Source of the DNA: an uncultured Bacteroidales bacterium
GTDB lineage: Bacteria > Bacteroidota > Bacteroidia > Bacteroidales > S143-33
Assembly (NCBI GenBank): GCA_964637235.1
Contig: CAZWVR010000004.1
Location: forward strand, 1-49,112
Length of the DNA stretch: 49,112 nucleotides
Reading direction: 5' to 3'
The position numbers and the translations under genes were made by a program. Below the pieces are notes generated by a model. That model searched no databases. It was not told where the DNA came from and saw nothing but the letters and a program-made list of their open reading frames with translations. Shown one piece after another: positions 1 through 49,112 of the stretch; the stretch's first letter is position 1; every line of letters begins with the position of its first letter.

Positions 1-48
1 TCCTGTACTAAAAAAACTAAAAGTAAACCTATTGAAAACAGGGACACG

Positions 49-495
49 ATGACTGTTTCTTTGAAATCTGATAGTACCACAAGAAATATTCAAACTTCAG
101 ATACAATAAAGAAGCATGCAAGCACTACTGAAGATGGAAAGGTTATTGTACTTACAACAGAGACTTTTAAAAAGAGAGTGTTTGATTATGAGCATAATAC
201 AGAATGGAATTATTTGGGGGATAAACCGGCTATTATAGATTTTTATGCAGATTGGTGCGGACCGTGTAAAAGAGTAGCTCCTATATTTGACGAATTGGCG
301 AAAGAATATGCAGGTAAGTTATATATTTATAGATTGAATGTGGATGAAAATAGAGAGGTAGCTTCTGTATTCGGCATAAGAAGTATTCCTTCAATTCTTT
401 TTATACCTATGAATGACAAGCCTCAGATGGCAGTGGGTGCATATCCCAAAGAATTTTATGTAAAAGCTATTCATGATATACTTAAAATTAAATAA
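49..495 (+). CDS. thioredoxin with ~40-aa N-terminal extension
   Basis: 148-aa ORF with the canonical WCGPC active site (DFYADWCGPCKRVAP) and a downstream cis-Pro segment (RSIPSILF) typical of the Trx fold. Confidence 0.85.
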   Translation: MTVSLKSDSTTRNIQTSDTIKKHASTTEDGKVIVLTTETFKKRVFDYEHNTEWNYLGDKPAIIDFYADWCGPCKRVAPIFDELAKEYAGKLYIYRLNVDENREVASVFGIRSIPSILFIPMNDKPQMAVGAYPKEFYVKAIHDILKIK

Positions 496-553
496 ATACT
501 GACAAAATTTCAGATTAAAGATTTTTGGTCTTAAATTTGAAAACAAAATAAAA

Positions 554-988
554 ATGAAAATAGCATTAATAATTGTGGGTGTTCTTTTCTTGCTATTTGT
601 ACTTTATTTAGGGATTTCAATATATAAATTTCGTAAAAATTTAGCAACTTATGACCCAAAGAAAGATAGCGATAAACTGATAATTTTAAATGACAATACA
701 TTTTTTAGTAAAATAAAAACAGGCGTGGCTCTTGTGGATTTTTGGGCAGAATGGTGTCAACCATGTAAAATACAAGGACCGATAGTAAGTGAACTGGCAG
801 AGGAATTTCATAAAAAAGCTAAAATATGTAAATTGGACGTAGAGCATAACAAAAAGGTGGCTTATAAGCTTAATATTAGAAATATCCCGACAATAATAAT
901 TTTTAAAAATGGTAAGGAAGTTCAGAGATTTATAGGACTTAAACCTAAAAATGTTCTTAAAAAAGCTTTATTAAAGTACTTATCATAA
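554..988 (+). CDS. membrane-anchored thioredoxin (WCQPC variant)
   Basis: 144-aa ORF. N-terminal hydrophobic helix (IALIIVGVLFLLFVLYLGISIY), then a Trx fold with VDFWAEWCQPCKIQGP and NIPTIIIF. Confidence 0.8.
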   Translation: MKIALIIVGVLFLLFVLYLGISIYKFRKNLATYDPKKDSDKLIILNDNTFFSKIKTGVALVDFWAEWCQPCKIQGPIVSELAEEFHKKAKICKLDVEHNKKVAYKLNIRNIPTIIIFKNGKEVQRFIGLKPKNVLKKALLKYLS

Positions 989-999
989 AAAGTGCTCAT

Positions 1000-1584
1000 A
1001 TGGAAATAAAAGAAGTTGTTTCATATAACGATTTACAGGAAAAATTGGCAAATAGTAAAAAATCTTATGTTTTAATATATAAATCTGGTTCAGCTCAAAG
1101 TGATTGTGCATATAATAATATTAAGAAGGTACCTGATGTTAAAGATGTTCAAATTTTAGGTGTTGATGTAAATTATGTGAGAGATGTTCATGCTCATTAT
1201 AATGTTAAAACAGCTCCTACCTTATTAGAATTTTCAGGGGATAAGATGTTAAAAGCTTTGAAAGGCTGCCATGATAGTGGATATTATAAAGCTATATTTG
1301 AAGATGCAGTATTTACTGTTCAGCAAGAGAAAGAAGGTAAGAAGCAAAAAAATGTAGTTATATATACAACTCCCAGTTGTCCATGGTGCAATAGGTTGAA
1401 GCAATATTTAAAGATGCATAAAATCCGTTATCGTGATATTGATGTTTCTAAGGATCCACGTATGGCACAAGAATTAGTAAAAAAGAGTGGACATACGGGA
1501 GTACCTCAGGCAGAAATTGATGGACAAATAGTTGTTGGCTTTGATAAGAAAAAAATAGACCGTCTTTTAGAAATAAAAGCTTAA
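1000..1584 (+). CDS. fusion of a single-Cys thioredoxin-fold domain with a C-terminal glutaredoxin-like (CPWC) domain
   Basis: 194-aa ORF. The C-terminal half (VVIYTTPSCPWCNRLKQYL...GVPQAEIDGQIVVGFD) matches the glutaredoxin/NrdH-like pattern. The N-terminal ~100 aa has a Trx-like layout with only one Cys (SAQSDCAY) where CxxC would sit. Confidence 0.7.
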   Translation: MEIKEVVSYNDLQEKLANSKKSYVLIYKSGSAQSDCAYNNIKKVPDVKDVQILGVDVNYVRDVHAHYNVKTAPTLLEFSGDKMLKALKGCHDSGYYKAIFEDAVFTVQQEKEGKKQKNVVIYTTPSCPWCNRLKQYLKMHKIRYRDIDVSKDPRMAQELVKKSGHTGVPQAEIDGQIVVGFDKKKIDRLLEIKA

Positions 1585-1610
1585 TTGTTAAACCATAAAA
1601 ATTATAAGCA

Positions 1611-1895
1611 ATGAAAGAATTACAACCTATCAACCAAAATGTAGTAATTGAACCGGAAGAGGAAAAGGAATACAAAACTCCAAGTGGGTTGTACATTCCA
1701 GAAACAGCCAAAGAAAAAAAAGCTGTGGGTACTGTAATTGCATTGAGTAATATAGAAAATCCAGAGATTGCTGTGGGAGATAAGGTTATTTATAAATCTT
1801 ATTCTGGGAATGAAGTTGAACTTGATGACAAAAAGTATTTAATTGTTCAATATTCTGACATTTTGGCAAAAATTGTTGAAACTGAAGAGATTTAA
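1611..1895 (+). CDS. groES: co-chaperonin GroES (Cpn10), not followed by groEL
   Basis: 94-aa ORF aligns by eye with GroES: mobile-loop region KTPSGLYIPETAKEKKAVGTVIA, then VGDKVIYKSYSGNEVELDDKKYLIV..SDILA. The next gene is convergent, so no groEL is present here. Confidence 0.8.
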   Translation: MKELQPINQNVVIEPEEEKEYKTPSGLYIPETAKEKKAVGTVIALSNIENPEIAVGDKVIYKSYSGNEVELDDKKYLIVQYSDILAKIVETEEI

Positions 1896-1921
1896 CAATA
1901 GGTTTTATTTTAAATTAGTGC

Positions 1922-1970
1922 AGCTCTCTGAAATACCTAAAAATAAGGTAGGTCAGAGAGCTTTTTTTTT
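1922..1970. terminator. hairpin terminator between convergent groES and the oxidoreductase gene
   Basis: Perfect 10-bp stem AGCTCTCTGA (1922-1931) / TCAGAGAGCT (1953-1962), followed by a run of nine T on the + strand. It lies directly after the stop of the - strand gene as well. Confidence 0.7.
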
Positions 1971-3456
1971 AATTAGGAGACCATTCATAGGTTTTTATCA
2001 GATGGGGAAATGCATAAGTTTTGTATAAAGATTTATTTTTCATAACTCGTAAACAATCCTGAATACCTTCTGTGATACTGGGGTGGGGGTGTATTGTTCT
2101 TAAAATTTGGTCTATACTATTCTTTTGATTTATCATATGGGCTATTGAAACGATAAAAGCAGAGGCTTGTGGTCCTGCTGCCCGCATACCTAAAATACGT
2201 TCCTCACCGTCATTACTGGCTAAAATTTTAATAAAACCGTTTGTATTTCTCATAGCTATTGCCCTATTTATTAGCTTATTAGAATAGAATACCATTTTGT
2301 ATGGAATTTTTCGTTCTCTTAATTGTTTTTCGTTTAAACCCACAGCTGCTAATTCTGGTTTAAAAAACATCAGTGTAGGTAAGTTATAAATACTAAACGG
2401 ATAAGATATTTGATCGTAAATTGCTCTAATTACGAAGCGACCTTGTTGTTCTCCGATACTGTATAATTGAGAGGTTCCAGTGACGTCTCCTGCTGCGTAG
2501 ATGTTTTTATAGCCATATTGGGATTTAACCATAAATTTGTCGTTTATAGGGAGATATCCGCGTTTATCTGGGTAAATACCTACTTTTTCCAGATTTAGGT
2601 TGTCGGTATTAGGTACCCTACCGATGGAAATAAGAGCTGCGTCTGTTTCGATTACTTGGCTGTGTCCATCTTTGTAGTCAAGAATTACTTCGAGATTATT
2701 TTCAGAAGTTTTTTGTAGATGTCTTAGATTTGCGGTATAATGGATAATTACTCCATTGTTTTCCAGATTTTTAGCTACGAAATCGCTAACGTCGTCATCT
2801 TCGAAGGGAATAACTCTATGTTGTCTATCAAGTAGATGTACTTCTGTTTGTTTAAAATTTGAGAATATTGTAGCGTATTCTGTGCCAATGATACCTGAGC
2901 CTATGATTATAAGTTTTTCCGGGAATTTTTCTAATCGTAAGATATCGTCAGAAGTGATAATGTGTTTTCTATCTATTTCGATTCCGGGATATTCTCTGGG
3001 TCGTGAGCCAGTAGCAATTATGATGTATTCTGCTTTAATAATTTCTTTTGCGCCTGTTTTATTTGTTATTTCCAAAGTATGATTATCTATAAATTTAGCA
3101 GTACCGTTTTTAAAGGTAATACTTTTATCAGGGAATTTTCCGGGTGAGAAGCTTTCTATTTGAGATTTTATTTGAAAAATTTTTTCTTTTGCTGCTGTTC
3201 TGACAGTTTTAATGACTTCTTTAAAATCGAGAGATATATTTGAGGTTCGATATCCTCTGTCTGTTCTTGTTGCTATTGAGTAATCTATGGAAAGATGCCA
3301 TAGAGTTTTTGATACTAATGCGCCGAATATTCCGCCCATTCCGCCGGCTGTATTTTTTTCGATAAGGCAAATATGTTTATTGAAGTCCATTGCCCTCATT
3401 GCTGCTGCAAATCCAGCAGCTCCTGCTCCAATTATTGCGATATCGTATTTTTTCAT
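1969..3456 (-). CDS. FAD/NAD(P)-dependent pyridine nucleotide-disulfide oxidoreductase family protein (Lpd/SthA-like) lacking the redox-active CxxxxC
   Basis: N-terminal Rossmann motif DIAIIGAGAAG, second dinucleotide fold IIIGSGIIGTEYA, and a C-terminal dimerisation-domain HPHPSITEG motif. Where Lpd has GGVCLNVGCIPSK this protein has GGMGGIFGALVSK. The ATG at 3456 (MKKYDIAIIG) is preferred over the TTG at 3474 in the ORF track. Confidence 0.8.
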   Translation of the reverse strand: MKKYDIAIIGAGAAGFAAAMRAMDFNKHICLIEKNTAGGMGGIFGALVSKTLWHLSIDYSIATRTDRGYRTSNISLDFKEVIKTVRTAAKEKIFQIKSQIESFSPGKFPDKSITFKNGTAKFIDNHTLEITNKTGAKEIIKAEYIIIATGSRPREYPGIEIDRKHIITSDDILRLEKFPEKLIIIGSGIIGTEYATIFSNFKQTEVHLLDRQHRVIPFEDDDVSDFVAKNLENNGVIIHYTANLRHLQKTSENNLEVILDYKDGHSQVIETDAALISIGRVPNTDNLNLEKVGIYPDKRGYLPINDKFMVKSQYGYKNIYAAGDVTGTSQLYSIGEQQGRFVIRAIYDQISYPFSIYNLPTLMFFKPELAAVGLNEKQLRERKIPYKMVFYSNKLINRAIAMRNTNGFIKILASNDGEERILGMRAAGPQASAFIVSIAHMINQKNSIDQILRTIHPHPSITEGIQDCLRVMKNKSLYKTYAFPHLIKTYEWSPN

Positions 3457-3466
3457 AGTTTTATAT

Positions 3467-5716
3467 TTATTCAAAATTTTTAGTGCGTTTTAGAACACCT
3501 TTTTTCCACTTTTCTTTTTTTATTTTTTTACCATTTTTATCATAGAAAATCCATTTACCGTGTTTTTTACCTTTTTTATAATGTCCTTTTATTTTTAGGG
3601 CTCCTGTTTTGTAGTAAAATTCGGCGTCTCCGTCTAATATTCCATTTTTATAGTTTAGTAAAGCTTTTTGTGCTCCATTGGTGTGGTATTCTTTGTAGAT
3701 TCCATTGGGTAAGTCATTGGAGAATGCGACTTCTGCTCTAAGTATATTTTCGTTGTTATCATAGTAGAAATATGCGACTCCTTGGATTTTATCGTCCACA
3801 TACGGGATTATGCTTTTCAGTTTTCCATCTGGATAGTAAGTTCGCCATTGTCCTTGCATTTTTCCATCTTGGATTTTTCCTTCTATTTTCAGTTTAGTTT
3901 GGGTTTCTGGATCGTAATATTCTTTATATTCGCCGTCTTCTTCTTTTGCAGCTGCACTTATTTGTATTTTGTATCCCATCGTATCAATGAAATCTGTAAG
4001 TAGGTTTTCTTCGCTTTCTTGTATCATAATTTGTGCGAGTTCGTCTGTTGGTGCCTCTGGGTCGTATTCTGTCATAAGAAGTGATTTAAATCCTTTGTTA
4101 TCGGTGATAAATTGCAGTCCTATGTATGAAAAACTTGTTATTAAATCTTTATTGTTATTGAGGTCTTTTCTATCTTTTGGATCTGTATATAGGTAAAGAG
4201 TTGGATACATTTTAGGCATTTGTATGAATATTGCGATAGTGTTTTTGGCATAAAAATCGTCAATGAAAGAAGCAAATTTTTCGTTATTTTCAATAGTTTG
4301 TCCTTTTAGATAGTCGTCAATAATTTGTTCTAAAAGTTCCAATGAATTAGTAAAAACTATATAGTTATCAATAGCAGTGTAGTAAGGTTTTTCAATTTTT
4401 TCAAAAAGTTTTCCGAAGAAGAATTTAAAGAATTTTTTATAATGTAGGTAATTGATAGTGAAGTTTCTATAATTGAATTTTTTAAAGGAGAATGGAGAGA
4501 TTTTTCGTATTTGGTTTGTGATATTTTGCAAACCAGCTAATGCAAGGCTGGTGTCAGTAGCTTTTATTACCAGGGCGATATCTTGCATTCTGGATTGTTT
4601 GGAGAGTGGGCGTATTTTATAGATTGTTATTTCGTTATCTATCCAGCCGAATAGATCTTTTTCAATGTCTATTTTGAAAGTATTTTTTAGGATTTTCAGT
4701 CCTTTTTGCATTTCTGCGGCGAATTGAGGGTCTGTTTTTTCGTATTGGGATAACAGGTTGTGATAGAATTCGGAGAAGTCGGAGAAGCCAATACTAATAA
4801 AAGCCGCAGTTTTATTTGTCATAATTTTATAGGAGTTCAGTCTGCCGGGTTTAAGCGATATAAGTGCTTGTGCATATGAGCCAAGAGTATCTATTGTTGT
4901 ATATCCTTCTAAAATAAATCTATCTTGGATTACATCAAAGTCAAGGTTGGAATATTTTAGTGTTTTAGAGAGCATTTCTATTGTAGGATCTTTTTCTGTC
5001 AGATATATATTTGCGAAATCGTCTAATATTTTGTAGTTTATGTATATTTTAGCGATTTTTTCTGTTGTATTATTTTTTATAATTTCTTGAAAATCTTTAT
5101 CGTATAGCCAGTGATTATCGTCTTTTTCTTTTATTGCTAATGCGATAATGTCTTTGGTATAACTGGCAGCTAATACATTGTTTATCACGGCTATATATAA
5201 GATATCTTTTGGGTTTTCCTCGTCAATAAGTTCTAAAATTGTATATTTGTTATTGTTTATGATAAGTTGTGATTTTTTAAGTTTGTATCCTTCAATAAAA
5301 TTTAGCATTGAGTTAAAATCATTAATAATTTGAGAGGCGGAGGATAAGTTCATAAGATAAAGAAAATCCCAATTAGTTTTATCTACTACGGCAGCCATTA
5401 TAATTTCTTGATTTTCAAATAGATATTTTGCTATTTTATTAGAATCTAAAAACATATCCACATAGTTAATATCTTCGTCCCATTCTTTAAAATACTTTGT
5501 TTTTATCAGTTTTTGCCATAGTGGCGTATTACTAAGTTTTGTCCAAGCTTCTGATATATCGTTAGTTTGCAGGATAAAGAAACTTTCTTTTGGTACGAGG
5601 TTGAAGGTTGATATTTGAGGGGTCTTTTTAATTTTTGTAATGTAAATATAATATCCCCCAATACCCAAGGCTAATAGTAGAATAAGCCAAATTAAGAATT
5701 TAAATATTTTTTTCAT
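3467..5716 (-). CDS. membrane-anchored protein with C-terminal MORN-variant (YwqK-like) repeats
   Basis: 749-aa ORF. N-terminal TM helix (FLIWLILLLALGIGGYYIYI). The C-terminal ~140 aa holds repeated G-x-G-x-W/Y-x-x-YY-x-x-G-x-L units (GKMQGQWRTYYPDGKLK, NGIYKEYHTNGAQK, DGDAEFYYKTGALK, HGKWIFYDKNGKK). The function of the central region is unknown. Confidence 0.5.
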   Translation of the reverse strand: MKKIFKFLIWLILLLALGIGGYYIYITKIKKTPQISTFNLVPKESFFILQTNDISEAWTKLSNTPLWQKLIKTKYFKEWDEDINYVDMFLDSNKIAKYLFENQEIIMAAVVDKTNWDFLYLMNLSSASQIINDFNSMLNFIEGYKLKKSQLIINNNKYTILELIDEENPKDILYIAVINNVLAASYTKDIIALAIKEKDDNHWLYDKDFQEIIKNNTTEKIAKIYINYKILDDFANIYLTEKDPTIEMLSKTLKYSNLDFDVIQDRFILEGYTTIDTLGSYAQALISLKPGRLNSYKIMTNKTAAFISIGFSDFSEFYHNLLSQYEKTDPQFAAEMQKGLKILKNTFKIDIEKDLFGWIDNEITIYKIRPLSKQSRMQDIALVIKATDTSLALAGLQNITNQIRKISPFSFKKFNYRNFTINYLHYKKFFKFFFGKLFEKIEKPYYTAIDNYIVFTNSLELLEQIIDDYLKGQTIENNEKFASFIDDFYAKNTIAIFIQMPKMYPTLYLYTDPKDRKDLNNNKDLITSFSYIGLQFITDNKGFKSLLMTEYDPEAPTDELAQIMIQESEENLLTDFIDTMGYKIQISAAAKEEDGEYKEYYDPETQTKLKIEGKIQDGKMQGQWRTYYPDGKLKSIIPYVDDKIQGVAYFYYDNNENILRAEVAFSNDLPNGIYKEYHTNGAQKALLNYKNGILDGDAEFYYKTGALKIKGHYKKGKKHGKWIFYDKNGKKIKKEKWKKGVLKRTKNFE

Positions 5717-5717
5717 T

Positions 5718-6731
5718 TTATTTGTTTTTTCTGGTTAGTATTTGTGAGATATTAAAGGTTAATGAAAAGTTGTTCATATTAGCTGCAACGTAATATTTTG
5801 AAAATGAATAGTTTATGCTAATATTATAGAGTTTTATGCCTAAACCAAAATTAAAGCCCGGGGAACCTAAAAGTCCTTGAATATGCATTTCTTGGTGTCG
5901 TTTGTAGTTGAAACCTATATCTGCGTAGAAGAATTTGCTTGGGATAATTTCTACGCCAAATATTAGATGACGGAGAAGGTTTTCTCCGTAGTCCCAGATT
6001 TTCGCTCTGTTGTATGTTTGGTACAAGAGGTTAAATTTATTTAAGTAATGTGCTGTTAAAGAGAATCGAAATGGAGCGTGTTTTAGTTTTTGTGAGAATC
6101 CAAGAGCAATATCAAAAGGTAGTTGTTCTTTATTTTGGGGTACATAAGTTTTTATTTGGGTGCCAATATTTTTCAGCACTATTCCAATTCCTGTTAGATA
6201 ATCTTTTGAATGGTAAAATAAGCCTAAGTCTGCTGCAATGCCAGTGGATATGTATTTGTAAAGATGTGAGTATATTGGTTTGACATTTACGCCAAAAACG
6301 ACTTGGGTGTCTATTGATATTGCCCATATTATATTTAGAGCTAATTCATTTGCTGTAAATTTGCCTGTTATATTTCCTTGTTCGTCCGCTTGTGTAAAAG
6401 TGCCGTAATTGATGTATTTTATTCCAGTTGCAAATGTTCCGAATTTTTTAGCATCTATGGCATAAGATAAATATCCGGTTTTTATTCCAGCAACAAATGA
6501 GCTGTAATTCAGGTAGATATAATTATTTAAAGAGCTATCTATAAGTGCGGGATTATTTTCTGCCAGAGATAGATCTTTATCGTAAATAGATACATTCATA
6601 CCTCCCAAAGCCGCTATTCTGGGGGAATTTGGATAGTCTAAAAAAGCAAATATTGTCTGTCCTCCATATTGCGCATATAATGTCTTGATAAATAGTATGA
6701 AAATGAGTAATAAACTTTTTTGTTTAGCCAT
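5718..6731 (-). CDS. porQ: type IX secretion system PorQ-like outer-membrane protein
   Basis: 337-aa ORF with a signal peptide. The N-terminal signature GGQTIFAFLDYPNSPRIAALGG matches the PorQ-family motif as I recall it. The protein is rich in alternating beta-strand-like segments. Confidence 0.65.
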   Translation of the reverse strand: MAKQKSLLLIFILFIKTLYAQYGGQTIFAFLDYPNSPRIAALGGMNVSIYDKDLSLAENNPALIDSSLNNYIYLNYSSFVAGIKTGYLSYAIDAKKFGTFATGIKYINYGTFTQADEQGNITGKFTANELALNIIWAISIDTQVVFGVNVKPIYSHLYKYISTGIAADLGLFYHSKDYLTGIGIVLKNIGTQIKTYVPQNKEQLPFDIALGFSQKLKHAPFRFSLTAHYLNKFNLLYQTYNRAKIWDYGENLLRHLIFGVEIIPSKFFYADIGFNYKRHQEMHIQGLLGSPGFNFGLGIKLYNISINYSFSKYYVAANMNNFSLTFNISQILTRKNK

Positions 6732-7002
6732 TTTTTAATTTATCAATAAAAAACTTTTTTTCAAACATAAAAATCTATTTTATTTTTTCAAAGAGAAACC
6801 GCATTAAAAAATCATTTGTTTTAAGCTTAATGCTATTTTGCATTAAAAAAAAATTGTATTTTCTTTGGAATTTGGAATTTTATTACATAGAATTTACAAC
6901 AAGTTGTAGTTTTTTATAAAATTTTTTGTTCTTAAATAAAAATTTAAAAGTGCAAAATAGTGTTTTTGGTCAAAAAGTAAACTATATTTTACAAATAATT
7001 AT

Positions 7003-7010
7003 TATTTTTG
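7003..7010 (+). promoter_or_regulatory. Bacteroidota-type -7 promoter box (TAnnTTTG)
   Basis: TATTTTTG lies 18 nt upstream of the ATG at 7028, inside a ~300-nt AT-rich divergent intergenic region. Confidence 0.4.
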
Positions 7011-7027
7011 TATAAAAGTCTAACAAA

Positions 7028-8362
7028 ATGCGATATTCTATTTTTTTTGTAATTTTAAGTTTTCTGTTTATTTCTTGTGGATTTAATTTAAATGAATCAG
7101 AAAAAGATTTTGATGCAAAGCCAAATATTGTTCAACAGTCAGAAAATACAGCTTCTATTTTAGATATTTTGTCAAAAATAGATAGGAATTATGTTCCTAC
7201 TGAGGTATCTCAATATTTTAATGCAAGTAAAGAGGTTTCTTTAATTGAAAAGAATGATTATACAGAATTTTTGACTCAGAATAGCAAGGTTTCCGTAGCT
7301 ATTTATAAGCCAGATAGTCAGAATGAATTGCTTATTTTTTATGGCTATGAGAAAAAAAACGATAAATATGTTAATTACTTTTATTTTTTGCGGAATATGG
7401 AATATTATTGGTCAAATGTGACGCAATTAGTTATTACTGATGAGTTATTGCAGAAAATTAGTAATCAGTTGGGTAAAAATTTGCAATATCATAAAGACGA
7501 TGTAAAAGAATTTTATGCCTATTATTCAGCACCGTCAGATTTTTATTTGAAATTCATTATTAAAGGTAAATCTTTTTGGCTGTATAAATGTAAAGATAAG
7601 ACCGAAGTACTATTTTTAAAGGTCAAATGGCAAGAGGGGAGATTTGTTGATGGCAAAGTACATAAGCCTAATGTAATAATAGATACATTGAATAACAGTG
7701 AACTACCTCCTCCTATATCAGATGCGAGTTTAGATAAGCAAAAGCGCTACACTGATTTAACAGAAGCACTCAGATATCCTCAGAACGTTTATATTTTAGA
7801 TTTAACAGGTTTGGGTATAGATTCTGTACCATCTGAAATAAAAAATTTAAAAAAGCTTCAAATTCTAATTCTGAACGATAATTTTTTAGAAACTTTACCT
7901 AAGGAAATTTGTGAACTACCTAATTTACAAATAATACGAGCTTCTGACAATAATATTCACTATTTGCCATCAGAATTTGGAAAATTAAAGAACTTGGAGG
8001 AATTAACTTTAAATGATAATCATTTGGAATATTTGCCTGTTTCTATATCAAAACTTAAAAAGTTGAAAATCCTTAATTTAGGAAATAATAATTTAAAGAG
8101 CTTAGTTATAGATTTTTCACAAATGCCTAATTTAACTATTTTGGATTTGAGTAATAACAAATTTGTAGATTTACCTACATCTTTAATGAAGCTCAAAAAT
8201 TTGCAATCGTTGGATATTTCCGGTAATCCTATTAAAGCTTTGCCGCATTTTATTTTTCAGATGAAAACTCTTTCATACATAAATCTTAAAAATACACAGG
8301 TGCCTCAGCAACAGATTGAAGAGTTAGAAAATACTTTCCCTGATGCTATGATTGTTTATTAG
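7028..8362 (+). CDS. leucine-rich-repeat (LRR) lipoprotein
   Basis: Lipobox (FLFISCG). The C-terminal half holds about 7-8 tandem 23-aa LRR units of the LxxLPxxIxxLxxLxxLxLxxNxL type (nt ~7795-8300). Confidence 0.8.
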   Translation: MRYSIFFVILSFLFISCGFNLNESEKDFDAKPNIVQQSENTASILDILSKIDRNYVPTEVSQYFNASKEVSLIEKNDYTEFLTQNSKVSVAIYKPDSQNELLIFYGYEKKNDKYVNYFYFLRNMEYYWSNVTQLVITDELLQKISNQLGKNLQYHKDDVKEFYAYYSAPSDFYLKFIIKGKSFWLYKCKDKTEVLFLKVKWQEGRFVDGKVHKPNVIIDTLNNSELPPPISDASLDKQKRYTDLTEALRYPQNVYILDLTGLGIDSVPSEIKNLKKLQILILNDNFLETLPKEICELPNLQIIRASDNNIHYLPSEFGKLKNLEELTLNDNHLEYLPVSISKLKKLKILNLGNNNLKSLVIDFSQMPNLTILDLSNNKFVDLPTSLMKLKNLQSLDISGNPIKALPHFIFQMKTLSYINLKNTQVPQQQIEELENTFPDAMIVY

Positions 8363-8403
8363 TTTGTGGTATTAAATTTGATTAAATAATAAAAAAGATA
8401 ATT

Positions 8404-11400
8404 ATGTATCAACTTCAAGCAGGGTATTTTTCACAAGCACTTTTAGAGAATTTTAAAAATGATATATACTCCCATTACATTGAGAGTATTATAAAATATC
8501 TGTCTTATTTTGAAGTTCAGAGTAATAAAAATTTAGATATATCCGAGGACGCTGACCCTGCTGCTGTTATTGTTAATAATATTATATCAAGAGGTTTGCC
8601 TACTATTCCTTCTTGTTTTGTGGAGGACTTACTTTCAACCACTTTTCTTAAAACTAAGAAAAAGAACTACGGTATAAGTTTTAAATATGAATTTATAAAT
8701 GATGAACTTAGAGAATTGATTCTGAGAGCATTATTTATTATAGATCCGCGTTTGACAGCTAATAAACTTAAAGAGGTTATTAATTTTACTGATGAAGAAG
8801 CGCAGTTAAAACAAAAGTTTTTATTTGAATTTATACCCGTAGAAATAGGAGAATATTTTATTCAATTATTGTCAATCAATCGAAGCTTAAAATCTGTTTT
8901 TGAGCATACATCAATAGCATCACAGATGAATGTAGAAGTTTTTGACGAAATTATTGATTTTGCAATAGAAAATCCTTTTGTAGAAAATGATGTCAAAGGA
9001 TTACTTATTGATTTGAAAAAGTATGAGCCGATAGAAAATATTGATTATCTACAAGAGGAAAAGAAAAATGAATTATTGAGGAAAATAAATTGGAAGGGTA
9101 TTTTAAGAATAACAGATACTTCCACGGCAGATGAAAATGCTCAGGAAGTTATTAATTTTACTTTTTCAAAATATTTTGATTTTCTCCGAAAAAATTTTAC
9201 AAGTCCTTTATACAGAACACAAGCCGGTCTTGATGCATTACAGCTTGCTTTAACTCCTTTGGAAATAGCAAGAATTCAAAAAATTATTGTTTCTTTGATA
9301 CTCTCTGGAAATCTTTCTTTGAATGCAGATGAATGGAAAATAGCAATAATTGAACGAGATATTCCCGGCGCTTTTATTGCTTTGGAGGATCTAAAACAGC
9401 ATTTCAATCGTCTTTTTTTATTGGAAGGTAAAGGTAGAAAATTCCCGAAAATTGATTTGACAATATATTATGAAGAGGATTTTGAAAATGCAGAGCTGAA
9501 TATTCTTTATCAAGGAAAAATTTTTCCTATAGCAGAGTTTGACGATAGCCAAAACTATGATCTGATTATAGATAGCTCAATATTTCGTAGAGCCAATTTT
9601 GATATTTCTCAGACGCCTCAGAACGCCTCTGTAGTAATAAAAAGCAGAAGTAGTGAATTTGTTCGTTCTGTTCGTTATTTCCCAACTGCTGAAAATATTG
9701 CTTATGAATTTTCTATCAATAAGGATAGAAAGCAAACAGAAGAAATAAAAGCTACATTGAACTTTTTTTTAAGGAATATTTTTCGCCAAAGCAGCTTTTC
9801 TTATCAACAGTTTATTTTCTTAGAAAAAGCTCTTAAACTTAATAATACTCTGGCAAATTTGCCTTTTACTGCTTCTAAAACCCTTTTATATCAGCTTACT
9901 TCCCTTTTACAGCCGGGACTTAGTATTATTATTACTCCCGTTGATGCCTTGATGAAAGATCAAATTGATAATCTGAGAAATTACTATATTGATGCTGTTT
10001 CTTATTTTTCTCCTGCAACAACTGATATATACGAAAGATATAAAGCTCTTTCCAAATTTAAAAATGCACAATCTATATTCAATTTTATTGATGCAGATAG
10101 ATTTCATCTTTTTGAAGTACGAGAAATTTTTAACTCATTTAAAATCAATAATTATCACATAAGCTACTTTGTAATAGATGAAGCTCATTGTATATCTGAG
10201 TGGTCTCACGATTTTAGATATGTCTATGGAGCTTTACCCTCTAATATTGCTAAACTCAATTATGATAATGCTTCTATTATAGCTTTAACTGCTACTGCAT
10301 CTTATGACGTCATTTTTGAGTTGAAGCAGAAATTAAATATTAAAGATGAAAATGTCCTGCAAATTGAAAATGATTTTTCTCGGTTTAATTTTAAATTTAT
10401 TAAAATAAATTATTCTTCTGAACCTCAATCTGCTGAATATCTTGCAAGCGAATTGAGAATAAAAAAACAAGATCAGTTGCTTAAATATGTGAGAGGGCAG
10501 AAAAAAACTTTGGTATACCATTATGCCCCTTTGGCTTTTAAAAATGCTTTATTGAACCTAAATCCTGATGAGAAAGCAGATGTTTTTTGCGGAAGTTTCT
10601 TTGAAAAAGGTATTATTATAAGTGCTCTTACAGCCAAAAAATCTTTTTATAATTACCTTAAATTTAAAAATAATGAACTTGATATTTTAATTGCCAGAAA
10701 TTCTTTTGGCATCGGAATGAATAAAACAGATATTCGTAAAATATATTTTTCAGATTTTCCTTTTTCTATTGAGGAATTTATCCAGCAAATAAATAGAGGC
10801 GGACGAGATAGACAGCAGGTGGATATTTTTATTTTCTACTCACCTTCTCCTATTCAAATGAAATTAGTTCACTATAATGTAGATGAAGCGAAAGTGGAAA
10901 AGAATGTTGTTCAACAAGAAAGTCCAGCAGAATTTGCTATTTATAATACAATGTCTAACACGATATACCTTAATCCTTTAAAGGAGAATATCATTGTAAA
11001 TGAATTGCTTAATTTTATTACCTATCCTACCGAACAAATTCAAGATATTCTTATCCGTAGAATTAAATATCAATTTGATCTCTGGATAACTCTTTTGCCT
11101 CAACCTATTATAAATCCTAATATGCTTTATGTTTATGATGAACATAATCAAAGCCTCGGATATATTGATTTTACAGAGGATAAGATTGTTATCGAAGCTC
11201 CTGCACATAAACGTGAGCTCGCCGAAAAAGTCCTTTATTTCCTTAAATATGATATTGAAAAAATTGTGGATAACGGCATTGAAATTTTTAAATTTTTAGA
11301 TGAGGAAATTTCAAATTCTCCTGTGGAAGGTATTGCTAAGCAGCTTCTAAATATGAATATAGGTGAACAGAGAAGTCTTACTATTGAATTTTACAATAAT

Positions 11401-12405
11401 GTCCATACGCTTTTGCAAAAAAGACTACTTCAAAGTTTTGATAAGACTATTTCTTTTAATCAGATTATTGATATTTATGAAAATTCTTATGATTTCTCTC
11501 AGTTCTTAAAAAAATTAGAATGGAAAATAAACTTGAAGCTGGATAAATACCCTGATGTTATAGAAATCGCTCGTGAGGTATTTTTAAAGTTTAGAAATTT
11601 TAATCAGACCCTTTTTGCATTATATCGTCTTATGAGTGTTGGTATTATTGACGATTTTATTATTGACTATCATAATCAACAATTTACTGTAATTTTTACA
11701 AAGAAAACTGACACCGAAATAATCAATAATGTTCATAAAAAAATTAAGGCTTTTATCACAAAAAATAAAACCTTTGAGGTTTATGAAAAAATACCAAAAG
11801 CCAAAGGTTATACAATAGCTGAAAAAGCTGTAAATTATTACATTGCTTTTGTACATAATTTTATTTATAAAAAACGCACAAAAGCTTTTGATGTGTTTTG
11901 GGATATTGCTGTAAATATTTCAAATTCTGATGATCTAAAAGAATTTAAAAGCTTTCTTTATAATTACTTTACTGCCAGATATTTAACTGTTTTAAGAAAT
12001 AATTTGCAATATGATTTTGAATTTGTTAAAAATATTCTTCAATCTATGGATTATTATATAGACAATTTTAAACATCTTTATAAATCTGCTTCTATTTTGC
12101 TGAATACAAATCCTGCCAATATCAATCTTTTATTTATAAAAGGGCTCACAGAGATAATTTTAAATTCTGATTCTAATGATAAAATATTGCAAGGAATTTC
12201 AATTATTGCAGAGGCGATAAATTATTTGCGTTTTAATGAAAAAGATATTGATATTCAAAATGTTATCTCTTGGATCTTAAATTTTATTTCTCAGCATAAT
12301 TTAGAACTTAAAGATAAAATTGAACCATTGTTAATACTAAAAATCCATACTGAGTGGATTACAGAATTTAATGCTTTAATTAAAAAACGTTTTTATAAAA
12401 GTTAA
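8404..12405 (+). CDS. giant RecQ-family (SF2, DEAH) helicase-like protein with degenerate Walker A and large N- and C-terminal extensions
   Basis: 1333-aa ORF. The central core aligns with RecQ: SIIITPVDALMKDQIDNL (motif Ia), FVIDEAHCISEWSHDFR (motif II, DEAH at nt 10177-10188), IALTATAS (motif III), FGIGMNKTDIRKIY and QQINRGGRD (motifs V/VI). Motif I reads PFTASKT (nt 9862-9882) instead of PTGGGKS. Confidence 0.75.
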   Translation: MYQLQAGYFSQALLENFKNDIYSHYIESIIKYLSYFEVQSNKNLDISEDADPAAVIVNNIISRGLPTIPSCFVEDLLSTTFLKTKKKNYGISFKYEFINDELRELILRALFIIDPRLTANKLKEVINFTDEEAQLKQKFLFEFIPVEIGEYFIQLLSINRSLKSVFEHTSIASQMNVEVFDEIIDFAIENPFVENDVKGLLIDLKKYEPIENIDYLQEEKKNELLRKINWKGILRITDTSTADENAQEVINFTFSKYFDFLRKNFTSPLYRTQAGLDALQLALTPLEIARIQKIIVSLILSGNLSLNADEWKIAIIERDIPGAFIALEDLKQHFNRLFLLEGKGRKFPKIDLTIYYEEDFENAELNILYQGKIFPIAEFDDSQNYDLIIDSSIFRRANFDISQTPQNASVVIKSRSSEFVRSVRYFPTAENIAYEFSINKDRKQTEEIKATLNFFLRNIFRQSSFSYQQFIFLEKALKLNNTLANLPFTASKTLLYQLTSLLQPGLSIIITPVDALMKDQIDNLRNYYIDAVSYFSPATTDIYERYKALSKFKNAQSIFNFIDADRFHLFEVREIFNSFKINNYHISYFVIDEAHCISEWSHDFRYVYGALPSNIAKLNYDNASIIALTATASYDVIFELKQKLNIKDENVLQIENDFSRFNFKFIKINYSSEPQSAEYLASELRIKKQDQLLKYVRGQKKTLVYHYAPLAFKNALLNLNPDEKADVFCGSFFEKGIIISALTAKKSFYNYLKFKNNELDILIARNSFGIGMNKTDIRKIYFSDFPFSIEEFIQQINRGGRDRQQVDIFIFYSPSPIQMKLVHYNVDEAKVEKNVVQQESPAEFAIYNTMSNTIYLNPLKENIIVNELLNFITYPTEQIQDILIRRIKYQFDLWITLLPQPIINPNMLYVYDEHNQSLGYIDFTEDKIVIEAPAHKRELAEKVLYFLKYDIEKIVDNGIEIFKFLDEEISNSPVEGIAKQLLNMNIGEQRSLTIEFYNNVHTLLQKRLLQSFDKTISFNQIIDIYENSYDFSQFLKKLEWKINLKLDKYPDVIEIAREVFLKFRNFNQTLFALYRLMSVGIIDDFIIDYHNQQFTVIFTKKTDTEIINNVHKKIKAFITKNKTFEVYEKIPKAKGYTIAEKAVNYYIAFVHNFIYKKRTKAFDVFWDIAVNISNSDDLKEFKSFLYNYFTARYLTVLRNNLQYDFEFVKNILQSMDYYIDNFKHLYKSASILLNTNPANINLLFIKGLTEIILNSDSNDKILQGISIIAEAINYLRFNEKDIDIQNVISWILNFISQHNLELKDKIEPLLILKIHTEWITEFNALIKKRFYKS

Positions 12406-12560
12406 ATCTCCCTGTTAATTTTATCTGCAAATGATGGGCAAAATAAATAGGGGTAGAATTTTTGGGTTATTCAAAAAGTTAAGGGTATGGCAGATTTTAT
12501 GATATTTAGTTTGTGATAGAGGAAAAAAATTAAACCAAGGGTCTATCCTAAAAAGCCACG

Positions 12561-12582
12561 GAGGCGCCTTTTTAGACGCCCC
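12561..12582 (-). terminator. GC hairpin downstream of kbl
   Basis: The - strand reads GGGGCGTC-TAAAAA-GGCGCCTC (8 bp including two G-U pairs), followed 6 nt later by CTTTTT. It lies 7 nt after the kbl stop. Confidence 0.5.
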
Positions 12583-12588
12583 CTTAAT

Positions 12589-13788
12589 TTATTTAATCAC
12601 ACCGAATTCTTTGCCTACTTTTATGAATGCTTCGATGGCTTTATCCAGATGTTCTTTTTCATGGGCAGCTGAGAGTTGAACACGTATTCTTGCTTCGCCC
12701 TTAGGTACTACTGGATAGAAAAATCCTATTACATAAATTCCTTCGTCAAGCAGACGTGCTGCAAAATCTTGGGAAAGTTTAGCGTCGTATAGCATTATAG
12801 CTACAATTGCCGATTGGGTGGGTTTTATATCAAAACCAGCTTTGCTTATTTTTTCTTTAAAATATTCTGCGTTCCACATTAGTTTATCTCTTAATGCAGT
12901 AGTCTCATTAAGCATATTAAAGACTTCAATAGCTGCACCGACAATCATAGGTGAAAGTGCATTAGAAAATAGATATGGTCGTGAGCGTTGGCGCAACATT
13001 TCAATGATTTCTTTTCTGCCAGTAGTGAAGCCGCCCATTGCTCCTCCGAGAGCTTTACCTAAGGTGCTGGTTAATATATCTATTTCACCCATTACATTAT
13101 GATATTCTGGCGTTCCTTTACCATGTTTTCCTATAAATCCTGAGGCATGGCTGTCGTCAACCATTACCAAAGCATCGTATTTTTTTGCTAATCTTACTAT
13201 TTCTGGCAGATTAGCTATATCGCCGTCCATAGAGAATACTCCGTCCGTTGCAATTATTTTAAATCTGGCTCCATCGGCATTTGCTTTTTGCAGTTGTACT
13301 TCTAAGTCTGCCATGTCTGCGTGCTTAAATCTGTATCTTTTAGCTTTACATAAACGAACTCCGTCAATTATAGATGCATGGTTTAATTGGTCTGAGATAA
13401 TTGCGTCTGCTTCGTTAAATAAAGGCTCAAATACTCCTCCGTTTGCATCAAAAGCTGCTGCATATAAGATTGCATCGTCCATTCCGAAAAATTCTGCTAT
13501 TTTGCTTTCTAATTCTTTGTGAATATCTTGCGTACCGCATATAAAACGAACTGAGGACATTCCATATCCGTGTGTGTCCAATGCTCGTTTTGCAGCTTCA
13601 ATCACTCTTGGGTGTGAGGAGAGCCCAAGATAATTGTTTGAGCAGAAATTAAGAACTTTTCTGCCATCTGCAAGGGTAATTTCTGCTCCTTGCGGGGATG
13701 TGATTATTCTCTCTTCTTTGTATAAACCCGCTTTTTTAATACTTTGTATTTCATCAAAGAGAAATTGTTTAAATTTAGGACTGTACAT
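12589..13788 (-). CDS. kbl: glycine C-acetyltransferase (2-amino-3-ketobutyrate CoA ligase)
   Basis: 399-aa ORF with the class-II aminotransferase/alpha-oxoamine synthase layout: NNYLGLSSHP, DDSHASGFIG, and the PLP-lysine region TSTLGKALGG. The N-terminus (LYKEERIITSPQGAEI) matches Kbl. Confidence 0.85.
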   Translation of the reverse strand: MYSPKFKQFLFDEIQSIKKAGLYKEERIITSPQGAEITLADGRKVLNFCSNNYLGLSSHPRVIEAAKRALDTHGYGMSSVRFICGTQDIHKELESKIAEFFGMDDAILYAAAFDANGGVFEPLFNEADAIISDQLNHASIIDGVRLCKAKRYRFKHADMADLEVQLQKANADGARFKIIATDGVFSMDGDIANLPEIVRLAKKYDALVMVDDSHASGFIGKHGKGTPEYHNVMGEIDILTSTLGKALGGAMGGFTTGRKEIIEMLRQRSRPYLFSNALSPMIVGAAIEVFNMLNETTALRDKLMWNAEYFKEKISKAGFDIKPTQSAIVAIMLYDAKLSQDFAARLLDEGIYVIGFFYPVVPKGEARIRVQLSAAHEKEHLDKAIEAFIKVGKEFGVIK

Positions 13789-13869
13789 AGCTGAAAGTTT
13801 TTTCTTTGTAAAGATAATAAAAACTCTTGGGATGGCAATATTTTTTGCAATAATTTTTGATTTTCTTTT

Positions 13870-13903
13870 GTAAAAAAGAACGACAGCCTAAGCTGCCGTT
13901 CTT
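13870..13903 (-). terminator. intrinsic terminator after the AlaDH/PNT-family gene
   Basis: 12-bp stem (13876-13887 / 13892-13903, one mismatch) with a 4-nt loop. On the - strand it is followed by TTTTT(A). Confidence 0.6.
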
Positions 13904-13940
13904 TTAATATGCTTGTATAGAAATTATATTTTTGTCGAAA

Positions 13941-15155
13941 TTATGAGTTAACCCATTCATTTAAATAAGCAAATTTTTCCGTCAGTTTTCCATTTTTTAG
14001 TATTGTAGCTCTTTGGAGAATGCCGTCTTTATCGCCGTTGAAAAATGCGGGGATAACCTTTTCTACGAGAGCTTCGCTGAATGCTTCTGATGCGTCTCGT
14101 GGAAGTTCGCCCGGAAGGTTATCTACTGCCATAACAGTAATATTTTCTGGTGATGAAAAGGGTGGCTCTTCTTTATGTGTTTTAGGGTTGTAATCATAAA
14201 AAGGTTCGGCAATTGAGCTTGCTCTGATTGTAGTTGCTATGGGTCCATTATCTACGTCGCAGCTAATATCGGCAATCACTTTAATGTTAAATTTGGGATT
14301 TTCTACCATTTCTCGGGTTATAAATTTAGGAGAAAGTGGATTCCAAAAGTGGGCAGCAATATACATATCTGCGATGCGTGTATATGGTTCAAATGTGGAT
14401 ACATATTCCTCTGGATGTTTAAAGAAATGCCACAGGTCAAATTCTTTGCCTTCTTTATGTCTGACGTAATGGGCAGGGTCTAAGCGAGTAAAAACAGGGT
14501 AGTCAAATTTTTCTATCAAAAACAGTTCTGGTATAACTTCTTTTATGCCGAAGTTTTGCAGTGTTTCAGCAGCACCTGTTGCCACGCGTCCGCCACCTGT
14601 AATAACTATTTTCATAGGTTTGGGTCTGATATTTTTTATATGTCCATACATTTGTTTTTTATCGTGGAAGGTATGTGCTGGTGGAATATTAAACTCCTTG
14701 AATTTCAATCCCCAAGCACGCATACCGTTGTATGCACCTACAACGCCTGCCCAATATCCGAAAGCTACTAATCGGCGGTTATTTTCGTCTGTCAAATATT
14801 CATAGTCTATAAGTGTTATTTTTTGCCGTATCATTTCTTTTAGTAGTTCTTTGTTGTGTTCTTGTTTTTTGGCTACGTGAGCGAAAATCATATATGTTTT
14901 TTCAGGAACAAAAGTGCCTATTTTTACCTCTTTTACTCCCATTAAAATATCGCAATTAGAGACATCATCTGTTAAAGGAAGTCCTACTGCTTGATATTCT
15001 TCATCTTTGAATGCTCTAAGATTACTTTTTTGGATAAAAACTTCTGCCTCTGGGAAATTTTCAAGCAACTTTTTTGCAGTTTTAGGAGTCAAAGGAGTGC
15101 GTCTGTCAGGGGGAGTTTTGGTTTCTTTTATAACAGCAAATTTAATTTTTGACAT
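13941..15155 (-). CDS. AlaDH/PNT-family NAD(P)-dependent dehydrogenase (lysine-ketoglutarate reductase / saccharopine dehydrogenase-like)
   Basis: 404-aa ORF. The N-terminal domain (IKETKTPPDRRTPLTP...ILMGVKEV) and Rossmann motif VITGGGRVATGAAE resemble the LKR/alanine dehydrogenase N-terminal family. The substrate cannot be assigned. Confidence 0.55.
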   Translation of the reverse strand: MSKIKFAVIKETKTPPDRRTPLTPKTAKKLLENFPEAEVFIQKSNLRAFKDEEYQAVGLPLTDDVSNCDILMGVKEVKIGTFVPEKTYMIFAHVAKKQEHNKELLKEMIRQKITLIDYEYLTDENNRRLVAFGYWAGVVGAYNGMRAWGLKFKEFNIPPAHTFHDKKQMYGHIKNIRPKPMKIVITGGGRVATGAAETLQNFGIKEVIPELFLIEKFDYPVFTRLDPAHYVRHKEGKEFDLWHFFKHPEEYVSTFEPYTRIADMYIAAHFWNPLSPKFITREMVENPKFNIKVIADISCDVDNGPIATTIRASSIAEPFYDYNPKTHKEEPPFSSPENITVMAVDNLPGELPRDASEAFSEALVEKVIPAFFNGDKDGILQRATILKNGKLTEKFAYLNEWVNS

Positions 15156-15205
15156 AATTTAATTTTTTTATGGTTAGAAACTTGGCAAATATATAAAAAA
15201 AGAAT

Positions 15206-15213
15206 TATATTTG
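15206..15213 (+). promoter_or_regulatory. -7 promoter box (TAnnTTTG) for ssrA
   Basis: TATATTTG ends 12 nt before the GGGGCTG 5' end of the tmRNA. Confidence 0.5.
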
Positions 15214-15225
15214 TAATCCCGATAA

Positions 15226-15622
15226 GGGGCTGACGTGGATTTGACAGCAGATAGGGTTGTCTACCTGCATGCCGGGGTAGGTAAGCGTCCCGTAAAAATC
15301 GCTTACAGAACAAATAAGTGCCAACGAAGGTACATATGCTCTCGCTGCCTAATTAGGCTATAACCGACCACCGGAATGGTGGCGGAGCGAGCATCCCGGC
15401 AAGTGAGGTTCGCCTGTACCGAGCTTGCCAATGGGGTGTCATAGAAAAAACAGGCTGGTGCAGATGTGCCGCGTCATCTGCACGAGATTTCAAATCGCGG
15501 CTGTGGAGACGGCTATGGGTGCGCTTCCGACCCGGTCGCCTCCGAGAACAAACAGGAAGCTAAGCATGTAGACGGTAGGCAGCCCGTCTGTTTGGACCGG
15601 GGTTCGACTCCCCGCAGCTCCA
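15226..15622 (+). ncRNA. ssrA: transfer-messenger RNA (tmRNA)
   Basis: 5' GGGGCTGACG pairs with 3' CAGCTCC plus discriminator A. There is a tRNA-like T-arm (GGGGTTCGACTCCCC) and the conserved GCTAAGCATGTAGA block. The tag reading frame is 15320-15352: GCC AAC GAA GGT ACA TAT GCT CTC GCT GCC TAA = ANEGTYALAA*. Confidence 0.93.
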
Positions 15623-15636
15623 CTAAAAACCTGAGT

Positions 15637-18153
15637 ATGAAGCGTTTTTTATTTTTTGCGATTGTTCTATTTTTTTTGTCTCATTTAACTTTTGCACAAG
15701 TAGCTATAAATACCACAGGAGATTCTCCTGACCCCTCTGCAATGTTGGATATTAGTGCTTCTGACAAAGGACTATTGATACCTCGTGTGGCTCTCACTGG
15801 AACAACAGATAATACAACTATCCCCTCACCAGCCACTGGCTTAATGATATATAACACTGCAACTACAAGCGACGTAGTAGAAGGTTTCTACTATTACGAC
15901 GGCACTAAATGGCAAAGACTGGGAAACAGAGCATATCATTTTGAAAATGGTCTGACTGATAATGGCTCGGGAACAGTGCGCTTCGGAGGTTATCTTTCTC
16001 AAAATACAACTCTGGACTTCGGCTTTAATACTCTTTATTTTAATCTGGACAATACCGGTGATTTTATAATTCAGTCTGATGGAACAGATAAAATTGTTTT
16101 TAATGACAATGGAAATGTGGAATTTAAGGGCAATATTGTTGTTAATGAATATGTTAATTTAGGCACTATATTAGGTTCTACGGGCTATGGATTTAGAACA
16201 AGAGCAGGCAATTTGGAATACAAAAGAAACGATACCTCACAATGGTCTCCCTTCCCTGATGCTGTTCCTTCCGGTGCAACACCTATTTGGTGGTATAAAC
16301 CGCAGGATTCAACTTTTATTCGACCTTTGAATAATGATAATATTCGTATTTATGACGACAACGAAAAATACGGATTTTATTATGATGGTTCTACAAATCA
16401 GTATGGTGGATTTTTCAGAACCCAGTCAGCTGCCGATACAACTTCTGCGGTTGTTGGTTTTTCAGATATTGCAGGCTTGCAAACTTATGGATATTTAGGA
16501 TATAGCGGTAATTATACAAATGTTGCTGGTGATTTATCTCTTGATGGTTCAGCTGTCTATGGTAAAGTAGATGATAAAAAACGTGCCGCAATTTTTGGAC
16601 GAACAACTCGCGACGCTACCATAGCCGCAATTGTTGGTTATTCCGACGTGTGGATAGCTGGTTATTTTTATAGCCGTGATAATGACGAGCGTTCGGCTTC
16701 TCACCCTGCATTATACGGACAAACCCTTGTGGATGTGGATAAATCAGGATATCAAGCTGCTGTGGAAGGTTGGTCTGAATATATTGCAGGAACAGGAAAT
16801 AGAGGCTATACCGTAGGCGGTGATTTCTCCGCTGTCGGACATGAACAGGATGCTATTGGATTGAATATCTACGCTCAATCATATGGATCAAATACTTTGG
16901 CTTATGGTGCTTATTTTAAAGTTGATTCTGCCGAAACAGCTTATGGAATTAAAGTTTTAGCAGGAACACAAGGATTGAGCTCTAATGTTTATGGTGTTTA
17001 CTCCAAAGCCCGTACTGATAAAGGCATTGGAATTATTGGAGTAGGTAGTAATGCCTCTGATTTTTTTAGTTCAGGTGCAGGCGACGGTGTTATTGGCTTC
17101 TCTGATTCAGGTTTCGGAGTTTTGGGATATTACGACGACGACCCTAACGATATGAATAATTATGGAGTGTTGGGATATGATACTTATGTGGCAAACTATT
17201 TTTACCACAACGAAACTCAGACAGATGATGGACAGGCTACAATTTCTGTTGAAAGAGAAACTGCCTCAGGTAATGACGGCACTGATTATAAGATGACTAC
17301 AAGTAATAAGGCTATTGAAGCTATAAATTATTCGGCTGATAATTATTCTTTTGCAATTGCTGGATATGGTTATAATAATGGATATAGAACAGGTGGAGTC
17401 TGGGGAGGTTTATTTGATGGTTCTTATAATATTACTGAGTGGGGAGCTTTGGGATATGCCGCTTCTAATGGTTATGATTATGGAGTTTATTATACAACTC
17501 TTGGGTCTGGTAGTGGTAAAGGAAATAAAAAATCAATAGGTTTAGGTGGATATTCTGACAATATAGGCGGTTGGATATATGGCAAAAATTATGGACTGGT
17601 GCTAAAAAGTGAAAAAAATTCCTTGCTTGTATTGGGAAATGCTTATACAACAGGAATAAATGCTAAAATAACAAAGGATAAAAATAATAATCAGATTGTT
17701 AGTTATTATCCTACTTCTGACTTGCCACGTATAATTTTCTCCGGACAAGCAAAACTCTCGCAAGGTAAAGCTTCTATTACGTTTAAACCTGAATATCAAC
17801 AACTTATATCACCTGATTATCCTATAATTATAACTTTGACACCTATCGGAAAATCAAATGGTTTATACCTTGAAAGCGTCTCTGAAAAAGGCTTTAAAGT
17901 GGCAGAAAATAATAATGGTAAATCTAACATAACTTTTAACTGGATAGCAATTGCAATTACCAAAGATGTAAATACACCTATTGATCAAAATATTTTGTCT
18001 AATGAAATAGAAAATATCATTACAAATGAAGCTGTTCAAAAAAATAATACTGAAAATACTGTAATACAAAGAAAATCAATAAAAAAAGAGCAATTAAAGT
18101 TTAAAAATGATAAACAAATATTGCAGAAAAAAAGAAAAAACGTCTCAAAATAA
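15637..18153 (+). CDS. secreted Gly/Tyr-rich repeat protein of unknown function
   Basis: The in-frame ATG at 15637 gives a signal peptide (MKRFLFFAIVLFFLSHLTFAQ). The N-terminal module is VAINTTGDSPDPSAMLDISASDKGLLIPRVALT...GLMIYNT...YYYDGTKWQRL. The centre has many ..GYSD/GYLGY/GYYD.. units. The tail is Lys-rich, and I saw no recognisable T9SS CTD. Confidence 0.6.
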   Translation: MKRFLFFAIVLFFLSHLTFAQVAINTTGDSPDPSAMLDISASDKGLLIPRVALTGTTDNTTIPSPATGLMIYNTATTSDVVEGFYYYDGTKWQRLGNRAYHFENGLTDNGSGTVRFGGYLSQNTTLDFGFNTLYFNLDNTGDFIIQSDGTDKIVFNDNGNVEFKGNIVVNEYVNLGTILGSTGYGFRTRAGNLEYKRNDTSQWSPFPDAVPSGATPIWWYKPQDSTFIRPLNNDNIRIYDDNEKYGFYYDGSTNQYGGFFRTQSAADTTSAVVGFSDIAGLQTYGYLGYSGNYTNVAGDLSLDGSAVYGKVDDKKRAAIFGRTTRDATIAAIVGYSDVWIAGYFYSRDNDERSASHPALYGQTLVDVDKSGYQAAVEGWSEYIAGTGNRGYTVGGDFSAVGHEQDAIGLNIYAQSYGSNTLAYGAYFKVDSAETAYGIKVLAGTQGLSSNVYGVYSKARTDKGIGIIGVGSNASDFFSSGAGDGVIGFSDSGFGVLGYYDDDPNDMNNYGVLGYDTYVANYFYHNETQTDDGQATISVERETASGNDGTDYKMTTSNKAIEAINYSADNYSFAIAGYGYNNGYRTGGVWGGLFDGSYNITEWGALGYAASNGYDYGVYYTTLGSGSGKGNKKSIGLGGYSDNIGGWIYGKNYGLVLKSEKNSLLVLGNAYTTGINAKITKDKNNNQIVSYYPTSDLPRIIFSGQAKLSQGKASITFKPEYQQLISPDYPIIITLTPIGKSNGLYLESVSEKGFKVAENNNGKSNITFNWIAIAITKDVNTPIDQNILSNEIENIITNEAVQKNNTENTVIQRKSIKKEQLKFKNDKQILQKKRKNVSK

Positions 18154-18159
18154 AAATAT

Positions 18160-21100
18160 ATGCTTATGAAACGGAATTTCTCTTACTTTTGGATGCTGAT
18201 TTTTTTAATTTTTTCATTTGCCGCAATGAAAAGTGAGGCACAGAATGATAATTGGGCATCATTAATGCAAGACCCGACGGCAAATGTCTATAAGGCTAAA
18301 CAAGCCTTTGATAATTATTACAAACATTTTGATCCTACAAAGGAAGTAGAAGAGGACTTTGGGAAAAAAGCCGATGAATTTGAAGCAGATTTTGAGCCTT
18401 ATTCAATTTTTAACCGTTGGTTTAATTTTATGGCTCCTCGTGTTTATCCAACAGGTGAAAGATTTCCCTCTGCAAAACTCTATTACGAATATCAACGTTA
18501 TTTAAAATCAAATCCACAAACGAAAGCCTCTGCTAACTGGACATTTTTAGGTCCTACTCACCCAACAGGATATACTCATAACGGTAATTATAAATCTCCC
18601 GGTGGTAGTGGGCGTGTAAATGCTATCACAGTTGACCCGACAAATTCAAATATTATTTGGGTAGGAACACCTGCTGGTGGGCTCTGGAAATCTACTGACG
18701 GCGGGCAAAACTGGACACTCATTTCTGACCAGTTTACTGTTATGGGAGTCTCCGCTATTGTGATTGACCCCGATAACACAAATATAATGTATATAGGCAC
18801 AGGAGACCGCGACGCTGGCGATACCCATTCTGTTGGTGTTTGGAAATCTACTGACGGCGGACAAACTTGGCAACCTACATCTGTTAGTTTTAGCGAACAT
18901 CAGAACGCCCGTTGTACCAAAATTTTGATGAATCCGCAGAACCATAACATAATGCTTGCATCTTTTAATGGTGTTGTTTACAGAACTACTGACGGATTTG
19001 CTACTAAAACCGCTGTTTTGCAAGATCTTATTTGGGACATGGAGTTTAATCCTTCTAATCCCAATATTGTTTATGCCGCAGGAACAAAATTTTATAAATC
19101 TACCGACGGAGGTCAAACTTGGACTCAAATAACTTCCGGTATCCCTTCCTCTCATGTTCAAAGAATGGAAATAGCTGTCTCTCCTGCTGAACCTAATAGT
19201 GTATGGCTATTAGTTGGTAGAGATAGAACTTACAGATTTGATTTTTACGGTTTGTATAAATCTACTAATGCTGGAAGCAGCTTTTCAACTGTATATGATT
19301 ACCATGATGGCAATCTTTTAGGATGGGACCCCGATGCAGCACCTGCTTCCTCTGGAAATAAAGGTGGACAGTCTTTCTATGATTTATCCTTGGCAGTTAA
19401 TCCTTCAAATCCTAATATAATTTTTGTTGGCGGTGTAAATCTTTATCGTTCTACAAATGGTGGTAGTTCATGGACTTGCTCTGCTTATTGGTTGGAAGGT
19501 GCTGGATATAGCTATGCTCACGCTGACTATCACGCATTGACTTATGTAAATTCTACAACCCTATACGCAGGTAATGACGGCGGTATCTTTGTTTCAACAG
19601 ACAATGGAGACTCTTGGACAGATATTTGTAATAATTTAGGAATAGCACAAGTGGCTCGTATTGGTGTTTCTGCTACTAATCCTAATTTGATATTAGCTGG
19701 TATGCAAGATAACGGAACAAATAAATTTGACGGCTCTACTTGGAGAATTATATATGGTGGCGATGGTTGCGAAGCTATTGTAGATCCCACAGATGACAAC
19801 ACTCTTTATGCTTCATACGTCTATGGTGCTTTATATCGTTCTACTGATGGCGGTAATTCTTGGACTTCTATAAAAGCAACATCCTCAGAACAGGGTGCTT
19901 GGATAACTCCTTATGTAATGGATCCTACTGACCATAATACCCTATATGCAGGTTATGAAAATGTTTATAAAACTACTAATGCCGGTTATTCTTGGACGCG
20001 TTTGGGATATGCTTATGGAAGTGGTCAAATAATAGAACTTGAAGTTGCTCCTTCTGATCCTAATTATATCTACTACATAAAACAGTATTGGGACGGCAGT
20101 TCGCTACATTATTATGTAGGTATGACAAACGATGGCGGAAATTCTTGGCATAATATCGGTGAAGGTTTACCTATTGACCAAGCTGCTCCTACTTCAATAG
20201 CAATCTCTGCTGATAACCCCCAGAAAGTTTGGATAACATTTTCTGGATATGTTGATGGTGTAAAAGTATATAAAACCGAGGACGCTGGTCAGACTTGGAC
20301 TAACTACTCTGATGGATTGCCGAATTTCCCTATGAATGCTATCGTATATCAGAAAGGCTCTAATGATGCCCTTTATGTTGGAGGTGATATTGGCGTTTAT
20401 TATCGTGATAATTCTATGAGCTCTTGGGCTAATTACAGTAATGGTTTGCCGCATACAGTTGTTAAAGAACTGGAAATTTATTATGACGAGGCAAATCCTC
20501 AAAATAGCCGTTTGCGTGCTGCAATGTATGGACGTAGTGTCTGGGAAACTCCTTTGGCTACTACTTCTACAATTTGTTATACTCCTACAAATCTTAGTGC
20601 AGAGCAAATAACTTCTTCTACGGCTAAACTCTCTTGGAACCCGGTATCTGGCGCTCAAAGTTATGACGTTAGATATAAAGCTGTTTCTGCTTCTGATTGG
20701 ACTGTCCAAAATACTACCAATGCTTATTTAAACGTAGGTGGTCTTTCTTTGAACGATACAGAGTACGAATTTCAGGTGAGAACAAATTGCCCTGATGGTA
20801 ATTCCTCTGCTTATTCCGATTCTTATCATTTTGGTTATGTGCCACCAACTTATTGCTCTTCCAGTGGTAATAACTCCTCTGACGAATGGATAAATGCTTT
20901 CAGTTTGCAAGATATTAACAATACTTCCGGAAATAACAACGGATATGGCGATTTTACTAATCTTTCAACTGATTTAGGACGAGGAAGTTCTTATAATTTC
21001 ACAATAGATCCTGCTTGGAGAGATAATATTTATTCCGAAGGATATGCTATTTGGATAGACTTTAATAAAGACGGTGATTTTGACGATCCTGGCGAGCAAG

Positions 21101-24100
21101 TATTTTCTCAATCTCCTACACAAAATGACCCTATAACCGGAACCATTACAATACCTTCTGATGCTCCATTGGGACAAACTCGCTTGCGTGTAGTTTTGAA
21201 ATACAATGCCGTTCCTGACCCATGCGGTTCTTATGAGTACGGCGAAACAGAGGATTATACTGTAAACATTATTGATGCTGTTGATAATCAGCCTCCTACT
21301 GCTCCTACAAATTTGACTGCTTCTAATGTTTCTAATAATAGTGTTGATTTATCTTGGAATGCTTCTTCTGACAACGTAGGCGTTGTAGGCTATTATGTAT
21401 ATAAAAATGGGCAACGTATCACAAACACAACAAATACCTCTATAACAGTATCAGGACTTCAAGCAAATACAACATATGACTTCTACGTTACTGCTTACGA
21501 TGCCCAAAATAACGAGTCTGATGGTAGTAATGTTGTAGAAGTAACAACTCAACCAGATCCAGATAGTATCCCTCCATCTGCACCAACTAATTTGGCTTAT
21601 TCAAATGTCACTCAGTTGAGTGTTGATCTTTCTTGGGAGGCTTCTTCTGATAATGTGGGAGTAGAAGGATACAGAATTTATAAAGACGACGCTTATATCG
21701 CTTCAACCTCTAATACAAGCTACACTGTAAACGGTTTGTCAGCTGGAACTACATATCAATTTTATGTTAAAGCTTATGATGCAGCTGGAAATCTTTCTGA
21801 CCCAAGTAATACCGTGACAGTTACAACTCAGCAACCTGATGTCAGCTACTGCGAATCAAAAGGTAAAAATTCATCAGAGGAATGGATAGATAGAGTTGTT
21901 GTAGGAGATTTAGATCATTCATCAGGTAATAATGGTGGTTATGCAGATTTTACAAATTATGTCGCTAAAATTTATACAAATAATCCAACAGATATAACAA
22001 TATATCCTGCTTGGTCTGGAACAGTATATTCCGAAGGTTATGCTGTATGGATAGACTTTAATCACGATGGTGATTTTGATGATCCTGGCGAACAGGTGTT
22101 CTCTCATGATCCTACACAGGATAGTCCTATAACTGGTTCATTTACAGTGCCTAATTCTGTTCAGACAGGACAAACAAGAATGAGAATTTCTTTGAAATAT
22201 AATGGAATACCAACACCTTGCGAAACCTTTGATTGGGGAGAAGTTGAAGATTATACCGTTGATATCCAAAATGGCGGAGATTTAACACCTCCTTCTGCTC
22301 CTTCAAATCTTTCAGCTTCAAATATTACTTCAACAAGTGTTAAACTCTCATGGATCGCTTCTACTGATAATGTAGGCGTAGATGGATATAAAATTTATAA
22401 AGATGGCTCATTATTGACTAATACTACTGGAACTTCATATACTGTTAATGGTTTGTCTCCTTCTACAACTTATCAATTCTATGTAGTAGCTTATGATGCC
22501 GCAGGTAATACTTCTGATCCAAGTAATACAATTTCTGTAACAACACTTGAAGAAGAGGATACCCAAGCTCCTACTGCTCCTACAAATTTGACTTATTCAA
22601 ATGTTACAGCAACATCTGTAAATCTTGCTTGGGACGCTTCCTCTGATAATAAAGGCGTTCAAGATTATTTGATATTTAAAGACGGAAGTCTTGAAGGAAC
22701 AACAGCAAATACTTATTACACAGTTTCAGGACTTTCCCCCAATACTACTTATCAGTTCTATGTAAAAGCCAGAGATGCTGCTGGTAATGTTTCTGACCCA
22801 AGTAATACAGTGAATGTAACCACTTCAACGTCAGTTAGTTATTGTTCTTCATCTGGTGAAAATGCTTCCGAGGAATGGATCGATAGAGTTGTATGTGGCT
22901 CTATTGATAATCAGTCTGGGTCAAATGGCGGTTATGCAGACTTTACAAATCTTTCTACCTCAATGCCGCAAGGAACAAATCAAACTATTACGGTTTATCC
23001 TGCTTGGTCTGGTTCTGTTTATAACGAAGCTGTTGCTGTATGGATAGACTGGAACCAAGATGGAGACTTTAACGATAATGGAGAACTTGTATTTACCAGT
23101 GAACCTTCTACAACTTCTCCTGTTAGCGGAACATTTACTGTTCCAGCAAGTGCTTTGACAGGAACAACTCGTATGCGTGTATCTATGAAATATAACGATA
23201 TACCAGATCCTTGCGAAACGTTCCAGTACGGAGAAGTTGAGGATTATACAGTTAGTGTTTCCGCTACTAATGATACACAAGCTCCTACTGCTCCAAGCAA
23301 TTTGCATGCAGATAATATAACACAAACAACCGTTGACCTCTATTGGGATGCTTCCAGTGATGATGTGGGAGTCGCTAAATATAACATATATAAAAACGGT
23401 AGTTTATTGGGATATGTACAATCAACATCTGCACATATTACTGGACTCTCCGCAGGAACAACTTATGAGTTTTACGTTACTGCTTTGGATGCCGCAGGTA
23501 ATGAATCCTCTGCAAGTAATACTATAAATGTGACTACCGAAGCTGCTTCTACTCAGTATTGTAGTTCAAAAGGTAATAATGCAACAGAGGAATGGATAAA
23601 GCGTGTTGTTTTAGGTTCTATTGATAACACTTCTGGACAAGATGGCGGTTATGGAGATTATACAAATTTGAGCACTTCTCTTACGCGTGGTAATACATAT
23701 ACCTTATATGTCGTTCCTGAATGGGCAGGCACTGTATATAAAGAAGCTTATGCCGCTTGGATAGATTATAATCAAGATGGTGATTTTGATGATATAAATG
23801 AGCAAATATTCTCCCATTCAGCAACTACTGACTCTTATGTATATGGCTCATTTACAGTGCCTACGAGTGCAGCTTTGGGTAGCACAAGAATGCGTGTATC
23901 TATGGAATATAATGCAATACCCGCTGCGTGCGGCAATTTCTCTTATGGTGAAGTTGAAGACTATACAGTAATTATTTCATCATCAAAAGATGCAGTTAGT
24001 TCAGTAGCTACAAATAAAAACATTAACATTTATCCTAATCCAGCTACTCAGACAGTTAATTTTGTTATGGATAATACAGGAGATTACGTAGTCTATCTAT

Positions 24101-24246
24101 ATAACTCTACTGGTCAGATAGTTAAGAGTTTAAGAGTTTCTTCTGATATAATTCGTTTGAATGTTTCGGAACTTGCTTCTGGGATATATAATGTCAGAAT
24201 TGTTGGAAATAATGCGGTTTATACTGGCACATTTATAAAACAATGA
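18160..24246 (+). CDS. 2028-aa T9SS cargo protein: BNR/Asp-box (sortilin/VPS10-like) propeller, FN3 domains, GEVED domains and a C-terminal T9SS sorting domain
   Basis: Signal peptide. About 10 Asp-box motifs (KSTDGGQNW, KSTDGGQTW, RSTNGGSSW, VSTDNGDSW, and others) between nt ~18580 and 20560. Six FN3-like units. Four units end in GE(V/T)EDYTV. The C-terminus (NIYPNPATQTVNFV...GIYNVRIV...TGTFIKQ) is typical of a type A T9SS CTD. Confidence 0.85.
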   Translation: MLMKRNFSYFWMLIFLIFSFAAMKSEAQNDNWASLMQDPTANVYKAKQAFDNYYKHFDPTKEVEEDFGKKADEFEADFEPYSIFNRWFNFMAPRVYPTGERFPSAKLYYEYQRYLKSNPQTKASANWTFLGPTHPTGYTHNGNYKSPGGSGRVNAITVDPTNSNIIWVGTPAGGLWKSTDGGQNWTLISDQFTVMGVSAIVIDPDNTNIMYIGTGDRDAGDTHSVGVWKSTDGGQTWQPTSVSFSEHQNARCTKILMNPQNHNIMLASFNGVVYRTTDGFATKTAVLQDLIWDMEFNPSNPNIVYAAGTKFYKSTDGGQTWTQITSGIPSSHVQRMEIAVSPAEPNSVWLLVGRDRTYRFDFYGLYKSTNAGSSFSTVYDYHDGNLLGWDPDAAPASSGNKGGQSFYDLSLAVNPSNPNIIFVGGVNLYRSTNGGSSWTCSAYWLEGAGYSYAHADYHALTYVNSTTLYAGNDGGIFVSTDNGDSWTDICNNLGIAQVARIGVSATNPNLILAGMQDNGTNKFDGSTWRIIYGGDGCEAIVDPTDDNTLYASYVYGALYRSTDGGNSWTSIKATSSEQGAWITPYVMDPTDHNTLYAGYENVYKTTNAGYSWTRLGYAYGSGQIIELEVAPSDPNYIYYIKQYWDGSSLHYYVGMTNDGGNSWHNIGEGLPIDQAAPTSIAISADNPQKVWITFSGYVDGVKVYKTEDAGQTWTNYSDGLPNFPMNAIVYQKGSNDALYVGGDIGVYYRDNSMSSWANYSNGLPHTVVKELEIYYDEANPQNSRLRAAMYGRSVWETPLATTSTICYTPTNLSAEQITSSTAKLSWNPVSGAQSYDVRYKAVSASDWTVQNTTNAYLNVGGLSLNDTEYEFQVRTNCPDGNSSAYSDSYHFGYVPPTYCSSSGNNSSDEWINAFSLQDINNTSGNNNGYGDFTNLSTDLGRGSSYNFTIDPAWRDNIYSEGYAIWIDFNKDGDFDDPGEQVFSQSPTQNDPITGTITIPSDAPLGQTRLRVVLKYNAVPDPCGSYEYGETEDYTVNIIDAVDNQPPTAPTNLTASNVSNNSVDLSWNASSDNVGVVGYYVYKNGQRITNTTNTSITVSGLQANTTYDFYVTAYDAQNNESDGSNVVEVTTQPDPDSIPPSAPTNLAYSNVTQLSVDLSWEASSDNVGVEGYRIYKDDAYIASTSNTSYTVNGLSAGTTYQFYVKAYDAAGNLSDPSNTVTVTTQQPDVSYCESKGKNSSEEWIDRVVVGDLDHSSGNNGGYADFTNYVAKIYTNNPTDITIYPAWSGTVYSEGYAVWIDFNHDGDFDDPGEQVFSHDPTQDSPITGSFTVPNSVQTGQTRMRISLKYNGIPTPCETFDWGEVEDYTVDIQNGGDLTPPSAPSNLSASNITSTSVKLSWIASTDNVGVDGYKIYKDGSLLTNTTGTSYTVNGLSPSTTYQFYVVAYDAAGNTSDPSNTISVTTLEEEDTQAPTAPTNLTYSNVTATSVNLAWDASSDNKGVQDYLIFKDGSLEGTTANTYYTVSGLSPNTTYQFYVKARDAAGNVSDPSNTVNVTTSTSVSYCSSSGENASEEWIDRVVCGSIDNQSGSNGGYADFTNLSTSMPQGTNQTITVYPAWSGSVYNEAVAVWIDWNQDGDFNDNGELVFTSEPSTTSPVSGTFTVPASALTGTTRMRVSMKYNDIPDPCETFQYGEVEDYTVSVSATNDTQAPTAPSNLHADNITQTTVDLYWDASSDDVGVAKYNIYKNGSLLGYVQSTSAHITGLSAGTTYEFYVTALDAAGNESSASNTINVTTEAASTQYCSSKGNNATEEWIKRVVLGSIDNTSGQDGGYGDYTNLSTSLTRGNTYTLYVVPEWAGTVYKEAYAAWIDYNQDGDFDDINEQIFSHSATTDSYVYGSFTVPTSAALGSTRMRVSMEYNAIPAACGNFSYGEVEDYTVIISSSKDAVSSVATNKNINIYPNPATQTVNFVMDNTGDYVVYLYNSTGQIVKSLRVSSDIIRLNVSELASGIYNVRIVGNNAVYTGTFIKQ
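20851..23975 (+). repeat. intragenic modular repeats: GEVED1, FN3 x2, GEVED2, FN3 x2, GEVED3, FN3, GEVED4
   Basis: GEVED units: ~20851-21270, 21841-22269, 22837-23260, 23554-23975. FN3 units: ~21292-21552, 21571-21830, 22288-22548, 22567-22824, 23281-23540. Some nucleotide strings recur exactly, for example cctactgctcctacaaatttgact at ~21295 and ~22570. Confidence 0.8.
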
Positions 24247-24256
24247 TTTTTGAGTA

Positions 24257-24294
24257 TTCAGGCTCGGGAGAATATCCTGAGCCTGAATTTTTTA
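24257..24294 (+). terminator. intrinsic terminator after the 2028-aa gene
   Basis: 13-bp stem TTCAGGCTCGGGA / TCCTGAGCCTGAA (one G-U pair), 5-nt loop, then TTTTTT. Confidence 0.8.
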
Positions 24295-24323
24295 GTAAAT
24301 AATTGAAATTTTGAAAAAAATAT

Positions 24324-24331
24324 TATATTTG
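24324..24331 (+). promoter_or_regulatory. -7 promoter box (TAnnTTTG) for rplY-pth-hslR
   Basis: TATATTTG lies 72 nt upstream of the rplY ATG. Confidence 0.45.
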
Positions 24332-24402
24332 CAGCCGAAATTAAACCGGCGTGATGAGGAACTGCCTAAGAGCAGTTTTGAGTAACGCCAAAAATTATTG
24401 AT

Positions 24403-24996
24403 ATGGAAAGTGTTGACATTAAAGTTCACAAACGTACAGATTTAGGCAAAAAAGCCGCTAAAAAATTGCGTAAGCAAGGTATGGTTCCGGGTGTTTTATA
24501 TGGCGGCGAAGAAGTAGTTCATTTTTATGCACCGGAAAGTGCATTTAAGCATATTATTTATACTGACCGGGTTTACATTGTCAACCTTGATATTGATGGC
24601 AAGGTTTATAAAACTATTCGTAAGGCAACGCAATTCCATCCAGTGACAGATAGGTTGCTTCATATTGATTTTTTGGAATTGCACGAAGGTAAACCTGTTA
24701 AGCTTTATGTACCAGTAAAACTTACAGGATTTGCCGAAGGTGTGCGTATGGGTGGTAATTTATTCCAGTTAATGCGTTATATGCGAATAAAAGCTTTACC
24801 TAAGCATTTACCAGACCATTTGGAAATTGATGTTACGAATTTAGGTTTAGGAAAATCTTTAAAAGTTGAACAATTGAGTTTTGAAAATATTGAAATACTT
24901 GAACCTAAGAGTGCTGTTGTTGCAGTTATAAAACTTACCCGTGCTGCTAAGAGTAAGCAAGCTGCCGAAGCTGAACAACAACAAGCTTCCTCATAA
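24403..24996 (+). CDS. rplY: 50S ribosomal protein L25 / general stress protein Ctc
   Basis: 197-aa ORF. N-terminal KRTDLGKKAAKKLRKQGMVPGVLYG, a two-domain Ctc-type length and an acidic/Gln-rich tail. Confidence 0.9.
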   Translation: MESVDIKVHKRTDLGKKAAKKLRKQGMVPGVLYGGEEVVHFYAPESAFKHIIYTDRVYIVNLDIDGKVYKTIRKATQFHPVTDRLLHIDFLELHEGKPVKLYVPVKLTGFAEGVRMGGNLFQLMRYMRIKALPKHLPDHLEIDVTNLGLGKSLKVEQLSFENIEILEPKSAVVAVIKLTRAAKSKQAAEAEQQQASS

Positions 24997-25559
24997 TGAA
25001 ATATTTAATAGTCGGCTTGGGAAATATCGGTAAAGAGTACGAGAATACTCGTCATAATATTGGGTTTAAAATATTGGACGCCCTTGCAGAGGCGTCCGAT
25101 GTTTTTTTTACGCAGGGTCGTCTTGCCTATTTTGCCACTTTAAAACTTAAAGGTCGTGAGTTGACTTTAATAAAACCTACTACTTATATGAATTTAAGCG
25201 GTAGAGCTGTTAATTATTGGCTCAAACAGAAAAAGATACCTTTTGAAAGATTGTTAATAGTAGTTGACGATGTTAACCTTCCGCTTGGGAAAATCCGAAT
25301 ACGTGCTCGTGGTAGTGATGGCGGTCATAATGGAATTAAAGATATTTGTTCGTGGTTAGGAACTTGTAATTTCCCTCGTTTACGTTTTGGTATTGATAAA
25401 AATTACGCCCCAGGAGAACAAGCTGATTATGTTCTGGGTCAATGGACTGATGAGGAATGGAAAATTGTACAAGAGCGCATTCCGATAGCAGTTGAAGCTA
25501 TTAAAAGTTTTGTATTAAATGGTATAGCTCGTACTATGAGCGAATATAATTCCAAATGA
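24996..25559 (+). CDS. pth: peptidyl-tRNA hydrolase
   Basis: 187-aa ORF with LIVGLGNIGKEYENTRHNIGF, YMNLSGRAV, GSDGGHNGIKDI and RLRFGI motifs. Its ATG overlaps the rplY stop. Confidence 0.93.
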   Translation: MKYLIVGLGNIGKEYENTRHNIGFKILDALAEASDVFFTQGRLAYFATLKLKGRELTLIKPTTYMNLSGRAVNYWLKQKKIPFERLLIVVDDVNLPLGKIRIRARGSDGGHNGIKDICSWLGTCNFPRLRFGIDKNYAPGEQADYVLGQWTDEEWKIVQERIPIAVEAIKSFVLNGIARTMSEYNSK

Positions 25560-25948
25560 AAGAGAAATTACGAATAGATAAATTTTTATGGGCGGTTCGG
25601 ATATTTAAGACGCGTTCGCAAGCTGCTGAGGCTTGTAGAAAGGGTCATATTTATGTAAATGATGTTCCAGTCAAGCCTTCCAAAGAGATAAAAGTTTCCG
25701 ATATTATAAAGGTGAAACATAAAGTAATATATAGGCAGTATCGTATTTTAGAGCTCACAGATAAGCGTCTGGGTGCAAAGTTGGTTGGTAATTATATAGA
25801 GGAGATAACACCTGAGGAGGATTTACTTAAACTTAAAATGTATTATGAAGCGCTTAGAATTAGTAAGCCTACATTTAAAGGACGACCAACAAAAAAAGCG
25901 AGACGTGATATTGAAAGATTTCTCCGAGGGGGTGAGCGAGATTATTGA
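25556..25948 (+). CDS. hslR: S4-domain RNA-binding protein (Hsp15-like)
   Basis: 130-aa ORF. The S4 motif RIDKFLWAVRIFKTRSQAAEACRKGHIYVNDVPVKPS is followed by a basic C-terminus. It overlaps pth by 4 nt. Confidence 0.75.
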   Translation: MKEKLRIDKFLWAVRIFKTRSQAAEACRKGHIYVNDVPVKPSKEIKVSDIIKVKHKVIYRQYRILELTDKRLGAKLVGNYIEEITPEEDLLKLKMYYEALRISKPTFKGRPTKKARRDIERFLRGGERDY

Positions 25949-25975
25949 ATATATACGATATTTATTGTTTTTAAA

Positions 25976-26226
25976 GCGTTAGGGCGGAGGCGGGTTAGAC
26001 GGTGCGCAGCGAGCGTATGGAGGCGTTTGCGGGCGGAGGCTGAGCGATGGAGCGAAGCCCCACGCACCGCAAAGCGAGGCGAGGCTTAGGTGGGCGTGCT
26101 GTCAGACTAAGGCTGCTGCCGCCCACCTTGCCGAGCCGAGTAATTACGCCTCCTCAGCGAGCAAGCACCGGATACAAGCCGTAGCCCGACCTGTTGCCGC
26201 TGAAAAGCGAGCAACAGGGAACGCCC
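25976..26226. repeat. GC-rich ~250-nt noncoding element, copy A (reverse-complement orientation relative to copy B)
   Basis: This is a sharp island of G+C in AT-rich DNA. It begins GCGTTAGGGCGGAGG and ends GGGAACGCCC. The core at 26026-26081 is near-identical to the reverse complement of 33198-33252. Internal hairpins lie at 26190-26218 (8 bp + 4 bp with a GAAA loop) and 26088-26128. Confidence 0.85.
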
Positions 26227-26247
26227 TTAAATATAAAAAATATAAAA

Positions 26248-27303
26248 ATGGAAAAATTAAGTCATCAGGTATTTTTCTCAGAGAATATTAAGGAGGATTT
26301 GCGTTTGTGGCGGAATAAATATTTAGGTAAAAAAGTTTTTGTAATAACCGATTACAATACACAAAAGTATTGTTTGCCAAAGCTTAGCGAGGCATTGGAG
26401 CCTTTTTATCACTATTCTATATCTGCTGGTGAAGTTTATAAAAATATCAACACGGCGATTGATTTGTGGCGTTTTTTATCTAAAAACCTCGCAGACCGTG
26501 AGAGTATAGTTGTGAATTTAGGTGGTGGTGTGGTTTCAGACTTAGGAGGTTTTGTTGCTTCTACTTTTAAACGTGGTGTAAAATTTATAAATGTTCCGAC
26601 TACTCTTTTGGCACAGGTTGATGCTGCTATTGGGGGGAAAACAGGAATAAATTTGGATTATCTGAAAAATGAGGTAGGAACTTTTGCTAAGCCTGAGGCG
26701 GTATTTATTGCGCCGGAGTTTTTGGAGACTCTCCCAGAACGTGATTTTATAGCCGGCTATGCGGAAATTGTTAAATATGCTTTAATAAGTAGCCCGGAAA
26801 TGTGGGAGGAGGTAAAGCGTTCAATGACTATTGAAATGAATATGAAAAATTTAAGTCAGATTATAAGGAAATCAGTGGAGATTAAATTGAAAATAGTTGA
26901 AAAAGACCCTTATGAGCGGGATTTGCGTAAAATTCTTAATTTCGGGCATACTTTTGGACATGCTTTTGAGACGTTTTTTAAACTTAAAGGTATTGATATA
27001 TTGCATGGTGAAGCAGTAGCTATGGGTATTATTTGTGAAATATATTTATCAAATCAGCGTTTTGTGTTTGATTTTCAGAGGGTTTTTGAAATTAGTGAAG
27101 TAATATCAAAGTTTTTCCCGACCTATCGTATTCAATATAAAGATTATGATGAAATATATGAAATCATGCTTCATGATAAAAAGAATTCTTCTGGTGAAAT
27201 TCATTTTACATTGTTGAAGGATATAGGTGATGTGGCTATAAATCAAGTAGTTGAAAAATCTGATATTTATGAGGCTCTAAATTTTTATTCTCAAATACGA
27301 TAA
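26248..27303 (+). CDS. aroB: 3-dehydroquinate synthase
   Basis: The motifs NLGGGVVSDLGGFVASTFKRGVKFINVPTTLLAQVDAAIGGKTGIN and FGHTFGHAFE are diagnostic. The start is set at the ATG at 26248 (MEKLSHQ), because the ORF-track start at 26194 lies inside the GC-rich element. Confidence 0.9.
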   Translation: MEKLSHQVFFSENIKEDLRLWRNKYLGKKVFVITDYNTQKYCLPKLSEALEPFYHYSISAGEVYKNINTAIDLWRFLSKNLADRESIVVNLGGGVVSDLGGFVASTFKRGVKFINVPTTLLAQVDAAIGGKTGINLDYLKNEVGTFAKPEAVFIAPEFLETLPERDFIAGYAEIVKYALISSPEMWEEVKRSMTIEMNMKNLSQIIRKSVEIKLKIVEKDPYERDLRKILNFGHTFGHAFETFFKLKGIDILHGEAVAMGIICEIYLSNQRFVFDFQRVFEISEVISKFFPTYRIQYKDYDEIYEIMLHDKKNSSGEIHFTLLKDIGDVAINQVVEKSDIYEALNFYSQIR

Positions 27304-27350
27304 AAAAAGTTAAAAATTTGTTTTTTTTGAATATAAATTTTTCTTTTGTA

Positions 27351-27379
27351 TTTAGAACAAAAATTTTTTTTAGTCTAAA
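27351..27379. promoter_or_regulatory. candidate TetR operator (inverted repeat TTTAGAAC-N14-GTCTAAA) upstream of the tetR-like gene
   Basis: The half-sites match the better palindrome at 28003-28031. The site ends 3 nt before the regulator's ATG. Confidence 0.4.
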
Positions 27380-27381
27380 AA

Positions 27382-27969
27382 ATGACAAAAAAAGAACAAG
27401 TACGTTATTTTCTTATAAATATTGCTCAGAGAATATTTTCGCGTTTGGGTTATGATAGAACAACAATGGAGATAATAGCTAGAGAAGCAGGGAAGGGGAA
27501 AAGTACGCTTTATTATTATTTTAAAAATAAGGAAGAAATTTTTGCAGCAGTTATAGAGCAGCAGGGTAAAAAAATACAAAATGAACTTTTGAAGATAATC
27601 AATCAAAATATTGATACTAGAAAGCTTTTGAAGAAGTATGTGCTGAAACGCTATCAGCTTGTAAATGAGCTTATAAATTATTACAATGTTCTCAAAGATG
27701 ATTATTTACGGAATATGCCATTGGTAGAGAAATATCGTAAACAGCATGATGAATTTGAATTTATGGCAATAAAAAATATTCTTATAAAAGGGATTGATAG
27801 AGAAGAGATAGGTATTGATGAACATAAAATAGACGATGTTGCAATGGCAATAGCCGTAGCAATAAAAGGGTTAGAAATTCCAGTTTTTTTTGATCACGGA
27901 ATTAGAGAATTTGAGAGTAAAATAGATATGTTGATAGATGTTCTTTTTGATGGAATAGCTAAAAAATAG
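27382..27969 (+). CDS. TetR/AcrR-family transcriptional regulator
   Basis: 195-aa ORF. N-terminal HTH (FSRLGYDRTTMEIIAREAGKGKSTLYYYFKNKEEIF) followed by a helical ligand domain. Confidence 0.85.
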   Translation: MTKKEQVRYFLINIAQRIFSRLGYDRTTMEIIAREAGKGKSTLYYYFKNKEEIFAAVIEQQGKKIQNELLKIINQNIDTRKLLKKYVLKRYQLVNELINYYNVLKDDYLRNMPLVEKYRKQHDEFEFMAIKNILIKGIDREEIGIDEHKIDDVAMAIAVAIKGLEIPVFFDHGIREFESKIDMLIDVLFDGIAKK

Positions 27970-28002
27970 ATGTTCTAATAGTTCATATTTTTTTTACTAT
28001 TT

Positions 28003-28031
28003 TTTAGACCATAAAACGAATTTAGTCTAAA
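28003..28031. promoter_or_regulatory. candidate TetR operator (TTTAGAC-N15-GTCTAAA) upstream of the MMPL gene
   Basis: Perfect 7-bp inverted half-sites lie 18 nt upstream of the MMPL ATG. The same half-site sequence occurs at 27351-27379. Confidence 0.45.
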
Positions 28032-28048
28032 ATTCAAAAAATATAATT

Positions 28049-30316
28049 ATGAAAAAGTATTTGTCTAAGTTTACTTTAAACCTTGCTGAAAATATCGTCA
28101 AGTTTAAAGTTCCAATTTTTCTGATAGTGCTTATTTTGACGGTTTTGTTTGGTTATTACGCTACTGAAATCAAGATAGATTCTGATATTTTAAATTCTTT
28201 GCCCAATGATGATAAATATGCAAAGTTGTATAAAGAGATAGGCAATAGATATGAAAGTAATTTAGCAGTTATGGTAATATTGGAAACGGATAATGTTTTG
28301 CAGCCAAAAGTTTTAGAGGATATTCGCACAATAACAGATACTATTGGGGATATAGACGGAGTATCAACAGTTTCAAGCCTTACTAATATCATAAACATTA
28401 AAAGCTCACAATGGGGTTTAGAAATAGGTAAATTAGTTGATGAATATAATTTGCCTAAAACTGATAAACAGTTGGATTCATTGGCAAAGATAATTTTTAA
28501 CGATGATATGTATAGAGGGGTAATAGTTTCTGAGGATACATCTGCTACGATGATAGTTGCTAATTTAAAACCAGACGCAGACAAGCAGAAAGTAGCACGT
28601 GAAATTGAACAAAAAGTTAAAAGTCTAAATTTGAAGGAAAAAGTATATTTTACAGGCATACCTGTTTTACTTGAACAGACTAATAGCATAATATTTAGAG
28701 ACTTATTTAGATTATTACCCATAGCCACCTTAGTGATAATATTCATTTTGTTTTTAGGTTTTAGAAGTTTTAGGGGAGTAATCTTGCCTTTGTTAATAGT
28801 TGCTATTTCTATTATATGGACAGTTGGTATTATGGCTATTGTAGGCTCTAAATTTACCATTGTCTCCGATATTATTCCGGTAATCCTTTTAGCATTAGGC
28901 AGTGCTTATACTATACACATTTTAAACAAAATAAATAAGCAAAAGGAGTATGAAGGGAGAAAAAAGCTTGTAATAGCATTATCGGTTATTTTAATTCCGG
29001 TATTTTTAGCATACATTACGACAGCTTTTGGGTTTATATCTTTTATTTTTGGTTCTTATCTACTTAGTATAAAAAATTTTGGAATTTACACAGCCATAGG
29101 TATTACCTTAGCTTTTGTACTGTCTGTATTATTAGTTCCTGCGTTTTTAGATTTATTTAAATCTTATGAAAGTCATGATAAATCGGATAGTGGACAAAAG
29201 GGAAGTTTTTCTCTTAGATATATTGCGAAAAGTGTTATTAAGAAGCCTAAGTATTATATAGGATTTTGGCTAATATTGGCATTGTTGAGTGCTTTATGGA
29301 TTGGCAAAATACAGCGCCGTGTTGATATGTTGAGCTATTATAAAAAGGGTAGTAGTGTGCGAGTGGCTCAGGAGGTTGTAGATAAAAAATTTGGAGGTGT
29401 TACGCCTGTATTTGTTCTGTTTGATGGGGATGTTCAATCTCCTGAATTTTTAAAGATAATGAAAACTATTGAGGATACGATTAAAGCTAATCCGTATGTG
29501 AATTATACTATGTCTGTTGCGGATTTAATTGCACGAATGAATAATGCTATGGGAGAAGGCTATAAAATACCATCCGAGCGTGATAAAATAGAACAATTGT
29601 GGTTCCTATTAGATGGGCAAGATATTATGCCTCAGTTAGTTAATGATGATTTGACAGAAGCTGTTATTCAAGCGCGTTTTGGAAGTTTAGACACAAAGCT
29701 TAATAACAATTTTGCTTCTTTTCTTGAAAAAATAGCTCAAAAATATAGTTCTGATAGCATAAAAATAACCGTCACGGGTATGCCGTATATATACAGGAGT
29801 TTGGATAGAAGTTTGATACGCAGCCAGTTTATAAGTCTATTACTTGCGATTGTTTTAATGTTATTTATTGTTTCTTTGACTATGTGGTCTTTTCGCAGTG
29901 GTTTGCTTTCTTTAATCCCTCTTGTAATAACTATAATTATCTCTTTTGGTTTTATGGGGTTTGTGCATATTCCATTAGATATTGTAACAGTCTTAGTTGC
30001 AAGTGTGACTATGGGCGTCGGGATTGATTATGCTATCCACGTAATTAGTCATTATAATACTTATCGCTCTGAGGGTTTAGATATAGAAGCGGCTATTGAG
30101 GAGACTATAAAAACCACTGGTACAGCTATTTTGATAAATGTTTTTGCTGTTGCCTTTGGATTTTTGACTTTATTATTTTCCAATTTGGCTCCTTTGCGCC
30201 ATTTCGGCTTGATGATGGCTTTAACTATGATAATTGCAGGTTTTGCCTCTTTGACATTTTTAACAGCGACTATTGTTCTCATTGATAGGAAAAAGAGTTC
30301 TCTTGATAAAAAATGA
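28049..30316 (+). CDS. MMPL/RND-superfamily (SSD-type) inner-membrane transporter
   Basis: 755-aa ORF with two blocks of ~6 TM helices, each preceded by a large soluble loop. This is the duplicated topology typical of MMPL/HpnN-like exporters (for example GSAYTIHIL... and MGVGIDYAIHVISHY). Confidence 0.8.
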   Translation: MKKYLSKFTLNLAENIVKFKVPIFLIVLILTVLFGYYATEIKIDSDILNSLPNDDKYAKLYKEIGNRYESNLAVMVILETDNVLQPKVLEDIRTITDTIGDIDGVSTVSSLTNIINIKSSQWGLEIGKLVDEYNLPKTDKQLDSLAKIIFNDDMYRGVIVSEDTSATMIVANLKPDADKQKVAREIEQKVKSLNLKEKVYFTGIPVLLEQTNSIIFRDLFRLLPIATLVIIFILFLGFRSFRGVILPLLIVAISIIWTVGIMAIVGSKFTIVSDIIPVILLALGSAYTIHILNKINKQKEYEGRKKLVIALSVILIPVFLAYITTAFGFISFIFGSYLLSIKNFGIYTAIGITLAFVLSVLLVPAFLDLFKSYESHDKSDSGQKGSFSLRYIAKSVIKKPKYYIGFWLILALLSALWIGKIQRRVDMLSYYKKGSSVRVAQEVVDKKFGGVTPVFVLFDGDVQSPEFLKIMKTIEDTIKANPYVNYTMSVADLIARMNNAMGEGYKIPSERDKIEQLWFLLDGQDIMPQLVNDDLTEAVIQARFGSLDTKLNNNFASFLEKIAQKYSSDSIKITVTGMPYIYRSLDRSLIRSQFISLLLAIVLMLFIVSLTMWSFRSGLLSLIPLVITIIISFGFMGFVHIPLDIVTVLVASVTMGVGIDYAIHVISHYNTYRSEGLDIEAAIEETIKTTGTAILINVFAVAFGFLTLLFSNLAPLRHFGLMMALTMIIAGFASLTFLTATIVLIDRKKSSLDKK

Positions 30317-30906
30317 TAATTATGAAACAGCTTATTAGTCTGTGTATCATATTATTACAAATGCCTATTTGGGCACAACAATGGGTATTGCGTGAAAATC
30401 AGCAAGGAATAAAGGTTTGGACTCGTAATGAAAATGGGAAAATTGAGGTTAAAGCCCAAACTTTCGTAAATGCCTCTGTGCGAGATGTTTTATCACTAAT
30501 AGAAAAGCCCTCTACTTATCATCTGTGGGTAGATATGGTTAGTAAAGCTAAACTATTATCTTATGGAAATGAGAAGTTTACAGTATGGTATTTAATTGAT
30601 ATGCCTTGGCTTTTTTCTGACAGAGATTTTGTTTTGGATAATATTCTTGCTCATAATGGAGATACAATAATTGTCAAACTCAAAAGTGCCCCAGATAGAT
30701 ATCCTAAGCAGAAAAATATTGTAAGAGTACAAGATGCTTATGGGAAATGGATTTTATTTCCTTACGGTAAGCGTACGTTTGTCTCTTATCAGTTCTATGC
30801 CGATATGCAATTGCCTGTTTCTAATTCCTTAATAGAAATATTGTCTGTTTCTGCACCTTTTAATACTTTTCAAAATTTAAAAACAATGTTAAATCATAAA
30901 AAATAA
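30313..30906 (+). CDS. secreted START/SRPBCC-like lipid-binding domain protein
   Basis: Signal peptide (LISLCIILLQMPIWAQQ). The WVLRENQQGIKVWTR...YHLWVDMV...WYLIDMPWLFSDRDFV pattern resembles START domains. The start overlaps the MMPL stop (ATGA). Confidence 0.5.
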   Translation: MIIMKQLISLCIILLQMPIWAQQWVLRENQQGIKVWTRNENGKIEVKAQTFVNASVRDVLSLIEKPSTYHLWVDMVSKAKLLSYGNEKFTVWYLIDMPWLFSDRDFVLDNILAHNGDTIIVKLKSAPDRYPKQKNIVRVQDAYGKWILFPYGKRTFVSYQFYADMQLPVSNSLIEILSVSAPFNTFQNLKTMLNHKK

Positions 30907-30911
30907 GAGCT

Positions 30912-31640
30912 ATGAGAACAAAATTTTCTTTAATTGTAATTATGTTTCTTGTTTCATTTTTGTTTCAAACAAAAGCCCAGACGGCATCATCTGTATTACA
31001 AAAGGTTGATGAAATAACCTCTGCACCCAAAGATTTAAACCAGAAGCTTGTTATTACTTTAATAGATAAAAAAGGACGTAAGCAAGTGCGTAAAGCATTA
31101 TTTTGGCAAAAAGGAACTCAAAAACGTTTGTTCAAATTTACTGAGCCTGCTTCCTATAAAGGTATTGCTTTCCTTTCTTTACCTAATAATGTGATGTATT
31201 TATATATGCCTGCATATGGTAAAGAAAGACGAATTGCTTCAAGTGTGAAAAACCAAAAGTTCGCTGGCACAGACCTCTCCTATGATGATATGGAAGCTAA
31301 AAAATATACTGATAAATATAAGGCTGTAAACTTGAAAGTTGAAGGCAACTATTATATTCTGACATTAACCCCAAAAGCTAAATCTGCTTATTCCAAAATA
31401 ATTTTGAAGGTAAATAAATCTGATTACTTGCCTGTTTATACAGAAATGTATGATAAAGCAGGTCATAAAATTAAAACTATGGAAACGACTTTTAAAAAGC
31501 AAGGGAAATATTGGATTGCACAGAAGATTGTAGTTAAAGATTTGAAACGAAATCATTCTACTATCTTAGAAAATATTGAAACTCAGTTTGATACTAATCT
31601 CTCTGATGATATTTTTACTGTGAGAAATATGAAACAATAA
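30912..31640 (+). CDS. LolA-like outer-membrane lipoprotein-sorting / lipid-carrier protein (DUF1329-like)
   Basis: 242-aa ORF with a signal peptide. The size and the pattern (..R.ALFWQKG.QKRLFKFTEPASYKGIAFLS...MYLYMPAYGKERRIAS..KNQKFAGTDLSYDDM) are typical of LolA-like proteins found next to MMPL exporters. Confidence 0.6.
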   Translation: MRTKFSLIVIMFLVSFLFQTKAQTASSVLQKVDEITSAPKDLNQKLVITLIDKKGRKQVRKALFWQKGTQKRLFKFTEPASYKGIAFLSLPNNVMYLYMPAYGKERRIASSVKNQKFAGTDLSYDDMEAKKYTDKYKAVNLKVEGNYYILTLTPKAKSAYSKIILKVNKSDYLPVYTEMYDKAGHKIKTMETTFKKQGKYWIAQKIVVKDLKRNHSTILENIETQFDTNLSDDIFTVRNMKQ

Positions 31641-31658
31641 ATCTAAAAATATAAAGCT

Positions 31659-33041
31659 ATGAAAAAACTTAGTTTTTTCCTGATAAGCTTGGCTTTTTTC
31701 TATTGTCTTGTCTCTGATGTATATGCTCAGGGAGATTCTAATGCTCTGCAAATAACAGGCTATTTAATGTCTGACCAGAGAATACTTACTGATAATGCTA
31801 AATGGTTCTGGAATGAAAATCGCCTGAATATAGCAATGGACAAAAAATTATCCGGAGCATTGGATTTTCATACTCAATTGTGGATTAGAAATATTGGCTT
31901 TCCTTCTGTTCATAATTTGAATATGCTATCTAATAAGCATAATATCAATTATTTAGATTTGGAACTTAGGGAGTTTTATGTTAAAGTATATAATTTTTTA
32001 GTGCCAAATTTGGATATGACCATAGGTCGTCAGATAATAGAATGGGGCACTGCTGATAAAATTAATCCAACAAGTAATGTTTCTCCCTATGATTATGAAG
32101 ATATTTTGGATTTTGGGCGTAAGCGGGGTAATGAAGCTCTGAATTTAGTTTATACTTTTGGGAAAAATAAAGATTTTTATTTACAAGGAATATGGGAGCC
32201 ATTTTTCCGCCCTGATAATTTGCCTATATATCCTTATTCACAGCTATTGAGTTTTTCTCCTAAAAGTTTACCTGCAATGTCTCTATTAGCTTATTCAGAT
32301 TCGTTAATTATGCCTTCGTATTCTCTTAAAAATTCTATTGCTGCATTTAAATTAAAAGGATTTGCTTTTGGCACAGATTGGTCATTGAGCTATATTTATA
32401 CATTTGACGGTTTGCCTATGCCTTATCAGGCTGATTACTATATGATAAGTCCGAATACTTTGAATTTGAATTTAAAAATGACTTATTATCGTGAACATAT
32501 TATTGGAGCGGATTTTTCAACAAATATATTTGGTGCCGGATTCTGGGGAGAAGCTGCCGCTTTTATCCCAAAAAAGGATGTGTCTTTTTCAGCATTTTTG
32601 CATACACCAAATCCAATTATGCCATTACAAAAACTTGCAGATAGTATTATTTTGCAAAAAAATAAACCTTTTTTTAAATACGTAGTAGGTTTTGATTATA
32701 ACTTTCCTTATGATTTTTATATTCATCTGCAATATGTTCACGGTTTTACTTTCGAGAGAGGAGCAGATAATCTAAATGATTATTTTTTCTTTAATCTTGA
32801 TAAATCTTTATTTTATGGCAAATTGAAGCTTAGTCCTGCTACTGTGGCATTTATCGTAAATGATTGGAATGATATCGCTAATAATTATGTTTTTGCTTAT
32901 TTTCCGAGCTTGGTTTATAAGCCTGTGGAGGATTTAGAACTGAATTTATCTGGTGCTTATATAACTGCTAAGGGAGATCAAATATTTGCTAAATTGAAAG
33001 ATTGGAATATGGTGCAGTTTCGTGTTAAATATTATTTTTAA
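31659..33041 (+). CDS. putative outer-membrane beta-barrel (DUF1302-like)
   Basis: 460-aa ORF with a signal peptide. It has a GRQIIEWGTADKINPT motif like DUF1302-type barrels, alternating aromatic/polar strands and a C-terminal aromatic residue (..VKYYF). Confidence 0.5.
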   Translation: MKKLSFFLISLAFFYCLVSDVYAQGDSNALQITGYLMSDQRILTDNAKWFWNENRLNIAMDKKLSGALDFHTQLWIRNIGFPSVHNLNMLSNKHNINYLDLELREFYVKVYNFLVPNLDMTIGRQIIEWGTADKINPTSNVSPYDYEDILDFGRKRGNEALNLVYTFGKNKDFYLQGIWEPFFRPDNLPIYPYSQLLSFSPKSLPAMSLLAYSDSLIMPSYSLKNSIAAFKLKGFAFGTDWSLSYIYTFDGLPMPYQADYYMISPNTLNLNLKMTYYREHIIGADFSTNIFGAGFWGEAAAFIPKKDVSFSAFLHTPNPIMPLQKLADSIILQKNKPFFKYVVGFDYNFPYDFYIHLQYVHGFTFERGADNLNDYFFFNLDKSLFYGKLKLSPATVAFIVNDWNDIANNYVFAYFPSLVYKPVEDLELNLSGAYITAKGDQIFAKLKDWNMVQFRVKYYF

Positions 33042-33046
33042 TTTTT

Positions 33047-33302
33047 GGGCGTTCCCGCCGCTGACGCAAAACCCTCGCTACGGCGGTCGGGTGCTCCGCT
33101 TATATTCGGCTGTGGCTCGCAGGTGGCACTAATTCGCTCGGCTCATTAAGGCGGAACGGCAGCAGGCTGACGCCTGTCAGCACGTCCGCCTAAAATTCGC
33201 CTCGCTTTGCGGTGCGTGGGGCTTCGCTCTACGCTCAGCCTCCGCCCGCAAAGTGCCACAATTCTGCTCGCCTTCGCCTCATATCGCTTCGCCCCCTAAC
33301 GC
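33047..33302. repeat. GC-rich ~250-nt noncoding element, copy B
   Basis: It begins GGGCGTTCCC and ends CCCCCTAACGC, which are the reverse complements of the ends of copy A. The core at 33198-33252 matches copy A. Hairpins lie at 33055-33086, 33149-33191 and 33166-33181 (GCTGAC-GCCT-GTCAGC). It fills the gap between convergent genes. Confidence 0.85.
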
Positions 33303-33312
33303 AGAACATACA

Positions 33313-34389
33313 TTAAAATTTATACACTATTGCATTAATGTTCATACCTGCCCCTATTGAGGTAAATACTGCGTAATCACCTTCTTTGAGTGTATGACCT
33401 TCCATTTTACCACGAAGTATTAAATCTAACATTGTTGGTATTGTAGCCACTGAGGAATTTCCAAGCCATCCTATGGTCATTGGCATTATTTCCGGTGGAA
33501 ATGTCTTATATCCATATAATCTAAATAGTCTTTTTACTATTGCACTGTCCATCTTTTCATTTGCCTGATGAATTAGTATTTTTTTTATTTTTTCTAATGG
33601 AACACCGGCTTTATCAATAGCTTTTTTTACAACATCTGGAACATTCTTTAATGCATATTCATATACTTTATGACCGTGCATCTTGGTGAAAAAATTATGC
33701 TCCCCTTTATAATCAGGATTTAATGAATGATTATTGTATATATAAAATGCTTCATTATAGGCATCATTGCGTGTTTGATGGGAGACTATTCCTATCGGTT
33801 CTTCACTTTCTACAGCTTCTAAAATTGTTGCACCCGAACCATCTGCAAATATCATTGAATCTCTATCGTGTGGATCCATAAAATAGGATAAAACTTCTGC
33901 TCCTATGATAAGTGCTCGTTTTACCTCGCCGGATTTTATATAGTAATTAGCTATTGTCATTGCTAATATCCAACCCGGGCAGCCAAAAACTACGTCATAA
34001 GGTATACAGTATGGATTTTTTATGCCTAAATAATGTTTTACTCTTGCTGCAAGGGCTGGAACCATATCTGAATGTCTATTTTGATCTGCATCTCCGTAAT
34101 TGTGAGCTAAAATAATTAAATCTATACTCTCCGGATCAATACCTGCATTTTCTATAGCTTTACGTGCTGCTTCTGTGGATATATCTGAATTTTTTTTACC
34201 TTCTTCCACATAGCGCCGTTCTTTTATTCCTGTTATCTCGTAAAATTTTTGTATCGTCTCCTCAGGAGATTTTTCTATCCGTTTACCGTATGTTTCAAAA
34301 AAATCATTGTTTATAAAATCTTCGTTTTTTATTACTCGCGGGGCTATATAACTACCAGTTCCGATAATTTTTGAATAGATTTGTGCCAT
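33313..34389 (-). CDS. beta-ketoacyl-ACP synthase III family protein (FabH-like)
   Basis: The catalytic triad context is present: FGCPGW (Cys), IHQANEKM (His), GNSSVATIP (Asn). The start is set at the ATG at 34389 (MAQIYSKIIGTGSY) rather than 34440. Confidence 0.8.
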   Translation of the reverse strand: MAQIYSKIIGTGSYIAPRVIKNEDFINNDFFETYGKRIEKSPEETIQKFYEITGIKERRYVEEGKKNSDISTEAARKAIENAGIDPESIDLIILAHNYGDADQNRHSDMVPALAARVKHYLGIKNPYCIPYDVVFGCPGWILAMTIANYYIKSGEVKRALIIGAEVLSYFMDPHDRDSMIFADGSGATILEAVESEEPIGIVSHQTRNDAYNEAFYIYNNHSLNPDYKGEHNFFTKMHGHKVYEYALKNVPDVVKKAIDKAGVPLEKIKKILIHQANEKMDSAIVKRLFRLYGYKTFPPEIMPMTIGWLGNSSVATIPTMLDLILRGKMEGHTLKEGDYAVFTSIGAGMNINAIVYKF

Positions 34390-34513
34390 AACAGAAGTTT
34401 TTGATTGCCAAAGGTATAAAAAAAAATATTTTCTAAACATTTTTCTGATTACTGATCTCTCTTTTTTTATGATTTTATCAAAATTTTTTTGGAAATAACA
34501 GGCTTTTTATTTT

Positions 34514-34521
34514 TATTTTTG
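34514..34521 (+). promoter_or_regulatory. -7 promoter box (TAnnTTTG)
   Basis: TATTTTTG ends 5 nt before the ATG at 34527, which implies a very short leader or none. Confidence 0.35.
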
Positions 34522-34526
34522 CAAAA

Positions 34527-35243
34527 ATGAAATTTTTGTTCAGAATTCTAACCTTTGGGCTTTTGTTTTTTGTTTTTTCTGCTTGTTATAGAAAAACTCT
34601 CCCTGAAAATATTCATACTCTAAGTCTTGTCAATTCCATAGCTATTTTACGAATCTCCGATTTTTCCAAACCTGAAATTGTCTATTATAACGATGATATA
34701 CCTATGGAGGATTATTATGACGAATATTATGATGATGAGGATAATCAACTGAATTTCAATGTGAAATTGCTGAATAATGAAGTCCTTGTATATGATTATT
34801 CCTCAGTGCAATTAAATATGCCTTCTTCTGTAATAAGAAATTTTAGTTTTGACTTAGATAGTTCCGATATGTTCGGAAAAAAAGATGTTTTTCATTTTAA
34901 AAATTTAAAATTTGCGTTAAATTATTCTAATGTAATTTTGAATGATATTCAAGCAGATACTATAAGGCTTCATATGCAGGGGAAAAGCTATTTTATAATT
35001 GATAAAGGTCGCTCAAAGCTTTTTTCTATAACAGCCTCTGGGAATAGTCAATTTGTTTCACATTCTTTTAGCGCTAAAAATTTTTATATTGATTTAATGG
35101 ATAGCGCACGAGCAACTATTAGTTATTTTGATGAGGTTAGAGGTCGAATTTCAGGTAATTCTGAGCTAATAATAGATAGCGCTGATACTTCTAAGGTGCA
35201 TATTGTAGTGAATGATAATGCCAAAATTATTTTTAAAAATTGA
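34527..35243 (+). CDS. hypothetical lipoprotein, possibly beta-helical (DUF2807/DUF4097-like C-terminal half)
   Basis: Lipobox (FVFSACY), an acidic Tyr/Asp/Glu patch (EDYYDEYYDDEDN), and C-terminal repeated beta-strand-like units (..ITASGNSQFVS.., ..GRISGNSELII..). Confidence 0.35.
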   Translation: MKFLFRILTFGLLFFVFSACYRKTLPENIHTLSLVNSIAILRISDFSKPEIVYYNDDIPMEDYYDEYYDDEDNQLNFNVKLLNNEVLVYDYSSVQLNMPSSVIRNFSFDLDSSDMFGKKDVFHFKNLKFALNYSNVILNDIQADTIRLHMQGKSYFIIDKGRSKLFSITASGNSQFVSHSFSAKNFYIDLMDSARATISYFDEVRGRISGNSELIIDSADTSKVHIVVNDNAKIIFKN

Positions 35244-35291
35244 AAATAGTTTGTTGTTTCTCGCTATGCTTATAAATTTAGCATAAAATAT

Positions 35292-35299
35292 TACCTTTG
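35292..35299 (+). promoter_or_regulatory. -7 promoter box (TAnnTTTG)
   Basis: TACCTTTG lies 14 nt upstream of the parE ATG. Confidence 0.4.
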
Positions 35300-35313
35300 C
35301 AAAAAATTTTAAT

Positions 35314-37155
35314 ATGGTCGAAAAATATACAGAAGATACTATAAAAACATTAGATTGGCAGGAACATATCCGCCAAAGACCAGGAATGTATATAGGTAAA
35401 TTAGGCGATGGCAGTTCTCCCGATGATGGTATTTATGTGCTTATTAAAGAAGTTATGGATAATGCTGTTGATGAATTTATGATGGGCTTCGGAAAAATTA
35501 TTGAGCTGGAAGTAGGCGATGGATATGTAAAAGTAAGAGACTACGGTAGAGGAATTCCTTTGGGAAAAGTGCTTGATGTTGCCTCAAAGATGAATACCGG
35601 TGCTAAATACGATTCCAGAGTTTTTAAAAAGACTGTCGGCTTGAACGGTGTCGGAATAAAAGCTGTAAATGCACTTTCTAAGCGCTTTATTATAAAATCT
35701 ATACGCGATGGTAAGCTTAAAGCTGTTGAGTTTCGTAAAGGTTTACTTTATCGCGATTATCCATTGACTGATACTGACGAAAAAAATGGTACAGAAGTAT
35801 ATTTTGAACCTGACGAGACACTTTTTGTAAATTACCGTTTCCGACATTCCTTCATTGAACAGATGGTTAAAAATTATGTTTATCTAAATTCTGGTCTTAA
35901 AATAAAGCTAAATGGCGTTATTTATGAATCAAAAAATGGTTTATTAGATCTTTTACAGGAGAAAATAACATCAGAGTTGCTTTATCCGATTATTCATTTG
36001 AAAGGCAAAGATATAGAAATAGCTATGACGCACGGGATGCAGTATGGCGAAGAATATTATAGCTTTGTTAACGGACAATATACTTCGCAGGGTGGAACTC
36101 ATCTATTGGCTTTTAAAGAAGCTGTTGTAAAGGCTATACGAGATTTCTTTAAAAAAGATTTCCACGTCTCTGATATACGTATGTCTATTATTGCTGCTAT
36201 AAGTATAAAAGTTGAAAATCCTGTTTTTGAGTCTCAAACAAAAACTAAGCTCGGTTCAAAATATATGTATCCCGGTGGTCCTTCAATTCGTCAGTATGTG
36301 ATGGATTTTATAACAAAGTATCTTGACGATTATCTCCATAAAAACGAAGAAACTGCAAAAGCTATACTTGCTAAGATTCAAGACGCTGAAAAAGAACGAA
36401 AAGCTATTCAAAGCATCAAGAAAATAACTAAACTTAAAAATCGTAAAATTTCATTGCATAATAAAAAATTAAGAGACTGCGATGTCCATTATAATACAAA
36501 TCACCCGCGTAGAGAAGAATCTACTATTTTTATTACAGAGGGAGATTCTGCAAGTGGCTCAATTACAAAAGCTCGAGATGTGACCACACAAGCTGTTTTT
36601 AGTTTGCGCGGTAAACCTCTTAATACTTATGGTTTGAGTAAAAAAGTTATATACGAAAATGAAGAGTTTAACCTTCTGCAAGCAGCTTTGAATATTGAGG
36701 AAGGACTGGAAAATTTGAGATATAATCGTATTGTAATCGCAACCGACGCCGATGTAGATGGTATGCATATTCGGTTGCTTTTAATTAGCTTTTTTTTGAA
36801 TTTTTTCCCTGAACTTATAAAACAAAATCATCTATTTGTTTTGCAAACACCTCTTTTCAGAGTTAGAAATAAACAGAAAACTATTTATTGCTATTCGGAG
36901 GAGGAGAAACAAAAAGCACTTCAAGAATTAGGAAACAATGCAGAAATAACCCGTTTTAAGGGACTTGGTGAAATTTCTCCCGATGAATTTAAAAATTTTA
37001 TAGGTAAGGATATGCGTCTTGAACCTGTTCGTATAACACAAAAAGATGCAATAAATGAATTATTGAAATTCTATATGGGGAAAAATACACCTCAACGTCA
37101 GGAATTTATTATCAATAATTTACGTGTAGAGGAAGAATATTCCCCAGAAATCTGA
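35314..37155 (+). CDS. parE: type IIA topoisomerase B subunit, most likely topoisomerase IV subunit B
   Basis: GHKL ATPase motifs ([20 protein letters not shown]), the QTK loop (ESQTKTKLG), and Toprim motifs ([19 protein letters not shown]). The ~613-aa length fits ParE rather than GyrB. Confidence 0.75.
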
Positions 37156-37176
37156 CTTTATGAATTTTATTGATAT

Positions 37177-38283
37177 ATGGAAAAAGCTAAACCTAAAATA
37201 ATTATCACCGGCGGAGGTACTGGTGGGCACGTATATCCTGCCATAGCCATAGCTGATACTATTCGTAAGAAAAGACCTGATGCCGAAATATTATTCGTAG
37301 GAGCAAAAGGGAAACTGGAAAGTGTTAAAGTGCCTCAGGCAGGATATAATATTATTACTTTGCCTGTAAAAGGGCTTCCAAGACGTCTGAGTATCAAGGC
37401 TTTGGTGAGTTTCTTAGATTTTATTATTAGCATTTATAAAGCAAAAAAAATAATTAAAAGCTTTAAGCCCAATATTGTTATTGGCGTAGGTGGTTATGCA
37501 AGCGCACCTATTTTATATGCCGTGCGAAAAAAAAATATTTGCATTTTTTTACAAGAACAAAATTCTTTTCCTGGTCTTACAAATAGATATTTTGCAAAAT
37601 ATGCTAATAAAATTTTTGTTGCCTATGAAGGGTTGGAAAAATGGTTCCCTACTGAAAAAATAATTTATAGTGGTAATCCTGTGCGTAATTTCTACGAAAA
37701 TATGCCTTCTAAGAAAAAAGCTTTGGAGTATTTTAATTTTAAAGACAATATCCCTACGATTTTCTTAACTGGTGGTAGTCTTGGCTCTGAAACTTTAAAT
37801 TTAAGCGTTCTGAAAAATATTGATTTGATACTCAACAATAATATTCAATTTATATGGCAAACCGGAAAAATTTATTACAATCGTATTATGAGCCAACTCA
37901 AAGATAAACATTTACCTAATATTGTCATTAAACCGTTTATTGATAATATGATTTATGCGTATACCGCAGCAGACTTAGTGATAGCTCGCGCTGGTGCTAT
38001 CACAGTTTCGGAACTCGCCATTTTACATAAGCCTGTTATCTTTGTCCCTTCTCCTAATGTTGCAGAAGATCATCAGAGGAAAAATGCTTTGGCATTAGTT
38101 CAGAAAAATGCTGCATTGATAATTGATGATAACCAAGCTCCCCAAAAACTTATAAAAACCGCCATAGAAATTGTGCATAATCCTGAAAAATTACGCAAAT
38201 TATCAGAAAATATAGCTCTTTTTGCTAAACCACAAGCCGCAGATACTATTGTTGATTTTATCCTTAGTTGTTTAGAACACTAA
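37177..38283 (+). CDS. murG: UDP-N-acetylglucosamine--N-acetylmuramyl-(pentapeptide) pyrophosphoryl-undecaprenol GlcNAc transferase
   Basis: GGGTGGHVYPAIAIA N-terminus, GGYAS, QEQNSFPG, GGSLGS, and ARAGAITVSEL...P.ILVPSPNVAEDHQ-type motifs. Confidence 0.9.
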   Translation: MEKAKPKIIITGGGTGGHVYPAIAIADTIRKKRPDAEILFVGAKGKLESVKVPQAGYNIITLPVKGLPRRLSIKALVSFLDFIISIYKAKKIIKSFKPNIVIGVGGYASAPILYAVRKKNICIFLQEQNSFPGLTNRYFAKYANKIFVAYEGLEKWFPTEKIIYSGNPVRNFYENMPSKKKALEYFNFKDNIPTIFLTGGSLGSETLNLSVLKNIDLILNNNIQFIWQTGKIYYNRIMSQLKDKHLPNIVIKPFIDNMIYAYTAADLVIARAGAITVSELAILHKPVIFVPSPNVAEDHQRKNALALVQKNAALIIDDNQAPQKLIKTAIEIVHNPEKLRKLSENIALFAKPQAADTIVDFILSCLEH

Positions 38284-38321
38284 ATTTTTTTATTTTTGAT
38301 AACAACAAAAAAGTTCTAATT

Positions 38322-39179
38322 ATGAAACCAAAAATCCCTTTATTGTTGCTATTTATTGGACTGATTACTTTTATTTTTTCTTGCCAACAATCTCAGAAGG
38401 TTAATACCGACGTATATACGACCGCGCTTAAATTGTCCGATAAAATTATTGATGTATATCTGACTATTGATAAAATAAATGAAAATACTTATTACCGCCA
38501 AAGTTTAGCCTCTATTCTCACAGATTCAGGTAAAACAATAGCTTTTAAACCTATATTACGCAATAAAAATGACATTGAAATAATAATGGCTTATAAAGAC
38601 TATCTCTCTGATGTTTATTCTAAAATCACTAATAATGAAAATATTTCAGATGCCACTGTGAAAGCAGATGTAAAAGCATTGTTAACGCTTGTAGATAGCT
38701 TACATCCAAATGTTTATTCACGAAAAATTGAAAAAATTTCTGCTTTGATATCAAATCCAAATATCAAATTTGATATCTTGACATATTATGTGGTAGATTT
38801 ACTATCAGATATCCTTTATTCTGATGTTAAAAAATGGGTGAGTTCGGTAGATAGCGCTTATAATGTATATGCATATAAGCTTGATAGAATACCTATATCT
38901 GTTTTTGATATGCAAAAATTGCAAAAATATATATATGAGCCTTATAAGGGAAATAAAAAACTTGTAGAAATCTATAAACAAAATCTAAAACAAGAGGCAA
39001 TGATATATAAAAATAAATTTAAAGATAAAGCAACTGGCGCTTATATTGCTATGAAGGACTTTAAAGAATTACTTTTAGAACTTCATAATGCTAATCCTGA
39101 TATGAGTTTCGTTTATTATAAACTTGCTAAAATCAAAGCTTATACAAACAAAAAAGTTATTCGTAATGACGAAAAATAA
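38322..39179 (+). CDS. hypothetical helical lipoprotein inserted between murG and murC
   Basis: The start at the ATG at 38322 gives a lipobox (LITFIFSCQQ). I recognised no family motifs. The 3' end overlaps the murC start by 14 nt. Confidence 0.5.
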   Translation: MKPKIPLLLLFIGLITFIFSCQQSQKVNTDVYTTALKLSDKIIDVYLTIDKINENTYYRQSLASILTDSGKTIAFKPILRNKNDIEIIMAYKDYLSDVYSKITNNENISDATVKADVKALLTLVDSLHPNVYSRKIEKISALISNPNIKFDILTYYVVDLLSDILYSDVKKWVSSVDSAYNVYAYKLDRIPISVFDMQKLQKYIYEPYKGNKKLVEIYKQNLKQEAMIYKNKFKDKATGAYIAMKDFKELLLELHNANPDMSFVYYKLAKIKAYTNKKVIRNDEK

Positions 39180-40530
39180 AGACAAAAGAAATATATATTT
39201 TATAGGCATTGGCGGAATTGGTATGAGCGCTTTGGCTCGATATTTTATAGATATGGGGTATAAAGTAGCTGGTTATGATAAAGTCCGTACTCAAATTACT
39301 GATGATCTGGAAAAATTAGGTGCTAAAATCTATTATCAGGACGATATAGCTTTGATACCAAAGCCATTTAAAGATAAAGATTTCACTACTGTTATCTATA
39401 CACCGGCAATCCCTCCGGAAAATACTATCCTTTCTTTTTTTAAAAATAATGATTTTGAGGTAAAGAAACGTTCAGATATATTAGCAGATATAACTCGTGA
39501 AAATAAAACAATTGCTATCGCTGGAACACACGGTAAAACTTCAATATCTGCTATGATTGCACATATTTTATATGAAGCAGGTATCCTGAAAGCTGGTTTT
39601 ATCGGTGGAATTGTCAATAATTATAATTCTAACTATATAAAAGGAAAAAATACTGGTTTTGTGGTCGTGGAAGCCGACGAATATGACAGAACTTTCTTAA
39701 AATTAAGCCCAGATATTGCCCTTGTTAGTGCCTTAGATATTGATCATCTTGATATATACAAAAATAAAGAAAATTTAACACAAGCCTTTGAAAATTTTTT
39801 AAAACTGGTACCAGAAAATGGTTTAAAAATCCTTAATAAGCAAATTTCATTGAACATAGAAAAATATTATACTTATTCTGGAACTGCTCCTGCTGATTTT
39901 TATGCAGATAACCCTTTTATTTTTAAGGGAATACAGGAATTTAATATTTATACCCCCGAGGGAATTATAGAAGATGTGCAGCTTGCCCTACCGGGACGCG
40001 TAAACGTTGAAAACGCTATTGCAGCAGCTTCTATTGCTACTCTTTTACGTGTAGATCCAGATACTATTGCAGATGCTCTTTATTCTTTTAAAGGTGTTCA
40101 GAGGCGTTTCCAAAAACTTTTTGATAATGGTAAGAAAATTTTTTATACAGATTATGCACATCTGCCCCAAGAAATTAGTGCTCTTAAACAGGCAATAGAA
40201 GAATTTTATATCAATAGAAAAATTTTGGCAATATTTCAACCTCATTTATATTCTCGTACTAAGGATTTGGCAGATGAATTTGCCGCTGTTTTAGATACAT
40301 TCCCAAATGTCATTTTGGCACCTATATATCCTGCCAGAGAAAAACCTATTCCAGGAGTTGATTCTGACTTGATACTTAGAAAAATGAAAAATAAAAATGC
40401 CCAAGTTATTCCTTTATCCCAAATTCCTCAGAAAATAAAAAATTACGATTTTGATATAATTTTGACAATTGGAGCTGGCGATATTGTTAATATTAACCCA
40501 CAAATAGTACAGATACTAACATCTTTATAG
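39166..40530 (+). CDS. murC: UDP-N-acetylmuramate--L-alanine ligase
   Basis: IYFIGIGGIGMSALA, IAIAGTHGKTS, and EADEYDRTF motifs. The start is set at 39166 (MTKNKDKRNIYFIG). Confidence 0.9.
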   Translation: MTKNKDKRNIYFIGIGGIGMSALARYFIDMGYKVAGYDKVRTQITDDLEKLGAKIYYQDDIALIPKPFKDKDFTTVIYTPAIPPENTILSFFKNNDFEVKKRSDILADITRENKTIAIAGTHGKTSISAMIAHILYEAGILKAGFIGGIVNNYNSNYIKGKNTGFVVVEADEYDRTFLKLSPDIALVSALDIDHLDIYKNKENLTQAFENFLKLVPENGLKILNKQISLNIEKYYTYSGTAPADFYADNPFIFKGIQEFNIYTPEGIIEDVQLALPGRVNVENAIAAASIATLLRVDPDTIADALYSFKGVQRRFQKLFDNGKKIFYTDYAHLPQEISALKQAIEEFYINRKILAIFQPHLYSRTKDLADEFAAVLDTFPNVILAPIYPAREKPIPGVDSDLILRKMKNKNAQVIPLSQIPQKIKNYDFDIILTIGAGDIVNINPQIVQILTSL

Positions 40531-40531
40531 T

Positions 40532-41332
40532 ATGAAAAAGTTTTTGAGAAAATACAGAAGATTGTTGATTTTTTTACTTATTCTTGGTTTGATTATTGTT
40601 TCCATTATTTTGCAAAGAAATTATTCTCAAACTCTTTGTACTGATTTGGTGATTAAAATAAAAAATAAAAAACAAGCACCTTTTATTGACGAAAATTATG
40701 TGAAAGCCTATCTTTATAAAGTATTGAAAACTCCTGTAATAGGAGTACCTTTTTCAAAAATAGATATGAATAAATTGGAGAAAGATTTTTTGAAAAATCC
40801 ATATCTGAAAAGTATTCAAGTATATAGGGCTAAAAAAACAAAAATTTTCATAGAAATAGAACAAAGAGTACCTATGGTCTGCTTTTTGTATAATGATGGC
40901 AAATGCTTTTTTGTTGATACTCAGGGTGTTATAATGCCGAATATGAGAGGAAAGCCTGTATATGTTCCTATTGTCAGTGGATATATTGAACCAAAAATAA
41001 ATTTTTCGGATTTAAAAAAAATAACCATTTTTGCAGATAATAAGGTAAAGAATACTTTACTTGGAAAATTGTATTTTTTAGTTAAAAAAATAGAAGCAAA
41101 TGACGATTTGAAGGGACTTATAGATCAATACTATGTGGATGAAAATAAAAATTTAATATTGATAAGCAAAGTCGGAGATTTTAAAATTTTTTTTGGAAAA
41201 ATGAATAATATTGAAAATAAAATAACGAAATTAAAAGTTTTATTTAAAGAAATTTTACCTAAAAAAGGATGGGCAAAATATTCTCGGTTTAATTTTGACT
41301 ATAAAAATCAAATAGTTGCTGAAATAAAATAA
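40532..41332 (+). CDS. ftsQ: cell division protein FtsQ
   Basis: 266-aa bitopic protein (TM helix LLIFLLILGLIIVSIIL) with a POTRA-like region. It sits between murC and ftsA. Confidence 0.75.
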   Translation: MKKFLRKYRRLLIFLLILGLIIVSIILQRNYSQTLCTDLVIKIKNKKQAPFIDENYVKAYLYKVLKTPVIGVPFSKIDMNKLEKDFLKNPYLKSIQVYRAKKTKIFIEIEQRVPMVCFLYNDGKCFFVDTQGVIMPNMRGKPVYVPIVSGYIEPKINFSDLKKITIFADNKVKNTLLGKLYFLVKKIEANDDLKGLIDQYYVDENKNLILISKVGDFKIFFGKMNNIENKITKLKVLFKEILPKKGWAKYSRFNFDYKNQIVAEIK

Positions 41333-41337
41333 AACCT

Positions 41338-42642
41338 ATGAAGCAAATTGCAGTAATAGATATAGGTACAACAAAAGTTGTAGCCATTGTAGCGCAAAAA
41401 AATCAAGATAATAAGATACAAATTCTAGGATATGGACAAAGCACTTCTCGCGGTATCGTAAATGGTATAATAAGAAATATTCCAGAGGCTTTGGAAGCTA
41501 TTAGAGAAGCAGTACAAAAAGCTAAATCACAAGCAGGAGACTTCTCAGAAGTTTATATCGGTATAGCAGGACATTATATTAGAAGCGAAAGCGTTACTCA
41601 TTTTGTCGTCGTAGAAACAGAAAAAGTAACTAAAAATGATATGCAACGACTTTTAAGTCAGGCATATAGTATGGCAGTTTCAGATGATGAGAAAATTATA
41701 CACGTGATACCTCAGGAGTATATCATTGACGATAAAGAATATACTGATAATCCACTGATGATGCCAGCTAAGAAACTTGGGGCTAATTTGCTTTTAATTA
41801 AAGGGAAGGAAACAGCTTATAGAATTATAGAGAGTATTTTATCACAACTTAATATTACAGTTAAAAAAATTGTTTTGGAACCATTAGCCGCGGCAGCTGC
41901 TGTACTTGATAAGGACGAAAAAGAAAGTGGAGTCGCACTTGTGGATATAGGAGGCGGTACTACTGACCTTATAATATTTAAAGATGGAAAAGTTAGACAA
42001 ACTACAATAATACCTTTCGGAGGCAATAATGTAACAAATGATATTGCCAAAGGCTTACAAATAACTGCTGCCCATGCAGAAAAAATAAAAGTTGAATATG
42101 CATATTCTATTGTGCCTATACCAGCAGATAAAAATAAAGAAATATCTATTTCTGGTATAGCTGGTAGAAAAAATAGAAAAACTAATGTGGAAAAAATCTC
42201 TAAAATAGCATTTGCGAGAATGCTCGAAATTGTAGATACTATTAAATTTAGAATTGAAGAATGGGAGTTGCGTGATCAATTAAATGCTGGGATTACGATT
42301 ACAGGAGGCGGTTCTTTACTAAGAGGTACCGAAACTCTTTTTCGATTTCGTACTGATATAGATACTAGAATAGCACAACCTGATTTGAATAATTTTGTTA
42401 ATATATCGGAATACGAATTTTTGAAAAATCCACGCTATGCTACTGTAATAGGTTTGATATTAACAGCTTTTCAAGATTATGATAAAAATGAAAATCTAAA
42501 ACAGCAAAATAATAAAGATGCATCGCAAGAGGGAACCGAGCAAAGCGAACAAGAAAATACAAAACATAAAGATTTCTTTAATCGAATATGGAGCTCTATA
42601 AAATCATTTTTTATAGATAATTCTGATGAAAATTTAAACTAA
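41338..42642 (+). CDS. ftsA: cell division protein FtsA
   Basis: Actin-fold motifs (AVIDIGTTKV, VDIGGGTTD, ITGGGSLL) and a C-terminal amphipathic helix (FFNRIWSSIKSFF). Confidence 0.9.
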   Translation: MKQIAVIDIGTTKVVAIVAQKNQDNKIQILGYGQSTSRGIVNGIIRNIPEALEAIREAVQKAKSQAGDFSEVYIGIAGHYIRSESVTHFVVVETEKVTKNDMQRLLSQAYSMAVSDDEKIIHVIPQEYIIDDKEYTDNPLMMPAKKLGANLLLIKGKETAYRIIESILSQLNITVKKIVLEPLAAAAAVLDKDEKESGVALVDIGGGTTDLIIFKDGKVRQTTIIPFGGNNVTNDIAKGLQITAAHAEKIKVEYAYSIVPIPADKNKEISISGIAGRKNRKTNVEKISKIAFARMLEIVDTIKFRIEEWELRDQLNAGITITGGGSLLRGTETLFRFRTDIDTRIAQPDLNNFVNISEYEFLKNPRYATVIGLILTAFQDYDKNENLKQQNNKDASQEGTEQSEQENTKHKDFFNRIWSSIKSFFIDNSDENLN

Positions 42643-42648
42643 ACAATT

Positions 42649-43863
42649 ATGATTGAATTTGTTACAGATAAAAAATTTGATTTTAAAGATATTATTAAGG
42701 TAATTGGTGTCGGAGGAGGTGGCACCAATGCAGTAAATAATATGTATCGTTCTGGCATTGAGCAAGTTAGCTTTGTTGTATGTAATACTGACCGTCAATC
42801 TTTGGATAATAGCCCTGTTCCTATAAAGATACAATTAGGGGTAAGTTTGACAGAAGGTTTAGGTGCCGGTAATAATCCTACACATGGTATGAATGCAGCA
42901 CGTGAAGCACAAGAGGAACTGCGAGAAATGATGGACGGGGCAAAAATGGTATTTATAACAGCTGGTATGGGAGGTGGTACCGGTACCGGTGCAGCACCTG
43001 TAATTGCCCAAATCGCTAAAAGTTTGAATATCTTGACAGTAGCAGTAGTCACTATCCCATTCTCTTTTGAAGGAGAAAAACGTATTCGCCAGGCAATTGA
43101 CGGTATGCGTCAATTACAGCAGTATGTTGATGCTATGATAGTTATTGATAATAACAAAATTTTAGACCTGTATGGAGATTTAGGTATATCTGAGGCTTTT
43201 GCTAATGCAGATTCCGTTTTGCTCGATGCTGTAAAAAGTATCGCAGAAATTATTACTGTACCGGGTTATATAAATGTGGATTTTGCTGATGTCCAAACTG
43301 TCCTTACTAATAGTGGAGTCGCAATTATGGGTAGTGCACTCGGTAAAGGCAAGGATAGAGCACTTGAAGCTGCTAAAAAATCTATTAACTCTCCTTTGCT
43401 TAATATTGATAATTTTTCTGGGGCAAAAAAATTATTGGTTAATATAACTCACCCCAATAAATTTACAACTAGCGAGATGCATACAATTATTACATATTTA
43501 CAAGATGAACTCGGTAAAAATAGAGCTGATATTATTTGGGGTAATGTTAAAGATGACAATATGGCGCAGGATGAAGTTAGAGTCACTGTTATCGCTACTG
43601 GTTTTAATGCTAATGTAATTCCTGACGTTGAGGAGATTTTACGTGATAAAAGAAAAGATATTACTGAAAAATATTTTGATTATCAAGATGATATTAAATC
43701 TGAGCAAGAGTGGGAAACTATTATAATGAAAACTATTAAAGCTCAAAAATTGCAGTATATAGAAAATTATACTGAACCAAATATTATAAGAAAGTTTTCC
43801 GAAGAACCGGCTTATCTCCGTTTGAATATGGGAGAAAGCTTCTTTTTAAAAAGTGATAACTAA
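42649..43863 (+). CDS. ftsZ: cell division GTPase FtsZ
   Basis: Tubulin signature GGGTGTGAAPVIA, GVGGGGTNAV, NTD..L, and a C-terminal conserved peptide (EEPAYLR). Confidence 0.95.
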   Translation: MIEFVTDKKFDFKDIIKVIGVGGGGTNAVNNMYRSGIEQVSFVVCNTDRQSLDNSPVPIKIQLGVSLTEGLGAGNNPTHGMNAAREAQEELREMMDGAKMVFITAGMGGGTGTGAAPVIAQIAKSLNILTVAVVTIPFSFEGEKRIRQAIDGMRQLQQYVDAMIVIDNNKILDLYGDLGISEAFANADSVLLDAVKSIAEIITVPGYINVDFADVQTVLTNSGVAIMGSALGKGKDRALEAAKKSINSPLLNIDNFSGAKKLLVNITHPNKFTTSEMHTIITYLQDELGKNRADIIWGNVKDDNMAQDEVRVTVIATGFNANVIPDVEEILRDKRKDITEKYFDYQDDIKSEQEWETIIMKTIKAQKLQYIENYTEPNIIRKFSEEPAYLRLNMGESFFLKSDN

Positions 43864-43913
43864 TACTGTTCTAATTTTTTGCCTTAAAGTATTATTCTAT
43901 CTAAAAGTTAGAA

Positions 43914-44528
43914 ATGAAAATAATAGCAATTGGTCAGAACTATATAGATCATATTAAAGAAATGGGAGCTTCAATCCCTACCCAGCCAGTATTTTTCCTG
44001 AAACCAGAAACTGCATTATTGAGGAATAACCAGCCTTTTTATTATCCTGAATTCTCTAATGAAATCCATTACGAAGTAGAGTTGGTTATCCGAATTTCTA
44101 AAATGGGTAAGTATATTCATAAACAGTTTGCTCATCGTTATTTTGATGAGATAGGAATAGGAATAGATTTTACTGCAAGAGATATACAAAGAGAAGCTAA
44201 ACAGAAAGGTTTGCCGTGGACAAAAGCCAAAGCTTTTGATTTTTCTGCTCCTGTTAGTCCTAAATTTTTGCCTAAAACTACTTTTAAGAGCCTTTCGGAT
44301 ATAAATTTTAGATTAGAATTAAATGGCAAAATTGTTCAGAAGGGCAATACTGCAAATATGCTTTTTGATTTTGAAACCCTTATTTCTTATGTTTCTCAGT
44401 TTATTACCTTCAAAAGCGGTGATTTAATATTTACAGGAACTCCTTCGGGTGTGGGAGAAGTAAAACCCGGCGATAGATTGCAGGCATATATTGAGGATAT
44501 CTTGCTATTGGATTTTGAGGTTAAGTAA
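43914..44528 (+). CDS. fumarylacetoacetate hydrolase (FAH) family protein
   Basis: 204-aa ORF. IIAIGQNY..H, FLKP, YEVELV, GIDFTARD, W..AK.FD and TGTPSGVG motifs fit the short FAH/YcgM-like family. Confidence 0.8.
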   Translation: MKIIAIGQNYIDHIKEMGASIPTQPVFFLKPETALLRNNQPFYYPEFSNEIHYEVELVIRISKMGKYIHKQFAHRYFDEIGIGIDFTARDIQREAKQKGLPWTKAKAFDFSAPVSPKFLPKTTFKSLSDINFRLELNGKIVQKGNTANMLFDFETLISYVSQFITFKSGDLIFTGTPSGVGEVKPGDRLQAYIEDILLLDFEVK

Positions 44529-44531
44529 TCT

Positions 44532-46565
44532 CTATTTGAATTTCTCAAAATATATCTGTTTTTTATCTGTTTGTATAAATGCAATCTCTATTAGTTTGTT
44601 ATCCGATAATAGGGGAATTATAATAGTTTTTTCAGTGCTGAATATTTTACCACATGAATAGAGACGGCTTATTGGATATATTTTACTAATTTTCCCGTGT
44701 CTATTTACTACAATAGCCATTAAACCTGAATATATTTTATCCTGAAATTTTTCTGTTTGGGCATTCGTAAATATGAAATAGCTATTGTCTATAAATTCAA
44801 TATGTTTTATTTCTCCTTCTATTTTAACATTCCCTGTTTTTGTCAGAGTATCTTGATATTCATATAAACTGAGTAAACTGCTATCTTGATTTGATCGTGT
44901 TATAAAATAAAATGATTTTTTGTTTGTATCCTGATAGAAATATATGATATTTTTATCAAAATTGAAGTTTAGAATTTGAGAAAACTCATTATTTCCTGTT
45001 ATTATAATATAGTTTGTCGTTTTTTTCAATAGAGCTGTAATACCAAGCCTATATTTTTGACAATATACAAAATGATAGTTTTTAAGTCCGGGATATATAA
45101 AATTACAACTGCTATCTATTTCTACAGCAATGAAAGGCTCTGTGTATAAAGATGATTTTTTTTCATATCCGCATAGAAACCTCTGTTGCTTATTGTGTAT
45201 AATTTTTACTATATATTTGCCATTGGGCATATTTGAAACTGCTGTATTGTAGTTTTGTATTATTTTTAATTCCTTAGCACAAGGATTTGTGTCATTTTTT
45301 ATATAGTTTTCATATAGTTGTTTAATTGTCGTTTTTAGAGTATCGTATAGTGATATAATTATTGCTTTTTGTTCTTTTGGATAGTGCTGCAAATTTGTAT
45401 AGCTACCATAGAATTTAGCGAAAAATTTTTGATATTTTTTGTAGTTTATTGGAGTGATTTTCTGTGCTGTTAAAATTAGGTAGTTTTGGGCGGTATCATA
45501 TTTTTGTTTAACAATTAAAAAATATTGAATACCTTCTTGTAGGTAGTTATAATTTTTGAGTTTTTCTGTGAAATATAATAGTTGTGCTTTTATAAGTTCA
45601 AATTTTAAAAGAGGAATAATCACCGAATTTGGATCTGTTTTATTTATTTGAGTAATTAGCGGATTGAGATTTATTATAGGTATAGAGTTAAGAGTATCAG
45701 CATATTTTTGTAGTGTTTTCAGCAGAATATATTTTTCTTCAATCAATTGTTTCATATTTGCGATTTCATTGTCTAATTTGGAAGTTATTTTTTTTGCCCA
45801 TTCTTTGTAATCTAATATGCTGATCGTGTCTGAGCAGAATCTTATTGTATGTATTTTTTCGGGGTATTTTTGAATATGAAGCAGTTTTAATGTTGGTGTT
45901 TTGCCATTGGTTATATTGCTGTAATTTATTTTATAGAATTCGAAGAAATAAAGGCAGGAATCAAATTCAGATATAAGTTTTTGTAAAATAGGCTTAGTCG
46001 TTTCTCTTGGAGCTAAAATTAAATTGGTATATACAGGGTATTTTTGTGTAAGTATTATGTATAAACTGTCTGCTATTGAGTAGTGTAATTTAAAATAATT
46101 AAAGTTTTCTATAACCTTTTGAAGTCTTTCGGAATATATTCTAAAATTTTTGTATTTTATTTCCATATAGTTTATAACTACTTCATTATTAAGCTTTTTT
46201 ATTTTTGAAAGTTCAGGAATATTTTTAAAGTATTTTTTATTTTTTTTGACGCATAATTTTTTATTTTTCAATATATTAAGGCTTAAAGGGAAGTATTTCC
46301 TTCCATAAGTTAGATAAATTTTGATTTTATTTATATTCTGGGTTATTGGTTTTAATTCTTTTATTCTTTGAAAACTAAGCAATGAAATTTGTATATATGC
46401 ATTGCAATTAGGGTCTGTTGTATTACTAATGTATTTGGCTAATATTAAAATAGCAGTATCTTTGGGAGATGTTGTTATTTTTTTATATACATCGCTATAT
46501 GCTATTTTCTGTCCTTTTGCGATATATGCGTTTAGTAGAAGTAATATTAGTATAATTTTTTTCAT
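44532..46565 (-). CDS. hypothetical secreted protein (677 aa)
   Basis: Signal peptide (KIILILLLLNAYIAKGQ). The composition is Lys/Ile/Asn/Tyr-rich and I saw no recognisable motifs. It overlaps the upstream gene by 4 nt, so it is probably co-transcribed. Confidence 0.5.
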   Translation of the reverse strand: MKKIILILLLLNAYIAKGQKIAYSDVYKKITTSPKDTAILILAKYISNTTDPNCNAYIQISLLSFQRIKELKPITQNINKIKIYLTYGRKYFPLSLNILKNKKLCVKKNKKYFKNIPELSKIKKLNNEVVINYMEIKYKNFRIYSERLQKVIENFNYFKLHYSIADSLYIILTQKYPVYTNLILAPRETTKPILQKLISEFDSCLYFFEFYKINYSNITNGKTPTLKLLHIQKYPEKIHTIRFCSDTISILDYKEWAKKITSKLDNEIANMKQLIEEKYILLKTLQKYADTLNSIPIINLNPLITQINKTDPNSVIIPLLKFELIKAQLLYFTEKLKNYNYLQEGIQYFLIVKQKYDTAQNYLILTAQKITPINYKKYQKFFAKFYGSYTNLQHYPKEQKAIIISLYDTLKTTIKQLYENYIKNDTNPCAKELKIIQNYNTAVSNMPNGKYIVKIIHNKQQRFLCGYEKKSSLYTEPFIAVEIDSSCNFIYPGLKNYHFVYCQKYRLGITALLKKTTNYIIITGNNEFSQILNFNFDKNIIYFYQDTNKKSFYFITRSNQDSSLLSLYEYQDTLTKTGNVKIEGEIKHIEFIDNSYFIFTNAQTEKFQDKIYSGLMAIVVNRHGKISKIYPISRLYSCGKIFSTEKTIIIPLLSDNKLIEIAFIQTDKKQIYFEKFK

Positions 46566-47080
46566 TTTACATTAAAGGTAACAGTTGTTTTATCATAGTA
46601 AAATTCAAATGGTTTTTGAATGGAATTGTAAGTAAAAATAAGTAGATTTTTTTGATCTCTATATAAATCTGTCATAAGACTGTTAACAATTTTAACAGTT
46701 GTAAATTTTTTAGGGTATTTTATTTTATAATTAAGCCATATTGTCAGGTCTTTTATTTCTCTGGAAATTAGCTTGTAATGTTTTAATTCAATTTTTTTAT
46801 TATCTGGCAATATATTGAGATGTGAGTATATGTATTTGTTGATATATGTATTTGCGTCTTTTCTCTCTTGGGGGGTACCCAGATTTAAGTTTACTTTATA
46901 ATTTTGATATATGATTTTTTGAAAGTCATCTACGAATAGTCTTATAGACACATTAAAATTTTTTTTCTTATATTCAATATTTACGACGGAAAGATGTACA
47001 GGATGACAGGATTGGACTATTTTGGGTTGTTTATGAAATATTAAGAATAAATAGCTACTAAAAATAATAGAGGTAAGCAT
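46562..47080 (-). CDS. DUF6702-like protein
   Basis: The start at the ATG at 47080 (MLTSIIFSSYLFLIF) gives a signal or anchor segment followed by HPVHLSVVNIEY, a motif I associate with DUF6702 proteins that sit next to HupE/UreJ-like genes. The family assignment is from memory. Confidence 0.45.
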   Translation of the reverse strand: MLTSIIFSSYLFLIFHKQPKIVQSCHPVHLSVVNIEYKKKNFNVSIRLFVDDFQKIIYQNYKVNLNLGTPQERKDANTYINKYIYSHLNILPDNKKIELKHYKLISREIKDLTIWLNYKIKYPKKFTTVKIVNSLMTDLYRDQKNLLIFTYNSIQKPFEFYYDKTTVTFNVK

Positions 47081-47137
47081 TTTTTTATAGTTTTGAGTGA
47101 TTTTTATTTGGTAAAGATATAAAAAAATAAAGAAAAA

Positions 47138-47731
47138 ATGAGCATATTTAGTTTTTATTTGAAACTTGGTATAACACACATTTTAAATTTAGAAGCCTTA
47201 GACCACATATTATTTATTGCAGCGCTTGTAGCTGTTTATATGATAAATGATTGGAAAAAAATTATTTTTCTTGCTACTGCTTTTACAATAGGACATACTA
47301 CAACTCTGGCATTGGCAACTTTAAATATTATCAGAGTACCATCTGCTTTAATAGAATTTTTGATAGCAGCAACAATTTTTTTAACGGGCTTTGGTAATCT
47401 TTTTAAGATAAAAGAGGAATTCTCTAAACCGCTGCATAATATTAAGTATCTAATTGCTATGTTTTTTGGGTTAATACACGGTATGGGCTTTTCTAATACT
47501 TTGCGTTATATGTTAGGTATGGAGCAAAACCTTTGGAAACCGCTTTTAGCTTTTAATATAGGCATAGAAATAGGGCAGATAATTTTGATAACTATTTTTT
47601 TGACAGTGGAGTTTATTTTAGTTCGTTATTTGAGGGTGAAACAAAGAGAGTGGAATTTAGTACTTTCTGGAATGGCTATGGGCGTTTCTCTTTTAATGAT
47701 GTTAGAAAGATATTCTGCAGCTTTTTCGTAA
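47138..47731 (+). CDS. HupE/UreJ-family membrane protein
   Basis: 197-aa ORF with ~6 TM helices. The N-terminal LKLGITHILNLEALDHILFI and the GHTTTLAL and GLIHGMGFS motifs are typical of the HupE/UreJ_2 family. Confidence 0.65.
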   Translation: MSIFSFYLKLGITHILNLEALDHILFIAALVAVYMINDWKKIIFLATAFTIGHTTTLALATLNIIRVPSALIEFLIAATIFLTGFGNLFKIKEEFSKPLHNIKYLIAMFFGLIHGMGFSNTLRYMLGMEQNLWKPLLAFNIGIEIGQIILITIFLTVEFILVRYLRVKQREWNLVLSGMAMGVSLLMMLERYSAAFS

Positions 47732-47836
47732 TTATTCTGTCAATATGTCTTGTTTTATGTCAATTTGTTTTTATTTTTATATAGGTATTGCTTTTGATAA
47801 TAGATAGTTGAAGTTTAACATTAAAAAATTGGAACG

Positions 47837-48778
47837 ATGAAACGATTAAGTATTGTATTTTTGGTCATTTTTTCATTTTTATTTTCAGCATGCAATAATG
47901 GAACAGAAAAAAATGAGCATGCAACTGAACCGGCGATGAAGCCGATAGATACTCTTATGATGTCTCAGGACACAGTGAATGCCTATATAGGCAAAATGAT
48001 GGATGCTTATGTGCAATTAATATCAAACGAGGCATTTAAAGATTCTACGGTTCTTAATACTTTGGCTGAAACTCGTAATGTTTTGTATCAGATTTCAAAA
48101 GGTAATTATGATCAAGCTAAAACAGATTTGAGTGTATTGATAGGCGAATTAGAAGTAGCATTGACACGTAATCCTCAGGCTGCTCTTATTCCTATTGCAG
48201 TGAATTACCATAAGCTTGAAACCGTAGATAATATTGATACTGTAAGAAATATTATTAAACTTGCTAAAAAGGCATTTAAGGATGGATATTACCAACTTAG
48301 TAAGCATCTATTGAATACTATTACGAGTGAGATGATTATAACCACTACTTATTTGCCTATCTCAGCTTATTTACAAAGTATGAAGCAAGCTGCTGTTTTA
48401 TTGGATGAGAAAAAATATGATGAGGCTACTGTAATTTTAGTCCAAAGTCTTAATACCGTTGTCAATACGGATGTATCTATTCCTTTGCCGATAGTAAAAG
48501 CTCAGGTTTATATAGATTGGGCTAGTAATTTAGACGTTAAAAAAGATTCTACTGAAGTTATCAATTTGTTGGATAATGCAATGTATCAGATTAAGCTTGC
48601 AGAAGAAATGGGATATGGTAAACACGATCTTGAATATAAAGAACTATACGATGCTATCAAAACTTTAAAGCATTCTGTGGAAAATAAGGAAGATACCAAA
48701 AATAAGTTTAGCGGACTGAAAGACAAATTAGAGAAGTTCAGGAAAAGATTGTTCCCAATTAAAAAGTCAGAAAAATAA
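47837..48778 (+). CDS. YfdX-like helical lipoprotein
   Basis: Lipobox (FLFSACN). The segment YLPISAYLQSMKQAAVLLDEKKYDEATVILVQSLNTVV aligns by eye with E. coli YfdX [39 protein letters not shown]. An earlier segment (RNVLYQISKGNYDQAKTDL) parallels VARLALFHGDPEKAKEL. Confidence 0.5.
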   Translation: MKRLSIVFLVIFSFLFSACNNGTEKNEHATEPAMKPIDTLMMSQDTVNAYIGKMMDAYVQLISNEAFKDSTVLNTLAETRNVLYQISKGNYDQAKTDLSVLIGELEVALTRNPQAALIPIAVNYHKLETVDNIDTVRNIIKLAKKAFKDGYYQLSKHLLNTITSEMIITTTYLPISAYLQSMKQAAVLLDEKKYDEATVILVQSLNTVVNTDVSIPLPIVKAQVYIDWASNLDVKKDSTEVINLLDNAMYQIKLAEEMGYGKHDLEYKELYDAIKTLKHSVENKEDTKNKFSGLKDKLEKFRKRLFPIKKSEK

Positions 48779-48800
48779 TGTGAATTAAGTTATTTTACTA

Positions 48801-48840
48801 AGGGCGTCTAAAAAGGCGCCCTTTGTTTATTTTTTTATTT
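48801..48840 (+). terminator. intrinsic terminator
   Basis: AGGGCGTC-TAAAAA-GGCGCCCT (8 bp, one G-U pair), followed by TTGTTTATTTTTTTATTT. Confidence 0.8.
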
Positions 48841-48915
48841 TTCAGCTTTTACCATAAAAATTTTTTCTAAATGTCATAAAAATTCTTGATTTTTTGGAGA
48901 GCTCTTTTTTGGACA

Positions 48916-49112
48916 TTATTTTATAAATAATTGCATTCCTACACCGCCTTCTATATATCCTTTTGTATTTATGTCGATGGTACTTTTAGCTTCTTCGAAC
49001 TTTTCTTGTATGATTTTTTTAGCTTTCTCACCAGAGCAATGCGTTGGTGTTATAATGTCTGTTTTTAGTTTTTCTACGACGTTTTTGATATAAGCTTCGC
49101 TTTGTTTGAATA
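48916..49112 (-). CDS. 3' end of a gene running off the window (possibly an MBL-fold hydrolase)
   Basis: My own reverse-strand translation reads ..FKQSEAYIKNVVEKLKTDIITPTHCSGEKAKKIIQEKFEEAKSTIDINTKGYIEGGVGMQLFIK*. The PTHCSG segment resembles the late His/Cys motif of some metallo-beta-lactamase-fold proteins. This ORF is not in the supplied track. Confidence 0.3.
   Translation of the reverse strand, partial: FKQSEAYIKNVVEKLKTDIITPTHCSGEKAKKIIQEKFEEAKSTIDINTKGYIEGGVGMQLFIK

Follow-up and report, generated by a model that had tools for sequence, protein, structure and literature searches.

A previously undescribed ~250-nt structured intergenic repeat family in an uncultured Bacteroidota bacterium

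What is a compact, G+C-dominated island doing between two genes of an AT-rich bacterial genome? The island, copy A, occupies positions 25976-26226 on the (+) strand of the window, by which we mean the whole 49,112-nt stretch of DNA analyzed here, and belongs to a hitherto undescribed family of non-coding, intergenic repeats of ~250 bases in one uncultured Bacteroidota bacterium, an AT-rich organism related to Bacteroidales. Its 251 nt, which open with GCGTTAGGG and close with GGGAACGCCC, contain 65.3% G+C, compared with 32.8% for the whole window, as an earlier note on this DNA had perceived; the only other G+C islands in the 49 kb are the tmRNA (56% G+C) and a second copy of the element, copy B. 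The note had rightly placed the island between hslR and aroB: an S4/Hsp15 (hslR-type) gene (25556-25948, +; Pfam PF01479/PF28601) stops 27 nt upstream, and the ATG of aroB (3-dehydroquinate synthase; 26248-27303, +) follows 21 nt downstream, both on the strand of copy A. These 21 nt leave aroB without space for a promoter of its own, and the apparent ORF at 26194 is indeed aroB extended upstream. As RNA, the (+) strand of copy A folds at -141.3 kcal/mol, against -104.7 +/- 5.0 for 200 dinucleotide shuffles, none of which is as good (z = -7.4), and it matches covariance model R1 over its full length with 245.8 bits (E = 4e-58). Thermophily as the cause of the high G+C content was rejected as unsupported, the proteome indices being mesophilic (F(IVYWREL) = 0.389, which predicts ~29 C; CvP = 0.011); the sample, '356-284', may be a hydrothermal vent deposit.

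The island belongs to no named RNA family in Rfam 15, in agreement with the note. At the gathering threshold the whole window yields the tmRNA only; copy A with 75 nt on either side gives, at E <= 10, only chance lncRNA and snoRNA matches far below threshold, and six further loci give none at E <= 1. Rfam 15 families including 6S, HEARO, group II intron domains, self-cleaving ribozymes, Flavo-1, and Dictyoglomi-1 all stay below their gathering thresholds, and ARAGORN found no tRNA in the island.

The second copy that the note had seen 6.8 kb away in the opposite orientation is copy B (33047-33302, -; 256 nt, 63% G+C), which scores 182.3 bits with R1 (E = 1e-42). An exact 19-mer scan of metagenomes, its pattern lying in the 3' strand of hairpin H1 (see below), retrieved 14 further true loci, all from Ga0256833, a metagenome that also holds this organism. 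The family thus comprises at least 16 loci, all from a single organism or metagenome, with a density in the window of ~1 per 25 kb; decayed or divergent copies are invisible to such retrieval. The element measures 241-306 nt, full-length copies score 163-265 bits with R1, and pairwise identity among the 16 copies is only 55-82%. Short-read contigs of the same organism end at the element. Beyond this organism, a scan of genomes from 185,579 species gave one true match, on a contig that is the same as a Ga0256833 contig and is binned as 'Candidatus Kaiserbacteria', and three chance matches. Among the four closest relatives (ParE 80-85% identical, AroB 53-61% identical), ~93 kb of sequence contain neither an R1 match nor a comparable island. 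A phage or plasmid origin was rejected: viral contigs gave chance matches in GC-rich contigs only, and blastn against plasmids and phages gave none. The element is also not protein-coding: nearly all copies have stop codons in all three sense frames, no ORF is conserved, and the indels are 1-2 nt rather than multiples of three.

A single Y-shaped fold with 81 base pairs is common to all 16 copies, and each of the 14 full-length copies adopts this architecture when folded individually (14/14), at -117 to -143 kcal/mol. In copy A, a 5-bp closing helix, P1, joins the ends, with GCGUU (25976-25980, +) pairing in the minimum-energy fold with AACGC (26220-26224, +), which is followed by CC; a long outer arm (5' strand 25982-26026, 3' strand 26146-26187, +), built of 2-8 bp helices with GGA/GUA and GA/GA type loops and carrying the conserved block GGAUACAAGCCGUAGCCCGAC in its 3' strand, then runs to a junction from which two hairpins, H1 and H2, emerge. 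H1 (26027-26072, +), UUGCGGGCGGAGGCUGAGCG..AGCGAAGCCCCACGCACCGCAA, is irregular, its stem being interrupted by bulged A's and a tandem GA/GA loop; it is sequence-invariant among the copies (mean pairwise identity 95%), an invariance that is partly an ascertainment effect because the scan 19-mer lay in its 3' strand. H2 (26074-26141, +) reads GC-GA-GGC-GA-GGC..AGGUGGGCG..loop..CGCCCACCU..GCC-GA-GCC-GA-GU and includes a helix between 26088-26096 and 26120-26128 that the note had recognized, exactly as AGGTGGGCG / CGCCCACCT, and that proves to be the best covarying helix of the family. Another helix recognized there, CCTGTTGC-CGCT-GAAA-AGCG-A-GCAACAGG at 26190-26218 (+), is likewise exact and present in the minimum-energy fold; it is the copy A version (8+4 bp, GAAA loop) of a 3' hairpin (helices 10-11) that varies in sequence and length and elsewhere consists of G-C helices with GA/GA loops between them, with an AT-rich insertion of ~75 nt in its loop at locus L035. 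A palindrome reported at the same time, GTAATTAC, exists, at 26140-26147 and thus shifted by one base, but is absent from the other copies and therefore incidental. Throughout the fold, short helical blocks of G-C pairs alternate with conserved purine loops of the GA/GA or GNA/GNA type, and the GA/GA loops are conserved mismatches, not palindrome positions in decay.

This fold has been maintained by compensatory substitutions while the copies diverged to 55-82% identity. In a model-based alignment, 95.5% of 1331 paired cells hold standard pairs, against only 28-40% in slid controls, and 44 of the 81 pairs show changes on both sides, a number matched by none of 500 shuffles; RNAalifold on plain MAFFT alignments likewise finds compensatory pairs (28/59 and 38/81). 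Both-side changes affect 24 of the 29 pairs in outer-arm helices 2-7 and 12 of the 25 pairs in helix 9 (H2), where 96.7% of cells are paired; P1 covaries as well, becoming GCGAG/CUCGC in locus L029 and GUGUU/AACAC in L020. The outer arm occurs as two sequence subfamilies, copy B having the second, and the pairing is the same in both. Both window copies recur, flanks included, in an independent ENA assembly, without a single difference in copy A and with 4 in copy B, compared with 12 over 7.1 kb in all; these 4, which are too few to carry weight, all fall in loops or bulges or change A-U to G-U. Outside the nested fold we found no supported covarying pair, be it pseudoknot or tertiary contact; the 5' UUAGGGC could instead pair with the GCCCUAA tail at the 3' end, but this was rejected, as inspection by eye shows no covariation there in the other copies. 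The copies are also mosaics: H2 of copy B is 100% identical to that of L035, yet their arms are 43-57% identical, and locus L022 equals copy B over 232 alignment columns with different flanks. The high G+C content is itself under strain, 65% being kept in a 33% G+C genome. Of the outcomes that the earlier note had set against its own proposal, neither a match to an Rfam family or IS end nor a lack of conserved structure was found.

The (+) strand is the structured strand, and it lies in sense with the neighboring genes. G-U and U-G pairs outnumber A-C and C-A pairs by 21 to 4, in 15 of 16 copies it is the (+) strand that gives the better fold, and unpaired bases are A (47%), G (28%), U (18%), and C (7%), i.e., 75% purines. 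In 13 of 14 copies the next gene downstream shares the strand of the element, with a start codon 13-97 nt away (an ATG at 13-26 nt in 8), and in 12 of 14 so does the gene upstream; 11 copies lie between unidirectional, 1 between convergent, and 2 between divergent genes, and none is antisense to both neighbors. At many loci the element takes up the whole intergenic spacer, as does copy B, which is squeezed between two convergent stops: that of the FabH-like (ACP_syn_III) gene on its own strand (33313-34440, -), 10 nt upstream, and that of ORF 31659-33041, 5 nt away. Copy B has no same-strand gene downstream and is inverted jointly with its upstream gene; the GC skew of the window keeps its sign overall. 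The downstream genes are unrelated (aroB, secA, def, and genes for a galE-like epimerase, acyl-CoA dehydrogenase, HAD hydrolase, saccharopine dehydrogenase, and secreted proteins), one copy lies between thiolase and acyl-CoA dehydrogenase genes, and the adjoining genes share no function. At no fixed distance upstream is there a Bacteroidota-type -7 box (TAnnTTTG) that could serve as the element's own promoter. Two loci stand apart. At L022, the start of a divergent UPF0102 gene is 9 nt away from the 5' end of the element, so this copy is either crossed by an antisense transcript or carries a promoter; at L030, the element is immediately preceded by a small hairpin that resembles a terminator and has a T-run, and a near-consensus -7 box, TAAATTTC, lies downstream, so this copy may be outside any transcript. 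Both loci speak against assigning the element a role in RNA, as does the predicted pairing of the translation start beside the element, which is not notably low and gives no sign that the start region is freed.

The ends of the element are sharp, reading GCGU(U/G/A)AGGG at the 5' side and (A/C)ACGCCC at the 3' side, with the first five bases paired in P1. Nothing beyond these 5 bp forms a terminal inverted repeat, the adjoining AGGG and GGGA not pairing with each other. The 3' flank is A-rich, with the family consensus W-A-A-A-A, which is TTAAA in copy A (26227-26231, +) and AAAAA immediately 3' of copy B in the minus-strand reading (33042-33046, -): A occupies position +2 in 14/15, +3 in 14/15, and +4 in 12/15 copies, and W-A-A-A follows 10 of 15 copies compared with 9.8% of control intergenic positions (P = 1.6e-7). 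This tract either closes the element or marks the target into which it inserts. A-tracts occur on the sense strand ahead of start codons in Bacteroidota, and a preference for them as targets could account for the sense bias, which to that extent weighs against a role in RNA. Positions -1 to -10 of the 5' flank are not conserved among 15 copies; in the flanks of these copies, a possible target-site duplication, TTAAA/TTAAA, is seen in copy A only. No U-tract follows the structure on either strand; the other strand lacks a consistent T-run.

With moderate confidence, we read these observations as those of a lineage-specific dispersed repeat of ~250 nt that is co-transcribed in mRNAs and selected as an RNA fold, probably as a decay barrier or a processing module. 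Co-transcription with the neighbors is suggested by spacing and orientation; the element would then be an intercistronic, 5'-UTR, or 3'-UTR segment of an mRNA and would be selected for its RNA fold. In its most probable role, which would be akin to that of REP/BIME, ERIC, and Correia-type repeats in other bacteria, so stable and self-contained an RNA block would halt exonucleases, and the block together with the single-stranded 3' A-tract would form a processing site, uncoupling the stabilities of the upstream and downstream cistrons. Its origin would most likely be a mobile or copy-pasted sequence that landed beside A-tracts, and modules may later have been swapped between copies through recombination.

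Known repeats offer partial parallels. A REP was reportedly proposed, in the work of Newbury and Higgins on malE-malF, to act as a 3' exonuclease barrier in mRNA. For REPs and bacterial MITEs, a location mostly between unidirectional and convergent ORFs, G-T pairing, and a presumed action as RNA have been described (PMC3733652). The present family, like REP/BIME, is non-coding, multicopy, and intergenic, occurs mainly between unidirectional or convergent genes, has the excess of G-U over A-C pairs that marks a transcribed, strand-specific structure (PMC3733652), and is a modular mosaic, suggesting gene conversion. A REP, however, is a single palindrome of 20-40 nt with an unpaired GTAG or CGTC tag, whereas this element has two branch points, 81 pairs, and fixed ends, GCGUN...NACGCCC, without a tag; its mismatches are conserved GA/GA and GNA loops, and its copies differ among themselves much more than REPs usually do. 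No gene for a RAYT (Y1 transposase) was found among the checked neighbor genes or in this part of the window. The MITE-like elements ERIC/IRU, Correia/NEMIS, RUP, and BOX resemble it as repeats of 100-250 nt beside genes, the known ones being co-transcribed, and BOX is likewise modular; no similarity to them in sequence emerged, blastn against plasmids and phages being empty. Correia and ERIC are processed by RNase III/RNase E, and both occur in either orientation; the present element, in contrast, is almost always in sense. Unlike these long imperfect palindromes with terminal inverted repeats, it has only 5 bp of terminal complementarity and possesses junctions and conserved non-canonical loops; it also lacks the target duplications of Correia and RUP. 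The robust folds of such repeats stabilize or destabilize neighboring mRNA (PMC3733652).

The fold could alternatively matter to DNA alone. The element would then be a purely selfish, non-autonomous transposon of the PATE/REP type, its structure needed only as single-stranded DNA for a transposase encoded elsewhere, and its sense bias would reflect insertion at A-tracts and the purging of harmful insertions, with no function in RNA. The many, lineage-restricted copies, the contigs that end at the element, the target-like 3' flank, the subterminal hairpin near the 3' end, and the recurrence of copy B at another locus as L022 would all be expected of such a sequence, and a YhgA-like Transposase_31 gene lies 186 nt upstream of one copy. 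Sheared G-A pairs and GNA loops are, moreover, stable in DNA too, as in the d(GCGAAGC) mini-hairpin. Motifs that covary and occur in many copies are routinely grouped as 'mobile/repeat sequence candidates' (MRSC), of which 250 have been described in 50 genomes, with dozens of copies per genome and a presumed selfish nature (Narunsky et al. 2024, PMC11109978); they share with our family the location in long, GC-rich intergenic regions of AT-rich genomes and the strong covariation. Yet MRSC-65-2, known from many phyla and at times located beside transposases, consists of one long stem, and the category is partly defined by inconsistent orientation (PMC11109978), whereas our family is branched, confined to one lineage, and consistently oriented. 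The PATEs of IS200/IS605 and the omega RNAs of TnpB (reRNA) and IscB (HEARO) come close in their strand-specific structured ends, their 150-300 nt, their lack of inverted repeats and target duplications, and their one conserved flank. In those systems, however, that flank, a target or TAM of 4-5 nt, directly precedes the left end on the structured (top) strand, as IS200/IS605 require, and in this element it follows the 3' end of that strand (W-A-A-A), with no conserved 5' flank and a local subterminal hairpin at the 3' end only. HEARO has no Rfam match here, and the checked neighbor genes, which are housekeeping genes, and the checked part of the window include no tnpA, tnpB, iscB, or reverse transcriptase, the YhgA-like gene being the sole mobile-type gene.

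Other mobile sequences fit still less well. The element is small, non-coding, and multicopy (16 loci) like a MITE, but derivation from a DDE transposon is not supported, as terminal inverted repeats of 10-40 bp and target-site duplications are lacking. Of the note's suggestions of a structured ncRNA, a REP/MITE-like repeat recognized by a hairpin-binding transposase, and a recombination or termination module, the conserved structure and the dispersed multicopy nature have held, and the classical MITE or IS end has not, given the 5-bp ends, the lack of duplication, and the unconserved 5' flank. A group II intron, for example of class C, whose members insert downstream of terminators, would show 5' GUGYG and 3' AY boundaries and a domain V hairpin with a catalytic AGC, and does not fit, since Rfam contains no intron match, the first and last five bases are mutually paired, and the ~250-nt consensus has no 34-nt domain V-like hairpin. 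An integron attC site, with mutually pairing core sites 5' RYYYAAC ... GTTRRRY 3' and 57-141 nt in length, does not fit either: the element is ~250 nt, has GTTAGGG at its 5' and GGGAAC at its 3' side, which is the wrong order, and its ends are complementary only over GCGTT/AACGC. The purely selfish transposon is rather unlikely, in our estimate, also in view of the state of the old copies, which at 55-82% identity remain 95.5% paired with conserved non-Watson-Crick loops, implying continuing selection on each copy, and which uphold their G+C content against the AT pressure of the genome. In the sole informative case, copy B, orientation also tracks the gene strand.

The structure might instead belong to a new class of functional RNA with many paralogues, serving as a protein-binding scaffold, a self-processing ribozyme, or trans-acting RNAs. 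The fold is large and branched, its invariant blocks (H1, the H2 tip, GGAUACAAGCCGUAGCCCGAC) go beyond the needs of pairing, purine-rich loops are typical of such RNAs, P1 brings the ends together as in excisable or processed RNAs, and Rfam contains no match. We nevertheless judge this improbable: the element has neither a promoter nor a terminator to itself, with flanks down to 5-27 nt, its high copy number and restriction to a single lineage are unusual for an essential RNA, pseudoknots and tertiary covariation were not detected, and known ribozyme families give no match even at E = 10. A variant in which a large functional RNA class built of GA motifs, either a processing ribozyme or a protein scaffold, has been multiplied by the host across operons is improbable or, at best, unlikely. 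It is very unlikely that the element spreads via its RNA, as a SINE-like bacterial retroposon or another transcript-borne mobile RNA copied into DNA at A/T-tracts; such a route would explain the sense orientation, the selection of the (+) fold, the 3' A-tract, the sharp, flank-independent 5' end, and the missing inverted repeats.

A cis-regulatory leader (riboswitch, thermometer, or attenuator) for the downstream gene is disfavored and hardly probable at all: the position of 13 of 14 copies shortly before a same-strand start codon would suit it, but the downstream genes belong to no common pathway, copy B has no such gene, no alternative pairing with the start region is conserved, and so stable a fold would not switch. 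Just as improbable is a generic GC-rich transcription terminator, to which the many copies directly after stop codons and copy B between convergent genes might point, and which the note had listed as a termination module. The structure is followed by an A-tract and no U-tract, T does not abound in its 5' flank, which is the 3' side on the opposite strand, and a branched 250-nt fold far exceeds a terminator's needs; 8 copies precede a start codon by 13-26 nt, in apparent operons, a distance too short for a promoter, and strong termination would shut off the genes that follow. That the family is an assembly artefact or foreign GC-rich DNA without biological unity has practically no chance of being right, the metagenomic data and the 'Candidatus Kaiserbacteria' bin notwithstanding, since both copies recur with their flanks in the ENA assembly and the 16 loci combine covarying sequences with differing AT-rich flanks.

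The element would represent a new category of biology only if RNA-borne mobility or the ribozyme reading were true. If the mRNA-borne decay barrier or processing module is the correct reading, the element would be a compact, extremely stable, self-insulating RNA module and a candidate synthetic mRNA stabilizer or insulator for Bacteroidota, where such tools are scarce; it would also be a marker that explains the fragmented assemblies of its host. A little-known Bacteroidota lineage would then have filled its intergenic spacers with a REP/ERIC-like repeat of a different build, a branched rod of 250 nt made of G-C helices and tandem G-A pairs and kept at 65% G+C in a 33% G+C genome, and would offer a clean natural case in which a benefit at the RNA level, through operon punctuation and differential mRNA stability, can be set against the selfish spread of dispersed repeats.

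Copies A and B represent a new repeat, a non-coding element that is present in multiple copies, is specific to one lineage and has a + strand fold on which selection acts. Copy A is the G+C-rich island that the earlier note had marked at window positions 25976-26226 (+); at 65% G+C it stands out from a window of 33%, and it does lie between an S4/Hsp15 (hslR-type) gene, which ends at 25948, and aroB, whose true ATG is at 26248. It starts with GCGTTAGGG and ends with GGGAACGCCC; the helices named for it match the sequence exactly, and the palindrome GTAATTAC is present, albeit at 26140-26147, one base off its reported place. The second copy, copy B, was found in the opposite orientation, as described, on the minus strand at 33047-33302. 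Folded as RNA, the + strand of copy A reaches -141.3 kcal/mol versus -104.7 +/- 5.0 for shuffles (z = -7.4), and its minus strand has a z of -5.6 relative to shuffles. Elsewhere in the 49 kb, G+C islands occur only in the tmRNA gene at 15226-15625 (+), which scores 169 bits against Rfam, encodes the tag peptide ANEGTYALAA and has 56% G+C in a 33% G+C genome. The sole G+C-elevated (~40%) coding stretch of the window is a 2028-aa ORF at 18160-24246 (+) with internal direct DNA repeats (spacings of 996/993, 717 and 279 nt; 60-80% identity); its S-T-D-G-G-Q-N-W-type motifs suggest BNR/Asp-box repeats.

Copies A and B share an invariant core. Among genomes sampled at one per species, a 20-mer from this core found one true match and three chance matches; a 19-mer scan of JGI metagenomes gave 24 loci, including 14 true copies, all from Ga0256833, which also contains a contig of the window's own organism. 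The genome-scan match and one of the metagenome copies lie on the same contig, and the total is 16 distinct loci with differing AT-rich flanks. Neither a scan of viral contigs nor blastn of the element against plasmids and phages revealed a copy. Short-read contigs of the organism (L009, L011, L012) stop inside the element; assemblers usually end contigs within repeats. The contig recovered by both scans (L001, identical to L035; JALSPS010000032.1 / Ga0256833_1019813; 3.9 kb) has been binned with 'Candidatus Kaiserbacteria', in a MAG used as species representative. It shares the repeat of the Bacteroidota window, encodes a protein with a C-terminus that resembles, by eye, a T9SS sorting domain, and is probably mis-binned.

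Single-sequence folds yield one common architecture in all 14 full-length copies: the first and last bases of the element form a 5-bp closing helix (P1), beyond which a long outer arm leads to a junction carrying two hairpins, H1, which is invariant in sequence, and H2; a variable 3' hairpin lies near the 3' end. Full-length copies share 55-82% pairwise identity; by region, H1 stands at 95%, H2 at 80%, the arms at 58-63% and the 3' hairpin at 51%. In plain MAFFT alignments, RNAalifold finds compensatory changes in 28 of 59 pairs (13 sequences) and in 38 of 81 pairs (9 sequences). The latter alignment was used to build R1, a covariance model of the family to which every copy was re-aligned; 95.5% of 1331 cells are then standard pairs and 44 of the 81 pairs change on both sides, figures that are model-fitted and with which the unfitted MAFFT-based counts agree. 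None of 500 shuffles matches the real R1 alignment on any of five measures, and sliding the partner columns by 1-3 lowers pairing to 28-40%. No covarying pairs were found outside the nested fold, and no reading frame is conserved across copies. The helices are built of short G-C blocks with conserved symmetric purine loops between them (GA/GA, GGA/GUA, GAA/GGA), a pattern that recurs in the variable 3' hairpin (e.g., CCC-GA-GC-GA-GCUGC...GCAGC-GA-GC-GA-GGG); the mismatches forming these loops are conserved, and the element is therefore not a palindrome in decay. The structured molecule is the + strand, either as RNA or as single-stranded DNA, because G-U plus U-G cells exceed A-C plus C-A cells (21 vs 4), unpaired + strand bases are rich in purines (A 47%, G 28%, U 18%, C 7%) and the + strand folds better than the minus in 15 of 16 copies.

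Variation among copies shows signs of copying and of exchange. L022, a metagenome locus, equals copy B across 232 alignment columns and has different flanks, with the caution that its sequence stops inside the repeat. Modules recur in varied combinations: copy B and L035 have H2 hairpins that are 100% identical and arms that are 43-57% identical, and loci L013 and L024 are 89% identical in the 3' hairpin and 73-79% in the remainder. At L035:496-801 (-), the loop of the 3' hairpin (GGGGGCU...AGCCCCC) holds a ~75-nt AT-rich insertion, either a tolerated expansion or a secondary insertion. An independent ENA assembly has copy A exactly as in the window; copy B (33047-33302) shows four differences from its ENA counterpart (L010:4139-4395), all in loops or bulges or from A-U to G-U. 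These make up 4 of the 12 differences across 7.1 kb between the assemblies, ~ten times the local rate, and either gene conversion among the copies or a mixed assembly inside the repeat could account for the excess.

The copies are placed with respect to genes. The downstream gene, where visible, is on the element's strand in 13 of 14 copies, with element-to-ATG gaps of 13-97 nt (13-26 nt in eight), as is the upstream gene in 12 of 14; none of the copies runs antisense to the genes on both sides, and all 11 flanked by co-directional genes are in sense orientation. Orientation tracks transcription, not replication, in one case, copy B, since it is inverted along with its upstream FabH-like gene while the GC skew of the window keeps rising overall. 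The neighbours are unrelated housekeeping genes (aroB, secA, def, and genes for a galE-like epimerase, a HAD hydrolase, saccharopine dehydrogenase and secreted proteins), and one copy lies between genes for thiolase and acyl-CoA dehydrogenase. Several copies occupy the whole spacer, leaving 5-27 nt upstream and 13-26 nt downstream, and no Bacteroidota-type -7 box stands at a fixed position near the copies; transcription of the downstream genes must therefore pass through the element. Exceptions are L022, where a divergent UPF0102 gene (UPF0102/NERD nuclease-like) begins 9 nt from the 5' end of the element, and L030, a locus at which a small terminator-like hairpin immediately precedes the element and a near-consensus -7 box (TAAATTTC) lies downstream. 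At another locus, L021, the copy occupies 331-583 (-) and is preceded, at a distance of 186 nt, by a putative transposase gene of YhgA-like type (Pfam Transposase_31, E = 8e-33); this gene and the UPF0102 gene are single cases and may be coincidental. The 5' flank shows no conservation. The 3' flank reads W-A-A-A-A, with A at +2 in 14 of 15 copies and at +3 in 14 of 15; W-A-A-A follows 10 of 15 copies, whereas comparable intergenic positions of the window, read on the sense strand, carry it in 9.8% of cases (P = 1.6e-7); it also flanks copy B, which has no downstream gene on its strand.

The family looks restricted to the lineage of the window, since ~93 kb from its closest relatives, counted without redundancy and expected to hold ~four copies at the window's density, contains no R1 match at E <= 10 and no comparable island. 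The best AroB match is 61% identical, with named relatives at ~45% (Bacteroidales, Chlorobiota, Sunxiuqinia); ParE identity is up to 85% with MAGs and 73% with Tenuifilum. One ParE homologue (P0122, from a 12.9-kb ENA contig; 67% identical overall) has 836 aa instead of the usual ~613, and the extra ~220 aa could be an intein or other insertion. In a related MAG, whose ParE is 80% identical, an intergenic region of 790 nt (L043:16100-16680; GCA_054012595.1, contig JBPLSI010000086.1) is packed with ~15 short G+C-rich hairpins such as GACGGCGTAGCCGTC, GCGGCGATTGATATCGCCGC and GAACCGCTACGCGGTTC, and ARAGORN finds no tRNA there and R1 no match; the region looks like a REP/BIME-like array, and G+C-rich hairpin repeats may characterize the lineage as a whole. 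A thermophilic host, suspected from the 56% G+C of the tmRNA, was rejected as unsupported: the proteome looks mesophilic by its indices (F(IVYWREL) = 0.389, for a predicted ~29 C; CvP = 0.011), so 65% G+C should far exceed what folding needs in this organism.

What follows on function and mode of spread is inferred. Co-transcribed inside operon mRNAs, the element would form a self-contained block of very high stability with a single-stranded A-tract on its 3' side, and could thus serve as a decay barrier or processing module, by analogy with REP/BIME, ERIC and Correia elements. REPs and bacterial MITEs show the same placement and G-T pairing, from which the same inference was drawn (PMC3733652). 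The chief rival reading takes the element as purely selfish DNA, recognized in single-stranded form, whose sense bias would stem from landing beside the A-tracts that precede Bacteroidota start codons on the sense strand. However, every classical transposon hallmark is absent, the flanks showing no target-site duplication and no inverted repeat apart from P1; the copies are old, yet their pairing is intact and their non-canonical loops are conserved; and G+C content is held against AT pressure. The RNA-module and selfish-DNA readings can coexist. Among known systems, the element would work most like transcribed repeats of the REP/ERIC type, but is built differently and more strictly oriented. 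The earlier proposal of a REP/MITE-like repeat stands insofar as the element is dispersed and multi-copy, and falls on the size and tag of REPs and on the inverted repeats and duplications of MITEs. IS200/IS605 derivatives fail on the 5' target and neighbouring gene, riboswitches on gene association, and the termination module also proposed there on the U-tract, which neither strand has. The element likewise fails the defining tests for group II introns, for attC sites and for any Rfam family, in line with the earlier note, which recognized no named RNA family in it.

The structured repeat family is real, well-supported and previously undescribed. Its general kind is not rare, since screens of G+C-rich intergenic regions yield many multi-copy covarying motifs, classed as mobile or repeat candidates (PMC11109978); only proof that it spreads as RNA or is catalytic would give it high significance.

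Follow-up and report, generated by a model that had tools for sequence, protein, structure and literature searches.

The contig of an uncultured deep-sea Bacteroidales bacterium analyzed here (a stretch of 49,112 nucleotides, referred to as the window) carries a cassette of five genes, all on the plus strand, that encode, in this order, a TetR-family repressor, an MMPL/HAE3-like RND pump, a START-domain protein, a LolA_like carrier and a DUF1302-type barrel. We consider it reasonably probable (about 60%) that these proteins form a relay, in which a TetR-controlled pump would deliver a hydrophobic cargo via periplasmic carriers to an outer-membrane barrel. The sample, a metagenome, comes from a hydrothermal vent, and the assembly amounts to 2.67 Mb. 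The relevant features are as follows:

27351–27379, no strand: candidate TetR operator 1, TTTAGAA-N15-GTCTAAA, immediately before the start codon of tetR, one of two matches in the genome
27382–27969, plus strand: TetR-family repressor, 195 aa (PF00440 TetR_N, 54.8 bits, cut-off 24 bits)
28003–28031, no strand: candidate TetR operator 2, perfect TTTAGAC-N15-GTCTAAA, 18 nt ahead of the start codon of the RND gene
28049–30316, plus strand: inner-membrane RND-superfamily transporter, MMPL/HAE3-like, 755 aa (PF03176, TIGR00921, PDB relatives)
30313–30906, plus strand: secreted START-domain (helix-grip) lipid-binding protein, 197 aa, start codon overlapping the RND stop codon by 4 nt
30912–31640, plus strand: periplasmic LolA_like protein (PF17131, "TP_0789-like" in newer Pfam), 242 aa (161.9 bits, cut-off 30 bits)
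31659–33041, plus strand: outer-membrane beta-barrel of a divergent DUF1302 branch, 460 aa (PF06980 in homologues, all-beta model)
33313–34440, minus strand: FabH-like gene, convergent on the cassette (open reading frame and family matches)

The original prediction had described five co-oriented, tightly spaced genes and had guessed MMPL/RND, START, LolA-like and DUF1302-like barrel products. The layout is borne out by the coordinates of the open reading frames, with gaps of 79, -4, 5 and 18 nt, and all four fold or family guesses are supported by profile, PDB and model comparisons. The RND/START and START/LolA junctions recur unchanged in contigs of a second, independent study, and the arrangement is thus not an assembly artefact. 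Each of the three accessory proteins (START, LolA_like and barrel) has a single N-terminal hydrophobic segment ending in AQ. Neither the five products nor their neighbours matched an MFP (HlyD) or a TolC-like/OEP family in Pfam or NCBIfam and, since both factors are absent, the cassette does not encode a tripartite HAE1 RND pump of the AcrAB-TolC type. Scans for sigma-70 promoters and terminators did not rise above background, nor did the Bacteroidota -7 motif TAnnTTTG (89 matches versus 80 expected, none of them in the two intergenic regions). A search for RNA runs that cover the region returned none.

The first gene encodes a member of the TetR family, as its TetR_N domain scores above the Pfam cut-off, and no specific NCBIfam equivalog was reached. 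Among complete relatives, too, a TetR gene almost always comes first in the cassette. The 29-bp palindrome TTTAGAC-N15-GTCTAAA, with one mismatch at most, has just two matches in the whole 2.67-Mb assembly, one ahead of tetR and one ahead of the pump gene, and it is this genome-wide uniqueness that makes the two sites candidate operators. The palindrome was not found in the cassettes of relatives. Divergence of the TetR proteins would account for this, and the window TetR shares 64% identity at best with those of relatives.

The pump matches the MMPL family PF03176 in two stretches (173.5 bits, 7.6e-51) and contains a sterol-sensing domain. By far its best NCBIfam match is HAE3 (TIGR00921), where its 315.2 bits stay below the cut-off of 351.9 bits, such that it is HAE3-like rather than a member of that family; scores were much further from the cut-offs for MMPL actII (180 versus 875) and HpnN (144 versus 752). 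Its PDB relatives include Dispatched, HpnN, MmpL3 and NPC1. The hydropathy profile, derived from a crude sliding window and not from a topology predictor, shows TM1, a loop of ~180 aa, a TM cluster, TM7, a loop of ~170 aa and a second TM cluster. Two repeats, a twelve-TM layout and large loops after TM1 and TM7 place the protein in the MMPL/HAE3 branch of the RND superfamily. It has an aspartate within "SDIIP" and an Asp-Tyr pair within "GIDYAIH".

The START protein itself has no Pfam match at E<=0.01, and a word-based homologue search returned nothing but the query; relatives emerged in an exhaustive HMMER search. The assignment to the START domain family (PF01852) is based on a match to the PDB START protein 3qsz (1.6e-16), on PF01852 matches for 28 of 30 homologues, on the family profile, which matches STARD10 (1.7e-22) and PCTP (4.5e-18) as well as StAR and CERT, and on an AF2 model (pLDDT 94.1) that superposes on 3qsz with TM scores of 0.80/0.88 and whose top Foldseek matches are all START domains. 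All members of the family have an N-terminal hydrophobic segment. The next gene product belongs to the LolA_like (TP_0789-like) family according to its Pfam score and its type-I-like signal peptide, which ends in KAQ|T and lacks a lipobox. Its PDB relatives are 9tp6, 3bk5, 3buu and 4z48, and it falls short of the cut-offs for the LolA3 family NF053579 (39.6 versus 83 bits) and for Flavobacteriia LolA1, NF053572 (27.4 versus 100 bits).

The barrel of the window reaches only 17.3 bits with DUF1302 (PF06980; cut-off 23.2 bits), and the match is confined to residues 98-148, which hold the motif GRQIIEWGTAD. Members of its family, for which we collected >516 homologues with about 45% identity, match DUF1302 at E<=1e-3 in 35 of 38 cases (best 6.4e-10) and match no other family. 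The protein has a signal peptide and ends in KYYF. The model is all-beta at moderate confidence (pLDDT 68.5), and Foldseek assigns it a porin probability of 1.0 with TM scores of just 0.33-0.46. A solved DUF1302 structure does not exist (PMC13499233).

The core order TetR-RND-LolA_like-barrel was found in every sufficiently long locus among the 20 order-level and 80 species-level loci, i.e., about 100 Bacteroidia loci. In relatives, the LolA_like gene always follows the RND gene, and the barrel gene is always the last of the cassette. Co-occurrence of the genes in other genomes had been named as a check on the original prediction: the core four pass it, in strict order and in about 100 genomes. 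The FabH-like gene does converge on the cassette, as had been noted, and had been put forward as a possible source of an unusual acyl primer. We reject this link, as the FabH-like gene adjoins the cassette in no relative, shares only about 25% identity with the KAS III of expanded cassettes and deviates in GC3 (0.45 versus about 0.24); moreover, a repeat element lies between it and the cassette.

In about 43 of the 80 species, genes for lipid enzymes reside between the LolA_like and the barrel gene. These inserts encode KAS III, a methyltransferase resembling fatty acid O-methyltransferase, a GNAT-like protein, an SDR, a PlsC-type acyltransferase, a patatin and two GT2 glycosyltransferases; some additionally hold a CDP-alcohol transferase, GtrA, an alpha-oxoamine synthase and ACP. 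An O-acyltransferase of the inserts passes the cut-off for the GlsA equivalog (278 versus 260 bits). The enzymes are cytoplasmic in kind, and their enclosure by the cassette suggests that the cargo is an acylated lipid made by the cell itself. It fits the trans-envelope lipid export originally proposed, which gains from the conserved core and the enclosed biosynthesis genes, and from which the START protein as a regular part and the FabH-like enzyme have to be removed. The window cassette has no such insert, and the patatin, PlsC and GT2 set is absent from the genome. The cargo in this organism may therefore not be the one handled by the expanded clusters.

In the relay as we envisage it, TetR would bind the two 29-bp palindromes before tetR and the pump gene and would be released by a hydrophobic ligand. 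The pump, driven by the proton gradient, would lift its cargo from the inner membrane into its own periplasmic domains, as judged from its relatives MmpL3 and HpnN. Soluble carriers would then receive the cargo: LolA_like in every cassette and, in this lineage, additionally the START protein, whose gene appears translationally coupled to that of the pump. In the last step, the DUF1302-type barrel would take over from the carriers and either insert the cargo into the outer membrane or let it pass. Direction of transport, order of hand-over and cargo are what we infer here; as for the class of cargo, an acylated amino- or glycolipid of the cell's own making is our best guess.

A different function would be inducible efflux, conferring tolerance of foreign hydrophobic toxicants such as solvents, terpenes, free fatty acids or vent-fluid hydrocarbons in the manner of the AmeABCD system. 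TetR would then be the toxicant sensor, and the START and LolA_like proteins would act as periplasmic sinks. TetR control with two candidate operators, the minimal cassette of the window that is free of biosynthetic genes and the origin of the sample from a hydrothermal vent all agree with this idea. In addition, deletion of AmeABCD in Castellaniella defragrans decreases monoterpene tolerance and increases influx of Nile Red (PMC6394551), and stress strongly induces a Porphyromonas gingivalis operon whose annotated products are the same. However, about half of the related species enclose cytoplasmic enzymes of lipid synthesis in the cassette, which is hard to square with a xenobiotic pump, and the START domains of the window branch resemble carriers of phospholipids and ceramide. 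We therefore regard efflux of toxicants as an unlikely alternative.

It is also conceivable that the START protein is a mere passenger, i.e., a general periplasmic lipid-homeostasis protein whose gene landed in the operon and which does not work with pump, carrier and barrel. The gene was absent from the cassettes in all 80 species loci fetched and in both genomes of the same family, one of which (G052) keeps an orthologous START gene on another contig; the original view of START as a regular part of the cassette is thus not borne out. Its position between the pump and LolA_like genes is unique to this lineage, the protein resides on a long branch in the START tree, and most genes of the family sit elsewhere, with no consistent partner. 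In other genomes, 15 of 20 START loci have no cassette within 9 kb. A general tie of START genes to another transporter was likewise rejected, because among 63 neighbours no partner recurred except for proteins with a T9SS tail (Por_Secre_tail, 8 of 63), which we take as background. On the other hand, START genes lie beside such cassettes in four further Bacteroidales, after the barrel gene in two of them (G069 and G153), between two tetR genes in another (G018) and in convergent orientation in the last (G178). Four of these five genomes, the window included, belong to the 17 sampled genomes with both families, compared with a chance expectation of 0.057 (P(>=4)=4e-7); G178 is not part of this count, as its barrel match was under the threshold used. 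The cassette-adjacent START proteins from different genomes do not form one clade, so that START genes have come to lie by the cassette repeatedly and independently. Five separate juxtapositions, where 0.06 would be expected by chance, do not look like the history of a passenger. The same can be said of the 4-nt overlap with the pump gene and the 5-nt gap to the next gene, of a GC content and GC3 equal to those of the cassette neighbours, i.e., a native composition, and of the conservation of the arrangement in populations sampled by two independent studies. We consider the passenger explanation improbable and state that START is an occasional yet recurrent add-on of the cassette and not a regular component.

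An RND-superfamily importer across the inner membrane is, to our knowledge, not established. A route of uptake or retrograde transport, on which hydrophobic nutrients or membrane lipids would travel from the barrel via LolA_like and START to the RND protein and the inner membrane, appears very improbable: it would agree with the poor fitness of Pseudomonas putida cluster mutants on Tween 20 and butyl stearate and with the induction of a Thalassolituus MMPL-LolA fusion and its porin-like neighbour on C28 alkane, but the biosynthetic inserts in relatives argue for an outward direction, and no catabolic genes flank the cassette in the window.

Within the relay outlined above, we would tentatively go one step further, to a specific version that we hold to be possible but rather doubtful: the cassette may be the missing outer-membrane route for acyloxyacyl aminolipids of Bacteroidia and their glycosylated derivatives, i.e., the products of the GlsA-type, PlsC-type, GT2 and KAS III genes enclosed in many species, with START as a recruited periplasmic lipid-transfer protein. 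If true, this would provide the first functional setting for a bacterial START domain and the first defined cargo class for DUF1302 cassettes. The question bears on the way in which the non-LPS lipids of Bacteroidota, such as glycine lipids, flavolipin and sphingolipids, reach the outer membrane and its vesicles, and on the role of DUF1302/LolA-like/RND cassettes, for which cofitness was reported in 2016. What is new is a cargo hypothesis that derives from lipid-biosynthesis genes physically inside the transporter cassette in about half of the species examined and that is open to lipidomics in three cultured carriers of the cassette, Petrimonas sulfuriphila DSM 16547, Prolixibacter denitrificans DSM 27267 and Marinilabilia salmonicolor. 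Also new is evidence for the recruitment of a secreted START protein to the cassette on several occasions, which suggests a periplasmic use of this "eukaryotic" lipid-transfer fold in bacteria.

The START protein shares the helix-grip fold with the Xanthomonas protein 3qsz, a structural-genomics entry, and with the eukaryotic START proteins PCTP/STARD2, STARD10, CERT and StAR (TM scores of 0.69-0.76 to human START domains). Unlike those proteins, it is a secreted, single-domain bacterial protein encoded within an envelope transporter operon. A dedicated LolA-fold carrier within a lipid or pigment cluster is known from other systems as well. In aryl-polyene clusters, an MMPL pump is part of the export set. 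The aryl-polyene genes and LolA2/LolB2 of the flexirubin cluster in Flavobacterium johnsoniae (PMC11885536) follow the same concept of delivery to the outer membrane; the likeness is one of concept, as the enzymes are others and the outer-membrane partner is a LolB-like or DUF3261 lipoprotein instead of a DUF1302 barrel.

Operons of the P. gingivalis type (PG1178-81) are likewise found in Bacteroidales. They encode TetR, an MMPL transporter, a lipoprotein-sorting protein (a PF17131-type name) and a hypothetical protein, a likeness that refers to annotated names and order only; they lack a START gene, and some contain extra genes for ABC ATPases. TetR has been reported to regulate its own unit, and expression rises 13- to 136-fold in low iron and, for PG1181, 84-fold under NO (PMC10434189, PMC11018363). 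Note that TetR control and this induction by stress and iron limitation fit inducible efflux or a stress role just as well as lipid export.

The core cassette as such is not new but an abridged form of a known type that is poorly understood, represented by AmeABCD and by clusters of cofit DUF1302, DUF1329, BNR (COG4447) and RND (COG1033) genes in Shewanella, Kangiella and Pseudomonas (bioRxiv 10.1101/072470; 10.1101/2020.07.04.188060). The original statement that DUF1302/DUF1329/RND clusters are uncharacterised applies in part only, given the AmeABCD deletion phenotype, the cofitness data and the induction of the similarly annotated P. gingivalis operon. The P. putida mutants mentioned above were affected in DUF1302/DUF1329/BNR/RND genes (10.1101/2020.07.04.188060), the Thalassolituus fusion has been described in PMC6304351, and AF-Multimer predicts a DUF1302-DUF1329 pair with an ipTM of 0.84 (PMC13499233). 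The phenotypes of these proteobacterial relatives concern exogenous hydrophobic compounds (monoterpenes, Tween 20, butyl stearate and C28 alkane), an observation that speaks against lipid export. Shared with the window are an HAE3-like RND pump, a LolA-superfamily periplasmic protein, a DUF1302-type barrel, the absence of MFP and TolC and a link to hydrophobic substrates. In contrast, the carrier in the window is a PF17131 protein of 242 aa and not a DUF1329 protein of about 450 aa, the barrel is short (460 aa) and so divergent that it falls below the Pfam cut-off, and the gene order is reversed, with the pump first and the barrel last. The regulator is TetR instead of LuxR, the START protein is added, and the BNR/COG4447 propeller is missing. 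With neither a DUF1329 nor a BNR gene in or beside it, the cassette does not belong to the four-gene AmeABCD type; by analogy it would work like that type, and it represents a different, shorter architecture.

The five co-oriented, tightly spaced genes named in the original prediction are present as claimed, with intervals of 79, -4, 5 and 18 nt between them. The features of the region are:

27351-27379: palindrome copy 1, abutting the tetR start
27382-27969, + strand: tetR
28003-28031: palindrome copy 2, 18 nt upstream of the pump start
28049-30316, + strand: RND pump gene
30313-30906, + strand: START-like gene
30912-31640, + strand: LolA-like gene
31659-33041, + strand: barrel gene
33313-34440, - strand: FabH-like (KAS III-like) gene, convergent on the cassette

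The pump stop codon overlaps the ATG of the START gene (ATGA), and even from a second possible ATG, 9 bases further on, the gap to the pump gene is still just 5 nt. GC and GC3 are similar across the five genes (GC3 0.23-0.27). Contigs of an independent 2025 study span the pump/START and START/LolA-like junctions without differences, and the arrangement is therefore real. The run that matches best carries the label hydrothermal vent metagenome. No gene for an MFP or a TolC-like protein is present.

In agreement with the prediction, the regulator belongs to the TetR group (TetR_N, 54.8 bits); no specific equivalog model was reached. The palindrome TTTAGAC-N15-GTCTAAA occurs twice in the whole 2.67-Mb assembly when up to one mismatch is allowed. 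Its two copies precede the tetR and pump starts, and these candidate operators support autoregulation of tetR and repression of the operon; the sequence is not shared by the cassettes of relatives. The pump has a sterol-sensing domain besides its two MMPL repeats, and is related to the solved structures of Dispatched, HpnN, NPC1, MmpL3/4/5 and Patched. Its best NCBIfam model is HAE3 (TIGR00921) with 315 bits, under the 352-bit cut-off. Hydropathy indicates the RND layout, in which the two periplasmic loops measure about 170-180 residues; TM4 contains an Asp, and TM10 an Asp-Tyr pair. The proposed LolA-like carrier matches PF17131 with 161.9 bits, is related to the solved structures 9tp6, 3bk5, 3buu and 4z48, and carries a signal peptide without a lipobox. 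The barrel protein ends in ...KYYF; its homologues, at about 45% identity, number over 516 and come chiefly from Bacteroidales MAGs. Its own DUF1302 match, which falls on the GRQIIEWGTAD region, reaches just 17 bits; of 38 family members, 35 match DUF1302 and no other family. Its model is all-beta (pLDDT 68.5); the match to porins has probability 1, though the TM scores are just 0.33-0.46. No structure has been solved for DUF1302; a DUF1302-DUF1329 complex has been predicted with an ipTM of 0.84 (PMC13499233).

Of 201 sampled genomes from the same order, 53 encode a barrel-family protein (in about 23, one of the close subfamily) and 46 a START-family protein. The order TetR-RND-LolA_like-barrel is kept in 20 of 20 fetched barrel loci as far as the contigs reach, and it was found again in a second survey that scanned one genome per species and yielded 80 further loci, including those of three cultured strains that carry the expanded cassette, Petrimonas sulfuriphila DSM 16547, Prolixibacter denitrificans DSM 27267 and Marinilabilia salmonicolor MSL42. 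The barrel gene directly follows the LolA_like gene in 26 of the 80 loci, 22 of them complete minimal cassettes; in about 43, lipid-enzyme genes separate the two, and four loci were uninformative. A secreted ORF of 148-150 aa lies between LolA_like and barrel in seven loci (L122:8463-8909; also L079, L086, L088, L117, L123 and L134). The single one scanned is a DUF2141 protein. In these other species the ORF seems to fill a slot comparable to that of START, perhaps as an alternative periplasmic accessory of small size.

In genome G178, a MacB/FtsX-type ABC transporter replaces the RND pump beside the LolA_like and DUF1302-like pair (L046:11829-19453, with TetR, LolA_like, two MacB/FtsX permeases, ABC ATPase and barrel). 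Since TetR-LolA_like-FtsX genes also stand at a contig end in the window's own genome (C41:17048-19360), this genome probably holds a second, ABC-driven cassette. The LolA_like/barrel pair thus appears to be a periplasm-to-outer-membrane module for different inner-membrane motors.

The START protein itself has no match in Pfam. It nevertheless matches the Xanthomonas START structure 3qsz (1.6e-16), and its AlphaFold model (pLDDT 94.1) superimposes on 3qsz with TM 0.80/0.88 and an rmsd of 2.0 Å; the next 40 structural matches are eukaryotic START domains. An exhaustive HMMER search returned 2021 relatives, all of about 200 aa and the closest 38-41% identical. PF01852 is matched by 28 of 30 relatives, and the family profile matches STARD10, PCTP, StAR, CERT and STARD3. 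A hydrophobic segment at the N-terminus is common to all members, ending ...PIWAQ|Q in the window's copy, as predicted for a signal-peptide-bearing START-like protein.

The START gene is absent from the cassettes of both same-family genomes, G188 and G052 (in G052 it is on another contig), and from those of all 80 species loci. Four other genomes of the order have START adjoining a LolA_like/DUF1302 cassette. It lies directly 3' of the barrel gene in G069 and G153, G018 has the order TetR-START-TetR-RND-LolA_like-patatin-GT2-barrel, and in G178 a START-DedA(VTT)-DUF218 string (L046:9636-11733, START first) converges on the ABC-driven cassette. By chance, 0.057 such adjacencies would be expected in the 17 sampled genomes that have both families (P(>=4) = 4e-7). 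In the START tree, cassette-linked genes do not form one clade and require five changes, the same as shuffled labels. The window's copy, on a long branch, clusters (98/96 support) with the unlinked G052 and G082 and the linked G069 genes. Absent from most cassettes, yet adjoining several without forming one clade, START is therefore an optional, repeatedly recruited accessory and not a core part. No recurring partner was found among the neighbours of other START genes. DedA/VTT proteins have been linked to lipid flipping, and the one beside the G178 gene is a further hint of membrane-lipid handling by the START family. Also note that 1.5 kb 3' of the G052 START gene an ORF of 1467 aa (L034:1049-5452, - strand) joins a complete RND pump of the AcrB type (ACR_tran, residues 17-1035) to a C-terminal TolC-like OEP domain (1297-1465). 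This is either a sequencing artefact or an uncommon fusion of pump and channel.

Expanded cassettes carry genes for KAS III, a methyltransferase nearest to fatty-acid and phthiotriol O-methyltransferases, a GNAT-like protein of 373 aa, an SDR, a PlsC-type acyltransferase, a patatin-like lipase, two GT2 glycosyltransferases and an O-acyltransferase that scores 278 bits against GlsA, the lyso-glycine-lipid O-acyltransferase, where the NCBIfam equivalog cut-off is 260. Some loci add a radical SAM enzyme, ACP, CDP-alcohol phosphatidyltransferase, GtrA and alpha-oxoamine synthase. By eye, the patatin, GT2, KAS III and PlsC-type N-termini inspected show no obvious signal peptide. Because the transport genes bracket this lipid-enzyme set, they point to export of the enzymes' product. 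In the window's genome, START is the sole addition to the minimal cassette; homologues of a few insert enzymes are scattered over other contigs, and there is no patatin, PlsC or GT2 set. At 12598-13788 (- strand) the window encodes a 41%-identical homologue (tblastn) of the serine-palmitoyltransferase-like alpha-oxoamine synthase of some expanded cassettes, possibly a first-step enzyme of sphingolipid or aminolipid synthesis; a second copy is on contig C1. The radical SAM/SPASM-type enzyme of L001:1898-3412 (also L054, L080 and L141) has a weak PF17131 match and is matched by cassette LolA_like proteins at about 1e-14; it may be fused to a lipid-binding LolA-fold domain.

The FabH-like gene does converge on the cassette, but the acyl-primer link proposed for it is unsupported. 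No such gene was found near the cassettes of relatives, and with the KAS III of expanded cassettes it shares about 25% identity. Its GC3 of 0.45 also sets it apart from the neighbouring genes, all at 0.23-0.27, and may reflect high expression or foreign origin. In score it falls under the curated FabH cut-offs (212 vs 249 and 198 vs 292 bits). Between it and the barrel gene lies a GC-rich intergenic element (33047-33302) with 20-40 times the contig depth of its flanks and many variant joints in three metagenome runs, which fits a member of a multi-copy repeat family.

The core cassette is a widespread and already noticed putative envelope transporter, and what is new in the window is a variant with a START-domain carrier. 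All predicted component families or folds and a conserved order stand, START as a core part and the FabH link do not. Most likely, with a probability of roughly 0.6, the cassette exports a lipid or lipid-like compound to the outer membrane. The main rival is inducible efflux of foreign hydrophobic compounds: deletion of AmeABCD in Castellaniella defragrans lowers monoterpene tolerance (PMC6394551), and the Porphyromonas gingivalis operon PG1178-PG1181, likened to the window cassette by annotated products alone, rises 13- to 136-fold in iron limitation and is also induced by NO (PMC10434189, PMC11018363). The nearest described systems are AmeABCD and the DUF1302/DUF1329/BNR/RND clusters, whose genes are cofit (10.1101/072470; 10.1101/2020.07.04.188060). 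The window cassette lacks DUF1329 and the BNR propeller and so falls outside this group; its barrel is divergent and short by comparison, its genes stand in the opposite order and the regulator is of the TetR type, yet its working is similar.

Follow-up and report, generated by a model that had tools for sequence, protein, structure and literature searches.

The window, that is, the whole 49,112-nt stretch of DNA that was analysed (contig CAZWVR010000004.1, assembly GCA_964637235.1, from an uncultured Bacteroidales bacterium), has a GC content of 33% and contains two sharp GC islands (63-65% GC), which we term copies A and B. Copy A sits between an S4-domain gene and aroB, and copy B fills the spacer between two convergent genes. 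The tmRNA gene (positions 15226-15625, plus strand; 169 bits; tag peptide ANEGTYALAA; 56% GC) is the sole other non-coding GC island in the window. A mechanically called open reading frame at 15466-18153 overlaps the 3' part of this tmRNA gene, so that the true start of the gene in that frame must lie further downstream. Between the tmRNA gene and copy A, positions 18160-24246 (plus strand) encode a predicted secreted protein of 2028 aa with Sortilin/BNR, fibronectin type III and four GEVED domains and a type IX secretion sorting tail; its DNA carries long diverged internal repeats (approximately 20997-23994) at spacings of about 279, 717 and 996 nt. The two elements and the genes that flank them are:

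25556-25948, plus strand: S4-domain (Hsp15-like) gene, directed into copy A, which begins 27 nt past the stop codon
25976-26226, plus strand as sense: copy A, whole element; 251 nt, 65% GC, subfamily I, 245 bits with model R1
26248-27303, plus strand: aroB (3-dehydroquinate synthase), start codon 21 nt past copy A, leaving no room for a promoter
31659-33041, plus strand: open reading frame of 460 aa with no Pfam match, in convergent orientation to the FabH-like gene; 5 nt separate its stop codon from copy B, at the end away from that gene
33047-33302, minus strand as sense: copy B, whole element; 256 nt, 63% GC, subfamily II, 203 bits with model R1
33313-34440, minus strand: FabH-like ketoacyl-ACP synthase III gene, which reads into copy B and whose stop codon stands 10 nt from the sense 5' end of the element

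Extent and architecture of the two copies

The first-pass annotation had proposed that copy B matches the reverse complement of copy A from end to end, and this is borne out: the two can be aligned over their full length with a mean column identity of 81%. On the plus strand copy B starts with GGGCGTTCCC and ends with CCCTAACGC, and the reverse complement of copy A starts with GGGCGTTCCCTGTTGC and likewise ends with CCCTAACGC. Within the shared 55-nt core, the copies differ by one substitution and one indel, both in the hairpin loop alone (CTCTA-CGC versus CTCCATCGC). The 24-mer GCTTTGCGGTGCGTGGGGCTTCGC of the core occurs exactly twice in the window, where no occurrence is expected. The helix segments that had been read in copy B are also in place, namely CCGCCG (33055-33060) and CGGCGG (33081-33086), and AGGCGGAACG (33149-33158) and CGTCCGCCT (33183-33191).

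Both copies, on either strand, fold far better than their dinucleotide shuffles (z from -4.9 to -7.5), and none of 200 shuffles equalled them. The fold of copy B reaches -128.7 kcal/mol (z = -5.4) and that of copy A -137.6 to -141.3 kcal/mol (z = -7.5). An ENA assembly of the same locus as copy B (L001:14561-14817) differs from the window copy at four positions in or beside the core (TTCGCC>TTTGCC, GCTTTG>GCTCTG, an extra G in GGGGCTT, and AAAGTG>AAAGCG), and two of these changes make G.U pairs on the proposed sense strand. The differences could represent strain variation or a mis-assembled repeat.

The component helices, all read on the sense strand of their copy, are:

26026-26073, plus strand: core hairpin P5 of copy A
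26074-26141, plus strand: hairpin P4 of copy A (AGGTGGGCG/CGCCCACCT)
26190-26218, plus strand: hairpin P2 of copy A (CCTGTTGC/GCAACAGG)
33049-33053, minus strand: terminal helix P1 of copy B, arm GCGTT, pairing with AACGC at 33298-33302 and so closing the element end to end
33055-33086, minus strand: hairpin P2 of copy B (CCGCCG/CGGCGG), the last hairpin on the sense strand
33106-33129, minus strand: first arm of the hypervariable stem P3 of copy B, partner 33253-33279
33136-33205, minus strand: hairpin P4 of copy B, conserved at its apex (GGCAGCAG..CTGTCAGC) and covarying in its lower stem; contains the AGGCGGAACG/CGTCCGCCT helix
33206-33252, minus strand: core hairpin P5 of copy B, stem identical in all copies and apical loop alone variable; GCGAAGC and one conserved A.C (sense) mismatch
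33253-33279, minus strand: second arm of the hypervariable stem P3 of copy B, partner 33106-33129
33298-33302, minus strand: terminal helix P1 of copy B, other arm AACGC (helix 1, with covariation)

On the sense strand the 5-bp P1 is followed by a basal stem, P3 and a three-way junction bearing P5 (invariant stem) and P4 (conserved apex, covarying base), and P2 stands apart near the 3' end. Units have four to five helices and measure 241-256 nt; the two copies with loop inserts are longer, at 306 and 385 nt. The element ends, GCGTN...N'ACGCCC, are mutually paired, and the innermost pair of P1 is GC in six copies, UA in six and AU in two. The basal stem falls into two sequence subfamilies, type I (including A) and type II (including B); the tetranucleotide GTAG occurs at internal positions only and in subfamily I only. 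Tandem GA/GA 2x2 internal loops in a C-GA-G context number 55 in 12 copies (four to five per copy), two of them at the base of P4 in copy B. Across the copies no single-stranded stretch is conserved, and all terminal loops and the junction strand vary. A riboswitch or ribozyme was rejected on this lack of conserved single-stranded nucleotides and because the downstream genes are unrelated to each other.

P2 differs in sequence and length in every copy, with identity between copies mostly of 14-70%. Two copies carry AT-rich inserts in the P2 loop, of about 140 nt (L014:1003-1387) and about 70 nt (L016:496-801), and in both the P2 stem is still paired across the insert. These inserts bear no obvious likeness to each other, and the P2 loop may be a site for cargo or secondary insertion.

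Distribution of the family and its orientation relative to genes

The element belongs to a family of at least 16 copies: A and B in the window and 14 more in a single metagenome. The latter were retrieved by the exact core 24-mer and lie on 14 contigs of JGI metagenome Ga0256833 (= 3300028398), with different flanking genes each time. In helix 6 (P5), 15 of the 16 pairs never vary, an invariance that is partly ascertainment because the copies were retrieved by an exact 24-mer from P5. One of the metagenome loci, L005, is also present in ENA sample ERZ27262668, the source of the window locus too, and the copies therefore most likely come from the organism or population of the window. Three contigs (L002, L008 and L011) end within an element copy; the repeat therefore breaks short-read assemblies, and the true number of copies is probably higher. 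Between copies whose P2 shares just 14-26%, P4 is 99-100% identical, and such modules, common to copies in differing combinations, indicate recombination or gene conversion among the copies. The GC content of the element is 59-69%, against approximately 33% for the genome. Thermophily was rejected as a cause of the high GC, given that proteome composition predicts a mesophile growing at around 30 °C.

Searches of other collections yielded little. Over the whole window the tmRNA alone reached its gathering score in Rfam release 15, where copy B gave no match at E<=10 and copy A gave only meaningless matches to eukaryotic lncRNAs and snoRNAs (E 2-10). BLAST against plasmids and phages returned no match to the element, and the core 20-mer and 24-mer had no match in viral contigs. 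A degenerate P4 pattern matched viral contigs 18 times, and these matches were taken as chance, since they scored about 12-17 bits with R1 over a short stretch of the pattern only. In a genome collection with one genome per species, a 32-mer gave no match and a 20-mer gave the contig of L016 together with two matches in GC-rich genomes that R1 rejects. Model R1 run over approximately 190 kb of the closest Bacteroidales loci found no further copy. The contig of L016 (also L017; JALSPS010000032.1, 3.9 kb) is binned as Candidatus Kaiserbacteria. One of its proteins carries a type IX secretion sorting domain (Por_Secre_tail), which makes mis-binning of a Bacteroidota contig the most likely explanation. 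ParE homologues and a protein with this kind of domain also assign the organism to Bacteroidales.

The flanking genes are housekeeping genes, including thiolase and acyl-CoA dehydrogenase, pta and def, feoB, an Rnf subunit and glycosyltransferases. The upstream genes have no functional theme in common, and a specific regulatory role is therefore not indicated. In most cases the element takes up the spacer: the upstream stop codon lies 5-58 nt from it in 9 of 13 copies (5-27 nt in eight), and the downstream start codon 14-26 nt away in seven. At A and B we found no terminator and no promoter-like site, in a promoter scan that covered the sigma-70 consensus and not Bacteroidota-type promoters. 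As there is too little space for a promoter and no terminator was detected, the downstream gene would have to rely on read-through for its expression. A terminator or promoter role was rejected on the same grounds of missing sites and too little space. Nor does an intrinsic terminator (GC hairpin plus U-tract) fit, as the sense 3' flank is A-rich and the start codons stand 14-26 nt off.

Copy B had been read on the plus strand, and here the first-pass annotation needs correcting: gene context and the purine-rich GA/GA loops make the minus strand the likely functional one. The upstream gene reads into the element, and on this basis the sense strand is the plus strand for A and the minus strand for B. 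Of the full-length copies, 13 have a gene on the relevant side, and in every one of these the gene is on the sense strand and reads into the element; only the truncated copy L008 departs from this orientation (13/14 overall). Where the two neighbours are co-directional, as at 11 copies, the element is always in the sense orientation; two copies separate convergent genes, and divergent genes flank no complete copy. Folding is better on the sense strand in 14 of 14 copies, and 75% of the unpaired bases there are purines. The GA/GA loops of this strand would be UC/UC on the other strand. Outside three misaligned columns, G.U outnumbers A.C by 24 cells to 10, which weakly favours the sense strand; at two invariant positions the proposed sense strand has A.C and the opposite strand G.U. 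We infer that the element is transcribed and folds as RNA, and that RNA is the selected form.

The same data bear on a credible if unlikely alternative, in which the family is a DNA-level mobile element of the REPIN/PATE kind whose single-stranded DNA fold is recognised by a hairpin-binding transposase (IS200/IS605 TnpA, RAYT or similar). Covariation would then serve to keep DNA hairpins intact for transposition. This view draws support from the composition of the helices, where Watson-Crick pairs make up about 99% and G.U pairs are rare (8 among roughly 1000), a make-up uncommon in RNA and just as fitting for a DNA hairpin, and from folding with DNA parameters, under which both strands fold about equally well. 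It is opposed by the GA/GA loops, present on one strand only, and by the direction of the copies. A and B are opposite in orientation and 7 kb apart in a window whose GC skew is positive nearly throughout (the cumulative skew rises almost steadily, with a few 1-kb bins dipping slightly); the orientation therefore appears to follow the genes and not replication, as judged from a window with no origin in view.

Compensatory change in the helices

For the analysis of covariation, 12 full-length copies were aligned by sequence alone (MAFFT), and the consensus of their individual minimum-energy folds comprised 84 pairs. In this alignment 38 of the 84 pairs show changes on both sides. Paired cells amount to 86.7%, compared with 78.1% after shuffling and 31-40% with slid partners, and the covariation score is 0.229, compared with 0.096 (shuffled) and 0.04-0.065 (slid). 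None of 500 shuffles reached the observed score, so that covariation in the larger set of copies, a check proposed with the original observation, proved to be above chance. The model-fitted alignment, of 20 distinct rows, gave 46 of 84 pairs with both-side changes, 91.5% paired cells (79.1% shuffled, 29-39% slid) and a score of 0.240 (0.084 shuffled, 0.024-0.041 slid). RNAalifold, run on the unfitted alignment, independently found P1, P4, P5 and part of P3.

The changes are distributed unevenly over the fold. Both sides have changed in 12 of 12 pairs of helices 4 and 5 (P3) and in 12 of 25 pairs of helices 7 and 8 (P4). The P3 arms were also compared by a test that is free of any alignment: cognate arms pair at -34 to -35 kcal/mol and non-cognate arms at -18 to -19 kcal/mol (sd 5), and the cognate arm is the best partner in 11 of 12 copies, the exception having an arm in common with another copy. 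P2, at the GGGCGTT end, behaves differently from what had been described there as compensatory change. A helix is indeed present at this position in both A and B, but the two are wholly different hairpins of variable length and not the product of point compensations.

A folded single strand under selection, and not a decaying duplicate, is thus supported, as the first-pass annotation had argued from helices kept with changed sequence; 46 of 84 pairs changed on both sides and the fit of the cognate arms uphold the argument. That the likeness is due to chance, or that the copies are a decaying duplication with accidental hairpins, can practically be dismissed. GC-rich sequence folds easily, which is an a priori point and the only one for chance; against it stand the single architecture common to 16 copies, the 0/500 shuffles that reach the observed covariation, the advantage of cognate over non-cognate arms in 11/12 copies, and the 24-mer found exactly twice in the window with none expected.

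Another alternative is that the copies are stand-alone, trans-acting structured RNAs, excised from a read-through transcript or made from their own promoter and accumulating as a stable particle of 250 nt. The two ends are brought together by P1, a covarying helix, much as in processed stable RNAs, and an invariant core with covarying peripheral helices and a conserved internal-loop geometry would suit such molecules, as would the consistent orientation, which is unlike that of typical mobile repeat candidates (PMC11109978). The invariant P5 hairpin and the GA-loop rods would, on this account, bind protein. We regard both the account and this protein-binding role as improbable, seeing that the copies have no conserved single-stranded stretch, no apparent partner gene and no promoter-like site at A or B (in a scan for the sigma-70 consensus), and that the element was not found in approximately 190 kb of related Bacteroidales, a distribution more like that of a young selfish repeat than of a functional RNA gene.

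Insertion and likeness to known repeats

One copy lies in the spacer between the thiolase and acyl-CoA dehydrogenase genes, which measures 312 nt with the element. The same spacer was compared in four relatives whose dehydrogenase is 82-85% identical:

L051: spacer of 34 nt, without the element
L048: spacer of 79 nt, with a small hairpin followed by a T-tract
L050: spacer of 103 nt, without the element; imperfect small hairpin
L046: spacer of 224 nt, with an unrelated repeat that has CCCCCTTTGAAAAAGGGGG hairpins

The short, element-free spacers of the relatives indicate that the element is a lineage-specific insertion, and that the site often holds a simpler hairpin elsewhere. For locus A, the nearest AroB shares only 61% identity and stands in a different gene order. 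The flanks of 15 copies contain no consistent direct repeat that would mark a target-site duplication, with copy A alone having a possible TTAAA. A T-run stands beside the GGGCG end in about 13 of 15 copies, equivalent to an A-run after the sense 3' end. Conserved terminal inverted repeats are absent, there being just the 5-bp terminal helix with its covarying inner pairs, and no parent IS was found for the element; together with the lack of a target-site duplication, this sets the family apart from MITEs.

Insertion relative to related genomes, the lack of a target-site duplication, the one-sided flank bias and the modules in differing combinations among copies are all compatible with the DNA-level mobile element considered above. 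In likeness to the IS200/IS605-derived PATE and REPIN elements, the family has no target-site duplication, an asymmetric flank preference and a folded single strand. It departs from them in that its subterminal hairpin P2 is hypervariable in sequence and length (identity mostly 14-70%) and carries loop inserts, whereas a hairpin bound by a transposase should be conserved; the conserved hairpin is internal and not terminal; the orientation, as judged from GC skew, is not tied to replication; and no TnpA/TnpB gene was found. The RAYT or other Y1 hairpin-binding transposase that had been suggested as a partner did not materialise, as no such gene is present in the window or next to the 14 other copies, and a search of the 49-kb window and approximately 50 kb of contigs of this organism gave no RAYT gene. 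A YhgA-like gene (Pfam Transposase_31; L007:773-1705) reads into one copy from a distance of 186 nt. No other of the 14 metagenome copies has a transposase-like neighbour, and this one may be there by coincidence.

REP/BIME repeats lie mostly between unidirectional and convergent genes, near the 3' end of the upstream open reading frame, and REPs are thought to be transcribed and to act as RNA elements (PMC3733652). A REP consists of one palindrome, 20-40 nt long and headed by a conserved unpaired GTAG or CGTC, and REPs often occur as inverted pairs (PMC3733652). The present family is alike in consisting of GC-rich hairpin repeats with many copies per genome and mosaic combinations of units, and in its placement (11 unidirectional and two convergent sites; upstream stop codons at 5-58 nt in 9/13 copies). 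It differs in that the unit is a multi-branch structure of 250 nt and not a single 20-40 nt palindrome, has no conserved unpaired GTAG/CGTC head, has ends that pair with each other, and combines an invariant internal hairpin with hypervariable covarying rods, tandem GA loops and one fixed orientation.

ERIC/IRU of enterobacteria and bcr of the Bacillus cereus group are transcribed intergenic repeats of 100-160 nt that fold as RNA, and their effects on the stability of flanking mRNA can depend on orientation. Like these, the family consists of medium-sized dispersed repeats, which are predicted to lie within transcription units and to form RNA folds. In contrast to them, it is dissimilar in sequence (neither Rfam nor BLAST against plasmids and phages gave a match), is larger, is much GC-richer than its host, has no terminal inverted repeats or target-site duplication, and has copies that diverge by wholesale compensatory changes and not by a few substitutions.

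Screens of GC-rich intergenic regions routinely yield mobile/repeat sequence candidates (MRSCs), whose orientation is usually inconsistent and which often lie beside transposase, integrase or nuclease genes (PMC11109978). By its multiple copies (two in the window and 14 in one metagenome) the family falls into the operational class that such a screen would assign; it differs in its consistent orientation (13/14) and in having a transposase-like neighbour for one of 14 copies. Integron attC sites were also considered. The element ends resemble the R''/R' boxes RYYYAAC/GTTRRRY only loosely (GCCCTAAC), the element is flanked by housekeeping genes on both strands, and no integrase is present.

Our reading, which we hold with moderate confidence, is that the family consists of structured RNA repeats that are co-transcribed with neighbouring genes and specific to this lineage, with REP and ERIC repeats as their nearest counterparts. 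Each copy would be transcribed within the mRNA of the flanking operon, on the strand of the upstream gene, and the transcript would fold into a closed, branched structure whose two ends are joined by the 5-bp terminal helix. A long basal and variable rod would lead to the three-way junction with the invariant P5 and the semi-conserved P4, with the separate hypervariable hairpin P2 beside the 3' end. The rods, built of short G-C helices alternating with tandem GA/GA loops, should be very stable. As in REP and ERIC repeats, such a stable intercistronic or 3'-end structure may block exonucleases or mark a processing site, or it may merely be tolerated, and the family would spread as a non-autonomous selfish element.

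GC-rich intergenic repeats are thus a known kind, and the element family itself is undescribed. It is atypical in its size, its tandem-GA multi-branch fold, its compensatory divergence around an invariant hairpin and its fixed transcriptional orientation. If the co-transcribed RNA repeat is the right reading, the family would be an unusually clean natural case of a large multi-branch fold kept across many diverged copies: around 16 paralogous copies, probably in one population, with every helix kept, the helix sequences replaced and the orientation locked to transcription. It would supply covariation data, ready for use, on a new fold rich in tandem G.A loops, and a candidate stabiliser or processing signal within Bacteroidota operons. 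To our knowledge, post-transcriptional control in Bacteroidota is poorly understood. With this family one could also ask whether selection on small bacterial repeats acts on RNA or on DNA.

A bolder proposal, which we advance tentatively and think unlikely, is that the copies represent an undescribed class of self-contained RNA of approximately 250 nt, closed end to end, with tandem-GA rods around an invariant hairpin and released from operon transcripts, which works with a protein partner or propagates via an RNA intermediate. If true, propagation through RNA would explain both the near-uniform transcribed orientation and the A-rich stretch after the 3' end. Insertion by target-primed reverse transcription, which the A-run brought to mind, was set aside as speculative, there being no target-site duplication and no reverse transcriptase, and A-rich leaders being normal before the start codons of Bacteroidota.

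The spacers of the relatives carry hairpins of their own. Two relatives without the element have a small hairpin in the same intercistronic spacer: at L048:9922-10000, AGTAGAG and CTCTACT enclose a 12-nt loop and are followed by TTTATATTT, and the other hairpin lies at L050:9898-10000. These hairpins suggest a weak internal terminator or stabiliser at the position of the element. In L046:2237-2462 (GCA_027056055.1), and also in L047, the thiolase to acyl-CoA dehydrogenase spacer holds two repeat units, each with a TTCACCAAYGG motif and a CCCCCTTTGAAAAAGGGGG hairpin, and model R1 gives no match to them; unrelated hairpin repeats have therefore colonised one and the same operon spacer in different lineages.
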